NCBI GenBank assembly: GCA_963799845.1
Contig: CAWCYI010000006.1
Location: 960,001-1,024,000 of the forward strand
Length of the DNA stretch: 64,000 bases
Reading direction: 5' to 3'
Source of the DNA: an uncultured Nitrososphaerota archaeon
GTDB taxonomy: Archaea > Thermoproteota > Nitrososphaeria > Nitrososphaerales > CADDZS01
Shown: in pieces, positions 1 through 64,000 of the stretch
Numbering within the stretch: position 1 is the first letter of the stretch
How the letters are laid out: each line of letters opens with the position of its first letter
The notes under the pieces: generated by a model
Databases searched by the model: none
Told to the model about the DNA's origin: nothing
What the model saw: the letters and a program-made list of their open reading frames with translations, nothing else
Position numbers and translations under genes: made by a program

Positions 1-912
1 GATGTGCTTCAGGTAGACTCTTTTGACAGCAGAATCCGTCTTGGCTTTCACGGCTCCACTCACTGCGCATGTTAGAGCGTACTTCAATATGACGTCGCCG
101 TGCTTTACGTGTTCGTGGTGGGACTCACGCTCTCCACTGTTGTCAGCACCTGGAACGACTCCGGCATACGAGCAGAGATGTTTCTTTGTGGGGAACCTTG
201 AAGCGTCTCCTATTCTTGCCTTGATGGCTACTGCGGTGAAAGCATTGATGCCAGGGTGACTGAACAGAAGCTGGCAGTCTTCGTCTGAGGCTGCCATCTT
301 TGCAATCTCGGTCTCAACCTCCGTATGCTGGGTTGCATAGAACTTGAGCTCCGAAAGATGCAATGCGAGAGCCAGCCTGTCTTGCTTTGGAAGCTCTATC
401 TCTCCGAGCTTTTGAAGACCTCCGTTACTGAACACGTCAGAGAATTCTGAGAACTCGCTCTGGACCATGTTTCTCTCCAGTAGAGCTTGGATCTGGTTCT
501 TTACTCTCGATATCTTTGCGCCAATCTCTATCTGTTGGGTCACAAGAAAGCGCATGTCTTCTATGTACTGTGAGGGAACGTAGCACCTTCTCAAGTAGCC
601 CAGTGCATCCTCCTTGACGATACGCTCGCAGTCTCTCTTATCGGTTTTCACAGATGCTTTCTTCTCTGGTGGCGCAACCATGTGAATCACGTGCTGGTTT
701 GATGCGAAAGAAGAAATCATTCTCGTGACCGCCTTTCCAGTTGTGCTAGATTCGATGACAAATACAGATTTGTCCGGAATCTTTGCTAGCATCTCAGAGA
801 CTCCTGCCCTGCTCGTCTTGAAGACGAAGGATTGTATGGGTGACTCTTCTCCGTCCGCGAAGACCTGCGTGGTGCAGCTCTTCTTATGTGCGTCTATTCC
901 GACTCTCGTCAT
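1..912 (-). CDS. IS110-family DEDD recombinase/transposase, runs off the window start
   Basis: Manual translation from ATG at 912: MTRVGIDAHKK...FVIESS...VKTDKRD...PGINAFTA...RFPTKKHLCSYAGVVPGADNSG. These are RuvC-like DEDD and Transposase_20 motifs. Absent from the ORF track because there is no stop in the window. Confidence 0.93.
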   Translation of the reverse strand, partial: MTRVGIDAHKKSCTTQVFADGEESPIQSFVFKTSRAGVSEMLAKIPDKSVFVIESSTTGKAVTRMISSFASNQHVIHMVAPPEKKASVKTDKRDCERIVKEDALGYLRRCYVPSQYIEDMRFLVTQQIEIGAKISRVKNQIQALLERNMVQSEFSEFSDVFSNGGLQKLGEIELPKQDRLALALHLSELKFYATQHTEVETEIAKMAASDEDCQLLFSHPGINAFTAVAIKARIGDASRFPTKKHLCSYAGVVPGADNSGERESHHEHVKHGDVILKYALTCAVSGAVKAKTDSAVKRVYLKHI

Positions 913-953
913 TGGTTTCGATTCATACTCCTATTGTTTGACTGGTTGTTTGC

Positions 954-1106
954 GTCATGGATCCCAGACCGACAATCTCCCGTACGTCCATTATGGACAA
1001 GCGGGCCGGTCGTTTCGATCATCGTCAATTGTGACGATGACTGTGCAGCCATGCTGGGGAACATGCACAAGGCACAAGAGATTCGAAGGCTGCGGGGATC
1101 CATGAC
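954..1106 (-). ncRNA. Putative bridge RNA of IS110 element 1
   Basis: 12-bp closing inverted repeat GTCATGGATCCC (954-965) / GGGATCCATGAC (1095-1106). Two internal stems (GCAGCC/GGCTGC and GACCG/CCGGTC) have loops matching the junction at 1160-1171. Confidence 0.7.
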
Positions 1107-1328
1107 CACAACTCCAGCTGTCTCTTGCTGGAGGGGAGAGGCTAATCTAAGATTTTCATGCCCGCTGGGGATTCGCACCTAATTAGGTACCAGTACCAAA
1201 GAATCGTTTTATGGCAAGGAAATAGCCGAAATGGTAAAAATAATATGAGGTTCCACGTGGGGATTTGACTCGGATAACTTAGCTTAGTGAATCGATGTAT
1301 ATTTGTCGTTACTTATCTGAAACCTCAC

Positions 1329-1385
1329 GTGCGGGGGTCCCACATTCCGCGCCCGGAATCTTATCCTTTTGTGATTATTTACTAG
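1329..1385. repeat. REP-like repeat unit GTGCGGGGGTCCCACATT...TTTACTAG (left flank of IS110 element 2)
   Basis: The same GTGCGGGGGTCCCACAT motif recurs at ~2587 and ~8013, each next to a TTTACTAG(TAAA) palindrome. Confidence 0.8.
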
Positions 1386-1433
1386 GTGACATGATCGACA
1401 GAGTTAACGGAAGGTAAAGCCACAGCCAAGCAC

Positions 1434-2414
1434 ATGTACGCAGCTATAGATCTTCATCAAAGAACCGTCCAGCTGAGTACTCAAGGACGAAAGAGGACAG
1501 ATTGCAGGTGAGACGAAAATTGGCAAGGATGCAAGGAGCATACTCGAGTTTCTCGATGGCACTGACGCCAGAGTAGTCATGGAATCGGGCTACAACCATG
1601 AACACATCTACGATCTCCTCAAAGAAGAGGGATACGATGTTAAGGTAGCTCATCCGCTGTTGGTTAAGGCGATCGCCTACGCAAAGGTGAAAAATGACAA
1701 GGTGGACGCAAGGATGCTCGCAGATTTATTGAGACTAGACATGATTCCAGAGTGCTACATTCCAAGGAAAGAGACGAGAGAACTAAGAGACCTCGCAAGG
1801 AGGAGGCACTATTTCGTCTCGACAAGAACCACGTTCAAAAACAAAATCCATGCTGAGCTCAGCAGGAGATGGATTGATTACAGCAAAACAGATCTCTTCA
1901 CGCAGGTCGGAAGAGACCATCTAAAATCCCTTCATATTGCAGCAGTAGATGACTATCTCGACTCGATAGAGTTCCTAGATGCGAAAATAAAGGAGCTTGA
2001 CAGCCAAATCAAGGAACAGGCTCTTCAAGACAAGTACGCAAAACTACTTGTGACGGTGCCTGGAATATCTTACTACGGAGCTCTGCTAATCTCGAGCGAG
2101 ATTGCAGGACATCAATAGATTCCCAGATGCCGAACACTTGTGCTCGTACGCAAAATTAGCTCCTGGAACACACCAATCGGGAGAGACTCAATTCCAGAAA
2201 CCAGATCGAAAAGGAAATCGCATGCTCAACTGGATAATGATCCAGTGCGCACACATCCACGTCCTAAACTGCAATTCATCTATAACCAGGCATTACAACA
2301 AAATCAAGGAGACAAAAGGAGCAAAGATCGCTATCGTCGCAGCGGCGAGAAAGCTCGACGTGCGCAATCTACATGATGCTGAAGGAAGAAAGAGCCTTCA
2401 GGCTGGACGGCTAA
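1434..2414 (+). CDS. IS110-family recombinase/transposase, frameshifted (3 breaks)
   Basis: MYAAIDLHQR / VVMES / VKNDKVDA / VPGISYYGA..SEI / RFPDAEHLCSYAKLAP..HQSG / AIVAAARKL / AIYMMLKEERAF. Joins ORFs 1579..2118 and 2102..2470. Confidence 0.9.
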
Positions 2415-2422
2415 ACCATAGA

Positions 2423-2567
2423 CTGGGCTCGAGAATTTACTGCATCGCCAGGATGCGTTTACTAGGATGAGCCAAAGGCAATAAGCGAAAGCCACAATGT
2501 TCCATTTGGGAACGAATGGGAGTATGCTCGTCCAGCATAGGAATGGATATTAGGTGATAGAGCCCAG
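2423..2567 (+). ncRNA. Putative bridge (seek) RNA of IS110 element 2
   Basis: Closing stem CTGGGCTC/GAGCCCAG. Loop GAATTTACT-[GCATC hairpin]-TTTACTAG matches both target flanks. ATGGGAG (2516-2522) matches the element right end. Confidence 0.8.
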
Positions 2568-2579
2568 CCGACATGGGAG

Positions 2580-2649
2580 TAAATTCGTGCGGGGGTCCCA
2601 CATTGGGCACACGGAATTATCCGTTCTTTGGAATTTACTAGTAAAATTG
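2580..2649. repeat. REP-like repeat unit (right flank of IS110 element 2)
   Basis: TAAATTCGTGCGGGGGTCCCACATT...GGAATTATCC...TTTACTAGTAAAATTG, a tandem homologue of 1329-1385. Confidence 0.8.
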
Positions 2650-2727
2650 TGTGTGACAATCCCATCGACCGACCTTCCCTGGCCCTTATCAATTAGAGCT
2701 GGAAAAGCTAATCATATTCAGACAAAG

Positions 2728-5700
2728 TCACCAACGTATTGGAGTCTGCGAAGGACTCGGCTGAGGTAATCCTAACCGCCTGATGAACGAATCCCATCTT
2801 CGATCCTCCCGCACGGGAGCAAACAACGGTAATAATCTAAGGTCCAAAAGGTAGCTTCCATGCTGCGTAAAAAGGGAGTGATCTTCCCGCGCCTCTTCGA
2901 GAAGACGGAAGCCTTCGTCTTTCTTTCCTAGCGAAAAGTATACCTGCGCTATCTTCATTTTAGAGATATATTCGCCCTTGGAGCTCTCTTCGAGCTCTCT
3001 GAGAATTTTACTAGCTTCCTCTCTTTGACCCACAAACCCTAGTGCAATAGCCAGATCGGCCTTCCATATCGGATCACCCCCAGACATTGTCACCGCCTTT
3101 CGAAATTCACTGATCCCTTCCTCCGTTCTGGAATCACAATAGTACGCCCAGCCAAGAGCGCTGTGATTAGGTGGATATTCAGGATCTACCTTTAGTGCAG
3201 TTTCAAGCTGTTCCACGGCCTCGCCAGGTCTACCAGCGTAAAAAGGAACTGCGGCCAGATTCAAGTTTCCAGGGCGAAGGAGCGGATCAAGTTCGACTGC
3301 CAACTTTATCTGTTCTCGGGCCTCTTCAAATCTTGTAAGAAAACCGAGCAACAGTCCATACCACATATGGGCTTTAGCGTAGCTTGGCTTGAGTTCGAGA
3401 GCGATTTTGTATTCAGCTTCAGATTCCTTCCACTTGCCTTCGTAATCGTTGAATACATCTGCGAGTGTAGTATGCGGCTCAGCCAGCCTTGGATCTATTT
3501 CTATGGATTTTAGCGCGTATTGTTTAGCCTTCGGAAATGAATCTTCCGGTTTCATCCAGGTGCGAGAACCATAAAGTATGTAGCAATCTGCTAGTCCGGA
3601 ATAAGCTAGTGCATATTTGGAGTCCAACTTGGCTGCCTCCTCGAAGTATCTTACCCCTTTATCCGTACTTTCTCTTGTTCTCTCCTCCCAGAAGTAACGT
3701 CCTCTTAGGTAGAGCATGTAGGCTTGTGTGTTTCCAGTTGCCCTCATTTCTAGATCCCTTTTTTCGACTGATAGCAACTGGACCGTCAAAGCCTGGGAGA
3801 CGTTCATGGCAATCTCTTTCTGTACTCCGAAGACGCTATCCAGCTTCCTATCATAGTCCTGGGACCACAGATGTTCATCGCTACGGGTGTCAATCAGTTG
3901 CACAGTTATTCTTAAGTTGTCGGAGTCTTTTCTCACAGTGCCTTCAAGAATACTTCCAACGTGCAGCTCCTCAGAAATTTCTTCGATATTCTTGCTGGTA
4001 GTCTTGTAGCGCATTATGGAAGTCCGAGAGATCACTTTGAGCCCTCGGATCTTGGACAGATTGGATATTATTTCATCAGTCATACCATCAGCAAAATACT
4101 CATCCCCAGAATCCGGACTGATGTTTGCAAATGGCAGGACTGCAACACGGTGAATATCAAGCTGGTCGCCGGGTTTCTTCGAATCCGGTCTGCTCTCTTC
4201 CACGGGGAGCTCTATCTTGTAAACATTTTCTTGGGCTTGGAGCCCAATTTTCTTCATGAACGCGACAAATCTCGGGTCTTTTTTCATGCCACTAAACCAT
4301 GGCCACCAGTTGAGATAGGGAATCGTGTTTGACCTTTCCTGGTAGGCTTTCTCAAGGTAAGTGAACCCTTCATCGATTCTTCCGGCACCGAAGAGAGCAT
4401 AGGCTATTAGCCCACTGTCAACATAAGAGGTGTTGGAAAGCGCAATTAGCTCTTGTACTACTTCACTTGCTTCGTCGTGCTTCCCAGAGAATCCAAGCAA
4501 ACAAGCGAGATGAGCCCTGCAATTTGGATCTTCATGGGATATTTCGACAGACTTGCGAACTGCTCTGATGGCTTCGTCTATCCGTGATGCCATGTAATAT
4601 GCCCAGCCAAGCCAAACATATGCAAAGGCATAATCTTGATTTTCTTCGATGACCTTTTCGAATTGCCTAATGGCCTCGCTGATTTTGCCATTCGCATATA
4701 ATACCTCACCCACGTTAACCCCGATTACACGTGACAGCGGGTCAAGCTCATGAGCACGCGCGATATTCGTGTATGCTTCGTCTAGTCTGCCTTGTGAACG
4801 AAGGATGAGTGATAGCCAGTGGTAAGCTGTCGCGTAGCTGGGATTAAGCTCGATAGCCCGTTTCAACTCTATCTCCCCCTCGTTCCACTTGAAATCATAA
4901 TTTGAGAGCGCTATTCCGAAGGAAGCGTGTGGTTCGGCTAATCGAGGATCCAACGAAATAGCCTGCAACGAAAACTCCTTGACTCGCAGAAACGCTTCTT
5001 TGGGAGCCAGCCATAGATAGTCGGCATAGATGATGTAGCAATCTGCCAGCGCTCCATACGCTAGCCCAAATCTAGCGTCAAGCCCAATCGCTTTTTCGAA
5101 GTATTTTACGGCCTTGTCGACTGCTTCTCTGCTTCTCTCGTTGAGGTAGTATCTTCCCTTCAGGAACAATGTGTAAGCTTCATCACTCTTCGTGGGAAGG
5201 TTATTTTCGATTTCCTTTTTTTCTTTTGAAAAGAGGTTGATCTCAAGAGCGGCAGCTACTCGCTGGGCAATCTCGCTCTGAATAGCGAAAATGTCTTCGA
5301 GCTCTTTGTCGTAGCTTTGATTCCAAAGATGTACGTCACTAATCGAATCAATGAGCTGTGTTGTAATTCTTAATTTGTTGCCCGATTTCCTCACACTCCC
5401 TTCCAGGATTTTTCCCACGTTGAGCTCTTTTCCTATTTCCGTTGCAGTTTTCTTCGAATTTTTGAACTTCATCGCAGAAGTTCTGGAAATTACGATCAGG
5501 TTTGGAATTTTTGACACCGAGGAGATCATTTCCTCGGTCATGCCGTCAGCGAAGTACTCGTCATTGGGATCCTGACTCATGTTCGCGAAGGGGAGGACTG
5601 CGATCCTATTGCTGTCGATTTTTCCCTTTGGCTCTAATCCTCTTTCATCCCAAGGGAGATCGATCTTGTACACCTCAATCGGGAGAATCTACATTCTTGA

Positions 5701-6568
5701 GTAATTTTTCTCCCAAGCTGGTAAATGTCAAATCAATCTTATTTCGCACTTGATCGTAAACCTGTCGCGTCAAACAGACACCACCACTATCTGCAAGAGG
5801 TTCAATCCTGGAAGCTACATTGACTGCATCACCAAAAATGTCCCCACCGTATTCGACGACGTCTCCAAGATGGATCCCAATCCTTAAACTGAACCTTTTA
5901 TCGACGGGCAGAACAATATTGAATTCCCTCACAGCTCTCTGAATATCATACCCACACCTCACGCCATTTAGGGCATCTGGGAACTGTACTAAAAATGCAT
6001 CCCCGATCATTTTCACTATCGTTCCTCCATGCCTTTGGAATATGGGTCGGAGCAGTTTACTGCTTTCTTGAAGTAGAGCAAGTGAAATCGACTCATCTTT
6101 TTGTCCCAGCGCCGTGAAGCCCACCATATCGGTAAACATTATTGTAGCAAGATGACGGTGACCTTGTTCTAAGATCTGTTTTTCCTGGTTCGATACTTCA
6201 TGGACTTGGGGAACTATGGCTGCTTCGATTTCTTGATCTGTGCGCTGCGATTGTATTCTTTTTTGTATCGCAGCTCTGGGATCAGAAATTCTGAACCGCA
6301 TCACTTCACCATCGCGGCCGCGCTCGCCCTCGATGTACCTCATCTCAATCAGACCATTCGTTATGAGATCTTGAAGATCCGTGCCGACCTGTCCTGGTCT
6401 TTTGCCATACAGGGTGTTGGGGACAGATCCAGTCCCCTCCGCGATCTGAACCAGACTCCTCCACCCGCATCGATCCAGCGGGATTCTCAATACCTCGTCA
6501 TCTTTCACATAGGCATCTTTCAGAAATTCAAATAGCCGCTTTGACTTTGAATCTCTGAATTCTTCCAA
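2728..6568 (-). CDS. wHTH-like domain + class III adenylate cyclase + two TolB-like/TPR modules (frameshift near 5675)
   Basis: Cyclase motifs MFTDMVGFT, VKMIGDA, RIGIHLGDV, DIFGDAVNVASRIE. Two copies of AVLPFAN(M/I)S..EYFADGMT..VISRTS, each followed by TPR repeats. ORFs 5675..6568 and 2728..5673 abut out of frame. Confidence 0.9.
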
Positions 6569-6842
6569 ACCGTGTTCTCTTGAAAATCACGTGTAAGGCA
6601 TAAAAAAAGTTAAGCAGAATTATCGACAGAAAAGCCCCCTTTTGATGCCGCTGCTTGAGAGAAGAGACCAGGTCGAGAACATTCTCGAAAAACTGAAGCG
6701 GTATTTCACAAAAGGCAGTTACATTTAGTTGAATTCCACAGGTTTTCGGCACAGAGCAACTCGCTGGGGATCGAATTACTTACTGCGTTGCTGAGTCTGG
6801 ATACGAACAGAGGGGTCCTGGGAGTCAGAGTTGAACGAGTTA

Positions 6843-7966
6843 ACCTGGCCGACATAAATTATTAGACTGAAAGGGCCACAGACCTAGACATTCTCATTTT
6901 TGGCCAACTTCCCTTCCTATCTCAGGTTGTATGTCTCGATTACAGGCACCGAAGGAGATTGTTGAAGAGGCTTATAGAGAGGAGAGGGACGCAAACGTAA
7001 GCAAGAGGATATTCCTCGTTCTGAAGGTCAAGTACGAGGGTGTCCCGGCGTCGCACGTAGCAAGGGAAGTTCACCGGCACAAATCATGGACGACACCGTG
7101 GCTTAGACGTTTCGAGAAAGATGGGCTAGAAGGACTCAAGACGATGGAAAGGAGCGGGAGACCTCCGAAGCTCGATCACAACAAGTTCATTGCGGTGAAG
7201 AGGAAGGTCGTGAAGAACGAATGCGGCTGGACCGTGAAGGAGGTCAGGGAGATGATCCGCAAGGAAGCAGACGTGGCATACACTGAGAGACACATCTACA
7301 GGTTGATGCAGAAGTGGGGAGTGAGAGCAATTGTCCCTGACAAGAGGTTACTTCACAAGGCTTCCCTCGAAGAGAGGCTCGAATTTAAAAAAGGACCGCA
7401 AGACTCCTCAGGAATATCCCGGAAGGCTTCACCGTAGCATCCGAAGACGAATCAATCTTCGTCCAGAACATAGAAACCAAAAGGGTGTGGGCGGTCAAAG
7501 GGATTCGACCGATTCGGATTGTGTCAGGCTCGCACGGCAACACCGTGGTGTTTGGAGCGATCAGCCTGGACGGGACACAAATCTTCAGGCAGTACGAGAA
7601 ATTCAATGGCGAGACATTCCTCGACTACCTGAAGAAGGTGCACAGGAAGTTTGGATCACTCTATCTCTTCCTTGACAAAGCAAGGCAACACCACAAAACC
7701 AGGATCGTAACTGATTATTTGGGTAAGAACAGGAAGACTCTCAGAGTCAGATGGATCCCGACAGCTTCGCCAGAGTTCAACATGATGGAGGAGTGTTGGC
7801 GCGAGGGTGAGAAGGATCTCTCAAGGCTTCCAACCTTTCCGACGTCATTGAAAGAACTGAAATCAATCCTGGCAGAATACTATCGAACGCGAAGGTTTTG
7901 CTCGCATCTTGACATGAAGAAATTCCTTCTGACCAACAGGTGTCTATGAACTTATGTCGGCCAGGT
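6843..7966 (+). mobile_element. IS630-family insertion sequence
   Basis: Terminal inverted repeats ACCTGGCCGACATAA / TTATGTCGGCCAGGT with a duplicated TA at 6841-6842 and 7967-7968. Confidence 0.95.
6931..7949 (+). CDS. IS630 transposase, two ORFs joined by a probable programmed -1 frameshift
   Basis: HTH ORF 6931..7437 (RSGRPPKL) and DDE ORF (SEDES, LFLDKA..H, SPEFNMMEECW). Slippery TTTAAAAAAG at 7384-7393. Confidence 0.92.
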
Positions 7967-7992
7967 TAGTTCGGAATCCCATCGTAATTTGG

Positions 7993-8052
7993 CAATTTTT
8001 ACTAGTAAATCCGTGCGGGGGTCCCACATCTCGCATTCATGATTTACTAGGA
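7993..8052. repeat. REP-like repeat, intact (empty IS110 target)
   Basis: CAATTTTTACTAGTAAATCCGTGCGGGGGTCCCACAT...GATTTACTAGGAAA. Confidence 0.8.
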
Positions 8053-8168
8053 AAACTCATGTACGAATCCCGTACCTCGCAAACCCCTTTACCAACAAAG
8101 TCTAACTTGTATCATCTAAGAATATCCGACGATCGTAACAACAAATCATTGACGGCCTTCGCAACTAA

Positions 8169-10282
8169 TCAGACTGAGTCAGGAAAACCAATTTTTTTCA
8201 GCAAAGCCTGAAACCTGGGATCTGTTTGAAGAGCTTCTAAAGTAAGACGGCTTTTGATCACAGTAATCATACCCTGATGCTGATCATAAGCTCGCTCGAG
8301 CCACTCCATTGCCTTGTCCTTTTCACCTAAACTCAAGTAAACTGAGGCAATCGCTATATCTGACCTGTGACTTTGTTCACTCATTCTGAGCAAGTCGGCG
8401 AGTATGTCTCTAACCTGATCCATTTTTCCAGCTCTTGCGTAAGCATAGGCAAGATCACCCTTTGGCATCGCGTTATCACCAAAGATTTCTATGGCTATTT
8501 TGATTTCAGAAATTCCTTCCTCGATAATTCCCTTCTCAACGTATGCAATACCCAGATTTTGGTGAGCCAGAGGTGAATTAGGATCTAGTTCAATAGCGTT
8601 TCTCAACAATTTTATAGCCTCGTCATAATGGCGCGACCCATTAAGCGCAGTTCCTGCCCAGGTGCAGGTAAAAGCTGACAACGGATCTAATTCCAAAGCA
8701 CGTTTACATTCCAAAACAGATTCCTGAAATCTACTCAAAAACATAAACGCAACTGCGAGGTCTAAATGACCATCCGCAAGGTTGGGATTTAGTTCGAGGG
8801 CTCGCCTGAATTCGATTTCCGCACTTCGAAAATCCCATTTATGCATAAACAGAACGAGCCCGAGTGCAAGATGAGATTGAGGAACGGAATAATCCAATTG
8901 GATTGCTCTTTCGGCAAACCGCTCGGCCTGAGGGTAGACTTCTTTCGACGGAAGAAGTTCGAAAAAGCCAATGTAAGCATAACTTCGGGCAATCTCGGCG
9001 TAGGCTTGCGCGTAATTCGGATCCTTTTGAATTGCCTGCTCGTAATAATCTATAGCTCTTCTGTAGGAATCAAGAACCGTTCGATGCCTGTAAGTACGGC
9101 CCTTCAGGTACAAAGTGTAAGCTTCCAAGTTATCGGTTGGTCTCTTTGCTAACTCCTTGCTTTCCTTCGCTAGAATGGTGATCTGGAGTGAGTCAGCGAC
9201 CTTTTGAGCGATCTCTTTCTGTATTGAAAACACATTCTCGAATTTTCTATCATAATCCTGAGACCACAGATGCTCGTCATTTTCGACATCGATTAGCTGT
9301 GCCGTAATCCGCAGATCGTCTGCCGCCTTCCTGACACTTCCTTCTAGTACCGCACCGACCTTCAATTCCTTCGCGATTTCTGAAAGACTCTTTTTCGTTT
9401 GTTTGTACCTCATGACTGAAGTACGGGAGATGACTTTCAGCCCACTAATTTTAGAAAGTGTCGAAATAAGTTCTTCAGTCATGCCATCGGCGAAGTACTC
9501 ATCGTTCGGGTGGGACTTATATTTGCAAATGGAATGATAGCAATTCGATTTTTGTCCAGAGTCATTGCTTTCGTTGGTTTCGTCGCCGCATTGATTGACA
9601 CTGCTATTACTGGCTTTCCTAGTGAGGGGATCGCGAATAATTCGCTTCGGGATTCGTCAACGGGGAACGCAATTACATCAGATTTAATCTTGATTCCTCT
9701 CATCTTGATTACGTGAAGCTCTCTTCGCCCTTCTTCGGTTTGTCCGAACGATACAACGCCCGCAAAGAGCTGCTCCAATGCCGCAAGCACTCTAGGCTCA
9801 TGCATCCCTTCTTCCAATGTAGCTAGTAAGACTGTGTCATATTTTTTCACTTCAAGAAAGAGTTGATCCAGAAATTTGTAAATTGTGTCGGGTGGGTTCA
9901 ACATCAGAAGTGGGGAACAAACGTCTAGAACGATTCTAGTTTTGCGTTCGCTATTCTTCTTCAAGAGTTCCTTTATGCCGAACGACAGTTTAGTTAGGTC
10001 ATTCCCGTCGTACTTCATCTGTCCTCCTTCAGCGGATATCCAATTAACTAACCCGTTCCCCTTTAATTGGAACCCAAGAGAACTAGCATCTTGGAGTACT
10101 TCTCGGACAGATAATCTCGTCACATACAGACAGAAATCGCCCTGATGAAGTCCTGTTTGGATAAATTTGTAACCGAGAACCTCTTTTCCAATTCCTGTGG
10201 ATCCCGTTACAAGAATGACTGACTTGTTAGGGTATCCATCCCCCAAGAGCTGATCGAGAGAAGCAAGCCCAGTCGAGAACAA
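8169..10282 (-). CDS. RAD55/KaiC-like ATPase fused to a TolB-like/TPR module (frameshift near 9500)
   Basis: STGLASLDQLLGDG..GSTGIGKE..RIVLD..IKMRG (RecA/KaiC fold), then IAIIPFANISP / EYFADGMTEELIS and TPRs. Confidence 0.88.
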
Positions 10283-10483
10283 GATTACTGCGGTTTCTCA
10301 GCGATGAGTCAGATAAACCTATCCTGCGATCGTTAATTCTTTGTAAGAAACTAAAAAGAAATGGTTCCTTGAAGATTTCGTTAAGTGAATTTCTCTCGGT
10401 TAAGCGTCTGATCGTTAAGAAGACGACAGACTTCATTAGTTAAGCCATAATCTTCAGGTTTTTTTCGTTGTATTCTTTGCGAT

Positions 10484-10876
10484 TTACTTCCATTCCCAGA
10501 CCTTGGTACTGAACTCGTTTGTGGCAAGATTTAACTCGCCCTCCCAAATGCCCACAACCTTGTTCAGTCTTTCAAATCTCTTCGAAGTTGTCCAAAAGCA
10601 GCTAGCTCCGCGAATGTGCCTACCATCTTTGTCAGTCCATGAAACTCCAGTGTGCTCAGCTGTCACCACTTCACCATCCTTTGACGTAAGAATGCCGCTT
10701 CCCTCGACTGAGGATGTTCCATCGGGTCTTGGTTCCGAAGTGAGAGTGAGAAGATGCGTTGTCTCTATGCCGAGCAGTTTACCCATCCCCTGGGCATTGC
10801 TCTCGGTCCTCCCTGCTGAAAGTACTCTTATTCCCATCCCTTTTCCCTTTTCTTCGCGTATGAGTTCGCCTAACAT
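10484..10876 (-). CDS. Conserved hypothetical protein (beta-rich)
   Basis: ORF 10484..10942. Likely start MLGELIREEKG at 10876, ends KVWEWK. Confidence 0.65.
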   Translation of the reverse strand: MLGELIREEKGKGMGIRVLSAGRTESNAQGMGKLLGIETTHLLTLTSEPRPDGTSSVEGSGILTSKDGEVVTAEHTGVSWTDKDGRHIRGASCFWTTSKRFERLNKVVGIWEGELNLATNEFSTKVWEWK

Positions 10877-11047
10877 GTTAGGGATTCTACTCTCCTTCGC
10901 ACTAGAACCAGATCGGAGCCGCGTGAATCTTTCCATCCTCATTGTGGATGCAAAGAGTTGCGATCGGCGCTTGTCTAAGAAAAGTTTCCAATTCCGCTTG
11001 AGTGAGAGGGGGCTCTTGAAATACCAAATTATTTTTCCCCAATCTCA

Positions 11048-12396
11048 TTATTTTATGATGACGGTCGTATTCCCAGAGACTACGTGTGCATGCCCCTGAA
11101 AGTTGACGATTGCCTCTCCCGGAATGTAAGTGATTATTTCGACCTTTATCGGGACATGGTTGAAAGAGTTTGAAACTATGTTGGTCGTGAAAGGAGTACT
11201 GTCCGAAAGGAAGACCCCGGCATTAACGACCGCTGTTCCAATCGGGCTTCCGGAGAAGCTATTACCGGCCACCTTGTAGGTTCCAGCTCCGTCTTCTGTG
11301 GACACTGCTACAAAAGTAGAATCGGTGATCTTGTTGTTCAATACAGAAGTTGTGTCCGCAAAGACACTGATGCCGAGGTCATTATCCGCTAGTGTGTTAT
11401 CCCTCAAGATTGTCCCTGCCGCTGACGCGGAAGTGAGGATTCCCGATGCTTGAAACTCCGTAACGAGATTGGGGCCGCAAATGGCATTAGTGCATATATT
11501 GCCGCTGGCAGAATTATAGGCAACGTTAGCTGACGGCCCCTCCAAGAATAGCAATCCCCGCGGGCGCTGTAGTGGGCGAGTACGGAGAGTAGAATGACAC
11601 TTTGTTGTTGCTTATCATGCAAGTTTGCAGAGGACCCCAGCAACCGATCCCGAACTCTCCGTAATTAGGAATGAAATTATTGGATAAAGTGACAGTCTCG
11701 GCAGGCGAGAGGTTGTTGTTAATGTCGACGTCAATGCCTCCGCCATCTCCGCAACCATCCTGGGCAAGCGGCATATACATATTCTTGATCGTGTTGTCTG
11801 TGATCGAGCCGGATGCACCGTCAAAGTTTATTCCGGCAAAATCTGCATAGCAAAGCGGATAATTATTGATAGAAGAACGAGCTCCATCGCCATCGATTAC
11901 TAGGTTTCTAATGTTGATGTTCTTCAGCGTTGCACCGGTGCCATTGTTGCCCGCTAGGATTATGGCCGCTTGAGCAAAAGTGCAACAATTGAGAATAGTA
12001 TCATAGTTATTTACAACGACCGACGAGGGATCAATTACTGTAGGATTTGCCAATGTACCCCTTCCCATCAACGAAATTCCTCCCCTGGAAGTAATGTTTA
12101 GCTGCTCAGGAAAAATTCCCGAACCAACACAAACTGTAATCGATGAGATTTTGCTCTTCAGCTGCTGCATTTAGGGCAAGCTGTATCGCATCATTCTTAG
12201 GATTTTCATGACTCACAGTAATCCCACAAGAACTACTCGAAGTGGAGAGGGTACTCGAAGAGACGTTTTCAGAAGAAACACCGTTTGAAAAAGCGAAGGA
12301 GATTAGTGAAATCGACGACGATGCAAATAGTAGGAAGAGAAGAGCCATTGTTACGAGAACGCCTGTTTTTTTGATTTCTTGACGATTACCATTCAT
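11048..12396 (-). CDS. Secreted right-handed beta-helix (pectin lyase/NosD-like) protein, frameshifted
   Basis: Signal peptide in ORF 12106..12474, then Asn/Ile/Gly-rich repeats (NINIRNLVIDG, SITDNTIKN, LSNNFI, ISNNKV, LRDNTL) across three ORFs. Confidence 0.75.
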
Positions 12397-12437
12397 GGAT
12401 TGACGTCGACTCCACGGATAAGAAAGATACGATTGCC

Positions 12438-13160
12438 CTACCACGGCGACTCTAAAGTCCCTTGCATTATCCAACAGGCTTTGCCAGTGAGGTCTCCCGA
12501 AGGTGGAGCGATCAAATCCGCGTTCTGCGGTAAAATTCCCGTGGAACCCGGAAAATCTTCGGAGCCCGGAGCCGTGGCGATCGGGGCGAACCCTTGAAGC
12601 ACCGTATGGCCCTTCGCACCGGCTAGTTGGCCAGTGCCGCCCGTAAATTTCAACTCGTAATGGATTCCAAGGAAAGTGGCATTTGCCGGATTGGAGCTGA
12701 GATAGCCATTGACCGAGGAGGTCACGGTGCTAGCCCCGTTGGCAGTAGTGATGGTCTGCGCTCCGGCCACCGTGTAGGGCCGAGTGGATGAACCCGTCGA
12801 GGTTACTACAAGATCGAAATGGACTGTGCAGTCGCCCAGGGAAGACACCTGCACGACGCCGTCCACAGTATGCGTAAATTCCTGAGGACTCGTACTAGGG
12901 ACCGGGACCAGGATGAAAGTCGTGCCCGCATGCGCGAAAAATATCTGCGTGCTTAAAGTGGAGGATAATTTACTACTGCTCGTTTGTGTTCCTTGAGTGG
13001 CTGCAGCAGCCCTCAAAGGAGAGAGTATGTTGGCGCCACTTGCTACAACCGCCACGCCAGCAGCTCCCAGTGCAGCGTATTCCAGAAATTTTCTGCGTGT
13101 CGAATTAGAAATAGTTTCAGAGTCTTCTTTCGTATTTTCCGTCATACTAATCTTCAGCAT
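12438..13160 (-). CDS. Tat-secreted hypothetical protein
   Basis: STRRKFL twin-arginine motif followed by a hydrophobic segment. C-terminal FTGGTGQLAGAKG beta-barrel-like motif. Confidence 0.75.
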   Translation of the reverse strand: MLKISMTENTKEDSETISNSTRRKFLEYAALGAAGVAVVASGANILSPLRAAAATQGTQTSSSKLSSTLSTQIFFAHAGTTFILVPVPSTSPQEFTHTVDGVVQVSSLGDCTVHFDLVVTSTGSSTRPYTVAGAQTITTANGASTVTSSVNGYLSSNPANATFLGIHYELKFTGGTGQLAGAKGHTVLQGFAPIATAPGSEDFPGSTGILPQNADLIAPPSGDLTGKACWIMQGTLESPW

Positions 13161-13209
13161 CCCCTTTCTTTTGATTTCTTAGATCTCATTGCTGCAGCTC
13201 TAATAGTAG

Positions 13210-13758
13210 TTAGACCAGCCCGACCGCCAATTCTGCACTGACGCCGGTGGGGCATGATGCGACTTCAAAATACTCGGCACAATTGAAGATGAGTGCATGA
13301 CCCGGGATACCGGTGTCGAAGGTAAAGTGACTGCGAGTAGTCGTCGCATGATTTCCGGCAACGACGGTTGTGGTGTTAAGTCCCGATAGTACAAAGTTAC
13401 CGTCTGCTCCGACCACCCAACTTCCTACCCAGTTGGTTGTGTATGTGTATGCAACCTGTCCCTTCGCATTCCATTGCTCGCCAAACCAGACAACTGTCTG
13501 ATGGCCGTCCTTGTACAGTGCAGCTCCGATATTTGCAGTCCAACTCGGTCCTGGAGTGGCGGGAGGAATGGTGTATCCGTGCTCCCCAAATGGTCCGCAA
13601 AAGGTTGGATTGAAGCATGCTATGTTGATCGAGATCAGATACTCTGGTCGTTGCTGAGTCGATGCGCTCGCGAAAGAGAGTGCCACGAAAGAGAGAGCGA
13701 AGATGGACGTGATTGATATTAGTCCTATTTTTCTTGCCGTAACTTTCAGATTAATCAT
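13210..13758 (-). CDS. Secreted hypothetical protein
   Basis: Signal peptide (RKIGLISITSIFALSFVALSFASA). Likely start at ATG 13758. Confidence 0.65.
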   Translation of the reverse strand: MINLKVTARKIGLISITSIFALSFVALSFASASTQQRPEYLISINIACFNPTFCGPFGEHGYTIPPATPGPSWTANIGAALYKDGHQTVVWFGEQWNAKGQVAYTYTTNWVGSWVVGADGNFVLSGLNTTTVVAGNHATTTRSHFTFDTGIPGHALIFNCAEYFEVASCPTGVSAELAVGLV

Positions 13759-13772
13759 GACCCAAGATAGAA

Positions 13773-13800
13773 GTGGACAAATACTTGGGTATTTTTCCAC
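13773..13800. promoter_or_regulatory. 28-bp palindrome GTGGACAAATAC-TTGG-GTATTTTTCCAC, copy 1
   Basis: Identical to 14372-14399. Lies 15-42 bp upstream of ATG 13758. Confidence 0.65.
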
Positions 13801-13862
13801 CTCATCGAGCTAATTTTTCACGGGTCACACAAATGACAATTCAAAGCTGACAGTTTAAGTTC

Positions 13863-14288
13863 TCAAATTGGAAGACCCTTCGTTCCTGAGCTAAATACTG
13901 GTTTCGCAGAGACCGCGAGACCTACAAAAAGGAAGATAATTAATATCGCGGCGTAGCCAACATGTGAAAAATTCGTGTCACCTATCGAAACATGGGCAAT
14001 TAGTGCAGAGACAAACAGACCAATCGACCAGAGAGCGGTCAAGCCCCAAGCAAGCTTGGAACCCTTTGAGATTTCAAACCAAGCCAATATGGCTACCATC
14101 GCGGGAACGAGGAATATCGCAGAGCCGTACAATACTGAGTCGTGCCAGAAGAGATTTGCTAATTTTGGTTGAGTCAACAACAACTGGGTATACGTTGTCC
14201 CCGCATACGATGCTTCTCCCCACAGGGGGATGAGCGTGTCGATAACACCGTAAACCATGAACGCCACGCTTGCGAAGAACGTTATCAT
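13863..14288 (-). CDS. Membrane protein (about 4 TM)
   Basis: Hydrophobic helices throughout 141 aa. Confidence 0.7.
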   Translation of the reverse strand: MITFFASVAFMVYGVIDTLIPLWGEASYAGTTYTQLLLTQPKLANLFWHDSVLYGSAIFLVPAMVAILAWFEISKGSKLAWGLTALWSIGLFVSALIAHVSIGDTNFSHVGYAAILIIFLFVGLAVSAKPVFSSGTKGLPI

Positions 14289-14371
14289 CCATCCAGCTTT
14301 GAGGTATCTGTCGAGTGATCGTTGGTCTTTGACACCAGCTAGATCCTCCTACATATCTTGCCAAAGATCGG

Positions 14372-14399
14372 GTGGACAAATACTTGGGTATTTTTCCAC
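14372..14399. promoter_or_regulatory. 28-bp palindrome, copy 2
   Basis: Identical to 13773-13800. Upstream of the membrane-protein gene and an AGGAGG SD-like motif. Confidence 0.65.
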
Positions 14400-14541
14400 G
14401 CACACTAAATTCGATTAATTTTTGCCCTCTTTACTTCACATGAATTTGTCACGAGCATTGATCACAGAGAGATCGTGGAGGTGGGCAAATCAAGATCATA
14501 AAGAACCTTGTGAGATGAAACTTGCGCACATCGTCGCAATC

Positions 14542-16974
14542 CTATTTTAGGACTCGGGCCTTCATATCGGAAAGCTCTTGCACATAGTTTCTCACTTCGT
14601 CGCGGTCGTAATTAATTCTGAATCGTGTTACTTCGCCTCCCCTCCCCCGCTCGCCTGGAAAAGACTTTGCAATGACGAGATGACTCGAAACAAGCTCCCG
14701 GATCGCTGGAGTGGAGCCCACTTGTCCACCAATCTTGCCGTACAATGTGGACCTGGCCAATCCGACGTTTTTGGCAAGGTCTCCCAGAGTCCGCCAGCCT
14801 GACGAACCAGGATTGAGATCCTTGACTCCATGATCTTGAATGTACGAATCGACCAAAAAGTCAAAGATGGTTCTAGTTTTTACCTCTGCAAATTCTGGCA
14901 CTCGAATAGTCGCTTTCATCGTCTTCCGCCACCGGTCGCACCCTTCTTGGTCCAACCTTGCCCCAAGTCGGGAAAAGATCTCTTTCGCGTTACCGCTGTA
15001 TCTTTTTGCATTAATCGGATCGTGGATTTTATGATAAACTACCGCCAACTCTAACGCAGTCCTTGCTTCCTCGTACGGCCAACCGAGCTCTTGCCAACAC
15101 TCCATGCTCTTTTCCAGCGATTGGATGGCCTTTTCAAAATCCATCTGATTTGACGCAAGAATGCCTTCAGCTCTAAATGAGTAGGCGAAAGCCCAATTCT
15201 CGTCGATTATTTTTGCGCTCTCTTTCATCTCGCTAAGATGGGTTAATGCTTGCTCCAGTGAGCTCCTCTTTTGAGATCTAATTCAACCATGGCCGAGAGC
15301 AATTCGATAAAGTGTAACCCAACCTCCACAACAAGGCCGCACCTTTTGGCTAGCTCATAGCCCTGATCCAAATATTTTCCTGCTTCTTCGAAATTATTTT
15401 TCGCGGTGTACAGACGCCCAAGATAGAGGTAGGGAGCGATTCTTAATACAAGAGCCCCAAAACCCTTCGTGATGGCTACGACGCTCTTGAGATGAGTCTC
15501 AGCTGAGATCAAGATCTCCTCGATTAACGAGCAAACAACCCAGTGTAACTGTGCCAATTAATCTGACCAGAGAAGGAGCAGCTGGCATACTTGTTACGGA
15601 TTCATAGAGTTTTGTTGCTATTTCGTTTGCTTTGTCCCAGTATCCAAGCCTTGAATAAACTTCGGACACAAGCATAGAGGTCAGCCATAATTCAATTGGC
15701 GAAAACCCCACTTTCGATGCATATTCGAGACCTTCAACGAATAGACGTTCGGCGTCTTTGGATGCTCCCCTTACGAGGACGTTAAAGACTGCCCTGTGAA
15801 AATATCCATACGATGCTATTTGGAAGTAGTCGTGTTCCAACGCTAGTTGCAGACCTTTATCGATTGATTCCAGTGCTTGATTTTTCATTGAGAAGGGGAA
15901 ACCAGCAACTAGTTGATACCCCATGGACTCGGTCTCGAAAACCTTCGATTTCTTGGAAAGGATCATCGCTTCTTCTAACAATTCACTTCCTCCACCCACA
16001 TCCCCATCCCAAAATTTGATCACGGATAGGTTCATGAGTACATCCGAGAGCGATCCATCTGAAGTTCCGTTGTCCAAGAGACTCTTCGCCCTCTCGTAAG
16101 AGGCGAGGGCATTCACCTTGTCATAAGCGCCCAGATGGTACATCAACCCCAACTTACTCCAGAAAGAACCCGCCCTAATTTTATCTCCAAGATCCTCGTA
16201 AAGCTTGGCCGTTTCAGTCCAGTACTTCACGGTGTCGCCGGACTGACCTAGATACCACTTCTGGATGGCCAGCTGTTCGAGAACTTCGCCCTTCTTTACC
16301 AGTTCGTCGTGCAATAGTACCGTCCCAGATAGTATTTTCAATGCTTCCTCAAAGTGCCTACAGGCTACATGATGTGCGTAAAGTTCAGACGCATTCTTCC
16401 CTGCGATAATGTACTGTTCCAAAGCTTTGGCAGCAGAGCCCCCGAGCTGAAAATGAAAAGCTAAATTTGCCGAATGCTGCCCTAGTGCTTCACTCCCCAT
16501 TTGGGAAAAAGTTTGCTCAAGAATTTGAGCTACTCGCAAATGATAATCTTGTCGCTTTATCGGATTGAGTTCGCCATACAATACTTCTCTTACTGATTCG
16601 TCCGAAAAGAAATATCTCGATCCTACAACACTTTTACTATCAGTTTTCAGTCTGAACACTAGTCTGGATTTCAGAGCCTTCTCCGTTTGAGCATGCAACT
16701 CTTCCGGTTTGATTTCATGTAATACCTTTTCTAAAAAATCAAAATCAAAGCTTTCACCGATAACCGAAGCGGTTCTTAGTACTTCACGGGTCTCTCGGTC
16801 TAATCGTTGCAACCGCTGTCGGATAACTTCGACTATATTCTGCGGAATTTCAATTTTCGAGATGGGCCTCCTCTCCCATTGACCCTTGTCGTTGGTAAAA
16901 ATGTCTCTTTTTTCGAAAAGGGATTTTAATACCTCTTCAATGAATAGAGGGTTACCCTGCCGGAGTCGTGCCAC
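14542..16974 (-). pseudogene. STAND-type ATPase-TPR-wHTH regulator, N-terminally truncated and frameshifted
   Basis: Begins at GNPLFIEEVL, continues RLQRL..VLRTASVIG..F..ESVREVLY, TPRs and a C-terminal GWRTL..LYG..GERGRGGE domain. No Walker A/B upstream. Three ORFs. Confidence 0.78.
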
Positions 16975-17206
16975 CAGCCATTACATTTGCTTGGATCAAT
17001 ATTAGCAAAGGTCAAATTTTCGTGTGCGGGGGGTGGGACCCGTTGCACGTACTGCTCCCCAAAGACGTATCTCCAAAACGCAGTTCAATTTTCTAGTCCG
17101 AAAAGTAGCAATTGGGGAGCCGTTCGTTGTGGAAAATATTTCCTGCAAACCCAACAATTGGATCGGATGGGAATCAGAAATCTTCTACCATAGAGTTTTT
17201 GAGAGC

Positions 17207-18271
17207 CTAGATCGGCTTCGCTGGCTGGAATTCTGATCGGTAAGGAAACAATGCTGGAACGCCACCCGTGTGCATGAAGCATACTGTCTCGTCTTTCTTG
17301 AATTCCCCACCTTTTACAGAATCTATTATGAACGCCAATGTCTTTGCCGTGTAAACTGGATCGATGATCAGGCCTTCCTTCCTTGCAACGAGCCGCAGTG
17401 CATTGTTTGAAGACTTTGTCGGAAATCCGTAACCCTTTCCGGCATATTCGTCTCTTACGTCCACATCCTTTTTTTGAAGTTCTACATTAGTTCCGAATAG
17501 CCTGGAAGCTCCTGATGCAGTCTCGAGGATGGTTTCGGTGACCTTGCTTGTCTCGTAAGCGCCGATGTTGATCCCTATTACTCTAGTCTTCAGGCCCAGC
17601 ATCTTGGCACCCAGAGCGAGACCCGCGTGGGTCGGCCCGGAACCATTGGCAACTACGATCGCATCAATTTGTATTCCAGCTTTGTTCACTTGCTTTTGCA
17701 TTTCGAAAACACATTCTGCATAGGCGGCAGCTGCAGGTGGAGAGGAGGACATCTTTGGCCCTAACACGATGGGGTTGAACCCCTTTTTTCGCAGCTTCTT
17801 TGCCTCCTCCTGGAGGTATACCTCGGGGTCTTCGTCGATTCCCATGTCAACTATTCTAATGTCTGCGCCCATTATGTGGTCCAGGAGGATATTGCCATCC
17901 AAGACTTTTGGCTTCTTTTTGAATTGGGCGGTTCGAAGAACGAGAGACGGTTTCATTCCAAGTTTGATCGCAGCTGCGACGGTTTGCCTCGACCAATTGG
18001 ATTGAATACCGCAGGTCGTGATCACAGCGTCAGCTTTCTTTTTCTTTGCCTCAACAAGAAGATAGTCTAGAACTCTCGTCTTATTTCCTCCCATCGCGAG
18101 TCCAGTCATATCTTCCCTTTTCACATACAATCTTCCCCCACCCAATTCATCCGATAACCTTGGCATCGACTCGAGCGGAGTTGGGAAGTTTCCAATTCCT
18201 AATCGTTCTAATTGTCGGTACTCCAAATCTTCTTTCGGGACGATACCTGTTATCGTACAGTATTTAGGCAT
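17207..18271 (-). CDS. PLP-dependent D-cysteine desulfhydrase / ACC deaminase family protein
   Basis: YVKREDMTGLAMGGNKTR, GIQSNWSR, GSGPTHAGL, DPVYTAK, HTGG. Thr at the diagnostic positions favours the D-cysteine desulfhydrase type. Start approximate. Confidence 0.9.
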   Translation of the reverse strand: MPKYCTITGIVPKEDLEYRQLERLGIGNFPTPLESMPRLSDELGGGRLYVKREDMTGLAMGGNKTRVLDYLLVEAKKKKADAVITTCGIQSNWSRQTVAAAIKLGMKPSLVLRTAQFKKKPKVLDGNILLDHIMGADIRIVDMGIDEDPEVYLQEEAKKLRKKGFNPIVLGPKMSSSPPAAAAYAECVFEMQKQVNKAGIQIDAIVVANGSGPTHAGLALGAKMLGLKTRVIGINIGAYETSKVTETILETASGASRLFGTNVELQKKDVDVRDEYAGKGYGFPTKSSNNALRLVARKEGLIIDPVYTAKTLAFIIDSVKGGEFKKDETVCFMHTGGVPALFPYRSEFQPAKPI

Positions 18272-18338
18272 TAGAGTAATATCTAGATCTGAACTAAATT
18301 TCTTTAAATAAATCCCGATAAACTTCTGATGTTCAAGC

Positions 18339-20408
18339 TTGTCATCCCAATTCAAACATCTGTTTACTCCAATCGATGTCGGTCCCGTTCGTCTCAGAAA
18401 CAGAATCTCTGTTACTCCACATGCAACCATGTTTACATCTGACGCAAGAGACAACCTCCCTGGAGAGATGCTAGCTAACTACTGCGCTGAAAGGGCAAAG
18501 GGGGGAGTAGCTCTTGTTGAGATCTCGATGGCAATTGTCAGTAAGGAAGTTGGTCAGACCGCTCCGGATACCGATGCACACTTTAGTCATTTGAGCGGCG
18601 GCCACCCGATGATCCTCACCGGACGGTGGCCCCTTCGCGCTACCGACCCGCGGATTGTCTACGGATACTCGAAGCTCGCAAGGAAAGTGCATGAATACGG
18701 AGCAAAGTGTTTCATCGAGCTCGCTTCCGGCGGCACAAACGTCGGTAACGACAAGGGAGTTTCTAGGTTCCCGTGGCCCTCTCGCCCAATTCACGTCTTA
18801 CCAATTACTCCACGCGAGATGAACGAAGAAGACATCGAGTCACAGATCGAGGCATATGGTTACGGAGCAAAGCTCGTAAAAGACTCCGGTCTGGATGGAG
18901 TCGACCTACACGGCACGCACGGTGCCCTAATTTCCGAATTTCTTTCTCCGCTGATGAACCGGAGAAACGACCGGTGGGGCGGCTCACTGGATAATCGCAT
19001 GCGCTTCCTGGAACTTGTGATCAAAAGGATCAGGGAAAACGTGGGCAGCGACATCGCGCTGGGCATGCGGCTTATCGGGTACGAGCGGTTCGAGGGTGGA
19101 AATTCCCCGAAAGACGCCGCTGAAATTGCGAGAAGACTAGACGGCAAGATCGACTGGATCACCGCGGACCAGGGCTACTCGCCACAACAGGAAGCGTGGC
19201 AGGCAGTCCCGATGTACGTCGAGAGCGGTTACAATCTGGGGATCACAGATGCCGTGAAATCTTCTGTCCAGAAAACAAAGGTCTGCATCGTCGGCAAGTA
19301 CGTGGACGTGACGTATGCGGAGAGCCTCATTGCAAGCGGCAAAGCGGATATTGTTGCGATGACAAGGGCCCTGATCGCTGATCCGGAGCTCCCGAACAAG
19401 GCGATGGAGGGCAGGATTGACGAGATCCGACCGTGCATAGGAGTGCTCCAGGATTGCTGGGGGAGGATGATCCGCGGACTGCCGATCTCCTGCACCGTCA
19501 ACCCGGTCGTCAGCAGGGAAAAGGAGTGGGGCATCGGGACGATCAAAGAGGCACCGGTCAGGAAAAAAATCTTGGTGATCGGCGGGGGAATCGCTGGACT
19601 GGAATTTGCAAGGCTAGCTGCTGAAAGGGGACACGAAGTCGTGATCTACGAAAAGTCAACAAGCAGTGGCGGGCTCGCCATGACAGCCGCCAAGCTCCCG
19701 GGCCGCGAGAACATTCGCGCGATAGTAAGCTGGTTATCAGATCAGGTAAAGCGAGCCGGCGTGGAAGTAAAGTACGGTCTGGAGGTGACGCAGGACCCAG
19801 ATGTCATCGAATACGTCCTCGGTGAAGAAAAAGCTGACGCGGTCGTCATCGCAACAGGATCAAATCCTATTCGCTCCGGCTTCCAGCCGTATACCATGAA
19901 CGAAATCCGCGGCTGGGATCAACCGATCGTCTGCACTGATCAGGACGTTATCGAGCGAAAAACAGTTTTAGGGCATAGAGTAATCGTCGCCGATACACTC
20001 AGTTTCATTGAAGCTCCCGGAGTCGCCGAGTACATCGCAAAGCAGGGGCGGGAGGTCGAAGTGGTCACTCCGCTTGAGAACATCGCCCTGGAGCTAGATC
20101 TCTACAACCATCTCGAGCACGTGCTTCCTCGAATATTTGCTGCCGGTGTCAAGATATCTCCCTACACATGGGTCAGGAGAGTCGAGGGAAGAAAGGTTAC
20201 TCTTTACAACATCTACTACGAGCGAGAGGAGAGAGTCGAGGAAGTCGATAACCTCGTCCTGATCACCGGGCGAATGCAGAACGATTCACTGTACACCGCT
20301 TTCGTCCGAAAAGCGAAAGAAGTTTACCTGATCGGCGATGCGAGAATTGGCGGAGCGCGTATCGGAAACGCGATGTACGACGCGGGGAAACTGGCGAGAG
20401 AAATTTAG
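18339..20408 (+). CDS. OYE/FadH (TMADH-like) FMN/FAD oxidoreductase, paralogue 1
   Basis: LFTPIDVGPVRLRNRI, RAKGGVAL, EFLSP..NRRNDRWGG..NRMRF, RALIADPELP, VIGGGIAGLE, VVIATGS. Confidence 0.92.
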   Translation: MSSQFKHLFTPIDVGPVRLRNRISVTPHATMFTSDARDNLPGEMLANYCAERAKGGVALVEISMAIVSKEVGQTAPDTDAHFSHLSGGHPMILTGRWPLRATDPRIVYGYSKLARKVHEYGAKCFIELASGGTNVGNDKGVSRFPWPSRPIHVLPITPREMNEEDIESQIEAYGYGAKLVKDSGLDGVDLHGTHGALISEFLSPLMNRRNDRWGGSLDNRMRFLELVIKRIRENVGSDIALGMRLIGYERFEGGNSPKDAAEIARRLDGKIDWITADQGYSPQQEAWQAVPMYVESGYNLGITDAVKSSVQKTKVCIVGKYVDVTYAESLIASGKADIVAMTRALIADPELPNKAMEGRIDEIRPCIGVLQDCWGRMIRGLPISCTVNPVVSREKEWGIGTIKEAPVRKKILVIGGGIAGLEFARLAAERGHEVVIYEKSTSSGGLAMTAAKLPGRENIRAIVSWLSDQVKRAGVEVKYGLEVTQDPDVIEYVLGEEKADAVVIATGSNPIRSGFQPYTMNEIRGWDQPIVCTDQDVIERKTVLGHRVIVADTLSFIEAPGVAEYIAKQGREVEVVTPLENIALELDLYNHLEHVLPRIFAAGVKISPYTWVRRVEGRKVTLYNIYYEREERVEEVDNLVLITGRMQNDSLYTAFVRKAKEVYLIGDARIGGARIGNAMYDAGKLAREI

Positions 20409-20421
20409 CCTAGAATATCCC

Positions 20422-21087
20422 CTATTTTTCCACGGCATCGAAAACACTCGCGTTGCCCACCACCATAGAACCCACCTTGTTTTCTATCGAGTACCTCTTT
20501 TCGCAACGCGAAATTATCTCCGAGGCATGTCTTTCCGGAAGCACGACCACTCCGTCACCGTCGCCCAGGACAAGATCACCTGGATTCACTTTTACTCCGC
20601 CACAGTTTATCTCCAGGTCGTACTTTACGTACTCCAGTCGTCCCTTCGCATCCAGCGGCGTGATATTTCGCGCGAACACCTGAAACGGCGGTTTGATATT
20701 CAGTATTCTCGGTGTGTCTCTTACAGCGCCGTCCGTAACCACTCCACGCGCGCCCCGGGTGCGTGCAGTCTTGCTCATTATCTCTCCCCACGTCGCGATC
20801 GAATCAGATCCCTCGCTGTGTACCAAATAGATCGTTTGAGGCCCGCCGGTCTCGAGAAATTCCAGCATGACCTTCGCCCAGTCAATGAACTCTTTTTTTG
20901 TGTACCGCGCGTACTTGACAGCAAGTGCGGTGACGGCCTCGCCGGCGATCTTGACCGATGGATGGAGCGGGCGTATGGAAAGGTCGAGTACGTACCCCCG
21001 AAGATCCATCTCGTCCATAATATCGGAGACCAGCGTGCTGTACAGTCTTTCCAGTCTGTCGACCAGAGTGCTACCTTTTCTCGGCAT
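20422..21087 (-). CDS. RraA / HMG-aldolase family protein
   Basis: VSDIMD, TWGEIM, GVVTDGAVRD, GGVKVNPGDLVLGDGDGVVVLP. Confidence 0.9.
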   Translation of the reverse strand: MPRKGSTLVDRLERLYSTLVSDIMDEMDLRGYVLDLSIRPLHPSVKIAGEAVTALAVKYARYTKKEFIDWAKVMLEFLETGGPQTIYLVHSEGSDSIATWGEIMSKTARTRGARGVVTDGAVRDTPRILNIKPPFQVFARNITPLDAKGRLEYVKYDLEINCGGVKVNPGDLVLGDGDGVVVLPERHASEIISRCEKRYSIENKVGSMVVGNASVFDAVEK

Positions 21088-21091
21088 GAGC

Positions 21092-23131
21092 TTAGCCGAA
21101 AGTTACTGTATTGATTATCGGTGTCGTCGTCATTCCGTTCCAGACTGGATCAAGAAGAAGCTCTTGATCACGCCGGTCTGCCATACGAACGATCCGCTCT
21201 CGTACCACAGCCCTGGAAAACCGATCCACGCATACGGCGCATCGTTATAGATCTGTCCCTGTGCTGTCGTGCAGACAGACTGTATGTATGATGCATTTGC
21301 GCTGCTCGTAAATGCGTTCACACACGCCTGAACCGTTGGGTTGGCATAGCCGGCCCAGTTGCCCCACAACGAGGCGTTGTTGACAAAGCCGATCCAGTAG
21401 TCAGCTGGAGTAAGCGCGGCCGGTGCCCAGACCGATCCTCCGAGGATTGACATCTGTCCCATCTCATTGCCGTTCTTCACGTTAGTTGCATACGTGCCGT
21501 ACGGAGCGTAGTACGAGCTTGACTCCTGCTCTTCGACGTTGACCGTTATCCCGAGCTGGGCGAGGTCACCCTGAACGATCTGACCGATCTCCGAGCAATA
21601 GACGCAGGTCGAGATGGCAGTAAAGGTGAGCGTAGGCATGTTTGTGATATTTGCCTTGGCAAGATCTGCCTTCGCAAGCGTCATATTGAACTGATAAGGT
21701 GTGTAATTACCCAGATCGTCGTACTGCGACCACGCGGGATATTCCGGTCCCATTCCCGGCGTCATCTTGCCGAAAAACACCTTCTGGTCAATGTCCGAGT
21801 AATTGATCGCGTGGACGATCGCCTGTCTGACGAGAGTAATGTTAGTTGGATATTCATTCACGTCAAGTGGAATAGCCAGGATCTGAGCGGTATACGGTGG
21901 ATTTGTCACGTATGAGTACTTTGACGCACTTGCAAGGACAAGACTCCAATCCTGCGACTGGATGGCGACCAGCTGTGCGGCTCCCGTTGAAAGATCAGTA
22001 TATCTCGAAAGATCGTCAGTCTTGTACAGAATGGTGATGGTCTTCGCGTGTCCCGGATCCAGTTCACCGTTCGCGGCAATTTCGGAAGCACTTAGACTGT
22101 TTCCCCAATAATTCGGATTCTGGGCAAACGTCATGTACGCGTCCTCAGAGTACCCCGACACCGTGTAAGGCCCGGTTCCCGGAATGGAGTGCTGGTTGAA
22201 GTACGAATTGTACGAAGTTGGTGTTCCGAATCCGCCGTGATCCATTACCCACTGGGTGTCAAACACCATACCAGAGTACACGACCATGATCCCCAAAAAG
22301 TAGATGAATGGGGATTGAAGGTGGAATACAATCGTATTCGGTCCGGTCACGTAAATCGGCCATGATGAATTTTCCATGATCGCGAGTGCCTGCGGCGATG
22401 GATTGATCAAACCCGACTGGTTGATTAGGGCAATCGTGTCAGGACCGAAATGTACGCCCGTCATGTTGAAGATATCATAAGATTCCATCCACGCGCTGCT
22501 GTTGCCGGACAGGTAGTAAAATCCATACATCTCCATCCAGTACCTGGTACGCGTTGAATGGATCGCCGTTTGAAAAGTTCACGTTCTGCCTCAGTGTAAA
22601 GTTGTAGTAAGTGCTCGCAGAATTGATTGTCCAGTTGGACGCCAGTCCCGGCAGGTATTGAATGACTCCCTGCCCATACTCCGCGCCGAGGTTAACGTCA
22701 ACCATCGTCTGGTAGACTGCGAACGCGTACCACTGCGGCCACGGCAGCTCTGTCGGTTCGTAAAGGACGTTCATGTCATCGATCGGCCAGTTAAAGTCCT
22801 CCAGGGTTAGCGACTGCGCGAGCTGACCTGAAGACGAGGTGGAAGTTGAAGATGAGCTCGATGAGGACGAGCTGGAAACTGAAGAACTGCTAGAACTACT
22901 AGAGCTGCTCGACGAGCTCGTGCTGGGGGCGGCGCTTGATGAAGAACCGGACGTCGTCGGAGGGGCCTGGGTTGTGCTCGACGTAGTGGAAGTCGTCGAC
23001 GTGGTTGAGGTCGCCTTATTTGCAAGCGCGAGGAACCCGCCTGCAGCAATTATTATGATTACAATTACAACAATACCGATCGTCGCCGCCCTGCTCAGTG
23101 CATGCTTTACTCTAGATCTAGTAGAGAGCAT
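21092..23131 (-). CDS. Family 5 ABC solute-binding protein with N-terminal TM and Ser/Thr linker, frameshifted
   Basis: PGLASNW..FTLRQNVNFSNGDPFNA, GTGPY, NPNYWG, VRQAIVHAIN. The true C-terminus DPVWNG..INTVTFG* lies in another frame ending at 21092. Confidence 0.85.
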
Positions 23132-23472
23132 GAACGAAAAAATTGCTGACGATACTTAAAGAGTTTGTTACCATCAGCATGCATTAAAAATTCAGGAGCA
23201 GCGGCGCACTTGGGACATGTAAGAAGATCATAATTCATGTTCACAAACACAAGATAAGGAAGTTTGAGCAGGAAAATAATGGCCTGTATATGTTCACAAG
23301 AAATACCAGAATCGGTAAAACTCGTGCAGCTGCACCTCCAGTTCGGTTTCTGCCAGCTGACTTCATGCCAGATAGAGTCGCCTGGTCGGGCCCGGACTCA
23401 CCTCAAGTAAATAATAATAGATGGCCTCTGGAGCAGAGTCCTCGGGAGTTGCCCTAATTAGCATCAAGGAAA

Positions 23473-24516
23473 TTGAGGATCGGTCTCATTGGATCGGGTT
23501 TTGTAATTGACAGCTTTCACGTTCCTGCCCTGAAATCACTTTCGGACGTTGAAGTGGTAGCCGTCGCCGGTAATGACCCTAATCGGTCTTCCAAGTTCGC
23601 TGCAAAGTGGGGAATAAAGGAAGTCTATAGTGGCGAAGGTGCAATCGAGAAACTTTGCAAGAGCAAATCAGTCGATGCTGTTGACATCGCAATCCCAAAC
23701 AACCTTCATCTCATAGCGATCGAAGCTGCGGCCGAGAATCACAAGGCCGTGATATGCGAAAAGCCTCTTGGGAGAAACTCGGAGGAAGCAAAAAAGGCTC
23801 TGAGGGCAGTTGAAAAAAACGGGGTGATCCACTGCTATGCTGAAAATGAGGTGTTCGCTCCTCAGATCACGCGAGCAAAAGTGTTTGTAGATAGCGGAGC
23901 GGTAGGAAGGTTGACCTGGGTCAGGGCGAGAGAGGCGCACTCGGGCCCTCACAGCAAGTGGTTCTATGATCCCGCCCGCTCCGGTGGCGGGACCATCATC
24001 GATATGGGTTGCCACTCAATCGAAACCGGTCGCTACTTCCTTGGTAAGAAGCCGCAAAGCGTGTTTGCTTGGACGGCAACTCTATTTCACAAGACTAGTG
24101 CCGAGGACAATAGCCTCGTCTTGATCAAGTATGACGGAGGCTCGCTCAGCCAGAACGAGAACAGCTGGACGGCCAAAGGAGGGGTAGACGGCCGGTTCGA
24201 AGTATACGGGACGGAGGGATCCATCTTTGTCGATACTGCAAGGGAGACCGGGATCAGAGCTTTCACAACTGGTCATGAAGGCAAAGCGGGGTATATCGTC
24301 GAAAAGGCCGATGCAAGCGTTGGATGGATGTATCCGGTGTGGGGCGAGTACATAACTGGCGGCTTCCTTGACGAGATGAAACACTTTACTCGTTGCATCC
24401 GGAATGACGAGCTTCCGCGTGAAACTTTCAAAGATGGTGTGATCGTCAACGAGCTAATGGACGCTGCTTACCGATCCGCAAAGAACTCATGCTGGGTTCC
24501 AATATCTTCGAAGTGA
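23473..24516 (+). CDS. Gfo/Idh/MocA NAD(P)-dependent oxidoreductase
   Basis: IGLIGSG, ICEKPL, GGGTIIDMGCH, YGTEG. Confidence 0.92.
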   Translation: MRIGLIGSGFVIDSFHVPALKSLSDVEVVAVAGNDPNRSSKFAAKWGIKEVYSGEGAIEKLCKSKSVDAVDIAIPNNLHLIAIEAAAENHKAVICEKPLGRNSEEAKKALRAVEKNGVIHCYAENEVFAPQITRAKVFVDSGAVGRLTWVRAREAHSGPHSKWFYDPARSGGGTIIDMGCHSIETGRYFLGKKPQSVFAWTATLFHKTSAEDNSLVLIKYDGGSLSQNENSWTAKGGVDGRFEVYGTEGSIFVDTARETGIRAFTTGHEGKAGYIVEKADASVGWMYPVWGEYITGGFLDEMKHFTRCIRNDELPRETFKDGVIVNELMDAAYRSAKNSCWVPISSK

Positions 24517-24534
24517 CGTCCTCCTACGAATGAA

Positions 24535-26168
24535 GAGACTGTGTTAAAACTCATTTGATCCGCTCCCACGATGAGATCTATTCGATGTTACTTCATAAAG
24601 AGGGCTAGTGGATCTCGACTACAGTCCGAGCGATCCTATCAATGCCTTTGTTCCGAGTACATTGATTGCTCTCCTCATGTTATATGCAAGCATGGTGAAT
24701 CCGACTTCACCGCCAACCTTCCTTAATCCTTTGAGAAGAAGGTAGCCCTGGTTGAACGCCCTCTTCATCGTACCAAACGGATGCTCGCAGAGCTCCTTCC
24801 TAAATTTTGTTTTGGAAGGGTCGTCCTTGATTCTTTGCCTCATCTCTTCGATTAGCTCTTCGTGAAGTCCTCTGTATATCTTCCTGCCAGTTCTGTCGGC
24901 TGTACATTTTGTAAGGAAGAATGGGCAGTTGGAGCACGCCGTTGTCCCGTAGACCCTCATTCGCTTACCCTTCCCCTTGTCCATTACGTACATGGACCAA
25001 AGATTCTCTCCCGCGGGACAAGTGTACGCATCTGCTTCTTTGTCGTAGAAGAACTCGCTCTTGTAAAATTCCGGCGTTGGTATGCCTCTCCTCTTCGCAC
25101 TCCCGATGGACTTCTGCTCGGTGACGTACGGAGTTATCCCATTTTGGATGCATTCTCTGATATGCTCCGCGTCGAAGAATCCGCTATCTGCGGTTGCATC
25201 AAGCTTTCCGACGCCCAGTGTCTTCATAGCTCCTATTGCAACATTTGCAAGTTCGTTCTTGTCACTAGGATGATTCGTGATATAATACTCACAAACCATG
25301 TGGTACTTTGAATCGACGGCAGATTCTACGTTGTAGCACACGTCGAGCCCCCTGCCAGCCTTCATCAGTCTGCTCTCCGGGTCGTTGAGCGTCATCTCTT
25401 TCTTTCCGCTCTCCTTCATCTCATTCTGTATTCGAATGTATTCGTTCCGCTTCTCCTCAAGCTTGCCAATCTTCTCTTTGAGCTCCCTAGTCTCCTGCTC
25501 TTTGTCGTTATCATCGTCAACGTCATTTTTGTCATTCTCCTCGATCTCCTTCAGGTATCGTTCTATCTTTTCGTTCGTGAGTTTCAAGCTGTTCTCGAGT
25601 TTTCTTTCGTTAAAGTAGCTCTTGTCTTTGGAGTTGACAGCTTTGAACTTACTCCCGTCGATGCCGACGAGCTCAAGCCCGAAGAGATCAAGGCTCTTGC
25701 AAAGAAAGACGAATTCCTTGAAGACTGGCTTGATCGAGTCTACGTTGTTCTTCCGAAAATCGGATATGGTCTTGAAGTCCGGAGTGAGTTTCTTCATGAG
25801 CCAGACGAGTTCAAGATTTCTCCTGCACTCTCGCTCGAGCTTTCTGCTGGAACGAATCTGGTTCAGGTATCCATAGATGTATAGCTTGAGAAGATCTGCG
25901 GGGTCGTACGACGGTCTTCCAGTCTCGCTTGGGACGGAATGCTTGAATCCGAGCTTCTTCAGGCTGAGCTTGTCTACAAATGCATCAATGAACCTGACTG
26001 GATTGTCTTCGTCTACGTATTCGTCCAACATGTCTGGAAGGAGTATCCTCTGCCTTCGCTCACTACCCTCCACGTGACCGCTATTACTCACGTTCATGCA
26101 TTAGGGCGTACTCGTAGATAGGCCTGTCGGCCAAAGTATTTGCCTTTAAATAGTTCTCACACAGTCTC
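24535..26168 (-). mobile_element. IS1182-family insertion sequence
   Basis: Terminal inverted repeats GAGACTGTGT.A.AACT (24535) / AGTT.T.ACACAGTCTC (ends 26168) bracket the transposase. Confidence 0.88.
24619..26097 (-). CDS. IS1182-family transposase
   Basis: GRPSYDP..LYIYGY..SSRKLE, PDFKTISDFR, GIDGSK, ADSGF, CPAG, EHPFGTMKR, AYNMRR. Confidence 0.95.
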   Translation of the reverse strand: MNVSNSGHVEGSERRQRILLPDMLDEYVDEDNPVRFIDAFVDKLSLKKLGFKHSVPSETGRPSYDPADLLKLYIYGYLNQIRSSRKLERECRRNLELVWLMKKLTPDFKTISDFRKNNVDSIKPVFKEFVFLCKSLDLFGLELVGIDGSKFKAVNSKDKSYFNERKLENSLKLTNEKIERYLKEIEENDKNDVDDDNDKEQETRELKEKIGKLEEKRNEYIRIQNEMKESGKKEMTLNDPESRLMKAGRGLDVCYNVESAVDSKYHMVCEYYITNHPSDKNELANVAIGAMKTLGVGKLDATADSGFFDAEHIRECIQNGITPYVTEQKSIGSAKRRGIPTPEFYKSEFFYDKEADAYTCPAGENLWSMYVMDKGKGKRMRVYGTTACSNCPFFLTKCTADRTGRKIYRGLHEELIEEMRQRIKDDPSKTKFRKELCEHPFGTMKRAFNQGYLLLKGLRKVGGEVGFTMLAYNMRRAINVLGTKALIGSLGL

Positions 26169-26732
26169 TAAATTCGTGGGTTTTCCCGCTCGCAAGTGAT
26201 AAACTGCAATCCTCTGGAGATTCGATCCTATTACTATAACTGAGATTAATTCGGTAGCCGCGATGAGGCTTTCCTATTCCAATATCGTGTATGTCGATAA
26301 GTGTAATTTGTTGATCGCTGAGATCTAGATCAGCAGACGGGTGGACCGCAAGGGTAAGGGTACCACAACGTGATAAATCCGAGCAATTTTGATCGCAGAG
26401 TCGGCAACCTCAGAACCTCCGGTTGTAAAAAAACCTCTTTCATTCGCCTGGCAAAATGCTCGAATCCCTCAATTTTATTTCAACAAAAGCGTTTATCTAC
26501 GCACGTGGCAGGGTTTGATCGCGCCGATGATGTAGCGGTGTATTTTCCATACACCATTTTCCCGCCGATGGGATATGGAGTTGGCTGCTGGTTGCCTAGT
26601 TTTCCTTACCTGAAGTTAGATCTTTGCATATTTGCACGTGGAAACTGCGCTTGCCCAAGCTATTTTGCCCATTGTGCCAGCAGCTCTCGACAGTTGAGCT
26701 CATTCTTGGTCAAGAGAGAGGGGGGCGGGTTG

Positions 26733-28793
26733 CTAGACTAACCTGCCAATTCGCTGTCCATCGTACATTGCAAAGCCGATCCTAGCGCCTGCAATGTTTC
26801 CATCACCCACAAGATAGACTTCTCGATGCTTTTTCCTGAACGTTTGATACAGGGTGTCATTTTGTATTCTGCCGGTTATCAGAATTATGTTGTCAACCTC
26901 ACGAAGCATCTCAGTTTGCTTTTCGTAAAAATTGTACAATATTACGCTGTACTTCTCTATCTTCTTGATCCATGTGAAAGGCGTAATCTTTATTCCGGAC
27001 ACTACGAGCCTCGGGAATAGGTGCTCCCAGTGGTTCATCAAATTAAGCTCAAGAGCTATATTTTCGAGCGGAGTTACAATCTCGACTTTCTTTCCCTGGT
27101 TTGCCAGATGCTCGGCAAGAGCCGGAGCCTCGATGAAACTCAGAGTATCTGCGATAAGGATCGTTTGTCCTAGATGCGATCTTCCCTCCCAAACATCCTC
27201 GTCCGTACAAACATTCGGTTGATTCCAGCCTTCTATTTCGTTAAATGTATAGGGCTGGAATCCATTCTTTATGGGGGTTGAGCCAGTGGCTATCACAACG
27301 GCGTCAGGTTTTTCTTCGTTTAGAACATAGTCGACAACTTCTTGATCGTCAGTAACTTCCAAGCCATATTTGATATCTACGCCGAGTACCTTAACTTGAT
27401 CAATAAGCCAGCTGACAATTGCCCTTAGATTGGCTCTGCCGGGCAGTTTTCCTGCAATCAGTGCTTGGCCACCCGCTAGTGTCGACTTTTCATAGATTCT
27501 TACTCTGTGACCCCTTAAAGCTGCGATCCTCGCAGCTTCCAGACCTGCCACACCTCCACCGATTATCAATACGTTTTTCTTGGTTATGGCTGACGTTAGC
27601 GTATCCATTCCCCACGTCTCCTCTCTTCCAGCTGCTGGATTCACAGTGCACGAAATCGGAAGACCGCGAAGCATTCTTCCCCAACAGTCCTGAAGAGCAC
27701 CGATACACGGACGAATTTCCATCAATCTTCCGTCTCTCGCTTTATTGGGAAGCTCAGGGTCAGCTATTAGGGCGCGCGTCATCGCTACCATGTCTGCCTG
27801 ACCATTGGCAATCAAGCTTTCCGCATATCCCGGATCGGCATATTTTCCGACCACGCCCACCTTGGTCTTTCTTAGCACTGCCTTAATTGGATTAGTTATT
27901 CTGAGATTGTAACCGCTTTCCACATACATTGGGACAGCTTGCCAATCCTCTTGATGAGGAGAGTAACCTCTGTCTGGCGTAATCCAGTCAACCTGTCCAT
28001 CAAGAGAAGATGCAATCCGTGACGCGATCTCGGGCGTGTTTCCGCCCTCGTACCGCTCATCTCCCATCAATCTCATCCCAACAGCAATTTCGCCATTTGT
28101 ATATTCCTTTACGCGTTTTATGACTTCTTTGAGGAATCTCATTCTATTTTCCAAGGTGCCGCCCCACTTGTCCTTGCGCTTGTTCATCACCCCGGATAGG
28201 AACTGAGAAATTAACGCACCATGAGTGCCATGCAAATCTATTCCGTCCAGTCCTGAATCTCTAACGAATTTCGCCCCGTTTCCAAAAGCCTCAATTTCGG
28301 CTTCTATGGTAGTCTCATCCATTTCCCTTTTTGTGAAGGGCAAGGCATGAATGGGATGAGAGGGTACTGGATAGGACGACACTCCCATTCCACTCGCCAC
28401 CGCAGAAGAGAGTTCAATGAAACACTTCGCGCCATACTTGTGTACTTGTTTTGTAAGCTTTGAGTATCCCTCTACTACTCTTGGATCCGAAGCCTGAATA
28501 GGAAATCTTCCTGTCAGATCCATGGGATGACCCAGGTTCAAGGGGCTAAAATGAGAGTCCGTAAAAATCGCTGTCTCTCCCGGGCCGGCAACAACCCTTC
28601 CCATCGAAACTTCGATTAGCCCCACTCCCCCTTTCGCTCTCTCAGCGCAATAGTAGGATAGCCTGTCTCCTGGCAGATTATCGCGATTATCGGAAGCGAA
28701 CATCGTTGCATGTGGGGTAATGTATATTCTATTTTTGATAGTCATTGGTCCTAATTCGATAGGAGAAAAAAGATGCTCGAAAGCTTGGGACAT
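26733..28793 (-). CDS. OYE/FadH FMN/FAD oxidoreductase, paralogue 2
   Basis: Colinear and highly similar to 18339..20408 (TPHATMF.SD.RDNLPG, DGIDLHGTHGALIS, WQAVPMYVESGYNL). Confidence 0.92.
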   Translation of the reverse strand: MSQAFEHLFSPIELGPMTIKNRIYITPHATMFASDNRDNLPGDRLSYYCAERAKGGVGLIEVSMGRVVAGPGETAIFTDSHFSPLNLGHPMDLTGRFPIQASDPRVVEGYSKLTKQVHKYGAKCFIELSSAVASGMGVSSYPVPSHPIHALPFTKREMDETTIEAEIEAFGNGAKFVRDSGLDGIDLHGTHGALISQFLSGVMNKRKDKWGGTLENRMRFLKEVIKRVKEYTNGEIAVGMRLMGDERYEGGNTPEIASRIASSLDGQVDWITPDRGYSPHQEDWQAVPMYVESGYNLRITNPIKAVLRKTKVGVVGKYADPGYAESLIANGQADMVAMTRALIADPELPNKARDGRLMEIRPCIGALQDCWGRMLRGLPISCTVNPAAGREETWGMDTLTSAITKKNVLIIGGGVAGLEAARIAALRGHRVRIYEKSTLAGGQALIAGKLPGRANLRAIVSWLIDQVKVLGVDIKYGLEVTDDQEVVDYVLNEEKPDAVVIATGSTPIKNGFQPYTFNEIEGWNQPNVCTDEDVWEGRSHLGQTILIADTLSFIEAPALAEHLANQGKKVEIVTPLENIALELNLMNHWEHLFPRLVVSGIKITPFTWIKKIEKYSVILYNFYEKQTEMLREVDNIILITGRIQNDTLYQTFRKKHREVYLVGDGNIAGARIGFAMYDGQRIGRLV

Positions 28794-29624
28794 AGGCAAT
28801 TTGGTTTTTTGAATAATATTTAGCACTTTTATTCTTTGAGCAAGTAGTTGCTACGATTTTCAGAGTTTTTTGTTGGCCGGGTGTCTTCAATGAAATGCCC
28901 TAACATTTCATTCTCGAACAGAAAAAACCATCGATGACAAACCCCTCATTTCATACGTCATAGAAGCCGTGCAGGACTCATGTCACAAATGGGTGGTTAT
29001 GGCCGAGAGAATACCCGTTGAAAGCTTCCAAGCAATCTTTGGAAGAGACGATCCGCGTATTGCAGTTATCATCGACGAGTTCCCATGGAAAGTCCTTCCT
29101 CATAAGCAGTTTTTGAGCAAGTGGGATCATGGAATAAATATTCGCTGTTTTACCAGAAAATTCGTGCTCAAATCCCAAATCACCCACTCGGGATTTACTG
29201 GTAAAATCTCAAGCGATCAAGATTCGCTCTTTCATAATGTTGAATAGGTAATCATACTTTAGAAGCAACTCGCGAGTCTGACATGATGAAAGCTACTGCA
29301 AAAGGTGTCTCCGATACAAAAGCCCGAGGATATTAGACTGCGAGTAATTCCGAAACCCACGGGAAGTGAGAGGTCAGTGATCGTTGCTAGTCAGATTCAG
29401 GCTTTCAGAGGAAAGAACTGCGGTTTCACGGTTCACCCTTCTTTTTAGACAAGGTGTAGAAACAGAATTTTGAATTCTCCGAAGGAATGGGCGCTTTCCA
29501 TTGGTCCTGCGGTAGCTGGAATCATTTCAGGAAACTACCTTCAGTTAGCATTTACCGTTCCTGCAGTTGTATTCGTCTACCAAGTATCTTGTTAACTTTC
29601 TATGGCACGGGAGAAGATTCGAAA

Positions 29625-30914
29625 TCACTTCACGAAGCGAGAGAATGATTCTCTCCCACAATACTTTGCGCTGCCGCCCAATTTCTCTTCAAGCCTTAGC
29701 AGCTGATTGTACTTGGCGGTTCGCTCTGATCTTGCGATCGAGCCGATTTTAATTTGCCCAGCTGCCGAGCCAACAGCCAAATCAGCAATGAATGTGTCTT
29801 CGGTCTCCCCAGATCTCGCCGAAATTACAGGAGCATAACCAATCTCTCTACAAAGTTTGATAGCAGCTACTGTCTCTGATAGAGTGCCTATTTGATTGAG
29901 CTTGATCAAGACGGCATTTGCGACACCGAGCATTTTTCCCTTTCTAATCTGGTCAACACTTGTGGTGAACAAATCGTCTCCGATAAGCTGTACTTCCGAA
30001 CCAAGTTTTTCAGTGAGCATTTTCCATCCTTCCCAGTCCTCCTCGGCGCATCCATCCTCAATTGAAAGGATCGGATATCTTGAGCACCAGTTCGCGAGCT
30101 CATGAATCATATCTTTGGGGTGGAGAGTGAGGCCTTCTGTAGTGAGATTGTAGATTCCATTTTTGTAGAAATGAGATGAAGCAACATCAATCGCGATTGA
30201 AATCTCTTCCTTCGGAACGAGGCCTGACACCTGTATGGCTTGATTCAGAATATCAAGTGCCTCGGAGTGACTTTTCAATTTTGGACTGAATCCACCCTCG
30301 TCCGCCAGTAATGTCGAGTATCCATTATTGTTCAGAATTTGCTTGGTAGAGTGATAGATCTTTCCTACCCAGTCCAGCGCTTCACGAAATGAGGAAGCTC
30401 CAACAGGAATAACTAGAAAGTCCTGAATATCGAGATTTCCTTGCGCGTGAAGACCACCGCTTATTATGTTCACCATCGGAGTGGGAATTGATAGTTCATC
30501 AGTATCGGAAATTTCCCTTACCAGTTCGTAAAGCGGTATCTTTCTACTCTCAGAGATGGCTCTAGCATTTGCAAGGGAGACGGCAAGAATCGCATTCGCC
30601 CCTAATCTTTTCTTGTTTGGAGTCCCGTCTAAATCGCGGAGTAGATCATCGACTTGATTTACATCCGCATCTTTTCCCCGGAGGGCATCATTAATTTCGA
30701 AATTAATATTCGAGACAGCCTTTCTCACTCCTTTTCCGATCCAACGGTCTGGCTCTGAATCCCTCAGTTCGAACGCCTCGCTTTTTCCCGTCGAAGCACC
30801 GGATGGAACAATCGCGCTTCCAACTATGTCATTGTCGAGCAATACTTCAGCCTCAACGGTGGGGAATGCACGTGAATCTAGAAGCTCTCTGCCCGTAATT
30901 TTCGAGATTTTCAT
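29625..30914 (-). CDS. eno: Enolase (divergent paralogue)
   Basis: VPSGASTG, LGANAILAVS, ADEGGF, IGDDLF, IKLNQIG, RSGETED, ERTAKYNQLLR. Confidence 0.9.
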   Translation of the reverse strand: MKISKITGRELLDSRAFPTVEAEVLLDNDIVGSAIVPSGASTGKSEAFELRDSEPDRWIGKGVRKAVSNINFEINDALRGKDADVNQVDDLLRDLDGTPNKKRLGANAILAVSLANARAISESRKIPLYELVREISDTDELSIPTPMVNIISGGLHAQGNLDIQDFLVIPVGASSFREALDWVGKIYHSTKQILNNNGYSTLLADEGGFSPKLKSHSEALDILNQAIQVSGLVPKEEISIAIDVASSHFYKNGIYNLTTEGLTLHPKDMIHELANWCSRYPILSIEDGCAEEDWEGWKMLTEKLGSEVQLIGDDLFTTSVDQIRKGKMLGVANAVLIKLNQIGTLSETVAAIKLCREIGYAPVISARSGETEDTFIADLAVGSAAGQIKIGSIARSERTAKYNQLLRLEEKLGGSAKYCGRESFSRFVK

Positions 30915-30932
30915 TGTTTAGATCACGATGTT

Positions 30933-31913
30933 CTATCGTAGATGGTTGGAAACCGAAGCCGAGACCACTTGGAAATCATCAATACGATCATAAATCAGTT
31001 TTGTCGAAAGCGCTCTTACCATTTCCTTATCGGGGATTGTCAGATACTCTGCCGGGGATTTACCATCGACCCGGGCAAGCATAAGGACTGCAAGTGTCCT
31101 TGTCGCATTTTCCTCCTGTTTTAGAGACTTTGCCAATTTCCAGTATTCAGTCCACAATATTTCTGCCTGTTCCAGATGATCTGGTGATTTCAGATGAATT
31201 GCTTTGAGAAGTAGATGATTCGTGCAAAATGCGATGTCAAATGCCGGATTTCCCCAGTGGGCAACCTCGCAGTCCACAATCCAGATTCTGCCGTCTGACA
31301 GCAGCAGGATGTTCTTGGGCGAGAAATCCCCATGAACAAGACAGATTCTTTCTTGAAGCAATGATCGAATTATCTCCTCGATCTTATCCTTCATATCGGG
31401 ATGCCGTGTTTCGAGCGTCTTAAAATACGGATCAATCCTGAGCTCCACAAAATTCGAAACATCATCGAATTTTTCTTGAATTACTCGGTCGTGAGCAGTT
31501 TCCAGGTGAAATTTGGCCAGAATTTTGGAGACTTCATATGTTATTCTTCTGTCTGCTATATCCGAAAGCAGATCTTGCTTCCAGGTTCTATTTAGAGCGT
31601 ACTCTAGTGCACAAGCATACTGTTCGCGATCCTCTGCGATGACTTCGGGCGCGTATTCTTTTCCTACTACATCCCTTATTACATTCAGACAAGAAGTCTC
31701 TTTGAAAATCCTGGACCTGTCTGCGAACCATTCGTCCTGCACTCGTAGTTGTTTCAGGGCTTGCTTCACAACCCAGGTGCCCCGCTTGGTCTCAATCTTC
31801 ACCACGAGATTAGAAATCCCGCCTCCCAAGATGGTGATCGTTGGCTTCTCGCCCTGTTGAGCAAGGCCCCACTTGTGCGCGAGCTCTTCGAGTTGAAGAA
31901 GATCGTCTTCCAA
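30933..31913 (-). CDS. APH / methylthioribose-kinase-like phosphotransferase
   Basis: GGGISN, VVKQAL, LVHGDFSPKNIL, IVDCEVAHWGNPAFD. Confidence 0.88.
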   Translation of the reverse strand: MEDDLLQLEELAHKWGLAQQGEKPTITILGGGISNLVVKIETKRGTWVVKQALKQLRVQDEWFADRSRIFKETSCLNVIRDVVGKEYAPEVIAEDREQYACALEYALNRTWKQDLLSDIADRRITYEVSKILAKFHLETAHDRVIQEKFDDVSNFVELRIDPYFKTLETRHPDMKDKIEEIIRSLLQERICLVHGDFSPKNILLLSDGRIWIVDCEVAHWGNPAFDIAFCTNHLLLKAIHLKSPDHLEQAEILWTEYWKLAKSLKQEENATRTLAVLMLARVDGKSPAEYLTIPDKEMVRALSTKLIYDRIDDFQVVSASVSNHLR

Positions 31914-32349
31914 TTCTGACGAAACACTTCAACAACAATTCCAAATACGGTTATAAAAGGGGCGGTAATATCGATACGCTATTGAAGATACGAAAATTAC
32001 GAGAAACAGATCGAGCTAGAGGTTAGAAGGGAATTGACAAAACAAGAACCCTACAAGGCAAACCTGGTTTTTTCCTTCTAGCGAGAAGATCAACCTTCAT
32101 TTTTCTCACCCTAATCCTTCTTGCTTAGCGTCCTTCAAACTTTCTAACTTCATCTTAATCAGGGGAAACTTTCTGTGATACTCTTCATGCAATCCAGCTG
32201 CTTCTTGGCTTGGTAGCGTACCATTCAGCAAAAGAAACAACGTAGGGATTGGCTTTCTGTAGCTAGGACTATATGCGTAGGTACCGTAAGTTTTCGGTTG
32301 TTCTCTGAATGAATCTTTATACATCAGTGACAAGATCCTGCACTGAGTC

Positions 32350-32934
32350 TTGACTGTAACAAAATTCGGTGCTCTCATGGTTGTCTCAATTATCTTTGCA
32401 GGCCTCGCTGGAGCAACCATTCAATATTATCGTGATATTCAGGTTCCTATATCTAAGGGGAATACTTTGACCGTCTATCGGACGGTAACCACTAGCTCGG
32501 TTGTCACTCTTGTCCAGCTTGCAACGACCACTGATGTAAACACAGCAACCTATTCGTCCAGCGTCGAGGTAAAGGGTTTCGTATATTCTGAGGTCTATCC
32601 TTCACTATTCGTGTATTTCATACACTGCCTTCCTGTTGCATATGTTGCCTGCGACACCTATCCCGCCAGAGTGACGAGCACGAGTAATTTTACGGAGAGC
32701 ATTGGAAATTCAACCTACGTATCCTACAATGGAAGCTATGTCGTTGATGTGCCAAACAACGAATCCTACGGTATCTCAGTCCGTCTTGCATCCTACAACA
32801 CCGGCTCGTCTGTTACTGCCCTAGCTGTGCTTCCACTTTACGCACTCACGCCGATCATAGGCGATTACAACATAGATTGCTTCTTTCCGAATTCGAACCA
32901 CAGCTTCTCCAACATTAACTGTGTGAGCGAATGA
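32350..32934 (+). CDS. Secreted or membrane-anchored hypothetical protein
   Basis: N-terminal hydrophobic segment, Ser/Thr-rich, several N-x-S/T sequons. Confidence 0.6.
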   Translation: MTVTKFGALMVVSIIFAGLAGATIQYYRDIQVPISKGNTLTVYRTVTTSSVVTLVQLATTTDVNTATYSSSVEVKGFVYSEVYPSLFVYFIHCLPVAYVACDTYPARVTSTSNFTESIGNSTYVSYNGSYVVDVPNNESYGISVRLASYNTGSSVTALAVLPLYALTPIIGDYNIDCFFPNSNHSFSNINCVSE

Positions 32935-32966
32935 ACACTCAGATTTCGAAGTTCTCAGACAAACGA

Positions 32967-33764
32967 ATGAAGATCCTTTACGTCAATCCAGTGGGCACCT
33001 TACTCTTTGATAAATCGATGAAGCAGATCCTCAAGGAAGCAAGGAACCCGGGAACCGAAGTGGATGTCGTCTCCCTCAAGAGAGGGCCGTGGCATGTTGA
33101 GTATCGTTACTACGAGTCGCTCGTTATGACAGACGTGTTGCACGTGGTCAAGAAGGCGGAGAATGACGGCTACGACGCGGTTGTGCTCGGCTGTTTCTAC
33201 GACCTTGGCCTGCAGGAGGCGCGAGAGATAAGTAGCAAAATGGTTGTCACCGCGCCTGCGGAGTCTTGCATGCTCCTTGCATGCAGTCTAGGAAGCACAT
33301 TCTCGATAATAGTCGGACGAAAGAAGTGGATTCCTCAGATGATGGGTAACGTCGTCCAATACGGACTCGGGGACAGACTCGCCTCCTTCAAGACTCTGGA
33401 CCTAGGAGTTCTCGATTTTCAGGAAGACAAGACGAAAACCGAGAAGCGACAAATCGAAGCCTCCAGAGAAGCGATTGAGAAAGACGGAGCTGAAGTGATT
33501 ATACTTGGCTGCACAGCCGAATTCGGCTTCTGGAAAGTGCTCCAAGAAAAGTTCAAGGTTCCCGTCTTAGATCCGATCATCACACCCTTCAAGCATGCAG
33601 AATACCTTGTCACGTTGAAAGACATGTTCGGCTGGACGACGAGCAAGATAGGTGGTTACGAATCTCCCCCAATAAGCGAAATAAAGAAGTGGAATCTCGG
33701 AAGGGATTTCAAGACGAAGGTTTGGGATGCCCCAATGAGAATAAAAAAAACCGAAGTGATTTGA
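32967..33764 (+). CDS. Asp/Glu/hydantoin racemase family protein
   Basis: MKILYVNP and two catalytic-type Cys motifs, VVLGCFYD and IILGCT. Confidence 0.88.
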   Translation: MKILYVNPVGTLLFDKSMKQILKEARNPGTEVDVVSLKRGPWHVEYRYYESLVMTDVLHVVKKAENDGYDAVVLGCFYDLGLQEAREISSKMVVTAPAESCMLLACSLGSTFSIIVGRKKWIPQMMGNVVQYGLGDRLASFKTLDLGVLDFQEDKTKTEKRQIEASREAIEKDGAEVIILGCTAEFGFWKVLQEKFKVPVLDPIITPFKHAEYLVTLKDMFGWTTSKIGGYESPPISEIKKWNLGRDFKTKVWDAPMRIKKTEVI

Positions 33765-33770
33765 AAAACA

Positions 33771-34295
33771 TTGGAACTGGTGGAACTTCTAAGACGTAGA
33801 CGCATGTGTAGAGAGTTTGATTCTGTTCCAGTTGAGCATGAAAAACTCGAAGAGCTTGTGAAAGCAGGTAACAGAGCGCCTCAGGGAGGGAACATGTCCG
33901 TGAGGGAGTACTTAATAGTCAGCAACCCAAACTACGTAAATCTCGCAAGGGGTATCACACCGAGCTTCCTTGCAAATGCACCCGCGGTCATAGTTATCGT
34001 AACAGACCTCCCAAAAGCTCTTGAGGTCATGGGCATTCATGGAAGGGATGTGCTCTCACTCTTGGATGCAGGGGCTGCTGCTGAGAACATCGCACTTAGG
34101 GCAATGGAGCTTGGGCTTGCAGTTTCATTCGTAAGGTCTGCGACGACCGGAGCCCTCATGCATGTCTTGAAGATTCCGGAGAGATTTAGGATCGATCTTT
34201 TGATTGGAGTAGGTTATGCAAGTAAGATGGGTCTTTCTGCACCTATGAAAGGTCAACCGCCTATCATTCATCAGAACACGTACGGAGGGAATTAG
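33771..34295 (+). CDS. Nitroreductase family protein
   Basis: RRRMCREF, RAPQGGN, DAGAAAENIALRAMELGL. Confidence 0.88.
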   Translation: MELVELLRRRRMCREFDSVPVEHEKLEELVKAGNRAPQGGNMSVREYLIVSNPNYVNLARGITPSFLANAPAVIVIVTDLPKALEVMGIHGRDVLSLLDAGAAAENIALRAMELGLAVSFVRSATTGALMHVLKIPERFRIDLLIGVGYASKMGLSAPMKGQPPIIHQNTYGGN

Positions 34296-34297
34296 CG

Positions 34298-34597
34298 ATG
34301 GAGAACAAAAATGATGCGCTCTTTGAACTAGCGACATACCTGATAGCAAGCGCACGAGACTGCCTTGAGGAACCGCAGATCTACGGCCCACTGAGGATGA
34401 TTGTGGGTGTAGAGAAAATCATCGAGATGGGTAAGCTAGATCCTTCTCTTCGTGATGAGTTTCTCGAAGCAAAGCGTGGAACGATCGCGAAAGAGACTCT
34501 TGCAGTAATGAGCGACAGGAAGGCGTTTTCGAGGACGCTGGACGAAATACTTCTGGCTTTCTCAGACGAGATGAGTAGAAGGAAGATCAAAACCTAA
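34298..34597 (+). CDS. Small conserved protein (DUF6092-like)
   Basis: LFELATYLIASAR.CLEEP..YGPLR motif. Family assigned from memory. Confidence 0.65.
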   Translation: MENKNDALFELATYLIASARDCLEEPQIYGPLRMIVGVEKIIEMGKLDPSLRDEFLEAKRGTIAKETLAVMSDRKAFSRTLDEILLAFSDEMSRRKIKT

Positions 34598-35601
34598 GCT
34601 ATGTTTGGCAATATAGCTTCTGGCTTACTCGCTGGGTAGAGGTGGCAGCAAGTAAGATGGGCCCTTTCAACCTCGATCAGCGGAGGATCCACGGTTTTAC
34701 AGACGGGCATTACGAAAGGACACCTCGGGTGAAAACTGCATCCAGGCGGGAGATTTAGAGCCCCTGCTATCTCTCCAGTGCTTATGATTTTCTCCGGCTT
34801 GGCTTTTTCCTCTGCATCAGTGACCACCGGTATTGACGAAAGCAGCATCTTCGTGTAAGGGTGCAGTGGATTCTTGAAGAATTCATCGGTGGCCGCAATC
34901 TCTCTCACCTTTCCCAGATACATGATCATCACTTTGTCAGAAACGTTCCGCATGAGACTCAGATTGTGGGTGATGAACATGTATGAGAGATTAAACTTTG
35001 TTCTCAACCTCAAAAGAACATTGATGATCTTCGCCTGAATCGAAACGTCAAGCGCCGAAGTTGGCTCGTCGAGGACTATGAAAGAAGGACTAGTGGCGAG
35101 AGCTCTAGCAATCGCAACCAACTGCTTTTCTCCACCTCCCAACTCCGCAGGATACCTTTCCGCAAACTCGGGAGGGAGGTCAACCATTTCTAGGAGCTCC
35201 TCTACCTTCTCGCTGACTGACTCCCCTTGTATCTTGTGAACGTTGAGTGGAACTTCAAGCGCTTGCTTTACCGTTCGTTTTGGATTCAGAGAAGAAGCAG
35301 GGTTTTGGAAAACTATCTGGATGTCCCTCTTCGTCTCTTTCGATCTGTGCTTTGCGCTCTTTGAAATATCCATTCCCCTGTACGTAATCTTCCCTAATGT
35401 TGGCGGATAAATCCCTATGATCATGTTGCCGAGAGTGGTTTTCCCTGAGCCGGATTCCCCAACGACTCCGAGCACTTCTCCTTCCTTCATCTCAAAGCTC
35501 AGTTCATCGACTGCCTTTACTATGCCCCGGGAAGTCTTGAAGTATTTCCTGAGGTTTTCGACTTGAATGATGGTTTCAGAACTCTCCAAGTAATTTCTCA
35601 A
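34594..35601 (-). CDS. Oligopeptide ABC transporter ATP-binding subunit (OppF-like)
   Basis: GESGSGKTT, FQNP, DEPTSALD, HPYT, Cys-rich GCSFHPRC tail. Confidence 0.93.
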   Translation of the reverse strand: MRNYLESSETIIQVENLRKYFKTSRGIVKAVDELSFEMKEGEVLGVVGESGSGKTTLGNMIIGIYPPTLGKITYRGMDISKSAKHRSKETKRDIQIVFQNPASSLNPKRTVKQALEVPLNVHKIQGESVSEKVEELLEMVDLPPEFAERYPAELGGGEKQLVAIARALATSPSFIVLDEPTSALDVSIQAKIINVLLRLRTKFNLSYMFITHNLSLMRNVSDKVMIMYLGKVREIAATDEFFKNPLHPYTKMLLSSIPVVTDAEEKAKPEKIISTGEIAGALNLPPGCSFHPRCPFVMPVCKTVDPPLIEVERAHLTCCHLYPASKPEAILPNIA

Positions 35602-35603
35602 AT

Positions 35604-36608
35604 CTACTTGTTGTAAAGATAACACGCGACTCTGTGACCGCTTTCCACCTCATACATCGGCGGCGGCTGATTGTTGCAAATCTGCATCGCAAACGGACAC
35701 CTCGTGACGAACCGGCATCCCTGAGGAGGATTCATGTAACTGGGCACCTGCCCGAGGATACCTTCGGGTACCCCTCCTCCGGTGAGCTTAGGAACGGAAT
35801 CAAGGAGCATTCTTGTGTAGGGGTGCTTTGCGTTGTTGAATACAACATCGGTCGGACCCTCCTCAGCCACTGTCCCCGCGTACATCACGTATACTCTGTC
35901 GACAAAATGCTTCACCGTCCCGAGGGCGTGCGCGATCAAGATTACAGAAATTTGCTTGTCCTCGACTATTTTCTTCAAAAGCCTCATGATCTGGTCTTCA
36001 ATTGTCACGTCAAGCGAGGTGCCCGGCTCGTCCGCGATAAGTATCTCGCGAGCAGAGACAAGCGCCATCGCGATATTGACCCGTTGTTTCATCCCTCCGC
36101 TGAGTTGGAAGGGGTAGCTGTCGAGAATCCTTTCGGGTTCTGGCAGCGCCGCCTGCTTCAGATAGCTGACCGCCGCTTCGTGGATTTCCTTTCTCGAAAG
36201 GTGGGTAGCCGAAGAGTACTTTACGACGTCATAGAGCTGTTGGCGTATTGTGAAGACGGGATTTAGAGCGGCTGAAGGATCCTGAAAGATCATTGACATG
36301 CTCCTCCTTCTCAGAGCAAACAACTTTCCGCGAGGCATCGAGAGGATGTCCTGTCCCAAATAATTGATCTTGCCTCCAGTTATCGTTGCGTTGTCGGCAA
36401 GCAGGCGCATGACGGCCTTCATCGTTGAGGTTTTCCCGCAAGCTGATTCACCGATAATTCCTATTTTCTCCCCTTTTGCAAGAAGGAGATTCACGCCGTT
36501 GAGAACTTTGAGCATACCCCCGTAGACTTTGTATTCGAGCTTAAGGTTCTCGACTTCAAGTAGCGGAGCGGAGCCCTTACCCTCCTCCAGTTGTTGACTT
36601 TCCATCAT
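35604..36608 (-). CDS. Oligopeptide ABC transporter ATP-binding subunit (OppD-like)
   Basis: GESACGKTS, YPFQLSGGMKQR, ADEP, GCRFVTRC. Confidence 0.93.
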   Translation of the reverse strand: MMESQQLEEGKGSAPLLEVENLKLEYKVYGGMLKVLNGVNLLLAKGEKIGIIGESACGKTSTMKAVMRLLADNATITGGKINYLGQDILSMPRGKLFALRRRSMSMIFQDPSAALNPVFTIRQQLYDVVKYSSATHLSRKEIHEAAVSYLKQAALPEPERILDSYPFQLSGGMKQRVNIAMALVSAREILIADEPGTSLDVTIEDQIMRLLKKIVEDKQISVILIAHALGTVKHFVDRVYVMYAGTVAEEGPTDVVFNNAKHPYTRMLLDSVPKLTGGGVPEGILGQVPSYMNPPQGCRFVTRCPFAMQICNNQPPPMYEVESGHRVACYLYNK

Positions 36609-36614
36609 GGTGCA

Positions 36615-37505
36615 TCAAGTGATCCCGGAGGAGAACATGTCATTGACCCCATCGCCTAGGAGATTGAAACCAAGTATAACCACGACAATGGCAAGAGCAG
36701 GAAAAATGCTGATCCACCAAGCTGTATCTAGATAAGAAGAGCCGTTTGAAATCATCGTGCCAAGGTCTGCAGTGGGCGCCTGCGCACCGAGACCCACATA
36801 ACTTAAGGCTGCCCCGATAAGGATCACCCACCCGCCGTCCAAGCTAACCTTGGTAAGAATTGAACCGAGCACATTTGGAAGTATCTCCTTAAACATTATG
36901 TGGAAGGGGCCCGCGCCGACCAGCTCCGCCGCCTTCACAAAATCCTCGTTCCTGATTGATGATGCGGAGCTGTAAACAAGCCTAGTGTACCATGGCCACC
37001 ATGCGAGAGAAACTGCCATCATAGCGTTTATGGCGCTGGGAGTGAGCAACGACGCAACCGCCAGAGCCAACAGAAGGGCCGGCACTGCGACGAAAATATC
37101 AGCTAGCCTCATGATTGCATTGCTCAGTTTTGTGTTTACGTAATATCCTGCAACGAGACCAAGGAAAACTCCGGGTATCACCGTGATTCCAAGTACTACA
37201 ACCACGAGCATCAGTGAGTATCTGAAACCAAACATTACTCTTGTGAGAACATCTCTTCCAAACTGGTCTGTTCCGAAGAGATGCGTTGCAGAAGGAGGAA
37301 GTAGTTGCGCAGGAAAGTTGACGTAAAAGCCCACCGTTTGAAACGGATACGGCGCGAGAAATGGCGCAAAAATCGCAATTATAACGACTGCGACTATTAC
37401 TCCCAGTCCTACAACTGAAAGCTTGTTTCTACGGAATTTGTACCAGTATTTTCCGTACTTCGAAGTGATTCTCTTGGCGAACGTCGTCGTAGCGATTATC
37501 GTCAT
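36615..37505 (-). CDS. Oligopeptide ABC permease (OppC-like)
   Basis: HLFGTDQFGRD, FVKAAELVGA, GFNLLGDG. Confidence 0.93.
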   Translation of the reverse strand: MTIIATTTFAKRITSKYGKYWYKFRRNKLSVVGLGVIVAVVIIAIFAPFLAPYPFQTVGFYVNFPAQLLPPSATHLFGTDQFGRDVLTRVMFGFRYSLMLVVVVLGITVIPGVFLGLVAGYYVNTKLSNAIMRLADIFVAVPALLLALAVASLLTPSAINAMMAVSLAWWPWYTRLVYSSASSIRNEDFVKAAELVGAGPFHIMFKEILPNVLGSILTKVSLDGGWVILIGAALSYVGLGAQAPTADLGTMISNGSSYLDTAWWISIFPALAIVVVILGFNLLGDGVNDMFSSGIT

Positions 37506-37509
37506 GCTC

Positions 37510-38541
37510 TCATTCCTCACTTGACACTTGAAGACGAATTCTCGGGTCGAGGTATCCGACCAGAATATCAACCAAGATGTTCGCGACGACGAAGATAATT
37601 CCAGCGACCATTACTACCGCAACTATAGCGTTCAGATCCTTGCTCAGCATCGCGTTAAGCCCGTATCTCGAAAAGCCCGGCCAGTTGAAAATCAACTCTA
37701 CGAGAAATGCATTCCCTATCTGTGCAGAAATGTCAAGGGCGTAGATTGTTATTGTGGGAATTAGAGACGGCTTTAGCAGATACTTTAGGATAATCAATCT
37801 TTCCGGAATCCCATGCGATACTTCTGCAAGAGTGTAATCCTTTCCAAGATTTTCAACAACACTTGAGCGCATTATTCTTGCTTCCTGTGCAATCGGACCA
37901 AGGGCTAGTGCAAACGCCGGAAGTATCAAGTGCCACAACGCGTTAGTAACCGCATTGAAATTCAGGGTCAACAAACCATCGAGAACATACATTCCCGTTA
38001 TCCTAGGAGGAGGAGCGACGTTCTGACTGAGTCTTCCAATTATTGGGAAGAGATGCAGGCCGTAACCGAGCGTCAGTTGGAGAATGATTGCAACGACGAA
38101 GGATGGGACAGCTATTCCAACGTACGAGATGATTCTGACCGTGTTGTCTACCGCGGAGTTTGCTCTCCTTCCTGCGAGGACACCCAGAGGAATCGACAAC
38201 ATGAGGTCAATAATCGCGGCAGTCAGGATCAGTTCAATAGTGGCGGGGAGATACTCCTCAACGTCTAACAGAACATTTCTGTGTGTGAAAAGTGACAGTC
38301 CCCAGTTTCCGGTGAAAATCCCTCCAAGCCAGTACACGTATTGGACATATAATGGCTGATTGAAATGGAGCGAGATCTTGCACGCATTAACAGCTGACTG
38401 AGGTGCGTTCGGCCCCAGCGCGACTCGACACGGGTCTCCTGGCAACACCCGAGCTATGACAAAAATAAGTATCGAAAGACCAAGTAGCGAGATCCCAGAA
38501 TAAGCTAATCGCTTCGCTATGAAGGTCCAGGATCTTGCCAT
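37510..38541 (-). CDS. Oligopeptide ABC permease (OppB-like)
   Basis: LPGDP, LPATIEL, HLILPA, FNWPG, YLDPRIR. Confidence 0.93.
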   Translation of the reverse strand: MARSWTFIAKRLAYSGISLLGLSILIFVIARVLPGDPCRVALGPNAPQSAVNACKISLHFNQPLYVQYVYWLGGIFTGNWGLSLFTHRNVLLDVEEYLPATIELILTAAIIDLMLSIPLGVLAGRRANSAVDNTVRIISYVGIAVPSFVVAIILQLTLGYGLHLFPIIGRLSQNVAPPPRITGMYVLDGLLTLNFNAVTNALWHLILPAFALALGPIAQEARIMRSSVVENLGKDYTLAEVSHGIPERLIILKYLLKPSLIPTITIYALDISAQIGNAFLVELIFNWPGFSRYGLNAMLSKDLNAIVAVVMVAGIIFVVANILVDILVGYLDPRIRLQVSSEE

Positions 38542-38650
38542 TAATGGTCAAACACTGTCCCACACCCAGGGTATTAGCTCAGGTGTGTTAAGATGCTTTT
38601 GTGTAGTTACATAAATCCGCGATGATGCGGAGGCCCCCGACCATAACTAC

Positions 38651-40443
38651 CTAAAGGGCGGCCAGCGCGGAGGGATTGAATCCGATGTCTCTGAAGTAGA
38701 AGTCGTATCCCAAGTCTGCGATTGGGTGACCGTTCGCGGCGTACCAATTAACAACGCTGGGATAGTAGGCCCTAATCTCGTAGACATCGAACGCGTAGAT
38801 AGATGGGTACAGGTTGTATATCTCCTGCTGTAATGTGTAGTATGCCTGGAAGCGCTGAGTCTGGTTCACTACGGAGAGCGATGAGAGGATTTGGTTGTTG
38901 AGCGTCTGGTTGTTCATCCACTCGTCCTGCTCCCAAGTTCCCTGAGACGCGATTGTGTATCTTGACTGCAGAATAGAACCAGCCTCAAAGTAGCTTGCGC
39001 CATCCTCAATCGAGACAACGTTCGGAGAGCTACTCTCGTTCCCAAGGTCGGCGACCACCGTCAACCAAGGAGTACCAACCACATTCACGGTGATGCCAAT
39101 CTTCGCCATATCTGACGCAAACTCCAGCGCTAGCGCCTGTTCAGCTGGGACGGCGGTCACCCAGTAGTATTGGACCGTGCCAGAGACCTTTCCAGGTACT
39201 GCTATCGTAGTACTTTGATTGCTTGATAATTTGCTCCGCGAGCGTGAGGTTTTGTGCAGACACTGATATGTTGGGATCGTGTCCAGGCAGTACCGATGCA
39301 ACAGGGCCAGACGAAGGCTTGCTTCCCGCGAATGGACCGCTGGGGGCTATGATCGCAGAGTAATTCAGGGCATATGACATGGCTTCCCTGACGTAGACGT
39401 CATCCGTCGGAGCCTTCGCAGTATTCAGCATGAGGTACATCTCGTCGACAGTAGGAATCGATACCATCTGAGCTCCCTTCAGCGCCGCTAGAGACTGGAT
39501 GGTTGTGTAGGGCTGCCACTGGTCTGTAATCTGTGTTTGGTGGCTGCTGAATAGTGCTGTGACGGTGGTCGTGGCGCTAGTGCCGTAAAATTGCACATAG
39601 GCCGGCTGGCTTGGATTCGTGCCATTCCAGTAATTAGTGTATTCTCCTAAGACCATGTTCAGCTTCTGGGTTGAGCGAGACCATGTAGTAAGGACCTGAA
39701 CCTGCGTCGTGCGTGAGAAGCCAAGTCGAACCGTAATCAGTGCCATTTGCGTAGGTCCCGGAGACTTCATGCGCAATTACCTGAGACTCGTCAAGCACGT
39801 ACAATCTGACTAGGGCAGAAGTGAACGGGCCAAATGTCGACTTTAAGTTGATAACAACCTGTGTGGGAGAGGGTGCCGATATGTTTGCAACATACGGAGA
39901 AAACAGATAGGAGTAACCTTGGGCCATGCTCAGCAGACGGTTCATCGAGAACACTACATCCTGAGCTGTCAGTGGATCTCCGTTGTGGAATGTAACACCT
40001 GATCTCAGATTGAATGTGTAGGTCAGACCGCTTGAAGAAATGCTCCATGTAGTTGCCAAGTCAGGTTGAATTCCTCCCGACGCAGTTGGGAATACTAGAG
40101 TATCGTAAAGATTTGCTAGCGCGGCTGAACCCGCTTCATCTGAACCTATTGCAGGATCTGTAGTAGGCACGTTTGCAAAAGTCAGACTGAGAGCGGTAGA
40201 ATTAGAAAAGGGCTGAGTTGTTGACGTAGATGTCGACTGCGATGTAGTGGTTGACACCGCGGCCGACGAGGTTGTTGTCGAAACAGTCGTCGGTGTTGTT
40301 GTCACAGTCGTGCTTGTGTTCACATAGAAAGCATAGTAGGCTCCGCCTGCAATGATCAGGATTACGACAATTATTATTGCAGCAATGATAGTCGTACTGA
40401 TACCCTGACGATGATTATTAGCAATTAGCTTGCGGGTATTCAT
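38651..40443 (-). CDS. Oligopeptide ABC solute-binding protein (OppA-like), frameshifted
   Basis: LYDTLV, PDLATTW, FHNGDPLTAQDV, GSGPY, VREAMSYALN across three ORFs. N-terminal TM plus Thr/Ser linker. Confidence 0.88.
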
Positions 40444-40583
40444 TCGTCTATAAACCTAAGAAGCTGGCTCATAGCGAACTATTTATTCATTGCTTAATGT
40501 TTCGAATTGAAAATCCACTCTAACTATAAGGGCACTCCGGCGCCGACTGAGGATTTTGATTTATCTTGCATGCTTAAAACCAA

Positions 40584-42300
40584 CTAAGATCTATATTCTC
40601 GGTCGGCCGTGCCTCTCAATGGGTCTACAACTACGCCGTAGTCCATTCTGGCGGATTCAATGGTAATATACTCATTTATCACATCGTTCAGGACATTTTC
40701 TGGATCGCGTTGAAGGGGATCTCCATACCCTCCCCCACCACCGGTCTTGAGTCTTACCATGTCGCCCTTTTTCATCGATTCTGCGGCGATCTTTCGAAGT
40801 CGTCTTGGCTCTTTGTTGCTTTCGTAAAGAATGAAATAGTTGGACGTCCCATTACTTCCTCCTTTTGTACCCCAACACGGATAGAGTGATCTTCCCATTG
40901 AAGAAGTGAAGCTCACATTCGAGTTGTTAATCCTGTAATCCTTGATTATGCCAAAGCCGCCTCTGAATTTGCCCTTCCCGCTACCATCTTCAATATTTAG
41001 AGCATACTGCTCGACTACTATTGGGTACCTTACCTCCATCACTTCGTTTGACATTATGTACGTCTCTCCGTCTCCCGAGCAGACGAGGCCGCTTTCGCCA
41101 TCCTTCGACATGCTCCCTCCCCAGCCTCCAGGTTGCGGCTCCACGATTGCGAAAGGTTCATTAGTTCTATCGTCTACTCCGCCAACGATTGTTCCGCAAA
41201 CGCTAAGGAAGTGACCGGCGGGAAGTCTTTCGGGCATTTGCGGCGCAAGTGCCTTCCACACCAAATCGGTGATGAAACCCATCGACTCCCAGTATGTCGA
41301 CGTCGGAGCGGGCGGGAGAGGATTGAATATAGTCCCGGGATCCGCGATGACCTTTAGGAGTCTGAAGTTGCCTTCGTTTGCTGGACCGTGAGGGTCGGTC
41401 ACCGCTTTGAATATCGCTCGTGCAGCGGAAACGGTCGCACACCATGGGCAGTTGATTGAACCCCTTACTTGCTTACCTGATCCTCTCAAGTCCACGACGA
41501 ACTCATTCTTGCTGATGGTGACCTTGACTTCGACGTGGACGGGATTGTCGGTAATCCCATCATCGTCAACTGTATCTTGCGCGGTGAAGACACCTTGAGG
41601 AAGATCCTTCAACTTAAGCCTCATCAACTTCTCACCTTTCTCTTGGATGCGGTCGATTGCGTCAAGAACGGTATCGACCCCGTACTTGTTGCACAATTCC
41701 TCGATTCTTTTCCCACCGACACGTAGCGAAGCGGCGTGAGCCTCCATATCTCCAAGCGTCATGGCCGGTGTGCGCACATTTGCCCTAATAATATCGACTA
41801 CCTGTGGAATGACCTTGCCTCTTTCGAAGAGTTTGATCGGCGTGAAGATCAGTCCCTCCTGATAGATTTCTGTAGAGTCTGAAGTCCAGCTCCCGAAGTG
41901 CATTCCGCCAACTTCGCTCCAGTGTCCCTTGATTGTCGAAAACGCAATCAATTCGCCCTTCACGAATACTGGCATGACCAGCGTGACGTCGTTGAGGTGA
42001 GTTCCGCTCGTGTAGGGTATATTGACCATGCAAATGTCGCCGGGTTCGAACCCGTTGCGCCCGAACTTTTTGATGCAGTCCTGCGTGGCTGATATCCAAA
42101 GTACCAAGGAATCCAGGGACGCCGTTTGCCTGAGCAACGAGTTTCCCTTTGCTGTCCGTGAGACCGGCGGCATAGTCAAGCACTTCGTATATCACAGGAC
42201 TCTTGCTCGCCCTTCCAAAAGCGGCAAAAGACTCTTCGGCCGACGCGATTAGGCTGTTCTCTATGATGTCTAAAGTAAATTCGGATATCTTCTTAACCAA
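40584..42300 (-). CDS. Hydantoinase/oxoprolinase B subunit (frameshift near 42100)
   Basis: SPVIYEVLDY, PGDI..NIPY..GTHLND, GHWSEVGG, QEG, G.GKFRGGFG, TGGGGGYGDP. Confidence 0.9.
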
Positions 42301-42305
42301 CTTCT

Positions 42306-44354
42306 CTATACCTCGATCACAAGATTCCTGAATCTGTCATTGGTCAACACATTCCCCTCCCGGAGAATAGTCGTCGCGGTCTGCTCCTCGATTATGGCGG
42401 GCCCATTGATCTTGGCGCCGACCCGAAGTGCGTCTCTTTCATAGATTGGGACTCTCTTGAATCCGCTCTCGTCGAAGTAAACACGCCTGAATGTCTTCGG
42501 AATGATCTTCTTTCCCTTGGCTACGATCCTTTCCGGTTTCAGGGGCGCCTTCTTCACGCGCCCGAATGCGGTTAGTCTCAAGTTAACGACCTCCATCGGA
42601 TCTTTCAACGAAAAGTCGTACTGCTTTTCGTGCAGCTGATTGAAGCGTTTTTGTACCGGCCCTATGTTTCCCGACGTTGAGATCTCGGGAGCTGGAGTTG
42701 CGACCGTATGTTCCTGGCCCGAATACCTGATATCCAGAACTGGTTCGAATCGCATGTCGGCTTCAGTCACGTCTTCCGATTCCAACTGCTCGATGGCGCT
42801 CGACTTCATCCGGTCGAGTGTGGCTCGAATTTCGTTCAGGGTCTCCATCTCGAATTTCATAACCTTCGTTTGTATGTAGTCATGACGAATATCCGTCATC
42901 AACATTCCCCAAGCCGAGAAGACTCCTGGCACCCTACCAATGACCACTTTTCTCAAATTCAGTTCTTCGGCGATTGAGGTGGAGAACATCGGACCTCCTC
43001 CACCGAAGGCTATGAGAGTAAAGTCGCGCGGATCGTAACCTCGTCTCACCGAGACAAGTTTGATTGAGTTAACCATGTTTGCAGTCGCAATCTCAATCGC
43101 GCCAATGGCGACCTCAAGAGGAGTCATGTGCAGTTTCTCTGCAACTTTTCTATAGGCCCTCTCCGAGAGCTCGGGTTTCAGTTTGATCTCACCCCCCAGA
43201 AAGTAGTTCGGGTCGATCACCCCCGTCAGGACGAAGGCGTCCGTAAGCGTCGGCTCCTGGCCACCCTTATCCTGACAAGCTGGTCCGGGATCTGCTCCAG
43301 CGCTGATTGGTCCAACTTTCAAAGAACCCAGCTCGTCCACCCAAGCTATGCTTCCGCCTCCCGCACCAATCTCCACAATATCGACGACCGGAACTTTTAC
43401 CGGGTAACCACCGAAGAACTGGCTCCTTTCTATGAAGTACTCGCTGCTTATTTTGAATCTACCGGAATCTATTAGAGCAGTCTTCGCGGTCGTGCCGCCC
43501 ACGTCCAGAGTGATTATGTTGTTCGTTCCGACTTCCTTTCCGACAACCTGCGCGCCTATAACGCCGCCTATCGGACCAGATTCTACTTGGTAGATGGGTG
43601 TCTTTCTTCCTTCTTCGAATGTTGCAACGCCCCCGTTGCTCTGCATAACGTGGAGAGAAATCTTGGCACCCATTTCTCTAAGCTCGCTTTCGAGCGCCGT
43701 CAGGTAAGCGTGGACTTTGGGCTGGACGTACGCATTGAGTACAGCGGTGTTAAACCGCTCGTACTCTCTCCATTCCTTGGTCAGAGCATGCGATACGGTG
43801 ATGTGGGGCGTATTCACCTTTTCCTTAAGAATCTTGTAGGCTTCAAGCTCGTGCTTGGGGTTCGCGTATGAATTGTAAAATGCTATCGCGACTGCTTCGA
43901 TGTTTTCCTTTTCGCAAAGTTCAGCGGCTCTATGGACATCCTCTTCCAACAACGGCCTGAGTTCCTCGCCCGAATACCCGATCCTTTCATCCACCTCGAG
44001 TCTGAACCGCCTTGGGACGAACGGTTTCGGCTTTCTGTAAAGAAAATTGTAAAGATCGGTTCTGTTCGACCTTTGGATCTCCAAAACGTCCCTGAATCCC
44101 TTAGTTGTCAGTAGTAGAGTCTTCGCTCCCTTCCTTTCGGTTAGAGCATTAATCACCATCGTTGAGCCAGTGCCGATGAATCGATCCAATTTCTTTCCTG
44201 GAATCTTACTTTTTCGGATTACATTGATCACGCCTTCAGCATAGTTTGAAGGTGTTGTGGAATCTTTTACAAACGTGTACAGTCCAGTCCGCTCGTCAAC
44301 GGCACAAAAATCTGTAAACGTGCCTCCGACATCGATTGAAGCTCGAATCGGCAT
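42306..44354 (-). CDS. Hydantoinase/oxoprolinase A subunit
   Basis: DVGGTFTD, EYERFNTAVLNAY, ESGP, DVGGTT, IGAGGGSIAW, GPISAGADPGPAC, AFGGGG. Confidence 0.94.
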   Translation of the reverse strand: MPIRASIDVGGTFTDFCAVDERTGLYTFVKDSTTPSNYAEGVINVIRKSKIPGKKLDRFIGTGSTMVINALTERKGAKTLLLTTKGFRDVLEIQRSNRTDLYNFLYRKPKPFVPRRFRLEVDERIGYSGEELRPLLEEDVHRAAELCEKENIEAVAIAFYNSYANPKHELEAYKILKEKVNTPHITVSHALTKEWREYERFNTAVLNAYVQPKVHAYLTALESELREMGAKISLHVMQSNGGVATFEEGRKTPIYQVESGPIGGVIGAQVVGKEVGTNNIITLDVGGTTAKTALIDSGRFKISSEYFIERSQFFGGYPVKVPVVDIVEIGAGGGSIAWVDELGSLKVGPISAGADPGPACQDKGGQEPTLTDAFVLTGVIDPNYFLGGEIKLKPELSERAYRKVAEKLHMTPLEVAIGAIEIATANMVNSIKLVSVRRGYDPRDFTLIAFGGGGPMFSTSIAEELNLRKVVIGRVPGVFSAWGMLMTDIRHDYIQTKVMKFEMETLNEIRATLDRMKSSAIEQLESEDVTEADMRFEPVLDIRYSGQEHTVATPAPEISTSGNIGPVQKRFNQLHEKQYDFSLKDPMEVVNLRLTAFGRVKKAPLKPERIVAKGKKIIPKTFRRVYFDESGFKRVPIYERDALRVGAKINGPAIIEEQTATTILREGNVLTNDRFRNLVIEV

Positions 44355-44408
44355 GATTAACGATACTTGGCTACGAGTTATTTAAGATCTGTTTTGTCAT
44401 TGGAAATC

Positions 44409-44540
44409 TTACGGTTCAGTTGTGCCAGACTCTCTATGGGCCTTTGTTACAGCCTTACGCACTGCGGCCGTGGCGTACTTGTGCTCTGGAAATCTTTCAT
44501 CGAGCCAGTAGATCCAATAGTTTGAATCTACATACATCAT
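44409..44540 (-). pseudogene. Truncated VapC/PIN toxin
   Basis: ATGA overlap with the antitoxin stop. Translates MMYVDSNYWIYWLDERFPEHKYA (PIN N-terminal DSN motif) but stops after 43 aa. Confidence 0.7.
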
Positions 44541-44797
44541 TTAGTCCAGATATCCTTCAACTTTAGCGGATCGGATAGCTGAACTGGAGTTCCATTTTTC
44601 AAGACCCCCTCCATCTTCTGAATAAACTCATCAGGCTGAACATTCTTTGTCAAAACAATTGTTCGATTCTTCACTGTTACCTTGAGTTTTGATCCAGACC
44701 TAATCCCAGATCTCCGTCTGACGACTTCCGGTAAAAGTACCCTGTGTTTGGAATCGACCTTCGCTGTTTCTCCCAAGATTCCCACTTTCGTTCCCAC
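44537..44797 (-). CDS. AbrB/MazE-family antitoxin
   Basis: AKVDSKHRVLLPEVVRRRSGIRSGSKL.V swapped-hairpin motif. Confidence 0.82.
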   Translation of the reverse strand: MGTKVGILGETAKVDSKHRVLLPEVVRRRSGIRSGSKLKVTVKNRTIVLTKNVQPDEFIQKMEGVLKNGTPVQLSDPLKLKDIWTK

Positions 44798-44849
44798 CTC
44801 GTCTGAAATAACCCTCCTCTTACTTAAAATGTCCAGTTTCTCTTCTCCT

Positions 44850-45203
44850 TTACATCCATCGGAAGAAGTAGCCCCTGCGACGCAACTCGGAGTCTAGTTC
44901 TTCCAATCTTGCCCTGACAACCTTTGCAATCTCAAGTAAATTTTCATCGGACCAATTCCTCAATTCTGCAGGTTTCAATATTTGATTGCAAATCCGGTCG
45001 GACATCGCTCTTTTGTCCAAGAACTCGTCTATTTTCCTTGTATCAGCTGATCCAGCCCTCCTTCCAACAAACTCAGACAGGGCTGTACGAAAAATTTTAG
45101 TGATATCCGTCCTCTCCTCCTTAGCTATATTTAGGGCAGCGTCCAAAACAGGTTTGTCTTCGAGCCGCATGTTGACAGGTATGGTCCAGTGTTCCCTGAC
45201 CAC
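44850..45203 (-). CDS. Ribbon-helix-helix (CopG-like) DNA-binding protein
   Basis: IPVNMRL..KPVLDAALNIAKEERTDITKIFRTALSEFV. Confidence 0.65.
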   Translation of the reverse strand: MVREHWTIPVNMRLEDKPVLDAALNIAKEERTDITKIFRTALSEFVGRRAGSADTRKIDEFLDKRAMSDRICNQILKPAELRNWSDENLLEIAKVVRARLEELDSELRRRGYFFRWM

Positions 45204-45265
45204 TATGTTCTACACCAGAGATTATGCACTGCGAGCAGCACTGCAAAAGTTCTAATCATTTTACG

Positions 45266-45742
45266 TCAACTCTCCCTCTCCTCGATTAGAACGGCTTCGC
45301 GATTTGTGTAGCGAGGTCTCCAAAGTTCTCTCTCCTTGAGTGCTCGCTCAATCCCCTTGATGGTTATTCGCCAGACTCCGATCGGCGCACCCTCGCCGGC
45401 AGGAAAGATTTCACCCTTGATTGTGAGATTTTTTCTACCGAACTTGATGACGCTGTTCGTAATTTCTTTTCTTGACAAGGGATACCTCGCATCGAGGTCA
45501 TCCTCGCTGAGCTGAAACCATTTCGCACCTCTCACTTCTTGAAGGACGATCTTTGTTGGCACTCCCGCTTCTGGCGCCCTCGACAACACGCACAAGATGG
45601 GAATTTCGGTGCTAGCGCAGGCGGACGCGCACGCTCTTATCCGCGTGATTACTTTAATTGATTTGTTTTGCACTCGTTTCGGCGAATTTTGATTCTCGTT
45701 TCCTTGGATCCACTTTCTTTCAACTGACTGGAGTTCCTTCAT
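45266..45742 (-). CDS. Mrr N-terminal-like winged-helix protein (true start probably ~45640)
   Basis: EIPILCVL...LSEDDLDARY...IKFGRKNL..KG....GVWRITIKG. The ORF N-terminus runs into a non-coding repeat. Confidence 0.6.
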   Translation of the reverse strand: MKELQSVERKWIQGNENQNSPKRVQNKSIKVITRIRACASACASTEIPILCVLSRAPEAGVPTKIVLQEVRGAKWFQLSEDDLDARYPLSRKEITNSVIKFGRKNLTIKGEIFPAGEGAPIGVWRITIKGIERALKERELWRPRYTNREAVLIEERES

Positions 45743-45789
45743 GCCGGAACGGCGTCAGAACTGAGGGGTTTCAAAAAACTTGTCGTCTG
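45675..45789. repeat. ~115-bp dispersed repeat A, copy 1
   Basis: Similar to 56204-56324. Core GCGTCAGAAC.GAGGGGTTTCAAAAAAC.TGTCGTCTG. Confidence 0.8.
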
Positions 45790-46063
45790 CTAGTGCAGAC
45801 GACCCCAGTCTGGCTTGTATCTTGCGGTAATATACAGCTACAGCATTAAGACATTTGAGGGAATACTAGGGCGGTTAATGATGCCTCGCCCTAACTCTCA
45901 GCTGTCGCCCTCCCTCCCTTTCTTGCTACTTCTATCCGCTTTTTTTTGACATTGCTGCGAAACCCGTCTTCAGTTTCCTCTTCCCAGTACGTACACTCGT
46001 ATTTTTACCCTTCATGTCGATTTATCATGATAATCCGAGACTTCCCATATTTTTATCATGTTC

Positions 46064-46239
46064 GGTTATAGCGAAAAGTCAAGCCAGGACTAATGCCTGA
46101 GACTCAGCCTTCATTTCCGCATGTAGCATTTCATCGAAGTTCAACTCAGTTGATTCGCAGGCTCTCTTTTAGAAATCGAATTAAAGAAAAAAATCTCTTC
46201 GAAGAGGATAAGAAAAATTACAGGTAGAGTGCAAAAACC
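46064..46239. repeat. 176-bp dispersed repeat B (MITE-like), copy 1
   Basis: Near-identical to 57767-57942. Ends GGTTATAGC / GCAAAAACC form an imperfect inverted repeat. Confidence 0.88.
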
Positions 46240-46306
46240 CTTTACATACCTAGGCCGTTTCTGACAGCCTACTAGAGGCCGCTCCCGAGCCAGAACTACG
46301 CCGAAT

Positions 46307-48913
46307 TCAACTTTCCGAATTTGGTTTTGACCTTGACAAAGCCAGAATCAAAGGCGACCCGCTCACCAAAGCCAACTCATATGAAATTACCGCCGCAGCA
46401 GAGGGAGTTGAGGTAATTGACAGTGGAAGGCCGAATAATCCTGACGATATTTTATTGTCAGAAGTCCCAGTAGGCGTAGCAGGAATCTGAGTACGATCGC
46501 TAAACGAAGATTGCGATACAGTCACGCTTACTACACCTGTTCTGGAAGATGAACCGCTGGTGATGGTCGCTGAATTTGTAGCCAAAGCTTGGTCCGAACT
46601 GTTGCTGACTGATATGGAAGTAACCGGAGCAGACGATGTTGATTCGAAAGATGAAGTCGAAATGACGCTCTGTGACGAGCTATCAGTTTGTGTTGATGAA
46701 GTAAAGGAGGTCTCTGTATTTGCACTCAAGGTCGATGTTGCACTTTTACTGGCTGATAAAGTCTCAGTGCTCACTCCACTGGTTTTGACAGTTGACGAGC
46801 TCGAACTCACACTTGTCGAAGTTGCCGAATCTGTCGTAATGGTTGAAGTTGCCGAATCTGTCGTACTTGTCGAAGTTGCCGAAGCTGTCGTAATGGTTGA
46901 AGTTGCCGAATCTGTCGTAATGGTTGAGGAGGTCTTTGTTGTTGAGGTCGAAGGCAATGTGGAGGTGGAACTGGTCGTGCTAGTTCGAGTCGAAGTCGAC
47001 GACTTGGATGTCGAATCTGTCGTAATGGTTGAGGAGGTCTTTGTTGTTGAGGTCGAAGGCAATGTGGAGGTGGAACTGGTCGTGCTAGTTCGAGTCGAAT
47101 CTGTCGTAATGGTTGAGGAGCTCTTTGTTGTTGAGGTCGAAGGCAATGTGGAGGTGGAACTGGTCGTGCTAGTTCGAGTCGAAGTCGACGACTTTGTCGT
47201 GGTTAATCCCATCGACTGCAAGTACAAGTTGACAAACTGATCCCCTCTCACAGCGACGTAGTTCGGCCCCAGCTGATTCATCACTTGCTGAATAAATGGA
47301 AAGCCAGGGTTTTGCGCATTCATGACGAGGTAGACAAAGTGGCTATTCTGAGCGACACTCTGAACTTTGGAAACTGTGGAACTGACACTGCTTGATCCGC
47401 CGGTGGATGGAACTGAATAGCTCTCATACATCACCGGGACTCCATCTACCATCTGCGGCGATCTTCCTACTGCTTGCCAGTTGAAGATTGCAGTCGCTCC
47501 AGAACCTTGAACGTAATTAGTTATGTCCGTCGAAGTAAAGTTGAACCTGTCTCCGAAAATTACGAACCGAATGTTCTCCTGTGCATTGGTGTCGAGCTGC
47601 CCCACCATTCCGAGCAATCCATTTTCGTTGGGGAGCATGTCAGGATGTACGTACGGTCCGCCGCTGGGGCCCGTCACAAAATCGGTCAGGGGCGACGCGG
47701 TCGAATACCATTCGTTCATTATTGGTGGGGCTAATTCCGCAAGCATCGGATTGAACTGCCAGTCTGTTGCGACCTCGTCGCGGTAAGGCTGATTCGTCGC
47801 AGGATCAATTGTATTCCACGTATCCCAATTCGTGTACATCAAATATTGCGCGACCGCATCTCCCTGAGTGAATTGCCACATCACATACGTCTTGGACGAA
47901 CTGTAAGTTACGGGGGCAGCAGTCGTTTGTTGCAAATTCATTGCATTAGGGAAACCGCTGTAAAATGAGAGGTCTGCGGCATCGTCAGAAACCGTCATCA
48001 TCATCTCTCTCTGAGAAAGGTTGGAGATCGTGTTTCCCTCGCCGCCCAAACCAAAGAAACCCATTACGGGAGTCATGGGAGGATAGTTTGACAAAATCGA
48101 ATCCGCAACGGACATGTCCGATTGATTTACGCCTTCGGTGTCGGCGAACGAAAATATGAATGCCTTCGATTCAACTGCGTAGTCAGTGAGCCCCGTCCTG
48201 GCAGAAGGAGAAATCACGAGCAAATTCTTGGTAACCATGCTTCCCACCTGGTTCCACGCCCACTGGTACGCAACCGCACTATTCGTGAACATCCCTTCTA
48301 GATTATACAGAGTATCGATCTTCGACCCAAAGATGCTCTGTATCGTGGAAAGCGCGTCAGAAGGAACCGGAAGTGCGGAATAGACTCCCGCTAGCGTTCT
48401 GGCGATATTGACCTGAGTCGGAAAGATAGGATCATTGGAATCGTAAAGGACTATCTTTACATTCCCGTTGCTATCCTCCACGTAACTCGCGAATTGTTGA
48501 AGAATTTGGGTGGTGGACTCATTTTGATAGGACAGTCCGTAATATTTCGCGGTATACTGAAGCCATGATTGATCGTCAGAAGTTGTGATTGCGAATATCT
48601 TCGGCTGCGTCCGAGCCACAATTCCCTCAAGTGCGATAAGAGTGTACGAAAGAGGCCCCTGGGCATTGACAACGTCTATGGAAGTCGCCGGAAGTGGGCT
48701 TTTCATTATCGGGTAGGAGAGCGAATTAGTCGATGCCTGCGTCTCCGTTGTAGTTGATTCCGAGATATAGGCATGTGAAAAAAACGGACCAGCAAAAGAG
48801 GAAGATAATACAATCATGATTCCGAAAATGCCTGCAATCGTTCCGAAAACTGCCTTGTTGGACGAGAGACCTCTCTTGGAAGATAGAACTCGAATGAGAC
48901 CGTTTCTTCTCAA
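46307..48913 (-). CDS. GxGYxYP-family putative glycoside hydrolase with Ser/Thr stalk and C-terminal anchor
   Basis: LEGIVARTQPKIF, ARTLAGV, LTDYAV, QFTQGDA, LAELAP, GPSGGPYVHPD. Signal/TM at the N-terminus. Confidence 0.78.
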   Translation of the reverse strand: MRRNGLIRVLSSKRGLSSNKAVFGTIAGIFGIMIVLSSSFAGPFFSHAYISESTTTETQASTNSLSYPIMKSPLPATSIDVVNAQGPLSYTLIALEGIVARTQPKIFAITTSDDQSWLQYTAKYYGLSYQNESTTQILQQFASYVEDSNGNVKIVLYDSNDPIFPTQVNIARTLAGVYSALPVPSDALSTIQSIFGSKIDTLYNLEGMFTNSAVAYQWAWNQVGSMVTKNLLVISPSARTGLTDYAVESKAFIFSFADTEGVNQSDMSVADSILSNYPPMTPVMGFFGLGGEGNTISNLSQREMMMTVSDDAADLSFYSGFPNAMNLQQTTAAPVTYSSSKTYVMWQFTQGDAVAQYLMYTNWDTWNTIDPATNQPYRDEVATDWQFNPMLAELAPPIMNEWYSTASPLTDFVTGPSGGPYVHPDMLPNENGLLGMVGQLDTNAQENIRFVIFGDRFNFTSTDITNYVQGSGATAIFNWQAVGRSPQMVDGVPVMYESYSVPSTGGSSSVSSTVSKVQSVAQNSHFVYLVMNAQNPGFPFIQQVMNQLGPNYVAVRGDQFVNLYLQSMGLTTTKSSTSTRTSTTSSTSTLPSTSTTKSSSTITTDSTRTSTTSSTSTLPSTSTTKTSSTITTDSTSKSSTSTRTSTTSSTSTLPSTSTTKTSSTITTDSATSTITTASATSTSTTDSATSTITTDSATSTSVSSSSSTVKTSGVSTETLSASKSATSTLSANTETSFTSSTQTDSSSQSVISTSSFESTSSAPVTSISVSNSSDQALATNSATITSGSSSRTGVVSVTVSQSSFSDRTQIPATPTGTSDNKISSGLFGLPLSITSTPSAAAVISYELALVSGSPLILALSRSKPNSES
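46830..47200. repeat. Intragenic tandem repeats encoding the Ser/Thr stalk
   Basis: Three ~85-bp copies (STRTSTTSSTSTLPSTSTTK.SSTITTD) plus 27-bp SATSTITTD units. Confidence 0.9.
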
Positions 48914-49746
48914 AATTTTATTATCCCTTGACTGATTAGCGGTGGAGAATATGCTTCTTGCGAAGCGATAGCATCGATCAACGAGATGGATTCATATGCT
49001 GCATCGGGATTTGATGTACGTCACGTGACCTGCATTCTTGCAAATCTTCAGAATTTTCAGAACAAAGGAATCCCGTTTTAAAGTCCCATGATTTTGGAAA
49101 TTTTTCTCAGATCGAAACTACTGAACGTCTTTTCGCAAATCGAGATGGTGATTAATGATGCCAATGAATTCAAATTCACGAACCTGATCATTTTATTTCG
49201 CAAAATTGAATATGTTTAATTCACGTACGTTCGAATGCACTTGATTTGTCGATCACTCTGAGAAAAAGGGATCTGAATTCTTTAGGCCGAAACAGATCTG
49301 CCTAACAATTCGGCCTTGATGTTCCCAGAGCACGTGTTACTCAAACCTTCCTGACCGATTTTCTTACAGTCGAATTACCTCATTCTCGTTGGGCGATTCA
49401 CCGATTAACATTAAAGCAATAGCTATTAGAGCAATTTTTCAATGCCCAGCCTAGGCGAAGAATGGTTGGTCTCTTCTGGAACGGATTTCTACAATGCCTC
49501 AAAGAGAACAAGAACCTGAATCAGAACCAAGGCGTTTCTTCATCAGCCGATATGATTTACCAGACAGAATCAACTAGCTGATGAGGCTTAAGATCATTCT
49601 GGCATAGCGGATTGGTCCCATCTTCTTCATGAGTTGGTAGTATTCCTGCGAAGGTTTGGTTCGCTGTTCCTGTATGAACTAATCTCTAATCAAGCAAGCT
49701 AGGAAACGTTATTACCACCATGTAACCTGAGGAACCGAGTTTCGTT

Positions 49747-50854
49747 ATGAAACAGAAACGCGCCATTGGCACTATCATTGTCGTCGTGATTATCGTAATT
49801 ATCGTTCTCGTTGCATCCGTGGGGGCTATCTTATTTCTAGGATCAAAGCCATCCACGATCACATCTTCTACGGCGGTCACCTCTTCTACTTCCAGTTCGA
49901 GTTCAAGCTCGTCGTCCTCATCTCTTTCTAGTTCGAGTTCAACTTCAAGTTCACTAGCTTCCTCTTCCTCCTCTTCCTCCTCTTCCTCCTCTTCGTCCTC
50001 CTCGCTGGCTAGTTCGAGTTCAAGCTCAAGCTCATTCAGCTTCGTCCACATCAACCTCTACATCCACAGTCGCACCCTCATCGTCGACCACACTCTCCTC
50101 AAACACGACGACCTCCGTTTCCGTGACAGTAAACGCCACGACCGCTCTCGGATTCGACAGCAATTCGAGTCTCCCCCAGTATCAGACGACCGCATTTTGG
50201 GCGAACGACACTGAAATGATATCCTGGGAGAACATTACGAACATCCAGCCCCAGGGCGGACCCATTAGTTGGGAGTGGTTCTCTCCGCAGGGAGTCAGCT
50301 TCGCGAACGCTTCGGCAACCATACCCTCCTCTTCTGGAGGGTACCTTTGGCAGGTCGTTTACGGGACTCTTTACATTAGAAATCATCCAGCCTCGTCCAT
50401 GCCTGGGACCTGGCAGGTTATCGTGGACTATAATGGAGCAAAAATAGCGACTCAAAATTTCACAATCCAGTCCACTCAACTACCCCCACCTTTGACCATT
50501 GGGAACGTCTCTCTAGCGATGGGTGTCAACACGACCACTAACGCCCCGATAAATGCAACCACATCTTTTTCCAATACTAGTCCGGCGGTCTACAGCTGGT
50601 TGAATTTTACCAATGTGCCCAGACCGTCGCATAATGTGACTTGGACTTTTCTCATGCCCAACGGAAGCCTATACGAGAATCAAGTCACGTACATGACCAC
50701 CGATCCTGGAGCCAACGGTCAATGGTCGTGGGATACCGCATATGCGTACGCCTCCATAAACGGATACCCCGCGGCGAGCGTGACGGGTACGTGGAAAATT
50801 GACGTCTACATCGACGGGCGGCCCTCCCTCGTTCAGAATTTCACCATCAGCTAA
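49747..50854 (+). CDS. Membrane-anchored surface protein: poly-Ser linker plus two Ig-like domains (frameshift near 50040)
   Basis: TM then a Ser tract (ORF 49747). Duplicated domain W...P.G......W......G.W...Y.(N/D)G....QNFTI in ORF 50123..50854. Confidence 0.75.
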
Positions 50855-50988
50855 TTCCAAAGGCGGCTCCTAGGGAACCCCGTATGCTCGTGGATTTCGA
50901 AGTGCCGAGTGATGTCCCTCCGCTGACTGCTTTAGGCGCCCAGGCATCCCATCCAACAATGGTTATTTAGTAAAAAAAAGTAGGCGGG

Positions 50989-51016
50989 AAGCTGCGCAAA
51001 AAATTTCGCGCAGCTT
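50989..51016. terminator. Hairpin AAGCTGCGC-N10-GCGCAGCTT
   Basis: 9-bp perfect stem downstream of the 50854 stop and next to the IS3 end. Function unverified. Confidence 0.3.
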
Positions 51017-51018
51017 TA

Positions 51019-51340
51019 TGGAAGTGGTCCCCCCAAAAGGAGAACGTTTTTTCGCTCTGAAGGTTCATGCTTTTTCCTCCCTCATCTCCCAGTAAGATAA
51101 GAATTCGTACGGCGTTTTGTATCCGAGTGATGAGTGCGGTCTGTCTTCATTGTAATCTTTGAATGCCTCGGCGATCGCGATTTCTGCTTCCTAGTAGTTT
51201 TTGAAATCCTGCGACCACAGATACTCCTTCTTCAGTGTCTTGTGAAAAGATTCGATGTGTCCATTCTGTTCCGGCGTGTTGTAGTAGATGAATTCAAGTT
51301 TGACACCGAGAGCTCTCATCGACTCCCTGAACGCGCTGCT
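51019..51340 (-). mobile_element. IS3-family remnant (integrase C-terminus plus right end)
   Basis: Minus strand TPEQNGHIESFHKTLKKEYLW..Y*EAE..YNEDRPHSSLGYKTP with an internal stop. Ends GGGGGGACCACTTCCA (CA terminus at 51019). Confidence 0.85.
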
Positions 51341-51665
51341 TCGATCGCCTTCGCGCATTGAAGTATTGATTCGTTCATTATTCGGAGAATTACGCGATCC
51401 TCGAGCCTGAGAGCCTTTTCAAAATACGGCCAGGATTCCAGCTCTTCTTTCAGTTTGGAGCCTTCAGGGAGATCGTACATCTAAGAGATAGATAGCACAT
51501 CTTCGAGTAATAAATGGCATAAAGGCAGTTTTCCCCGGGGTCTTTCAGCTGTGAAAAATGGTATCTGATTCGAAATTCTTCGTTGATGGTGCCCCGGGAT
51601 CCAACTTGATCGTTGTCTTCTAGACCGCTCTCGCCATTGGGACTGATCGAAATTTTCATTTACAT

Positions 51666-52424
51666 TTAGGTTGTTATCTGGAAACTTGATCCTGAATCAG
51701 TCAATGGACTAATAGAAGTTCCAGCAGCTTCCAAAGTAACTAACGCATATCCTTTCTTGCTGGCAGTAGTCCCGAAAGTTGAGTGAACGCGCCATGGTCC
51801 AGCGACAGCAGAGTTTCCGACTTTGGTATATTGAGCACCGAGACTTATCACTGGATTCTTGAAAGCGGTTAGAGTATGCCCATCTGAACTTAGAATCAAT
51901 GCAGCTGAGTTATCAACTGGTTTGAATCCTGACGGCGAATGAGCATTCGTATCGGTCATCTGTCCAGTAGTCTTGTCCTCAATATTCGTATTCCAATTAA
52001 CCGGAGTGTCTCCGATTGGTCGCCATGTTCCCTGAGCTTCGATGATGTCACCCGGTTTTATGATCATTCCAGAGACATCTCCATGACCATAGAAAGATGT
52101 CATTGGATAGATGTTGACAAATGCTCCATAGGAAGCTACTCCATTAGTACAATCCTGATACGTTCCGATTTCCATAGCATCACCTTCTCCATTTATCCCA
52201 TCGATGATTGTCGAGATATTCGATACTGAGTTTGGAGTCGCAGCACAATTTGCTGTCGGGACTATCCAAGATCCTTCAGCTCTAAGAGTCGAGAATGGTC
52301 CAGTCACTTCATATCCAGAATAAAGACTAGTTACTTGAGTTTTCGCAGCTACTAATGGGAATGCTGTTGCACTAAACAATAGCAGCATTGCCATCGTCAG
52401 TAAGACTTTAGGAATGCTTTCCAT
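51666..52424 (-). CDS. Secreted peptidase G1 (A4, eqolisin)-fold protein
   Basis: YSGY, GSWIVP, IDG, EIGT..D, YGAF, IKPGD.I, plus a signal peptide. Confidence 0.72.
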   Translation of the reverse strand: MESIPKVLLTMAMLLLFSATAFPLVAAKTQVTSLYSGYEVTGPFSTLRAEGSWIVPTANCAATPNSVSNISTIIDGINGEGDAMEIGTYQDCTNGVASYGAFVNIYPMTSFYGHGDVSGMIIKPGDIIEAQGTWRPIGDTPVNWNTNIEDKTTGQMTDTNAHSPSGFKPVDNSAALILSSDGHTLTAFKNPVISLGAQYTKVGNSAVAGPWRVHSTFGTTASKKGYALVTLEAAGTSISPLTDSGSSFQITT

Positions 52425-52796
52425 GTAGGTTTTGTCGAGTTGAATCTTAATAAATAGACTCGACTAGTTATTTCTTTGTTTAGTATGGATAATCCTCTAG
52501 CACCTGCAAACAATTCTCCATTATCGGTTAATTTTCTACTTTTTCTATCGGCCCTTAGTTGTCCTGTTGGTCTGGCCAACATCGTTTTGTTTGGATATTG
52601 ATAAGATCTAAAGCATCTAATACACTTTGGATCCGGCCAGCTCATTTCTTTCCGTTGCCTTTCTCTATCCAGTCCCGGATAGCTTCCTCGATTGCGATCT
52701 GGAGCCGCGATCGGCAGCCCAGGCAGCGATTAGCCAAAGCTTTCTTTCGCAATCAGTATTAAGCTGACAAAGCGATCGATGAAAAAAGTAGAACTC

Positions 52797-52982
52797 TTAA
52801 TGGAGAAAGTTGTTTGCTACATCCAATTCGTATTTCCGGTGACAAGAAAGACATTCGTAATTGCGATATCTTGGATGTTTTACTCCATTGATATCTTTGT
52901 AGTATCCTTTCGATATTGTTGGTCGTCCTCTCAATTTCATTCTAGTGTGACAATTCGGGCAACTTTGATACGATCTAGTCAT
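52797..52982 (-). CDS. Small zinc-ribbon protein
   Basis: CPNC...YECLSC in 61 aa from ATG 52982. Confidence 0.5.
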   Translation of the reverse strand: MTRSYQSCPNCHTRMKLRGRPTISKGYYKDINGVKHPRYRNYECLSCHRKYELDVANNFLH

Positions 52983-53124
52983 ATTCTCAGAACCTACTTC
53001 TCTTCTTCTTCCCTTTCTCTTTCTTCTTCTCTTTCTCCACTTGATCATGCCAGCTCAGATGAGTTCGATAGACTTCGGAATCTAGCAGGACGACTTGACA
53101 GAACGGACAGATCCATCCGGGGGG

Positions 53125-53286
53125 TCAGAGCTCATTTCTTGCCCTTCCCCCTTCTCCATATTTCTGAAGCGAAAATAAAAATCTGACCGTTTCAGGAATA
53201 TTGAAAAGCTTCCTTTTCTTTCGTTCTACCTCAAGAGCTTTGTACATCTTATCTGTGACAGAGAGCATGATCTTTTTCATCGGCAT
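53125..53286 (-). CDS. Small RHH/CopG-like protein
   Basis: Manual translation MPMKKIMLSVTDKMYKALEVERKKRKLFNIPETVRFL (53 aa). Confidence 0.5.
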   Translation of the reverse strand: MPMKKIMLSVTDKMYKALEVERKKRKLFNIPETVRFLFSLQKYGEGGRARNEL

Positions 53287-53737
53287 GTCATATTCGTCCG
53301 GTGACAGTTTTTTTCACTTTCCTTACTCTGACTTTGACTGCTTTGTCAGATACTGTCCAAATGTAGAGGTTATTTTGAAACTACGGATTCCAGCGTGTTT
53401 CTCTGCCCTCAGCACAAAGAACAGGTACGATTGCAACGTGAAAGAAGGGAATTAGAGAAAACTTGCCCGGTATGCAATACCAATCTTGGATCTAAGTTAG
53501 CGCTGAATGAATACAAATGGAACGTCCACGCGTATTAGTCCCTTATGAAACTTGAAGTTCAAAGGAAAGAAGTGCAAGATAGATGGCTCAATAGAAAGGC
53601 TTCAGATCTTCATGGTTATTGCGGCCCATGTTATTACGATATTCAGTTTGACTCTTGCGGGTAGAGACCTGTCGACAACCGTAATGTAAGGTTGATTTAC
53701 TCGTGTATATCTTCTCTCGTCCATTAGATGGTTAACC

Positions 53738-54997
53738 TTGAATCACAAAGTTACAGTAATAACTGCGATAGCCCTGTGCATGCTTTTTTCAGTAATGCCT
53801 TCTCTGTTTGCAAGCGTCTCTGCCTTTAGTGCGACCACGGCAATTAATCTCAGCAATGACTCATTCAACGCAACATACCCAAATGTTCAGAATGTCGGAA
53901 GCGCAGTCTATGTAACTTGGTCTGAACATAGTCACGGCGTTTGGTTTAGGACGAGCCCCGATGGAGGAGTAACTTGGTCAACAGCAATTCGGTTAAGTTC
54001 TAGTGGTACTACTTCTTTCCCTTGGATGGCTGCACTTGGAACTGACGTGTATGTTACTTGGGCACAAGCTGGAAAGATCTACATTGCTATTAGTACTAAC
54101 AGTGGCTCTTCGTTTTCAACAGCAGTCGTGATTAGCGGAGCTGTTCTGTCCTGCGAGACGCCATCGATTGCAGCTTATGGAAATGACGTTTATGTTGCAT
54201 TCGACGGCGGAGGACACGCCTACGTAACCGCTAGCTCTAACAATGGAGCAGCTTGGACCACACCTTTCCAATATTCATCTGGTGGCGAACCGCAGATAGC
54301 AGCTTGGGGTACGAACGCTTACGCGATCGCTGACACTTCTAGCAGAGCCACTACAACCATTGCAGTATCTACGAACAATGGTATGACTTGGACTAAATCT
54401 GGATCAGGAGGCGGTTCTGAACCAATGATTGCGGCATACGGTACAAACGTTATTGCGGCTTGGGAGTCTAAAGGCACGGCAAGCACTGTGCACGTGATCA
54501 CAGGTACTGATTCTGGCAAGACATTTACAAAGCCATTTCTACTTTCGTCTACTGTCCCTAACTCATGGGCTCCAATGCCTACTATCTTTGGCAACACTGA
54601 ATATGTAGCGTGGCGATCTCACCCTGGTTCTTCACTCTCACAGGAATATGTTTCTGTCTCGCTCGACGCTGGAAAGACCTGGAGTTTAGCAACAGCGATT
54701 GGTGTCGCTGGAAGAGACAACTCGTGGCCAGTTACAGTTGCAGCTACCAGCAATACAGCATTCATCGCGTGGTATCAAAAGACAGGTACGACTTCTACTG
54801 CTTCATGGCAAGCCGATATAGTCGAGGGAACAAATGGAAACTCATGGACAATTTCACCAACACGTCTTGGTGGTTCTATTGCTGAGAGTGACATAGCGAC
54901 TGCTTCTATCTCGTCTTTCGGGTCCACAGTCTTTGCCGTATGGACTAACACGACAACATCAGGAAACACTCAAGTCTATTTCTCATCAGGATCCTAA
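53738..54997 (+). CDS. Secreted BNR/Asp-box (sialidase-like) beta-propeller protein
   Basis: Repeated S-x-(D/N)-x-G-x-(T/S)-(W/F) boxes and VYV(T/A)W blades, plus a signal peptide. Confidence 0.85.
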   Translation: MNHKVTVITAIALCMLFSVMPSLFASVSAFSATTAINLSNDSFNATYPNVQNVGSAVYVTWSEHSHGVWFRTSPDGGVTWSTAIRLSSSGTTSFPWMAALGTDVYVTWAQAGKIYIAISTNSGSSFSTAVVISGAVLSCETPSIAAYGNDVYVAFDGGGHAYVTASSNNGAAWTTPFQYSSGGEPQIAAWGTNAYAIADTSSRATTTIAVSTNNGMTWTKSGSGGGSEPMIAAYGTNVIAAWESKGTASTVHVITGTDSGKTFTKPFLLSSTVPNSWAPMPTIFGNTEYVAWRSHPGSSLSQEYVSVSLDAGKTWSLATAIGVAGRDNSWPVTVAATSNTAFIAWYQKTGTTSTASWQADIVEGTNGNSWTISPTRLGGSIAESDIATASISSFGSTVFAVWTNTTTSGNTQVYFSSGS

Positions 54998-55347
54998 AGA
55001 CCCTCTCTTCTTCAGAGAAAGCAGGAGTGAAAGTCGAGGGTCAAAATAAGTCATGACTTCCACTAGCTCATGTTCTTGAAGACACATCTTCTCGGCGATC
55101 GTCTTAGGGTTATTCAGATAGAATCCTCTCGTAACAAGCTTGTCATATTTTCTTGAACGGCTCTTGGTATGTATTAGGGGTACGGTTAGAGTAATTTTCA
55201 GCTCTGGTTCAGATACTTGAGACATTCTAGTACGCTATCTTATCGAGACGCTTCGGCCTTAACTGTTTCGCTCGCATGAGCCATGCTTTCAAAAGGCATG
55301 ATTTAGTGAAGAAGGTCTAAATCTCTCTATTCTTGAGAGTTCTGAAG

Positions 55348-55629
55348 ATGCCAAAGGACGATCACGAAATCAAAAGAATGCTTCAAGATGGAATTAACGT
55401 CTCTGTTTCTGCACGAGATTATGATTATTACACTCTAAAGCGCCTAGCTCGGGAAGCAAGGGAAGGGAGGGCTTCTCTTAGTATCTCCGACTGTGATAAA
55501 CTCGAAAGAAGTGAAATGAGAAGAATATCCGAAGAGGGAGAGGATTCTGTTACCTTTGACTTTCCTCACCGAGCGCCCGAAGAGAATGAAGATGAGGAAG
55601 CCGAGAAGGATGAGGAAGAGAGTCAATAG
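55348..55629 (+). CDS. Hypothetical protein with acidic tail
   Basis: Plausible 93-aa ORF from MPKDD. No family recognised. Confidence 0.5.
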   Translation: MPKDDHEIKRMLQDGINVSVSARDYDYYTLKRLAREAREGRASLSISDCDKLERSEMRRISEEGEDSVTFDFPHRAPEENEDEEAEKDEEESQ

Positions 55630-55806
55630 GGAGCTTTGGAGAAAAAGATCCCAAACTCTGATCTTTAAGCGAAATCCGAAATCAGAACCCTTCCTGGAGT
55701 TAATCCCACCGGAGATTCGGATTCAAGTTCTGGGCCAAGTCGAGTAATTCTCTGGAAGGAATTTCTTCTCAGCGGCAGAGATTGTTCAAGGCTCACCATC
55801 GGACTA

Positions 55807-56043
55807 TCAACCCTCGACTACTATCATGGTCAGTGTCGAACGTACTTTCTCAAGCGTTCGGAGCCTGTGCGTAACAGTATCCTTCACCTTGTCCAAGGAT
55901 TCAGCCTCGACTTTGACGACAATGTCATAGACTCCGTAAACGACGTGAACCTCGGCCACGTTGGGAACGCTCTTTATCTGATTGAGTATGTCTTGCTCGG
56001 CTCCGAGGTCCGCATTTATCAAAACAAAGGCTTTGGCGGTCAA
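55807..56043 (-). CDS. Lrp/AsnC ligand-binding-domain protein
   Basis: AFVLIN..LG.E....VYGVYDIVVKVEA...LRTLEKVRSTLTMIV. The ORF N-terminal extension is spurious. Confidence 0.9.
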   Translation of the reverse strand: MTAKAFVLINADLGAEQDILNQIKSVPNVAEVHVVYGVYDIVVKVEAESLDKVKDTVTHRLRTLEKVRSTLTMIVVEG

Positions 56044-56203
56044 TGCGCTCTTCGTGGAGAAAGGCTTGCCACCATAAAAGTCATCCGTCGCATTATTTGC
56101 CGCTTGTAGGCTGTGGAGAAACAAGCAAACAAAAATCTTGATTCTCCGCATTCGAATGCAACAAGAAATATAACTTGAAGGAGTTTGCCCTCGATATTTT
56201 CTG

Positions 56204-56324
56204 CGTTTCGGTGACTTTTGATTCTCGTTGCTTTGAATCCACTCTCTTTCAACTTGAAGTTCATTCATGCCTTAATTTCAAGAACCGCGTCAGAACCGAG
56301 GGGTTTCAAAAAACCTGTCGTCTG
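56204..56324. repeat. Dispersed repeat A, copy 2
   Basis: Homologous to 45675-45789. Confidence 0.8.
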
Positions 56325-56493
56325 AAATGACCGACGATTGGTCTGCGGTGGGTTACGACTTCATTTCCAGACCGAACGTTTCTAGTTTCATCAGAACGAG
56401 TACATTAGAGTCCTCAGGCTAAATGGTGCCTTGTAAACTTGTGAATATCTATCTTTTATAGACCCAATAAACTCCAAGCTTCATCGACGACGA

Positions 56494-57735
56494 ATGAAGA
56501 GCGAAAAAATATCTGACTTCGAATCGTACACTGTTTCTGTTCCTATAGAGGCTCCGATCAGACATAGCAACGGTGTGCATCCTGGCTGGTTTACGATGAC
56601 CCTTGTCAAAATTCAAACCTCCTCTGGATATGAGGCTTGGGGCGAAGTGGGAGGCGGTGGGTTCAGTCTCCAATCATTTCTTCGGTCGATCGGTACAAGA
56701 ATTATTGGAGAGGATATCTTCAACATTCAAAGAATACAGTGGAAATACACCTCGCCAATAACAGCAACATACTATAATCAGCTTTTGCCGCAAATTTGGT
56801 TTCCGCTTGAGACTGCTCTTCTTGATGCTCAAGGTAAAGTTCTTGATCTTCCAGTCCATTCTATTTTAGGCGGCAAGCTCAGAGATGAAATTGAGGTCTC
56901 TGCTTATTTCTTTCCTCGTTATGAGCGCAATGGTGAAGGTGGCGAAGCTACTCCCGAAGAGGCGCTGAACCTACTAAAAAGATGGAAACAAAAATTCGGA
57001 TTCAGAGTACACAAGATCAAGGGAGGGGTTTTCATTCCTCGGCATGACTTGGACTTGATGATGTTTCTAAATGAGAACCTACCGGGAGATACCTTTCGAT
57101 TGGATCCAAATGGCGCATGGAACGTGGCTGATGCTGCTTTAGTAGCGCGAGAATTGGAGCACAACCGCGTCCGAATGGAGTATCTTGAAGATCCGGTGTG
57201 GGACCTTGGAGCGCTCGCTAAAATGAGAAGTCATACTAGCATACCTCTGGCAACTAACACCTCTATTACAGGATTTGAAGACATCCTAGCCGCTCAGAAA
57301 CTAAATGCAGTCGACATAATCTTGGGAGACCCCCATTGGTGGTGGGGTGCACGCGGATTCCAACAATTAGGGAAGGTCTGTCAAACTAATGGGTTCGGGC
57401 TAGGTATGCATAGCCCTGGAGAACTTGGGGTCGGACTAACAGCAATGGTTCATGCCGCCGCCGCAACAGTTCAACTCGGCACAGCTATTGATACTCACTA
57501 TTGCCATCTTGTCGATGACGTCATAAAGGGCCGTGTTAAGATAGAGAATGGAAGAATACGTGTTCCGGACAATGCTGGTTTAGGTGTCGAAGTTGATTAC
57601 GAAAAAGTCCAGGAATATTAGAATCTCTACGAGGAAAGAAAAGAATATTCGTACTCGGTCGATCCTGAAAGACCGAATTGGTATCCAATGATACCGGAGC
57701 ATTCGTATGCCAATTGCACTTGTCATCATGACTGA
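56494..57735 (+). CDS. Enolase-superfamily (glucarate dehydratase-like) enzyme with an in-frame TAG at 57619
   Basis: WGE, LDAQGK, HKIKGG, RLDPNGAW, YLEDP, LATN, MHS, GLGVEVD. The frame continues NLYEE..DPERPNWYP to TGA at 57735. Confidence 0.85.
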
Positions 57736-57766
57736 AACAACGAGCAGGTTTAATGCATGGTTAGTT

Positions 57767-57942
57767 GGTTATAGCGAAAAGTCAAGCCAGGACTAATGCC
57801 TGAGACTCGGCCTTCATTTCGGCATCTAGCATTTCATCGAAATTCAACTCAGTTGATGCGCAGGCTCTCTTTTAGGAATCGAATTGAAGAAAAAATCTTC
57901 CTCGAAGAGGGTAAGAATAATTACAGGTAGAGTGCAAAAACC
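57767..57942. repeat. 176-bp repeat B, copy 2 (overlaps the MFS stop codon)
   Basis: Near-identical to 46064-46239. Confidence 0.88.
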
Positions 57943-59063
57943 AAGACTAGTGCAAATAACGCTCCTGCAGGCCACGCTACACTGTACCCAGCACTTGTCA
58001 CGATGGCTGAAAATAGGACAGGAGCAACAAACCCTCCGAGAAGGGATATGCTATCAGTCCAGGCGACCGTGATCGATTCGTACTCGTTCCTGATCGATTT
58101 CCCAATTTGTCTCGCCTTCGTAAGCCCTATAGTATACCCGGTACTTGCACCGATTGCGACCAGAACAGACGACAAGATTGCCGCGTCAGCGGTCCCAAAT
58201 GTTGTAACCGCTACTCCGCCAGCTACAACGAATGAAGAGAATAGCATCCACATTTTTAGCCTCCCGGTCCGATCGTAGTATCTCCCAATGACTGGGGCTG
58301 TGAAAGCAAATAGTGGTCCTACACCTCCTATCAAACCGGCCTCGCCCGGCGGAAGCCTAGCTTCAGTTTCAAGAAAGTAAACTAGAAAATTGGCAGTAAT
58401 ATTTGAGCTCGCACCAATTCCAAAGAGTGAAATTGTCAGCAACGAAATTTGTCTGTTTGAGAAGGCTAACCTCAGATCGCCGATCGACAGTTTAAAGTTC
58501 TGCAGTCCGGTTTCGAGCTTCGGAAGCGAAATGACCATCAATATCCCGAGTCCGGCAGAAAGAAGTCCTCCCAACAGAAGGCTCAGCCTCCATCCCAGTA
58601 TTGAGCCAAGGATCGCCCAACCAGCTAAACCAATAACACTGCCCAAGTTATACGAAAGGCTGTTCCAACCGATCGCGGCTCCTTCGGATCCGCTCTTGAA
58701 GTAGCGCGTTAGAATAACGATTACCGGGGGAAACGCGGCCCCGATCCCAACTCCTACTGCAAATCTCGTTACGAGAAAAATCGAGAAGTTTGTAGTTAGC
58801 GAGCCCAGGATGGATGAAGCTGCGCAAAGAAACATCATGTAAGCGATCGCATTTCTCGCTCCAATCCTTGCTTCCAGTATTCCCCCTGGAATTTCTGCAA
58901 TACAAATGCCGAGAAACATCAGAGAACTGGCAAGCCCGAGTCCGGCGACTCCCTGTCCAAAGTCCGGACCGACGAGGGAGAAAAGCGACGCTAAATTGGA
59001 TTGTAAAACGGAAATCAAAAGATTGGAAGCAAGGATTATCACGATGCGGGAGCGGTTTGTCAA
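57921..59063 (-). CDS. MFS transporter (12 TM)
   Basis: GILEARIGAR motif A, FLVTRFAVGVG, GRYYDRTGR. Confidence 0.9.
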   Translation of the reverse strand: MTNRSRIVIILASNLLISVLQSNLASLFSLVGPDFGQGVAGLGLASSLMFLGICIAEIPGGILEARIGARNAIAYMMFLCAASSILGSLTTNFSIFLVTRFAVGVGIGAAFPPVIVILTRYFKSGSEGAAIGWNSLSYNLGSVIGLAGWAILGSILGWRLSLLLGGLLSAGLGILMVISLPKLETGLQNFKLSIGDLRLAFSNRQISLLTISLFGIGASSNITANFLVYFLETEARLPPGEAGLIGGVGPLFAFTAPVIGRYYDRTGRLKMWMLFSSFVVAGGVAVTTFGTADAAILSSVLVAIGASTGYTIGLTKARQIGKSIRNEYESITVAWTDSISLLGGFVAPVLFSAIVTSAGYSVAWPAGALFALVLVFALYL

Positions 59064-59073
59064 GAATATCCAC

Positions 59074-60489
59074 TCAGGGCAGGATCCTTCTCCCGCGGAG
59101 GAGGGACGGGATTATTGCCACCGCGTTGACTACAGCGAGGACAAGGTAGACTAGATGGAGACCCCCGGCGAAGGTTGTCCTCTCCGAGAGGCTGAGGGCG
59201 GTGGGGTTTATCGAAGATATCATGTTAGTAATGAGGGAATAAGGTACATTGACCACCATCAGGAGGATGGCAACGTTGAAGCTTACCGTGTATCCAACGT
59301 TGAAGAAAGTCGCCCTTAGTGCCGACGCAACCCCGCGACTCTGAGCCGGGACCGAGCCCATGATGGAACTAATGTTCGGCGAAGAGAAGAGCCCTGTCCC
59401 CAGGCCGCCTAGAACCAGGAGCAAGAGGATGTTGAAGTACGGTGTGTTGACAGATGCCTCCGAGAAGAGAAAGAGGGACGCACTGATGACCACCAGGCCC
59501 GAGGTGGTGAAAGGCAAAACGCCATACTTGTCGGAGAATCGGCCGCTGAGCGGGCCTGCTACTAGGAACCCGAAGTCGAACGGGAGCAGTGCCAGCCCCG
59601 CGCGGAGCGGCGAAAACCCCTCGACGAGTTGCAGGTATAGGCTGACAACCAGGATGAATGCGCCCCAGGCGATGCTGCTGATCATCTGAGCTACAGAGCC
59701 ACCGGTGAACTCCCTTATGCGTAATAGACTCAGGTCGAGAAGCGGATGCTCGATACGGTGCTCGAGGTACACGAATGCAGCCAATGAGACGGCCGCGAGG
59801 ACAATCAGCCCTATGACCAACGGGAACTCAACAAACCCGTAAGCCGCGAACGTCAGAGATAGCAGCAGAGAAGTGATGAAAACTGTGAAACTGATGAAGC
59901 CGGGCCAGTCCCACGGCGCTGTCCGCTCCATCTTGCCTACCTCGTGCAGGCGCCTGAAGGCCCAGACGGTGCCGAAGATGCCCACTGGAATGTTGATGTA
60001 GAAGAGGTACCTCCAGTCGAGGACCGCCAGGATTAGTCCGCTCAATGTGAGGCCGGCAATCGAGCCCGCCCTAAATGCGATCTGGTTGATCCCGAGCGCC
60101 GTACCGAGCTGGTTGTGCGGGAACGCGTCGGTGATGATGGCCGCGCTGTTCGTGAAGAGGGCGGCCGACCCGAGGCCCTGAAAGATCCTGGCCGCGATGA
60201 AAGCGTTCGGGTCACCGGAAGAGGCCGTGAGGAGAGAGCCGATGGTGAATATTGTGAACCCCAGAGAGTAGACCTTGACACGGCCGAACATATCGCTGAC
60301 CCTTCCGATGAAAAGGAGCGCGATCGTGCTTCCTATCGTGTATGCCTGGGTAAACCAGATTGCCTGTTCGGCGTCGGCATGGAGAGCAGCGGCTACGACT
60401 GGGAGGCCAATTACCACTATCCTCCCGTCGATTCCACTCATCAGAACCCCGACGGTTGTGACTGTGAGCACAGTCCACTTGTACTGCAT
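59074..60489 (-). CDS. MFS transporter, DHA2 (EmrB/QacA-like, 14 TM)
   Basis: GRVSDMFGR, ARIFQGLG, WRYLFYINIPVG, HPLLDL. Confidence 0.92.
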   Translation of the reverse strand: MQYKWTVLTVTTVGVLMSGIDGRIVVIGLPVVAAALHADAEQAIWFTQAYTIGSTIALLFIGRVSDMFGRVKVYSLGFTIFTIGSLLTASSGDPNAFIAARIFQGLGSAALFTNSAAIITDAFPHNQLGTALGINQIAFRAGSIAGLTLSGLILAVLDWRYLFYINIPVGIFGTVWAFRRLHEVGKMERTAPWDWPGFISFTVFITSLLLSLTFAAYGFVEFPLVIGLIVLAAVSLAAFVYLEHRIEHPLLDLSLLRIREFTGGSVAQMISSIAWGAFILVVSLYLQLVEGFSPLRAGLALLPFDFGFLVAGPLSGRFSDKYGVLPFTTSGLVVISASLFLFSEASVNTPYFNILLLLVLGGLGTGLFSSPNISSIMGSVPAQSRGVASALRATFFNVGYTVSFNVAILLMVVNVPYSLITNMISSINPTALSLSERTTFAGGLHLVYLVLAVVNAVAIIPSLLRGRRILP

Positions 60490-61105
60490 TTGAGTCAGCC
60501 GAGAGCTGTCCCGAAGTCTGTTATTCCTCTTCCGTAGAACAAATTGTTGAAACGGAACTAACTGACTAGCTTAAGCACCAAAGTAGCTTCTTTTCTTCTC
60601 CCACTTTATCGCTGTTCAACGTCGAAGTACTTTCTCGAATCTTCGTTGAATACGCTATCAAATTTCCCGGTTCCGAAAGAGAAAGGCGACGGAGTGGTTG
60701 AGAAATCTGTTTTCTCTGCTCATCAAAATTCTGTCGAAAAGTACATGCCTTTCCGGTGTCAACTTCAATTTTGTAGTGCGCCGAATTTCTCCGCCTCATA
60801 CTCTTTTCATGAAATTTTGCTTTTCAATGGTATTTACAATATGTGATATACTCATCAGGATTGTTCTCGGCGAAGTAATTTTTTGTGATACGAGTGTCGG
60901 CAAAGGCGGAAGGATAGCTGATCTCAACGATTCTCGACCTCCCTTTTCATACGGCTGACCTATGTGCACGAATTTTCAAGTTTGGGCTTACTAGTAAAGG
61001 CTCAATTCAGAAAGAATCACAAAATTAGTACTAGTCAAGAAGCTGCTAGTCTTCAATTGAAAGAAGTTATTAATTTGGACTAGTAGTCAGAGGATGACCA
61101 TCTAA

Positions 61106-61600
61106 ATGCCTGAAGATATGATTGAACTTGAAAATGATCCTGACAACCCATGTTTCGGTTGTGGCCCGAACAATCCCGTTGGTCTGCACCTCCATTTCTT
61201 CAAAAAAGGGAATGAAGTTTTCGCGGAGAAAACCTTTGGAAAAGGATTCGATTGCTGGCCAGGTCAGCTTCACGGAGGAATCATTTTCGGGATACTTGAG
61301 TGCACCTTGCAGTGGACATTCTACTCAGAGACAGGGCATGTGGGGCCGACTAGAAAATTCACATTTGACCCTTCAGGTCAAGTGTTTATCGGAAGACCGG
61401 TCAAACTTCTGGGCTGGGTGACCAAGCGTAGTCCTGATAGCATTTTTCTCAGGGCAGAAGTTATCCAAGACGGCACCGTTAGAGCATCTATCGACAGCGA
61501 GATAGCAATGATCTCATCGATAGAGGAATTCAAACGGCTTCGACCCACAGTTGAAATTGATGATGTCATGAGACGAAATCTTGCGAACTTTTCGACCTGA
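61106..61600 (+). CDS. PaaI/hotdog-fold thioesterase
   Basis: CFGCGPNNPVGL, WPGQLHGGII. Confidence 0.85.
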   Translation: MPEDMIELENDPDNPCFGCGPNNPVGLHLHFFKKGNEVFAEKTFGKGFDCWPGQLHGGIIFGILECTLQWTFYSETGHVGPTRKFTFDPSGQVFIGRPVKLLGWVTKRSPDSIFLRAEVIQDGTVRASIDSEIAMISSIEEFKRLRPTVEIDDVMRRNLANFST

Positions 61601-61772
61601 AAATTTTCCGAATCAGGCTGAGGAAACTGGTCCTTTCTCATCGGTACTCTGTTAGCACTTGCCTTCAGCTGGAGCCACCGAAAGTCTCTAAGTTACACAC
61701 AGGAGAATAAACAGGAACTCCTTACGAGGCACTTTTTAAATAGACTGAAGTATCTCACTTTATCTCTCCAGG

Positions 61773-61898
61773 GCAACTCGCTGTAGAATCGACTTTACCG
61801 AAATGCTGAGCCAAGATACGAACAGAGGGGTCCTGGGAGTTAGAATTGAACCAAGTTAGGTCGGAATCCCATCCTAATTTGGCAATTTTTACTAGTAA
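61773..61898. repeat. ~130-bp dispersed repeat, uninterrupted copy
   Basis: Matches 6756-6842 plus 7969-8008, with a single TA at 61857-61858. Confidence 0.85.
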
Positions 61899-61979
61899 GC
61901 CCAAACCCAAACCTCTGACGTAGATCTCGTTGTTTCTTGGAGTTCACGTTTTGCGTCCTTGCAATTTACTTGCGAAAGC

Positions 61980-63107
61980 TCAGTAGGGGGTCAGAGGCCC
62001 GAACGAAGCTAAGGGCAGTACGTTGTTCGGCGGAAATATCCTGATTCGTGTCCACCCTGCAGAAATAGACGCGGAGTTTCCTATCCACACCAGTAGTGTC
62101 CATGGCAAAGCAATCTTGGGGATATCAGAGGAAGTGGTAAGCTGGCTACCGTAGTTCAGTTGTTGATACGCTCGGGATGTTGTCCATGAATCAGTCCAGA
62201 TTGCGTAACCACTCGGTTCTGATTGAGATAATGTATATTGTTGTGTTCCGCCTCTCTGAGTAATCAAAAGAACCAGGCCAGAATCGGCATATCCCGTAAC
62301 AACTCCATTCTGATTTATCGTGCTTGTTTGTTCGGGCCCGATATTCATGTAATAACTTCCGACTGCTGCGCGCGTTAGAGAATCAAACGTAACATTCGGC
62401 GAATAAGTCGTCTTTGTCTGGATTCCGCATCCGTAGCAGTTTGAAGTGGATACAGTTAATCCATTATTAACGGTGAATGCTGGTTTTCCAAATGTACTCA
62501 TACAACTGCATAAGGAAGTTCCATTGAAGTTGTTATAAAATGTAAATACCCGCGGGCCGTTATCGTACTGCCCATACGTGGAAGTGAAAGTTGGATATGC
62601 TCCCCAAAATCCTAGAGAGCTGTACTCATTTGTCGACGTTGGAAAGATCCACAAGTAAATCTTCTGTGTTCCGAAAGCGGCAATCGAATGATCGTCTTTG
62701 ATCCAAACTTTTGAGTAAATCTGCGAACTGCCGCAGTTAGATTCGCACCAAGCAAAAAGCGGTTTTCCCAAGCGATCCGTGAATTCAACGTTCCTAACAT
62801 TTGGGGCAAGATGACTCATGTATCTGTTCCAATCAACACTCAAGAGAATTTGAAGGTTTGATCCAGTAGGTGCAGATTGATCATTTGATAGTGTTATTCG
62901 GACGCAATACGAAGGGGTTCCCAAACCTTGGAAAGTCGGACAAGTTTGTTTCGCAGCTGGAAGCGCACTTACGCTATCGCGAGTGCTGGATTGCGCAGCT
63001 GAAGATGATGCAAAAAGTAGAGGAAACGAAAAACCCACCAACGTCGAGACAACAAAAATTGAAACAGCGATTCCCGAAACGAGAGCAACGGACAATTTTT
63101 TTTCCAT
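61980..63107 (-). CDS. Secreted DUF2341-like surface protein
   Basis: N-terminal TM, NVEFTD..GKPLFAWCES...KVWIK, YGQYDNGPRVFTFYNNF, WTRIR..PPN.V.P. Confidence 0.7.
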   Translation of the reverse strand: MEKKLSVALVSGIAVSIFVVSTLVGFSFPLLFASSSAAQSSTRDSVSALPAAKQTCPTFQGLGTPSYCVRITLSNDQSAPTGSNLQILLSVDWNRYMSHLAPNVRNVEFTDRLGKPLFAWCESNCGSSQIYSKVWIKDDHSIAAFGTQKIYLWIFPTSTNEYSSLGFWGAYPTFTSTYGQYDNGPRVFTFYNNFNGTSLCSCMSTFGKPAFTVNNGLTVSTSNCYGCGIQTKTTYSPNVTFDSLTRAAVGSYYMNIGPEQTSTINQNGVVTGYADSGLVLLITQRGGTQQYTLSQSEPSGYAIWTDSWTTSRAYQQLNYGSQLTTSSDIPKIALPWTLLVWIGNSASISAGWTRIRIFPPNNVLPLASFGPLTPY

Positions 63108-63304
63108 TCTAGATAACTACGGCAATCCTTGAAAGGTAATTATCTCATATATCAAAATAGTATATCGATTTTCGATGTGCGAAGCTAGCCCCTGCCTAAG
63201 CTGAGTTTTCCACTCATCAACTGAAAGTCTCCTTTATCACTTGTTACCACCAGTTAGCAACTGGTTATCTAGGGTAGTTCAAGAAAACGTGGGGGAAATA
63301 AAAC

Positions 63305-63793
63305 ATGACAGATGAGATTCTTTTGAAGCCCATAGGAGTCGTGCATACAAAAGCAGGGCCTGACGAGATAAGAAAGAGAACTCCGGGGATCGAGTCAGTC
63401 GTGGAGATTTTTCCGGAGTATCAGGACGGATTGGAAGGAGTGGAAGAATTCTCCCATATTTTTGTACTGGGGTACTTTCACAGTCTTAGACCCGAGCAGG
63501 TCGGACCACTTAGGGTGAAGCCGAGAGGGCTGCTCAGACTGGGACTGAGGCTAGAGGATCTCCCAACAGTGGGTGTCTTCTCACTTGATTCTCCCACCCG
63601 CCCTAACTCTATCGGTCTTTCACTAGTCCCTCTCATCAGGAGGCAGGAGAACAAACTCACAGTCTCAGGGCTAGATTATTTTGATGGCACCCCAGTGCTC
63701 GATCTCAAACCCTATCAGTCAAGCTATCGAGTTGAAGACTACAAAATCCCGGAGTGGCATACGAAGTTGCTGCAAAAGGCACGCCGCATCTGA
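63305..63793 (+). CDS. tsaA: tRNA m6t6A37 methyltransferase TrmO/TsaA family
   Basis: LKPIGVV, GLEGVEEFSHIFVL..FH, GVF...SPTRPN.IGLS, GLD..DGTPVLDLKPY. Confidence 0.88.
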   Translation: MTDEILLKPIGVVHTKAGPDEIRKRTPGIESVVEIFPEYQDGLEGVEEFSHIFVLGYFHSLRPEQVGPLRVKPRGLLRLGLRLEDLPTVGVFSLDSPTRPNSIGLSLVPLIRRQENKLTVSGLDYFDGTPVLDLKPYQSSYRVEDYKIPEWHTKLLQKARRI

Positions 63794-63977
63794 GAGCAAA
63801 AGCTATCAATCGACCAGGTCGATCGGCGCTCAGATGTTTAACAGATTCGAGCCCTGATGAAAAAGATAGGTATTCCGTGGTAAATTAGCTAAAAGAGGGT
63901 ACTCATCGAAATCGGAAAATATTCTTTCCCTCTAAGAATCTCGGCTGTATTTAGCATTCTACCAAAAGCGATAGCCG

Positions 63978-64000
63978 TCAGACGAACGTAACTGTATTGA
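63978..64000 (-). CDS. C-terminal tip of a gene entering from outside the window, probably another solute-binding protein
   Basis: Reads (I)NTVTFV*, matching the INTVTFG* end of the binding protein at 21092. Confidence 0.35.

Follow-up and report, generated by a model that had tools for sequence, protein, structure and literature searches.

A probable bridge RNA upstream of the recombinase gene of an IS110-family insertion sequence from a Nitrososphaerota archaeon

The window analysed here, 64,000 nucleotides from an uncultured Nitrososphaerota archaeon (C6:960001-1024000 of genome G000; positions without a contig name are window positions), begins inside a recombinase gene. The noncoding sequence upstream of this gene raises the question whether it specifies a bridge RNA, whose guides would tell where an insertion sequence ends and where it inserts. 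A first-pass annotation, made from the letters alone, had proposed that it does and had deduced from the guides the far end of the element, which lies outside the window. The strings it named (flank, core, element start, stems, and guides) are all present at their places on the minus strand (Table 1), so that the observation is confirmed, and its interpretation is supported by the results below. We consider it about 90% probable that positions 954-1106 of the minus strand, with a leader from 1164, are the bridge RNA of a 1,523-bp IS110-family insertion sequence.

Table 1. Features of the insertion sequence inside the window
Feature	Position	Strand	Basis
Recombinase gene, first 304 codons	1-912	minus	start codon at 912; PF01548, PF02371, NF033542
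Predicted bridge RNA core (closing stem, target-binding loop, linker hairpin, donor-binding loop)	954-1106	minus	fold, covariation, covariance model
Closing stem, 12 bp, GTCATGGATCCC with GGGATCCATGAC	1106-1095 with 965-954	minus	
Donor-binding loop (loop 2)	967-1011	minus	guide/end matches
Loop 2 outer stem, GACCG with CGGTC	1011-1007 with 971-967	minus	
Loop 2 5' guide, GCCCGCT (GCCCG-CU)	1006-1000	minus	
Loop 2 hairpin	999-985	minus	
Loop 2 3' guide, ACGGGAG (ACGGG-AG)	983-977	minus	
Loop 2 handshake base, A	976	minus	
Linker hairpin between the loops	1018-1041	minus	fold; alignment of relatives
Target-binding loop (loop 1)	1045-1093	minus	covariation with flanks
Loop 1 outer stem, GCAGCC with GGCTGC	1093-1088 with 1050-1045	minus	
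Loop 1 5' guide, CGAATCTCT (as RNA CGAAUCU-CU)	1085-1077	minus	
Loop 1 small hairpin	1076-1062	minus	
Loop 1 3' guide, TCCCCAG (UCCCC-AG)	1060-1054	minus	
Loop 1 handshake base, C	1053	minus	
5' stem-loop, CTCCAGC / GCTGGAG, preceding the closing stem	1112-1133	minus	fold of 913-1175
Element terminus CGGGCA, then subterminal inverted repeat TGAAAATCTT (1158-1149)	1149-1164	minus	junction reading, relatives
Core dinucleotide AG (CT on the plus strand)	1165-1166	minus	found at both junctions
Target flank at the RNA-bearing end, CGAATCCCC	1167-1175	minus	junctions of genomic copies

The element, its far end and its genomic copies

The insertion sequence, to whose 1,523 bp the shared 2-nt core is added, lies on the minus strand of the window and its genes read leftward off the window. 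When the contig was read further, the recombinase frame was found to stop at C6:959683, giving a protein of 409 aa. The part encoded inside the window matches PF01548 (E 3.7e-09) and PF02371 (E 1.7e-16), and the full protein reaches 174.6 bits with the NCBIfam model NF033542 'IS110 family RNA-guided transposase' (cut-off 140). From its sequence the protein is predicted to be a DEDD RuvC-like recombinase with an IS110 Tnp domain; the acidic residues D7, E54, D94, and D102 are conserved and the motif G[VL]VPxAxN[ST]G is retained. The left end of the element, which bears the RNA, is 252 nt long and the right end about 41 nt. The partner of the subterminal repeat TGAAAATCTT, AAGATTTTCA, is situated just inside the far end and thus off the window.

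As stated above, the far end had been predicted before it was seen: according to the guides it should read ...ACGGG-AG. Exactly this sequence is present on the contig at C6:959646-959640 (window -354 to -360), the element ending at C6:959640, 360 bases past the window start, and the contig at window -350 to -370 reads ...TTTTCACGGG-AG-ACACTCGGAC. The flank beyond this end had been predicted as AG-AGATTCG, which was borne out in part: the window copy has AG-ACACTCG, in which five of the seven non-core bases agree and two are off.

A BLAST search revealed three further copies in the genome that are 99.5-99.7% identical, so that there are four insertions in all (copies A to D, copy A being that of the window). 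The junctions of the other copies read CGAATCCCC before AG...AG before CGATTCGGAC, CGAATTCCC with AGATTTGCAC, and TGAATCCCC with AAACTCGGAC; in the near flank, copy C (CGAATTCCC) and copy D (TGAATCCCC) each show one change relative to CGAATCCCC. The right flanks of these three copies (CGATTCG, AGATTTG, and AAACTCG) match the predicted AGATTCG at six, six, and five of the seven bases, respectively. The consensus of the right flanks is the guide-encoded AGATTCG, with a perfect match in none of the four copies.

The guides ideally encode the palindromic target CGAATC-CCCAGA-GATTCG, as the first-pass annotation had it, but the actual insertion site differs from this palindrome. Over the whole genome the ideal 18-mer has no site with fewer than two mismatches. 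The two deviating bases in the far flank of the window copy and the genome's lack of a perfect target count against the reading as a bridge RNA and temper the fit. The four empty sites, as reconstructed, are spanned by open frames of 91-147 aa, which are either real genes or chance frames. An unoccupied site at C6:925965, 1.4 kb away from copy B, is one of the two sites that come closest to the ideal target (two mismatches).

CGAATCCCCAG, the near target half with the core, also occurs as T-loop and T-stem in tRNA-like 3' ends. Three tRNA-like sites read CGAATCCCCAGAGGCCCG (C4:489563, C4:530556, and C6:1746406), one such site sitting inside a predicted tRNA-Lys (C4:489471-489581), and a fourth, C4:1453171, is one more base off (CTAATCCCCAGAGGCCCG). 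No insertion was found at any of these four sites. The 18 nt to the left of copy A (1176-1193) duplicate the sequence to the left of the C6:1746406 site. ARAGORN called only 9 tRNAs in the genome with introns disallowed and 35 with introns allowed, 32 of the latter being intron-bearing and some implausibly long; these counts fit an archaeon with intron-rich tRNA genes, and many of the calls may be false.

A second, unrelated IS110-family element, oppositely oriented, was found 200 bp from the first, at 1378-2589 on the plus strand. Its recombinase is broken up over two frames (1579-2118 and 2102-2470), and the first ~56 profile positions are missing. Copies of this element, 82-85% identical, are situated at C6:903700-904905 and C4:1954607-1957762 (interrupted by about 1.9 kb), and this break recurs in them near residue 203-207 (tblastn).

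Structure of the upstream region and its conservation

A closing stem of 12 bp with two loops inside it, each loop consisting of guide, hairpin, and guide, had been part of the original proposal and was reproduced when 954-1106 was folded. The minimum free energy (MFE) is -69.3 kcal/mol, compared with -46.4 on average for shuffled sequences (sd 4.16; z -5.50), and none of 200 shuffles was as low; the helices of the closing stem and of both loops are all recovered in this fold. For 913-1175 as a whole the z value is -3.87. [quoted passage not shown] The linker hairpin is restricted to the window element and its two closest relatives (L005 and L017), other relatives having a short linker; in L005 and L017 its sequence is changed and its pairing retained. 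A search with Rfam 15 over window 1-4000 gave no match at E ≤ 1, hence no curated family covers the bridge RNA.

In a set of 5.8 billion proteins, 173 relatives of the recombinase were found at E ≤ 0.001, the closest named ones coming from Nitrososphaerota and Thaumarchaeota MAGs. The relatives, recovered from metagenome and MAG contigs, gave 92 homologous loci (12 from genomes and 80 from metagenomes). The upstream alignment and the guide counts are based on the 47 loci that include the gene start and 200 nt or more of sequence before it, and the structure alignment (A2) consists of 42 distinct homologue sequences.

With the structure imposed, these 42 homologues were 93.7% paired, whereas sliding the partners by 1-3 columns lowered this to 31-41%. 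At 21 of the 34 pairs changes occur on both sides, and none of 500 shuffles reached any of five measures. RNAalifold, run on the same homologues with no structure given, recovered the closing stem, both helices of loop 1, and the hairpin of loop 2; of the 35 pairs it predicted, 21 are compensatory. For the outer stem of the donor loop RNAalifold favours the register CGAC/GTCG, the MFE register being GACCG/CGGTC. The latter is backed, by eye, by the variants GACCA/TGGTC and GGCCA/TGGCC, which the alignment misplaces; both registers are possible.

G-U pairs are common, occurring for example in 23, 35, and 42 of the 42 sequences at three pairs, and the scores of a covariance model, 113-139 bits on the forward strand, drop to 23-30 bits when the reverse strand is taken at these places. 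Because G-U pairs are frequent and the scores of the reverse strand are far lower, the folded molecule is read as an RNA of the gene-sense strand. The same findings bear on an alternative without any RNA, in which the matches between guides and junctions are due to palindromes at the level of the DNA, that is to cruciform or hairpin targets and ends. Both the ideal target and the site of copy B (GTCCGAATC-CCCAGC-GATTCGGAC) are hairpin-like, and the two donor guides are able to pair with each other. On the other strand, however, many of the retained G-U pairs would be A-C mismatches and the model scores far lower, and the guide segments are situated in loops 100-190 nt away from the junctions that they match. 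We consider DNA palindromes an extremely unlikely explanation.

Searching the genome with the covariance model gave exactly four places, which are the four copies; in the window the model hits precisely 954-1106 with 124.5 bits. Among 93 loci searched, 64 have a plus-strand match upstream of the gene. Seventeen of these matched loci were absent from model building, and they include relatives of ~30% identity and ISAtu7. The ~30%-identical relatives (L071, L074-L076, and L078) show the same layout. A survey of the phylum with the model (R1), in which the filters were stricter and each species was represented by one genome, gave no hit in 150 other sampled genomes and is therefore poor evidence of absence.

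The sequence occurs in soil DNA metagenome runs and, with small shares, in peat metatranscriptomes. One metatranscriptome contig of 169 nt covers 936-1104 with no differences and is a weak hint of transcription of the bridge RNA; ends and strand are unreadable from contigs, and DNA carry-over is possible. Another contig from an RNA library covers 493-690, within the recombinase gene. When the contigs of two DNA and two RNA runs were compared with the whole element, no joints for a circle or an empty site were seen, the loose contig ends at the element being the flanks of the other genomic copies. No promoter was found. A TATA-like box, TTTAATAT, is situated in the far end of the element, 30 nt from its end; as a promoter reading across the circle junction it was rejected, being not conserved in the relatives.

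Guides, flanks and element ends

All four guides terminate in the core or its complement (CU, AG, CU, and AG). In loop 1, the gene-sense strand of the far flank is the pairing partner of the 5' guide, and the antisense strand of the near flank that of the 3' guide; the last five bases of the flank CGAATCCCC recur, together with the core, in this 3' guide. In loop 2, the 5' guide is the reverse complement of the core and the element start, and the 3' guide is identical to the far end and the core.

Nearly all elements start with AG then CGGG.ATGAAAATCT and finish with GATTTTCA.GGG then AG, and the host DNA outside varies; a few deviate at the termini, e.g. with TG then GGTC, with AG then CTGTC, or with an end in AA. 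On average the 3' target guide has 4.02 of 7 identities with its own near flank versus 1.95 with the flanks of other loci (45 rows, the mis-anchored L050, L052, L055, L069, and L081 being retained). The reverse complement of the 5' target guide has 6.21 of 9 identities with its own far flank versus 2.72 (34 rows, with the mis-anchored L034 and L053 retained, and also L048, although its far flank is unfit). For neither target guide did any of 10,000 permutations attain the observed sum, a count that overstates independence since the homologues share kinship. As to the donor loop, the 3' guide equals the far end at all seven bases in 28 of 34 rows and shifts with the element end (ATGGGAG where the element ends in CATGGGAG, TCGGGAG where it ends in CTCGGGAG), and the 5' guide matches at six or seven of seven bases in 31 of 45 rows and at five or fewer in 14. 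Covariation of loops and flanks in the homologues, the test put forward in the first-pass annotation, is therefore clearly borne out for all four guides, target and donor alike. The arms of the subterminal repeat covary as well, both ends being altered together in L022, L061/L063, and L078; among the elements these repeats are 8-12 bp long, with 12 bp in L078.

Each of the matches is only 7-9 nt long, and short strings could resemble the flanks by chance. Such an origin is refuted already by the covariation; together with the blind prediction of the unseen end, which came true, and the permutations, of which none in 10,000 reached the observed values, this leaves chance a negligible probability.

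In IS621, according to the text of Hiraizumi et al. (2024; PMC11208158), the right-hand guides are followed directly on their 3' side by bases that, once strands have been exchanged, pair with the other DNA. The corresponding handshake bases are found here. In 31 of 34 rows the donor-loop base after GGGAG is identical to the base with which the far flank begins (A in 15, G in 12, and T in 4), and the target-loop base after the core is the first base of the element in all 40 readable rows (39 C/C and one T/T). By eye, both handshake bases are T in L071, L074-L076, and L078. The rule is broken in 3 of the 34 rows and, by eye, also in L071. It follows from the handshake bases that the right guides in the sense of IS621 are the 3' guides ending in AG.

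It was also considered whether the structure could merely be the 5' leader of the recombinase mRNA, concerned with translation or stability, with the protein recognising ends and target via the subterminal repeats. The structure does lie on the same strand as the gene, 42 nt upstream of the start codon, and the conserved 8-12-bp repeats could be protein sites. A leader, however, gives no cause for four unpaired segments to track host flanks and element ends in dozens of elements whose targets differ, and a donor-loop base that follows the target (31/34) would be needless in it. We therefore regard a mere leader as very unlikely and prefer the bridge RNA.

The transcribed bridge RNA would be bound by the recombinase. 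Loop 1 would read the insertion site, the 5' guide (7 bases + CU) pairing with one strand on one side of the core and the 3' guide (5 bases + AG) pairing with the opposite strand across the 2-nt core. Loop 2 would read in the same way the joined ends of the excised element, presumably a circular intermediate, and the handshake guide, a single base following each 3' guide, would match the partner DNA instead of its own. By analogy with IS621, a recombinase tetramer may hold target and donor on the two loops, cut after the CT core, and exchange strands, and the insertion would then proceed without target duplication beyond the shared core.

In the metagenome loci L039, L041, L044, L046, and L048 the junction cores are unlike, AG at the near and AA at the far junction. 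The 5' target guide of this sub-group ends in UU and its donor guide in AG, matching its junctions, as would be the case if the cores of target and donor had been unlike at insertion.

Comparison with IS621, IS1111 and ISAtu7

The comparison of polarity with IS621 and IS1111 is based on the text of the papers, not on their figures or sequences. As described there for IS621 (PMC11208160, PMC11208158), the RNA is located in a long noncoding end upstream of a gene for a predicted DEDD recombinase, the target loop precedes the donor loop, and every loop consists of stem, guide, stem-loop, and guide. Further common features are the 5' guide of 7 bases + CU, the 3' guide ending in AG, the 2-nt CT core, the handshake base after each 3' guide, and the 5' stem-loop. 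According to the same texts the left guides of IS621, LTG (bases 50-58) and LDG (123-130), stand 5' of the right guides and pair with the bottom strand, hence they carry top-strand sequence. Unlike in IS621, the flank and end sequence in RNA sense is in the 3' guides here, whereas it is in the 5' guides there. The element also differs from the IS621 of these texts in the length of the subterminal repeats (8-12 bp versus 2-3 bp) and in the 12-bp closing stem around both loops, and it differs in the recombinase itself, for whose 409 aa a phmmer search of the PDB sequences retrieved no chain at E ≤ 0.01.

This difference concerns the frame of the first-pass annotation. Its strings stand, but not its strand: in the terms used for IS621 the core reads CT and belongs to the strand that does not carry the genes, and left and right are swapped. 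Since it is the reverse complement that the 5' guides carry here, CT on the window's plus strand is the core in the mechanistic sense. The IS621-type frame is the plus strand with the target CGAATCT-CT-GGGGA and the donor GCCCG-CT-CCCGT, the RNA and the recombinase genes being on the 'bottom' strand. Because the CT core is antisense to the genes, the guide pairing with the gene-sense strand stands first in each loop.

For IS1111-family seekRNAs, the text of Siddiquee et al. (2024; PMC11187229) places the top-strand match 5' of the bottom-strand match, and it gives IS1111 elements subterminal inverted repeats of 7-17 bp and a noncoding region that is downstream, with few exceptions upstream. 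As in that description (e.g. of ISEc11), the top-strand-complementary segment of the window element is situated 5' of the bottom-strand-complementary one, the repeats TGAAAATCTT and AAGATTTTCA are inside the 7-17 bp range, and the recombinase has a motif of the form G-L/V-x-P----S/T-G. In contrast, the RNA is upstream here and downstream of the recombinase, in the long right end, there. With tblastn, ISEc11 aligned to the recombinase only over residues 198-335 (26.8% identity). ISEc21, an IS110-family element of the same text (PMC11187229), also has the noncoding region upstream and an RNA that matches both target strands, but its top-strand match is 3' of the bottom-strand match, opposite to the order found here.

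The closest named relative is ISAtu7 of Agrobacterium plasmids (28.7% identity over residues 1-354), bacterial in contrast to the archaeal window element. It likewise has a long left end (about 260 nt) and a short right end (about 27 nt), and model R1 matches its upstream region end to end (L097:748-870), although the match is weak (23.9 bits, E 0.005 in a search of 252 kb) with many pairs of the closing stem broken. Inspection by eye shows the left flank GTTGTTAT recurring on the 3' side of the first hairpin and the right end ATCCGTA recurring on the 3' side of the second. The fold of ISAtu7 itself is no better than those of shuffles (z -0.53), and its 5' target guide fits poorly with the flank of the one copy read. 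As the arrangement in ISAtu7 is, by eye, the same, the mixed features would not be peculiar to archaea.

Judged by its sequence features, the element appears to share most of the defining features of IS621 and to depart from it in polarity and in the short repeats, and from IS1111 in the position of the RNA. An upstream RNA as in IS621 and ISEc21 is combined with the strand polarity and subterminal repeats of IS1111. We tentatively suggest that the clade and its ~30%-identical relatives, as far as ISAtu7, could represent a third configuration with the RNA upstream and the polarity and long repeats of IS1111, a reading to which we give clearly less than even odds. As part of the same tentative reading, this configuration might be one step away from IS621, by a flip of the junction strand that the donor loop reads, and one step away from IS1111, by a shift of the junction across the RNA gene. 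Being a single step from each group, it could, if ancestral rather than a side branch, be the intermediate needed for the proposed 'translocation' of the bridge RNA between the ends.

The mechanism was described in 2024 and is thus already known; the element reveals no new one. Two loops of a bridge RNA suffice to predict the unseen end of an element and its preferred site, and reading the loops is a practical annotation rule for IS110-family elements. The relatives add natural sets of guides, targets, and donors, 34 rows with both junctions and 45 with one, mostly from archaeal bins and unnamed metagenome contigs, and the handshake guide gains support from natural variation. The one point that specialists might not expect is that the position of the RNA and the polarity of the guides are uncoupled, since the text of the two founding papers treats both as linked. 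This uncoupling bears on how the layouts of IS110 and IS1111 evolved from one another. It also aids the choice and design of bridge recombinases, because the orientation of the insertion relative to the cargo follows from the polarity.

Follow-up and report, generated by a model that had tools for sequence, protein, structure and literature searches.

Recombinases guided by bridge or seek RNAs are being actively studied for use in genome editing; to our knowledge all that have been characterised are bacterial. A literature search found no named archaeal element for which such an RNA is described; archaeal elements may figure in the bridge RNA tables and target logos of PMC11187229 and PMC11208160. 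In the parts of PMC11208160 and PMC11208158 drawn on here, the RNA of IS621 has two internal loops, each built of stem, guide, stem-loop and guide, one loop reading the target and the other the donor, with exchange at a core dinucleotide, and a repeated extragenic palindrome is the target. The IS1111-type seekRNA elements ISEc11, ISPa11 and ISKpn4, as presented in the parts of PMC11187229 used here, combine a DEDD transposase (325-342 aa), a long non-coding region 3' of the gene, short subterminal inverted repeats and site-specific insertion, and in their RNAs the segment matching the top strand precedes, on the 5' side, the one matching the bottom strand, and the matched stretches of the target overlap.

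The locus considered here has counterparts to most of these IS1111-type features and a possible one to the short subterminal repeats, and its predicted RNA likewise has a target loop and a donor loop of the IS621 build around a core dinucleotide, with a repeated REP-like palindrome as target. It lies in a window of 64,000 nucleotides, the whole stretch of DNA analysed, where positions 1386-2579 are an IS110-family element copy with an IS1111-like layout. That an RNA encoded at the right end of this copy guides its insertion into a repeated palindrome is, in our judgement, highly probable. The same core reading had been put forward in an initial annotation made from the sequence alone, and it is now backed by further copies at the same kind of site and by guides that covary with flanks. 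As an archaeal case, the element would join RNA-guided mobile elements of a kind already known, and it leaves the known mechanism unchanged.

Boundaries, family and target site of the element

The insertion at TTTACT-AG-TAAATTC, including both junction sequences, is as first described (Table 1), and AG stands at both junctions in all copies in the genome. The non-coding ends measure 48 nt on the left and 165 nt on the right, the longer region lying downstream of the gene, as it does in relatives. Of 36 relatives listed, 33 have the left end on the contig; that end begins GTG in 31 of the 33 and contains AAAGCC in 32, in the form AAAGCCAC in 31. A different left terminus was seen in one relative, L023. 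By eye, subterminal inverted repeats of about 7 bp with a one-base bulge are visible, CATG(A)TCG on the left and CGACATG on the right, each 4 nt from its end. Pieces of the open reading frame match PF01548 (3.4e-17, window 1483-2115) and PF02371 (7.5e-14, window 2102-2467). On NF033542, "IS110 family RNA-guided transposase", where the cut-off is 140, intact relatives reach 214-218 bits, and an intact relative of 325 aa in L006 is 86-87% identical to the aligned transposase pieces. A protein search at E values up to 1e-10 counted 726 members of the family. The assignments to the IS110 family and to an archaeal host made at the outset thus both stand, the latter given that all nine relatives from the genome collection come from Nitrososphaerales-type metagenome-assembled genomes and that the partial SSU rRNA of this genome matches the archaeal model.

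Table 1. Features of the element and of its target repeat, in window coordinates
Feature	Position	Strand	Basis
Left target half TTTACT (1378-1383) and core dinucleotide AG (1384-1385)	1378-1385	+	sequence check
Left junction TTTACT-AG, then GTGACATG	from 1386	+	sequence check
Left end, 48 nt, starting GTGACATGATCGAC	1386-1433	+	sequence and relatives
Short imperfect subterminal repeat CATG(A)TCG in left end	1390-1397	+	by eye
Conserved 8-mer AAAGCCAC inside left end	1416-1423	+	relatives
IS110-family transposase gene (DEDD RuvC-like and Transposase_20), frameshifted; stop codon 2412-2414	1434-2414	+	Pfam, alignment
Basal stem of target-binding loop, 5' strand GGCTC, pairing with GAGCC 2469-2473	2426-2430	+	helix 1 covariation
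Target guide 1 GAATTTACT, reverse complement of AG+TAAATTC	2433-2441	+	sequence, covariation
Hairpin 1 GCATC-gccag-GATGC, between target guides	2442-2456	+	helix 2 covariation
Target guide 2 TTTACTAG, sense of left flank and core, pairing with bottom strand	2458-2465	+	sequence, covariation
Basal stem 3' strand GAGCC, or part of competing stem GGATGAGC (2465-2472)/GCTCGTCC (2526-2533)	2469-2473	+	covariation, RNAalifold
Donor-binding loop, 5' arm AAAGCCACAAT	2488-2498	+	family alignment
GCCACAAT, partial match to left end	2491-2498	+	sequence check
Hairpin 2 U-GTTCC-atttg-GGAAC-G (GTTCC/GGAAC at 2499-2513)	2498-2514	+	helix 4 covariation
3' donor guide ATGGGAG, right end and core	2516-2522	+	family alignment
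Right-end tail, terminus GACATGGG-AG	2523-2579	+	sequence, folding
Tail hairpin ATGCT-cgtcc-AGCAT	2524-2538	+	sequence, folding
Tail AT-rich box ATATTAGG	2547-2554	+	sequence
Tail segment GAGCCCAG, able to pair with CTGGGCTC (2423-2430)	2560-2567	+	MFE structure
Right junction GACATGGG-AG, then TAAATTC 2580-2586	ending 2579	+	sequence check
Right target half TAAATTC, continuing into repeat unit (CGTGCGGGGGTCCCAC...)	2580-2586	+	sequence and repeat family D1
Empty target palindrome TTTACTAGTAAA, 55 nt beyond the right end of the element	2634-2645	.	motif search
Unoccupied repeat unit: TTTACTAGTAAA (7998-8009), 33-nt hairpin core, then TTTACTAGGAAA	7998-8054	.	repeat analysis

Insertion is site-specific, and the element lacks long terminal inverted repeats. 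Besides this copy (copy 1), the genome holds two copies and one fragment with the same loops at the same kind of site, whereas the same loops at unrelated sites would have spoken against the initial annotation. The four insertions have the junctions (T/C/G)TTACT-AG|GTGAC and CATGGG-AG|TAAA(T/A)(T/A)C in common, and left flank and core at the other copies read TTTACTAG, CTTACTAG or GTTACTAG. A search of the same genome with the RNA (nhmmer) gave three strong matches and a weak one, C4:232948-233066 (E 0.029), which no transposase adjoins.

The target palindrome marks the limits of a REP-like hairpin unit that recurs across the genome. Its 12-mer occurs 40 times in the genome against 0.41 expected, which agrees with the repeated palindrome first suggested; with at most one mismatch there are 79 sites, 20 pairs of which, 43-78 nt apart, bracket a hairpin core, and the window has six such matches against 0.13 expected. 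In addition to the empty target already noted near 7998, a second lies just beyond the element (Table 1). We know of no earlier description of such REP-like repeats in Nitrososphaerales, to which the targeting of REP-like palindromes by IS110 elements now extends. A tRNA origin of the repeat unit, which has a T-arm-like motif, was looked for with aragorn, and none of the nine tRNAs found ends in the motif. One tRNA-Ala loosely resembles it.

A predicted guide RNA at the right end

The right end of the element very probably encodes a bridge or seek RNA that is about 110-150 nt long and contains two internal loops. In the target loop, GAATTTACT and TTTACTAG flank the GCATC/GATGC hairpin exactly as the initial annotation had it; the composite GAATTTACT-N(10-20)-TTTACTAG is found a single time in the window, and none of 100 shuffles contained a match. 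Guide 1 is complementary to the top strand over core and right flank (AGTAAATTC). Because the target is palindromic here, the guides cannot be assigned to sides from this genome alone; non-palindromic targets in relatives, for example GCTCTGT-AG-AAACCA with loops UGGUUUCU and UCUGUAG, fix the assignment.

Among about 40 relatives from Nitrososphaerales genomes and from soil or peat metagenomes, the two segments of the loop vary in step with the flanks, in 18 and 19 distinct guide variants; the target loop could be parsed at 43 loci. For guide 2 and the left flank (34 rows, 23 unique pairs, 18 variants) the mean agreement is 4.96 of 7 positions against 2.81 when shuffled, and for guide 1 and the right flank (39 rows, 35 unique pairs) it is 5.17 of 7 against 3.17, neither value being equalled in 10000 shuffles. 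In a held-out set of 11 loci collected with the RNA model, guide 1 agreed with the right flank at 6, 6, 6, 6, 5, 5, 4, 2, 1, 1 and 1 of 7 positions, a mean of 3.9, which only slightly exceeds what shuffling gave in the first set; the low scorers are degenerate or rearranged copies (L095, L102, L097, L099). Soil archaea have in this way furnished a natural data set of 18-19 guide variants with matching insertion sites, in which the programmable positions of the loop comprise, in each case together with the AG core, about 5 nt on one side and 5-7 nt on the other.

The stems covary as well. Overall, 91% of alignment cells are paired and seven pairs have changed on both sides, while slid controls reach 19-55% pairing and none of 500 shuffles attained the covariation score. 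Three of the five pairs of the basal stem (helix 1) have changed on both sides; four are almost never broken (one unpaired cell), and the outermost is paired in only 9 of 35 rows. In hairpin 1 (helix 2), whose loop ranges from 3 to about 40 nt among relatives, two pairs have each switched from GC to AU in 10 of 35 rows, and in hairpin 2 (helix 4) every cell is paired, columns 125/137 being UA in 23 rows, GC in 8, AU in 3 and CG in 1. A competing stem GGAUGAGC/GCUCGUCC (stem B), whose formation would break up the basal stem (stem A), likewise covaries by RNAalifold. The minimum free energy (MFE) structure of the 118-nt core shows the target loop closed by stem A and the centroid shows stem B; given this disagreement and a z-score of -1.45, with 18 of 200 shuffles folding as well, thermodynamic folding alone leaves the structure undecided. 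The long-range stem between GAGCCCAG and CTGGGCTC appears in the MFE structure of a 160-nt stretch with a z-score of -3.31. Rfam returned no match in window 1-10000 at E values up to 1, and the RNA is therefore not assignable to a curated family.

In the donor loop, the hairpin GTTCC/GGAAC followed by ATGGGAG, equal to the right end, was recognised correctly at the outset. This 3' segment agrees with the right end of the element in 33 of 35 rows and exists in two states, ATGGGAG (20 rows) and ATAGGAG (13 rows). The 5' arm behaves differently from the 3' segment. Its GCCAC is present in all 35 rows while positions 4-5 of the left end vary (AC, AA, AT, GG, GA, AG), only CAC and, in most relatives, one further base pair with the left end GTG.. 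(3-4 nt), and no covariation with the left end was found in the 35 rows at several registers. A programmable guide in this arm was accordingly rejected, and one of four expected guides is not decoded. The fourth guide had been described initially as a partial match only, which holds, but it is an arm invariant throughout the family and not a decayed guide. Almost all members have an identical twin of its AAAGCCAC some 30 nt into the left end; pairing of the arm with the bottom strand of this twin was considered, both copies being invariant.

By homology with IS621 and the IS1111-type elements, the RNA would be transcribed, bound by the recombinase and used to guide recombination. The 5' segment of the target loop, GAAUUUACU, would pair with the top strand of core and right flank and the 3' segment, UUUACUAG, with the bottom strand of left flank and core, the two overlapping on the AG core. 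The 3' segment of the donor loop, AUGGGAG, would read right end and core, and the fixed 5' arm would touch the left end only weakly. The RNA-bound DEDD/serine recombinase would then join the circle junction CATGGG-AG-GTGAC with TTTACT-AG-TAAATTC at AG.

Two readings dispense with a guide RNA. The target-like segments at the right end might act as DNA, either as an internal copy of the insertion site, since they can be read as halves of the target palindrome separated by a hairpin, or as protein-binding subterminal repeats, which IS1111-type elements possess; end recognition in those elements is less well understood. However, the segments sit in an internal loop between stems with compensatory changes, which fits a folded single strand and not duplex sites, and in relatives with non-palindromic targets one segment matches the top strand and one the bottom, the published geometry of RNA guides; given further that the protein family is RNA-guided by experiment, a DNA role is very improbable. 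Least probable of all, to the point of being hardly tenable, is the idea that the structure serves as a regulator or terminator of the transposase mRNA and that its flank matches are side effects of repeated insertion into one palindrome. Such a role would suit a structure that directly follows the stop codon, contains hairpins and, over the 160-nt stretch, folds better than shuffles, and small RNAs downstream of the IS110 transposase of ISPpu9 can have other roles, according to the portion of that work used here; yet it leaves unexplained both the joint change of loops and flanks in 18-19 variants and the tracking of the right end by the 3' donor segment. A guide RNA remains the preferred reading.

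State of the transposase genes

All three transposase genes of this genome are frameshifted. Copy 1 has three single-base insertions (window 1475, 2107 and 2356) relative to all six aligned relatives, copies 2 and 3 have in common a one-base deletion independent of those insertions, and copy 3 is additionally split by a group II intron. Given its frameshifted gene, copy 1 is very probably non-autonomous, as are the other two copies. The frameshift common to copies 2 and 3 suggests that this genome probably no longer has a working recombinase gene and, with frameshifts in all three genes and the intron in copy 3, the whole system may be inactive here.

An intact and active RNA-guided insertion sequence whose frameshifts are merely assembly errors would accord with the well-preserved RNA module, with the relatives elsewhere that have intact genes, and with the contigs of runs X1 and X4, from which the extra G at 1475 is missing, so that one or more of the frameshifts may reflect a strain difference or an error. 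It is nonetheless unlikely. The extra G at 2107, which truncates the protein ahead of the Transposase_20 domain, is present and ungapped in short-read contigs of X1, X2 and X3; the shared deletion and the intron affect the other copies; and the large genes adjoining the element have open frames, so the assembly is not generally error-ridden. The four runs compared are DNA contigs of a single soil study, and the window's own sample may be among them; the search for runs containing this stretch listed no RNA run. The initial expectation that polishing would remove the frameshifts may therefore apply at 1475, where two runs lack the insertion, but not at 2107, where three retain it. Decay of the genes is thus favoured over assembly error.

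The RNA core is the best-kept part of the copies with dead transposase genes, copies 1 and 2 being 93.9% identical there and 83.4% in the open reading frame. Further, the genome of a relative contains an element of about 330 bp, L105, which has no parts besides left end, RNA and right end and whose flanks match its own guides. It is conceivable, although we think it rather doubtful, that the guide-RNA module has a life of its own as self-addressed mini-elements that lack a transposase and are mobilised in trans by whatever compatible recombinase is present, and that the AAAGCCAC twin marks a left-end recognition other than that of IS621 or a regulation of transposase mRNA.

Comparison with described systems

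The layout, as read from the predicted RNA, is of the IS1111/seekRNA type and not the IS621 type, because the RNA lies downstream and its top-strand guide stands 5' of its bottom-strand guide. The analogy with IS621 in the initial annotation is apt as regards the REP-like target and the two loops, but not as regards layout and guide order. As far as the sections of the IS621 papers drawn on here describe that element, its RNA is at the 5' end, whereas here it is at the 3' end with the guide order within the loop reversed; unlike in IS621, the core reads AG on the transposase strand and the 5' donor arm does not vary and has hardly any complementarity to the left end. Of the transposase here, only the N-terminal domain aligns with IS621 (36 bits).

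The bacterial IS1111-type elements differ from this one in host, here an archaeon of the Nitrososphaerales. Subterminal inverted repeats in the IS1111 group are given as 7-17 bp, so that the repeat here, very short for this type at about 7 bp with one bulge, is at the lower limit. In a comparison with the transposases of IS4321 and IS5075, the protein is only 21-22% identical across 84-98% of its length (E 1e-6 to 9e-6). The nearest named relative of the transposase is that of ISHvo9 from Haloferax volcanii, an archaeal IS110-family element, with 36% identity over the full length; AG adjoins GTGA at its left junction, its 3' non-coding region has by eye no obvious likeness to the RNA here, and poor conservation of its target sites (as Hvo9) is reported in the part of PMC11187229 used here.

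ISPpu9 and ISPpu10 of Pseudomonas putida also offer parallels. In the portions of PMC12288879 and 10.64898/2026.03.19.712850 that treat them, they have AG at both ends, as here, with recombination at that point, likewise insert into REP-type palindromes next to a GC-rich stem-loop, and likewise have non-autonomous derivatives that keep the ends and an RNA gene. Both are IS110-group elements of bacteria, and their bridge RNA lies upstream, whereas here it would lie downstream, and in the non-autonomous derivative found in the relative's genome the predicted guide-RNA module is itself carried along.

Copy 1, its gene and the sister copies

Copy 1, the IS110-family element at window 1386-2579, joins TTTACT-AG to GTGACATG on its left and GACATGGG-AG to TAAATTC on its right. 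Pieces of its ORF match both IS110 transposase domains in Pfam (PF01548, 3.4e-17; PF02371, 7.5e-14), and every motif that the initial annotation had placed in the element was recovered where it had been placed. Searched over the 64 kb, the composite GAATTTACT-N(10-20)-TTTACTAG gave a single match, and 100 shuffles gave none. Relative to six aligned relatives, the gene carries extra single bases at 1475, 2107 and 2356. When contigs from four DNA runs (X1-X4) of one soil study were compared with copy 1, the base at 1475 was missing from the X1 and X4 contigs, 2356 was covered solely by one divergent contig, and the base at 2107 was found in the X1, X2 and X3 contigs, so that of the frameshifts at least one, lying before the C-terminal domain, is probably genuine.

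A search of the 4.6-Mb genome (9 contigs) returned copy 2 (84% identity), copy 3 in two pieces, and a 110-nt left-end fragment on contig C1. Their left flanks are TCTTTTACT-AG, GTGCTTACT-AG and GAGTTACT-AG, respectively, and the right flanks of copies 2 and 3 are TAAAATC and TAAATAC. It had been anticipated that copies with the same loop would occupy the same kind of site, and this held: the further copies share both loop segments and none lies at an unrelated site. Copies 1 and 2 are 93.9% identical in the RNA core and 83.4% in the ORF; compared with the six relatives, copies 2 and 3 lack the same single base. Between the two pieces of copy 3 lies a group II intron with a 398-aa RT/maturase ORF (RVT_1 and GIIM domains) and matches over gathering scores to Rfam RF02003 and RF00029 for domains 1-4 and 5-6. 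The whole genome holds 13 PF01548 matches. About 470 nt upstream of copy 1 lies an IS110-family transposase gene of a different kind, with which a search gave identical scores at C4:1233735, C6:927669 and C6:960472.

Features of the element, its surroundings and related loci
Feature	Position	Strand	Size or content
Copy 1	window 1386-2579	+	
Left end, copy 1			48 nt
Transposase frame, copy 1			~980 nt, in pieces
Right end, copy 1			165 nt, non-coding
AAAGCCAC, left end	window 1416-1423		31-38 nt inside
AAAGCCAC, donor 5' arm	window 2488-2495		same sense
AT-rich box	window 2547-2554		ATATTAGG
Repeat unit	window 1326-1385, 2580-2645, 7998-8054		
Other IS110-family transposase gene	window 1-912	minus	304 aa shown; runs off window
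IS630-like element	window 6836-7973		
Copy 2	C6:903708-904898		
Copy 3	C4:1954614-1954935 and C4:1956884-1957752		
Group II intron in copy 3 (L108)	G000:C4:1954936-1956883		
Weak RNA-model match	G000:C4:232948-233066	minus	
Transposase-less element (L105)	G094:C1, ~738.1-738.5 kb	minus	~330 bp

Guide segments and flanks across the family

A search of a species-genome collection with the first 205 residues of copy 2 gave nine loci, all in MAGs titled Nitrososphaerales, Nitrososphaeraceae or Nitrosopolaris, and an alignment of four family proteins gave 76 metagenome loci. Intact genes occur at locus L006, encoding 325 aa (86-87% identical, over the aligned pieces, to the window's copies), and at L008, encoding 342 aa. 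A simple pattern parsed the target loop in 43 loci, those off-pattern or without a right end being uncounted. For guide 2, the 3' segment of the loop, the seven bases before its AG were compared with the seven before the left-flank AG (34 rows, 23 unique pairs); for guide 1, the 5' segment, the comparison was of the seven before CU with the first seven of the right flank, reverse-complemented (39 rows, 35 unique pairs). Mean matches were 4.96/7 for guide 2 (shuffled pairings 2.81 +/- 0.24) and 5.17/7 for guide 1 (shuffled 3.17 +/- 0.25), with 0/10000 shuffles as high in either case, a count that overstates significance because related sequences are non-independent. The case for the proposed guide/flank rule rests instead on how many separate guide states come with flanks that fit them. 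The loci show 18 variants of the 3' segment and 19 of the 5' segment; in guide 2 the five core-adjoining bases match almost always, across 5-mers that include TTACT, TCTGT, TCAGT, TTGAC, TTAAC, TTAAG, GGAAC, TCTTG, TCGAA and GCACC, among others. The predicted assignment of segments to sides is fixed by relatives with non-palindromic targets, such as GCTCTGT-AG-AAACCA with loops UGGUUUCU and UCUGUAG; the palindrome of the element's own genome cannot alone fix the sides.

In 33 of 35 rows the 3' segment of the donor loop is identical to right end plus core, with two states (ATGGGAG in 20, ATAGGAG in 13). GCCAC stands in the donor 5' arm in every row. Of the left end, the arm can pair with the invariant GTG and, in most relatives, one additional base. 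It shows no covariation with the left end, remaining unchanged where left-end positions 4-5 vary. The description of the fourth guide as only partial was correct, the arm matching the left end weakly, and comparison across relatives makes this a trait of the whole family and not decay of copy 1. The same arm repeats the 8-mer AAAGCCAC of the copy 1 left end, and among relatives with the left end on the contig, nearly all have it, or a near-identical form, inside that end; it may serve as a binding site or, in the leader of the mRNA, as a mimic. An AT-rich box stands ~20-30 nt before the right terminus (ATAAATAT in short-tailed relatives) and, purely as inference, could in the circular form work like a TATA box that reads into the left end.

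Predicted RNA fold and the reach of the guide rule

Structure was scored on an alignment of 35 distinct right ends. The four proposed helices (basal stem, hairpin 1, a three-pair stem, hairpin 2) are paired in 91% of cells, with both-side changes in 7 of 18 pairs and a covariation score attained by 0/500 shuffles; sliding the partners by 1-3 columns lowers pairing to 19-55%. The predicted fold is that of a bridge RNA, with two internal loops, each between a stem and a hairpin. RNAalifold prefers to pair the same middle strand in another stem (GGAUGAGC with GCUCGUCC), which covaries too, and the minimum free energy structure of a 160-nt stretch (z -3.31) has a long-range stem, 2423-2430 with 2560-2567. 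The proposed helices are thus a tentative picture of the protein-free RNA.

When 151 genomes were sampled from the order, a covariance model of the RNA core matched 7 of them, the window's own included, and 6 of 64 genera. Among the 11 held-out loci with a recognisable right end, guide 1 matched the right flank at 6, 6, 6, 6, 5, 5, 4, 2, 1, 1 and 1 of 7 positions. The low scores are of two kinds: L099 and L097 are without hairpin 1 or out of register, and in L095 and L102 (G094:C1, 713-743 kb) the tail and right flank are of another subfamily, identical to those of L106 and L107 of the same genome and without a match to their own guide 1, pointing to recombination between elements that lie no more than 30 kb apart. 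Because low scores mark degenerate or rearranged copies, the held-out set backs the putative rule for well-preserved copies only.

L105, also on G094:C1, lacks a transposase gene: its left end (GTGATATGTTCGCC, with AAAGCCAC) is followed by a spacer of ~100 nt, the complete RNA module and a right end. The sequences beside it, GATTGAC-AG and AG-AACCTAT, fit its own two guides at 5/5 and 6/7, and it has the look of a self-addressed, non-autonomous derivative. The RNA model also gave weak matches at locus L103 and on contig C4 of the window's genome, the latter with no adjoining transposase gene. These share the donor-loop segment TATAGGTGA, and the L103 right end terminates in CATAGGTGAG; both resemble the ISHvo9 junctions (CATAG to GTGAAT) and may form a more distant RNA subfamily.

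The target repeat and relation to known elements

TTTACTAGTAAA occurs 40 times in the genome (0.41 expected), or 79 times with at most one mismatch. Twenty pairs, 43-78 nt apart, bracket a core such as TTCGTGCGGGGGTCCCACATTCCGCACTCGGGA that can form a hairpin, giving 20 repeat units of ~57 or 74 bp with two core variants, GTGCGGGGGTCCCAC and GGGGTTCAAATCCCAC, the latter holding a tRNA T-arm-like motif found 23 times. Target sites cluster at C6 900-1025 kb, C4 927-935, 1372-1377 and 1952-1973 kb, and C7 20-25 kb. Copy 1 is inserted at a 12-mer common to two tandem units, and the same unit stands beside relatives in other Nitrososphaerales sequences (L007, L016, L018, L040). Judged from these sequences, the unit resembles a REP in its form and in serving as an IS110 target, like the REP-type targets of IS621 and of ISPpu9 and ISPpu10 (PMC12288879). 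The empty unit at 7998 is abutted by an IS630-like element with 32-nt inverted repeats (84% complementary) and a transposase in two frames, HTH domains and then DDE_3. Three copies on one MAG contig (L008, L009, L010; target GGCTCTGT-AG-AAACCA) have in common only the last 10 nt of their left flanks, and their right flanks are near-identical for hundreds of bases, into a DDE_Tnp_1 transposase gene. The insertion point of this subfamily seems to be 10 bp in from the end of another IS, likened to the insertion of IS4321/IS5075 into Tn21-type ends.

Copy 1 has a long non-coding region downstream of its gene; of its two guides the one complementary to the top strand comes first (5') and the one complementary to the bottom strand second, both overlapping on the core. 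Siddiquee et al. (PMC11187229) assign such a layout to the IS1111-type seekRNA, the reverse of the IS110 type, and the guide order of IS621 (PMC11208160) is the opposite of that in copy 1. Subterminal inverted repeats are minimal by eye (CATG(A)TCG and CGACATG, four bases from the respective ends). The closest named protein to the transposase is that of ISHvo9 of Haloferax (36% identity); those of IS4321/IS5075 have 21-22% identity over 84-98% of length, and IS621 and ISCro4 align weakly (36-37 bits). The element is provisionally filed as IS110 family with IS1111-like organisation, and is a candidate for full membership of the IS1111 group.

In public records, family proteins already bear the title 'IS110 family transposase [Nitrososphaerales archaeon]'; a search matched 726 proteins with E-values of 1e-10 or below. 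The archaeal IS110 recombinases form a recognised group, and large-scale mining for bridge RNAs is under way; in the literature searched, supplementary tables aside, no description was found of a bridge or seek RNA for a named archaeal element. What appears to be new is a sound, readily decodable addition to the known IS110 RNA-guided elements.
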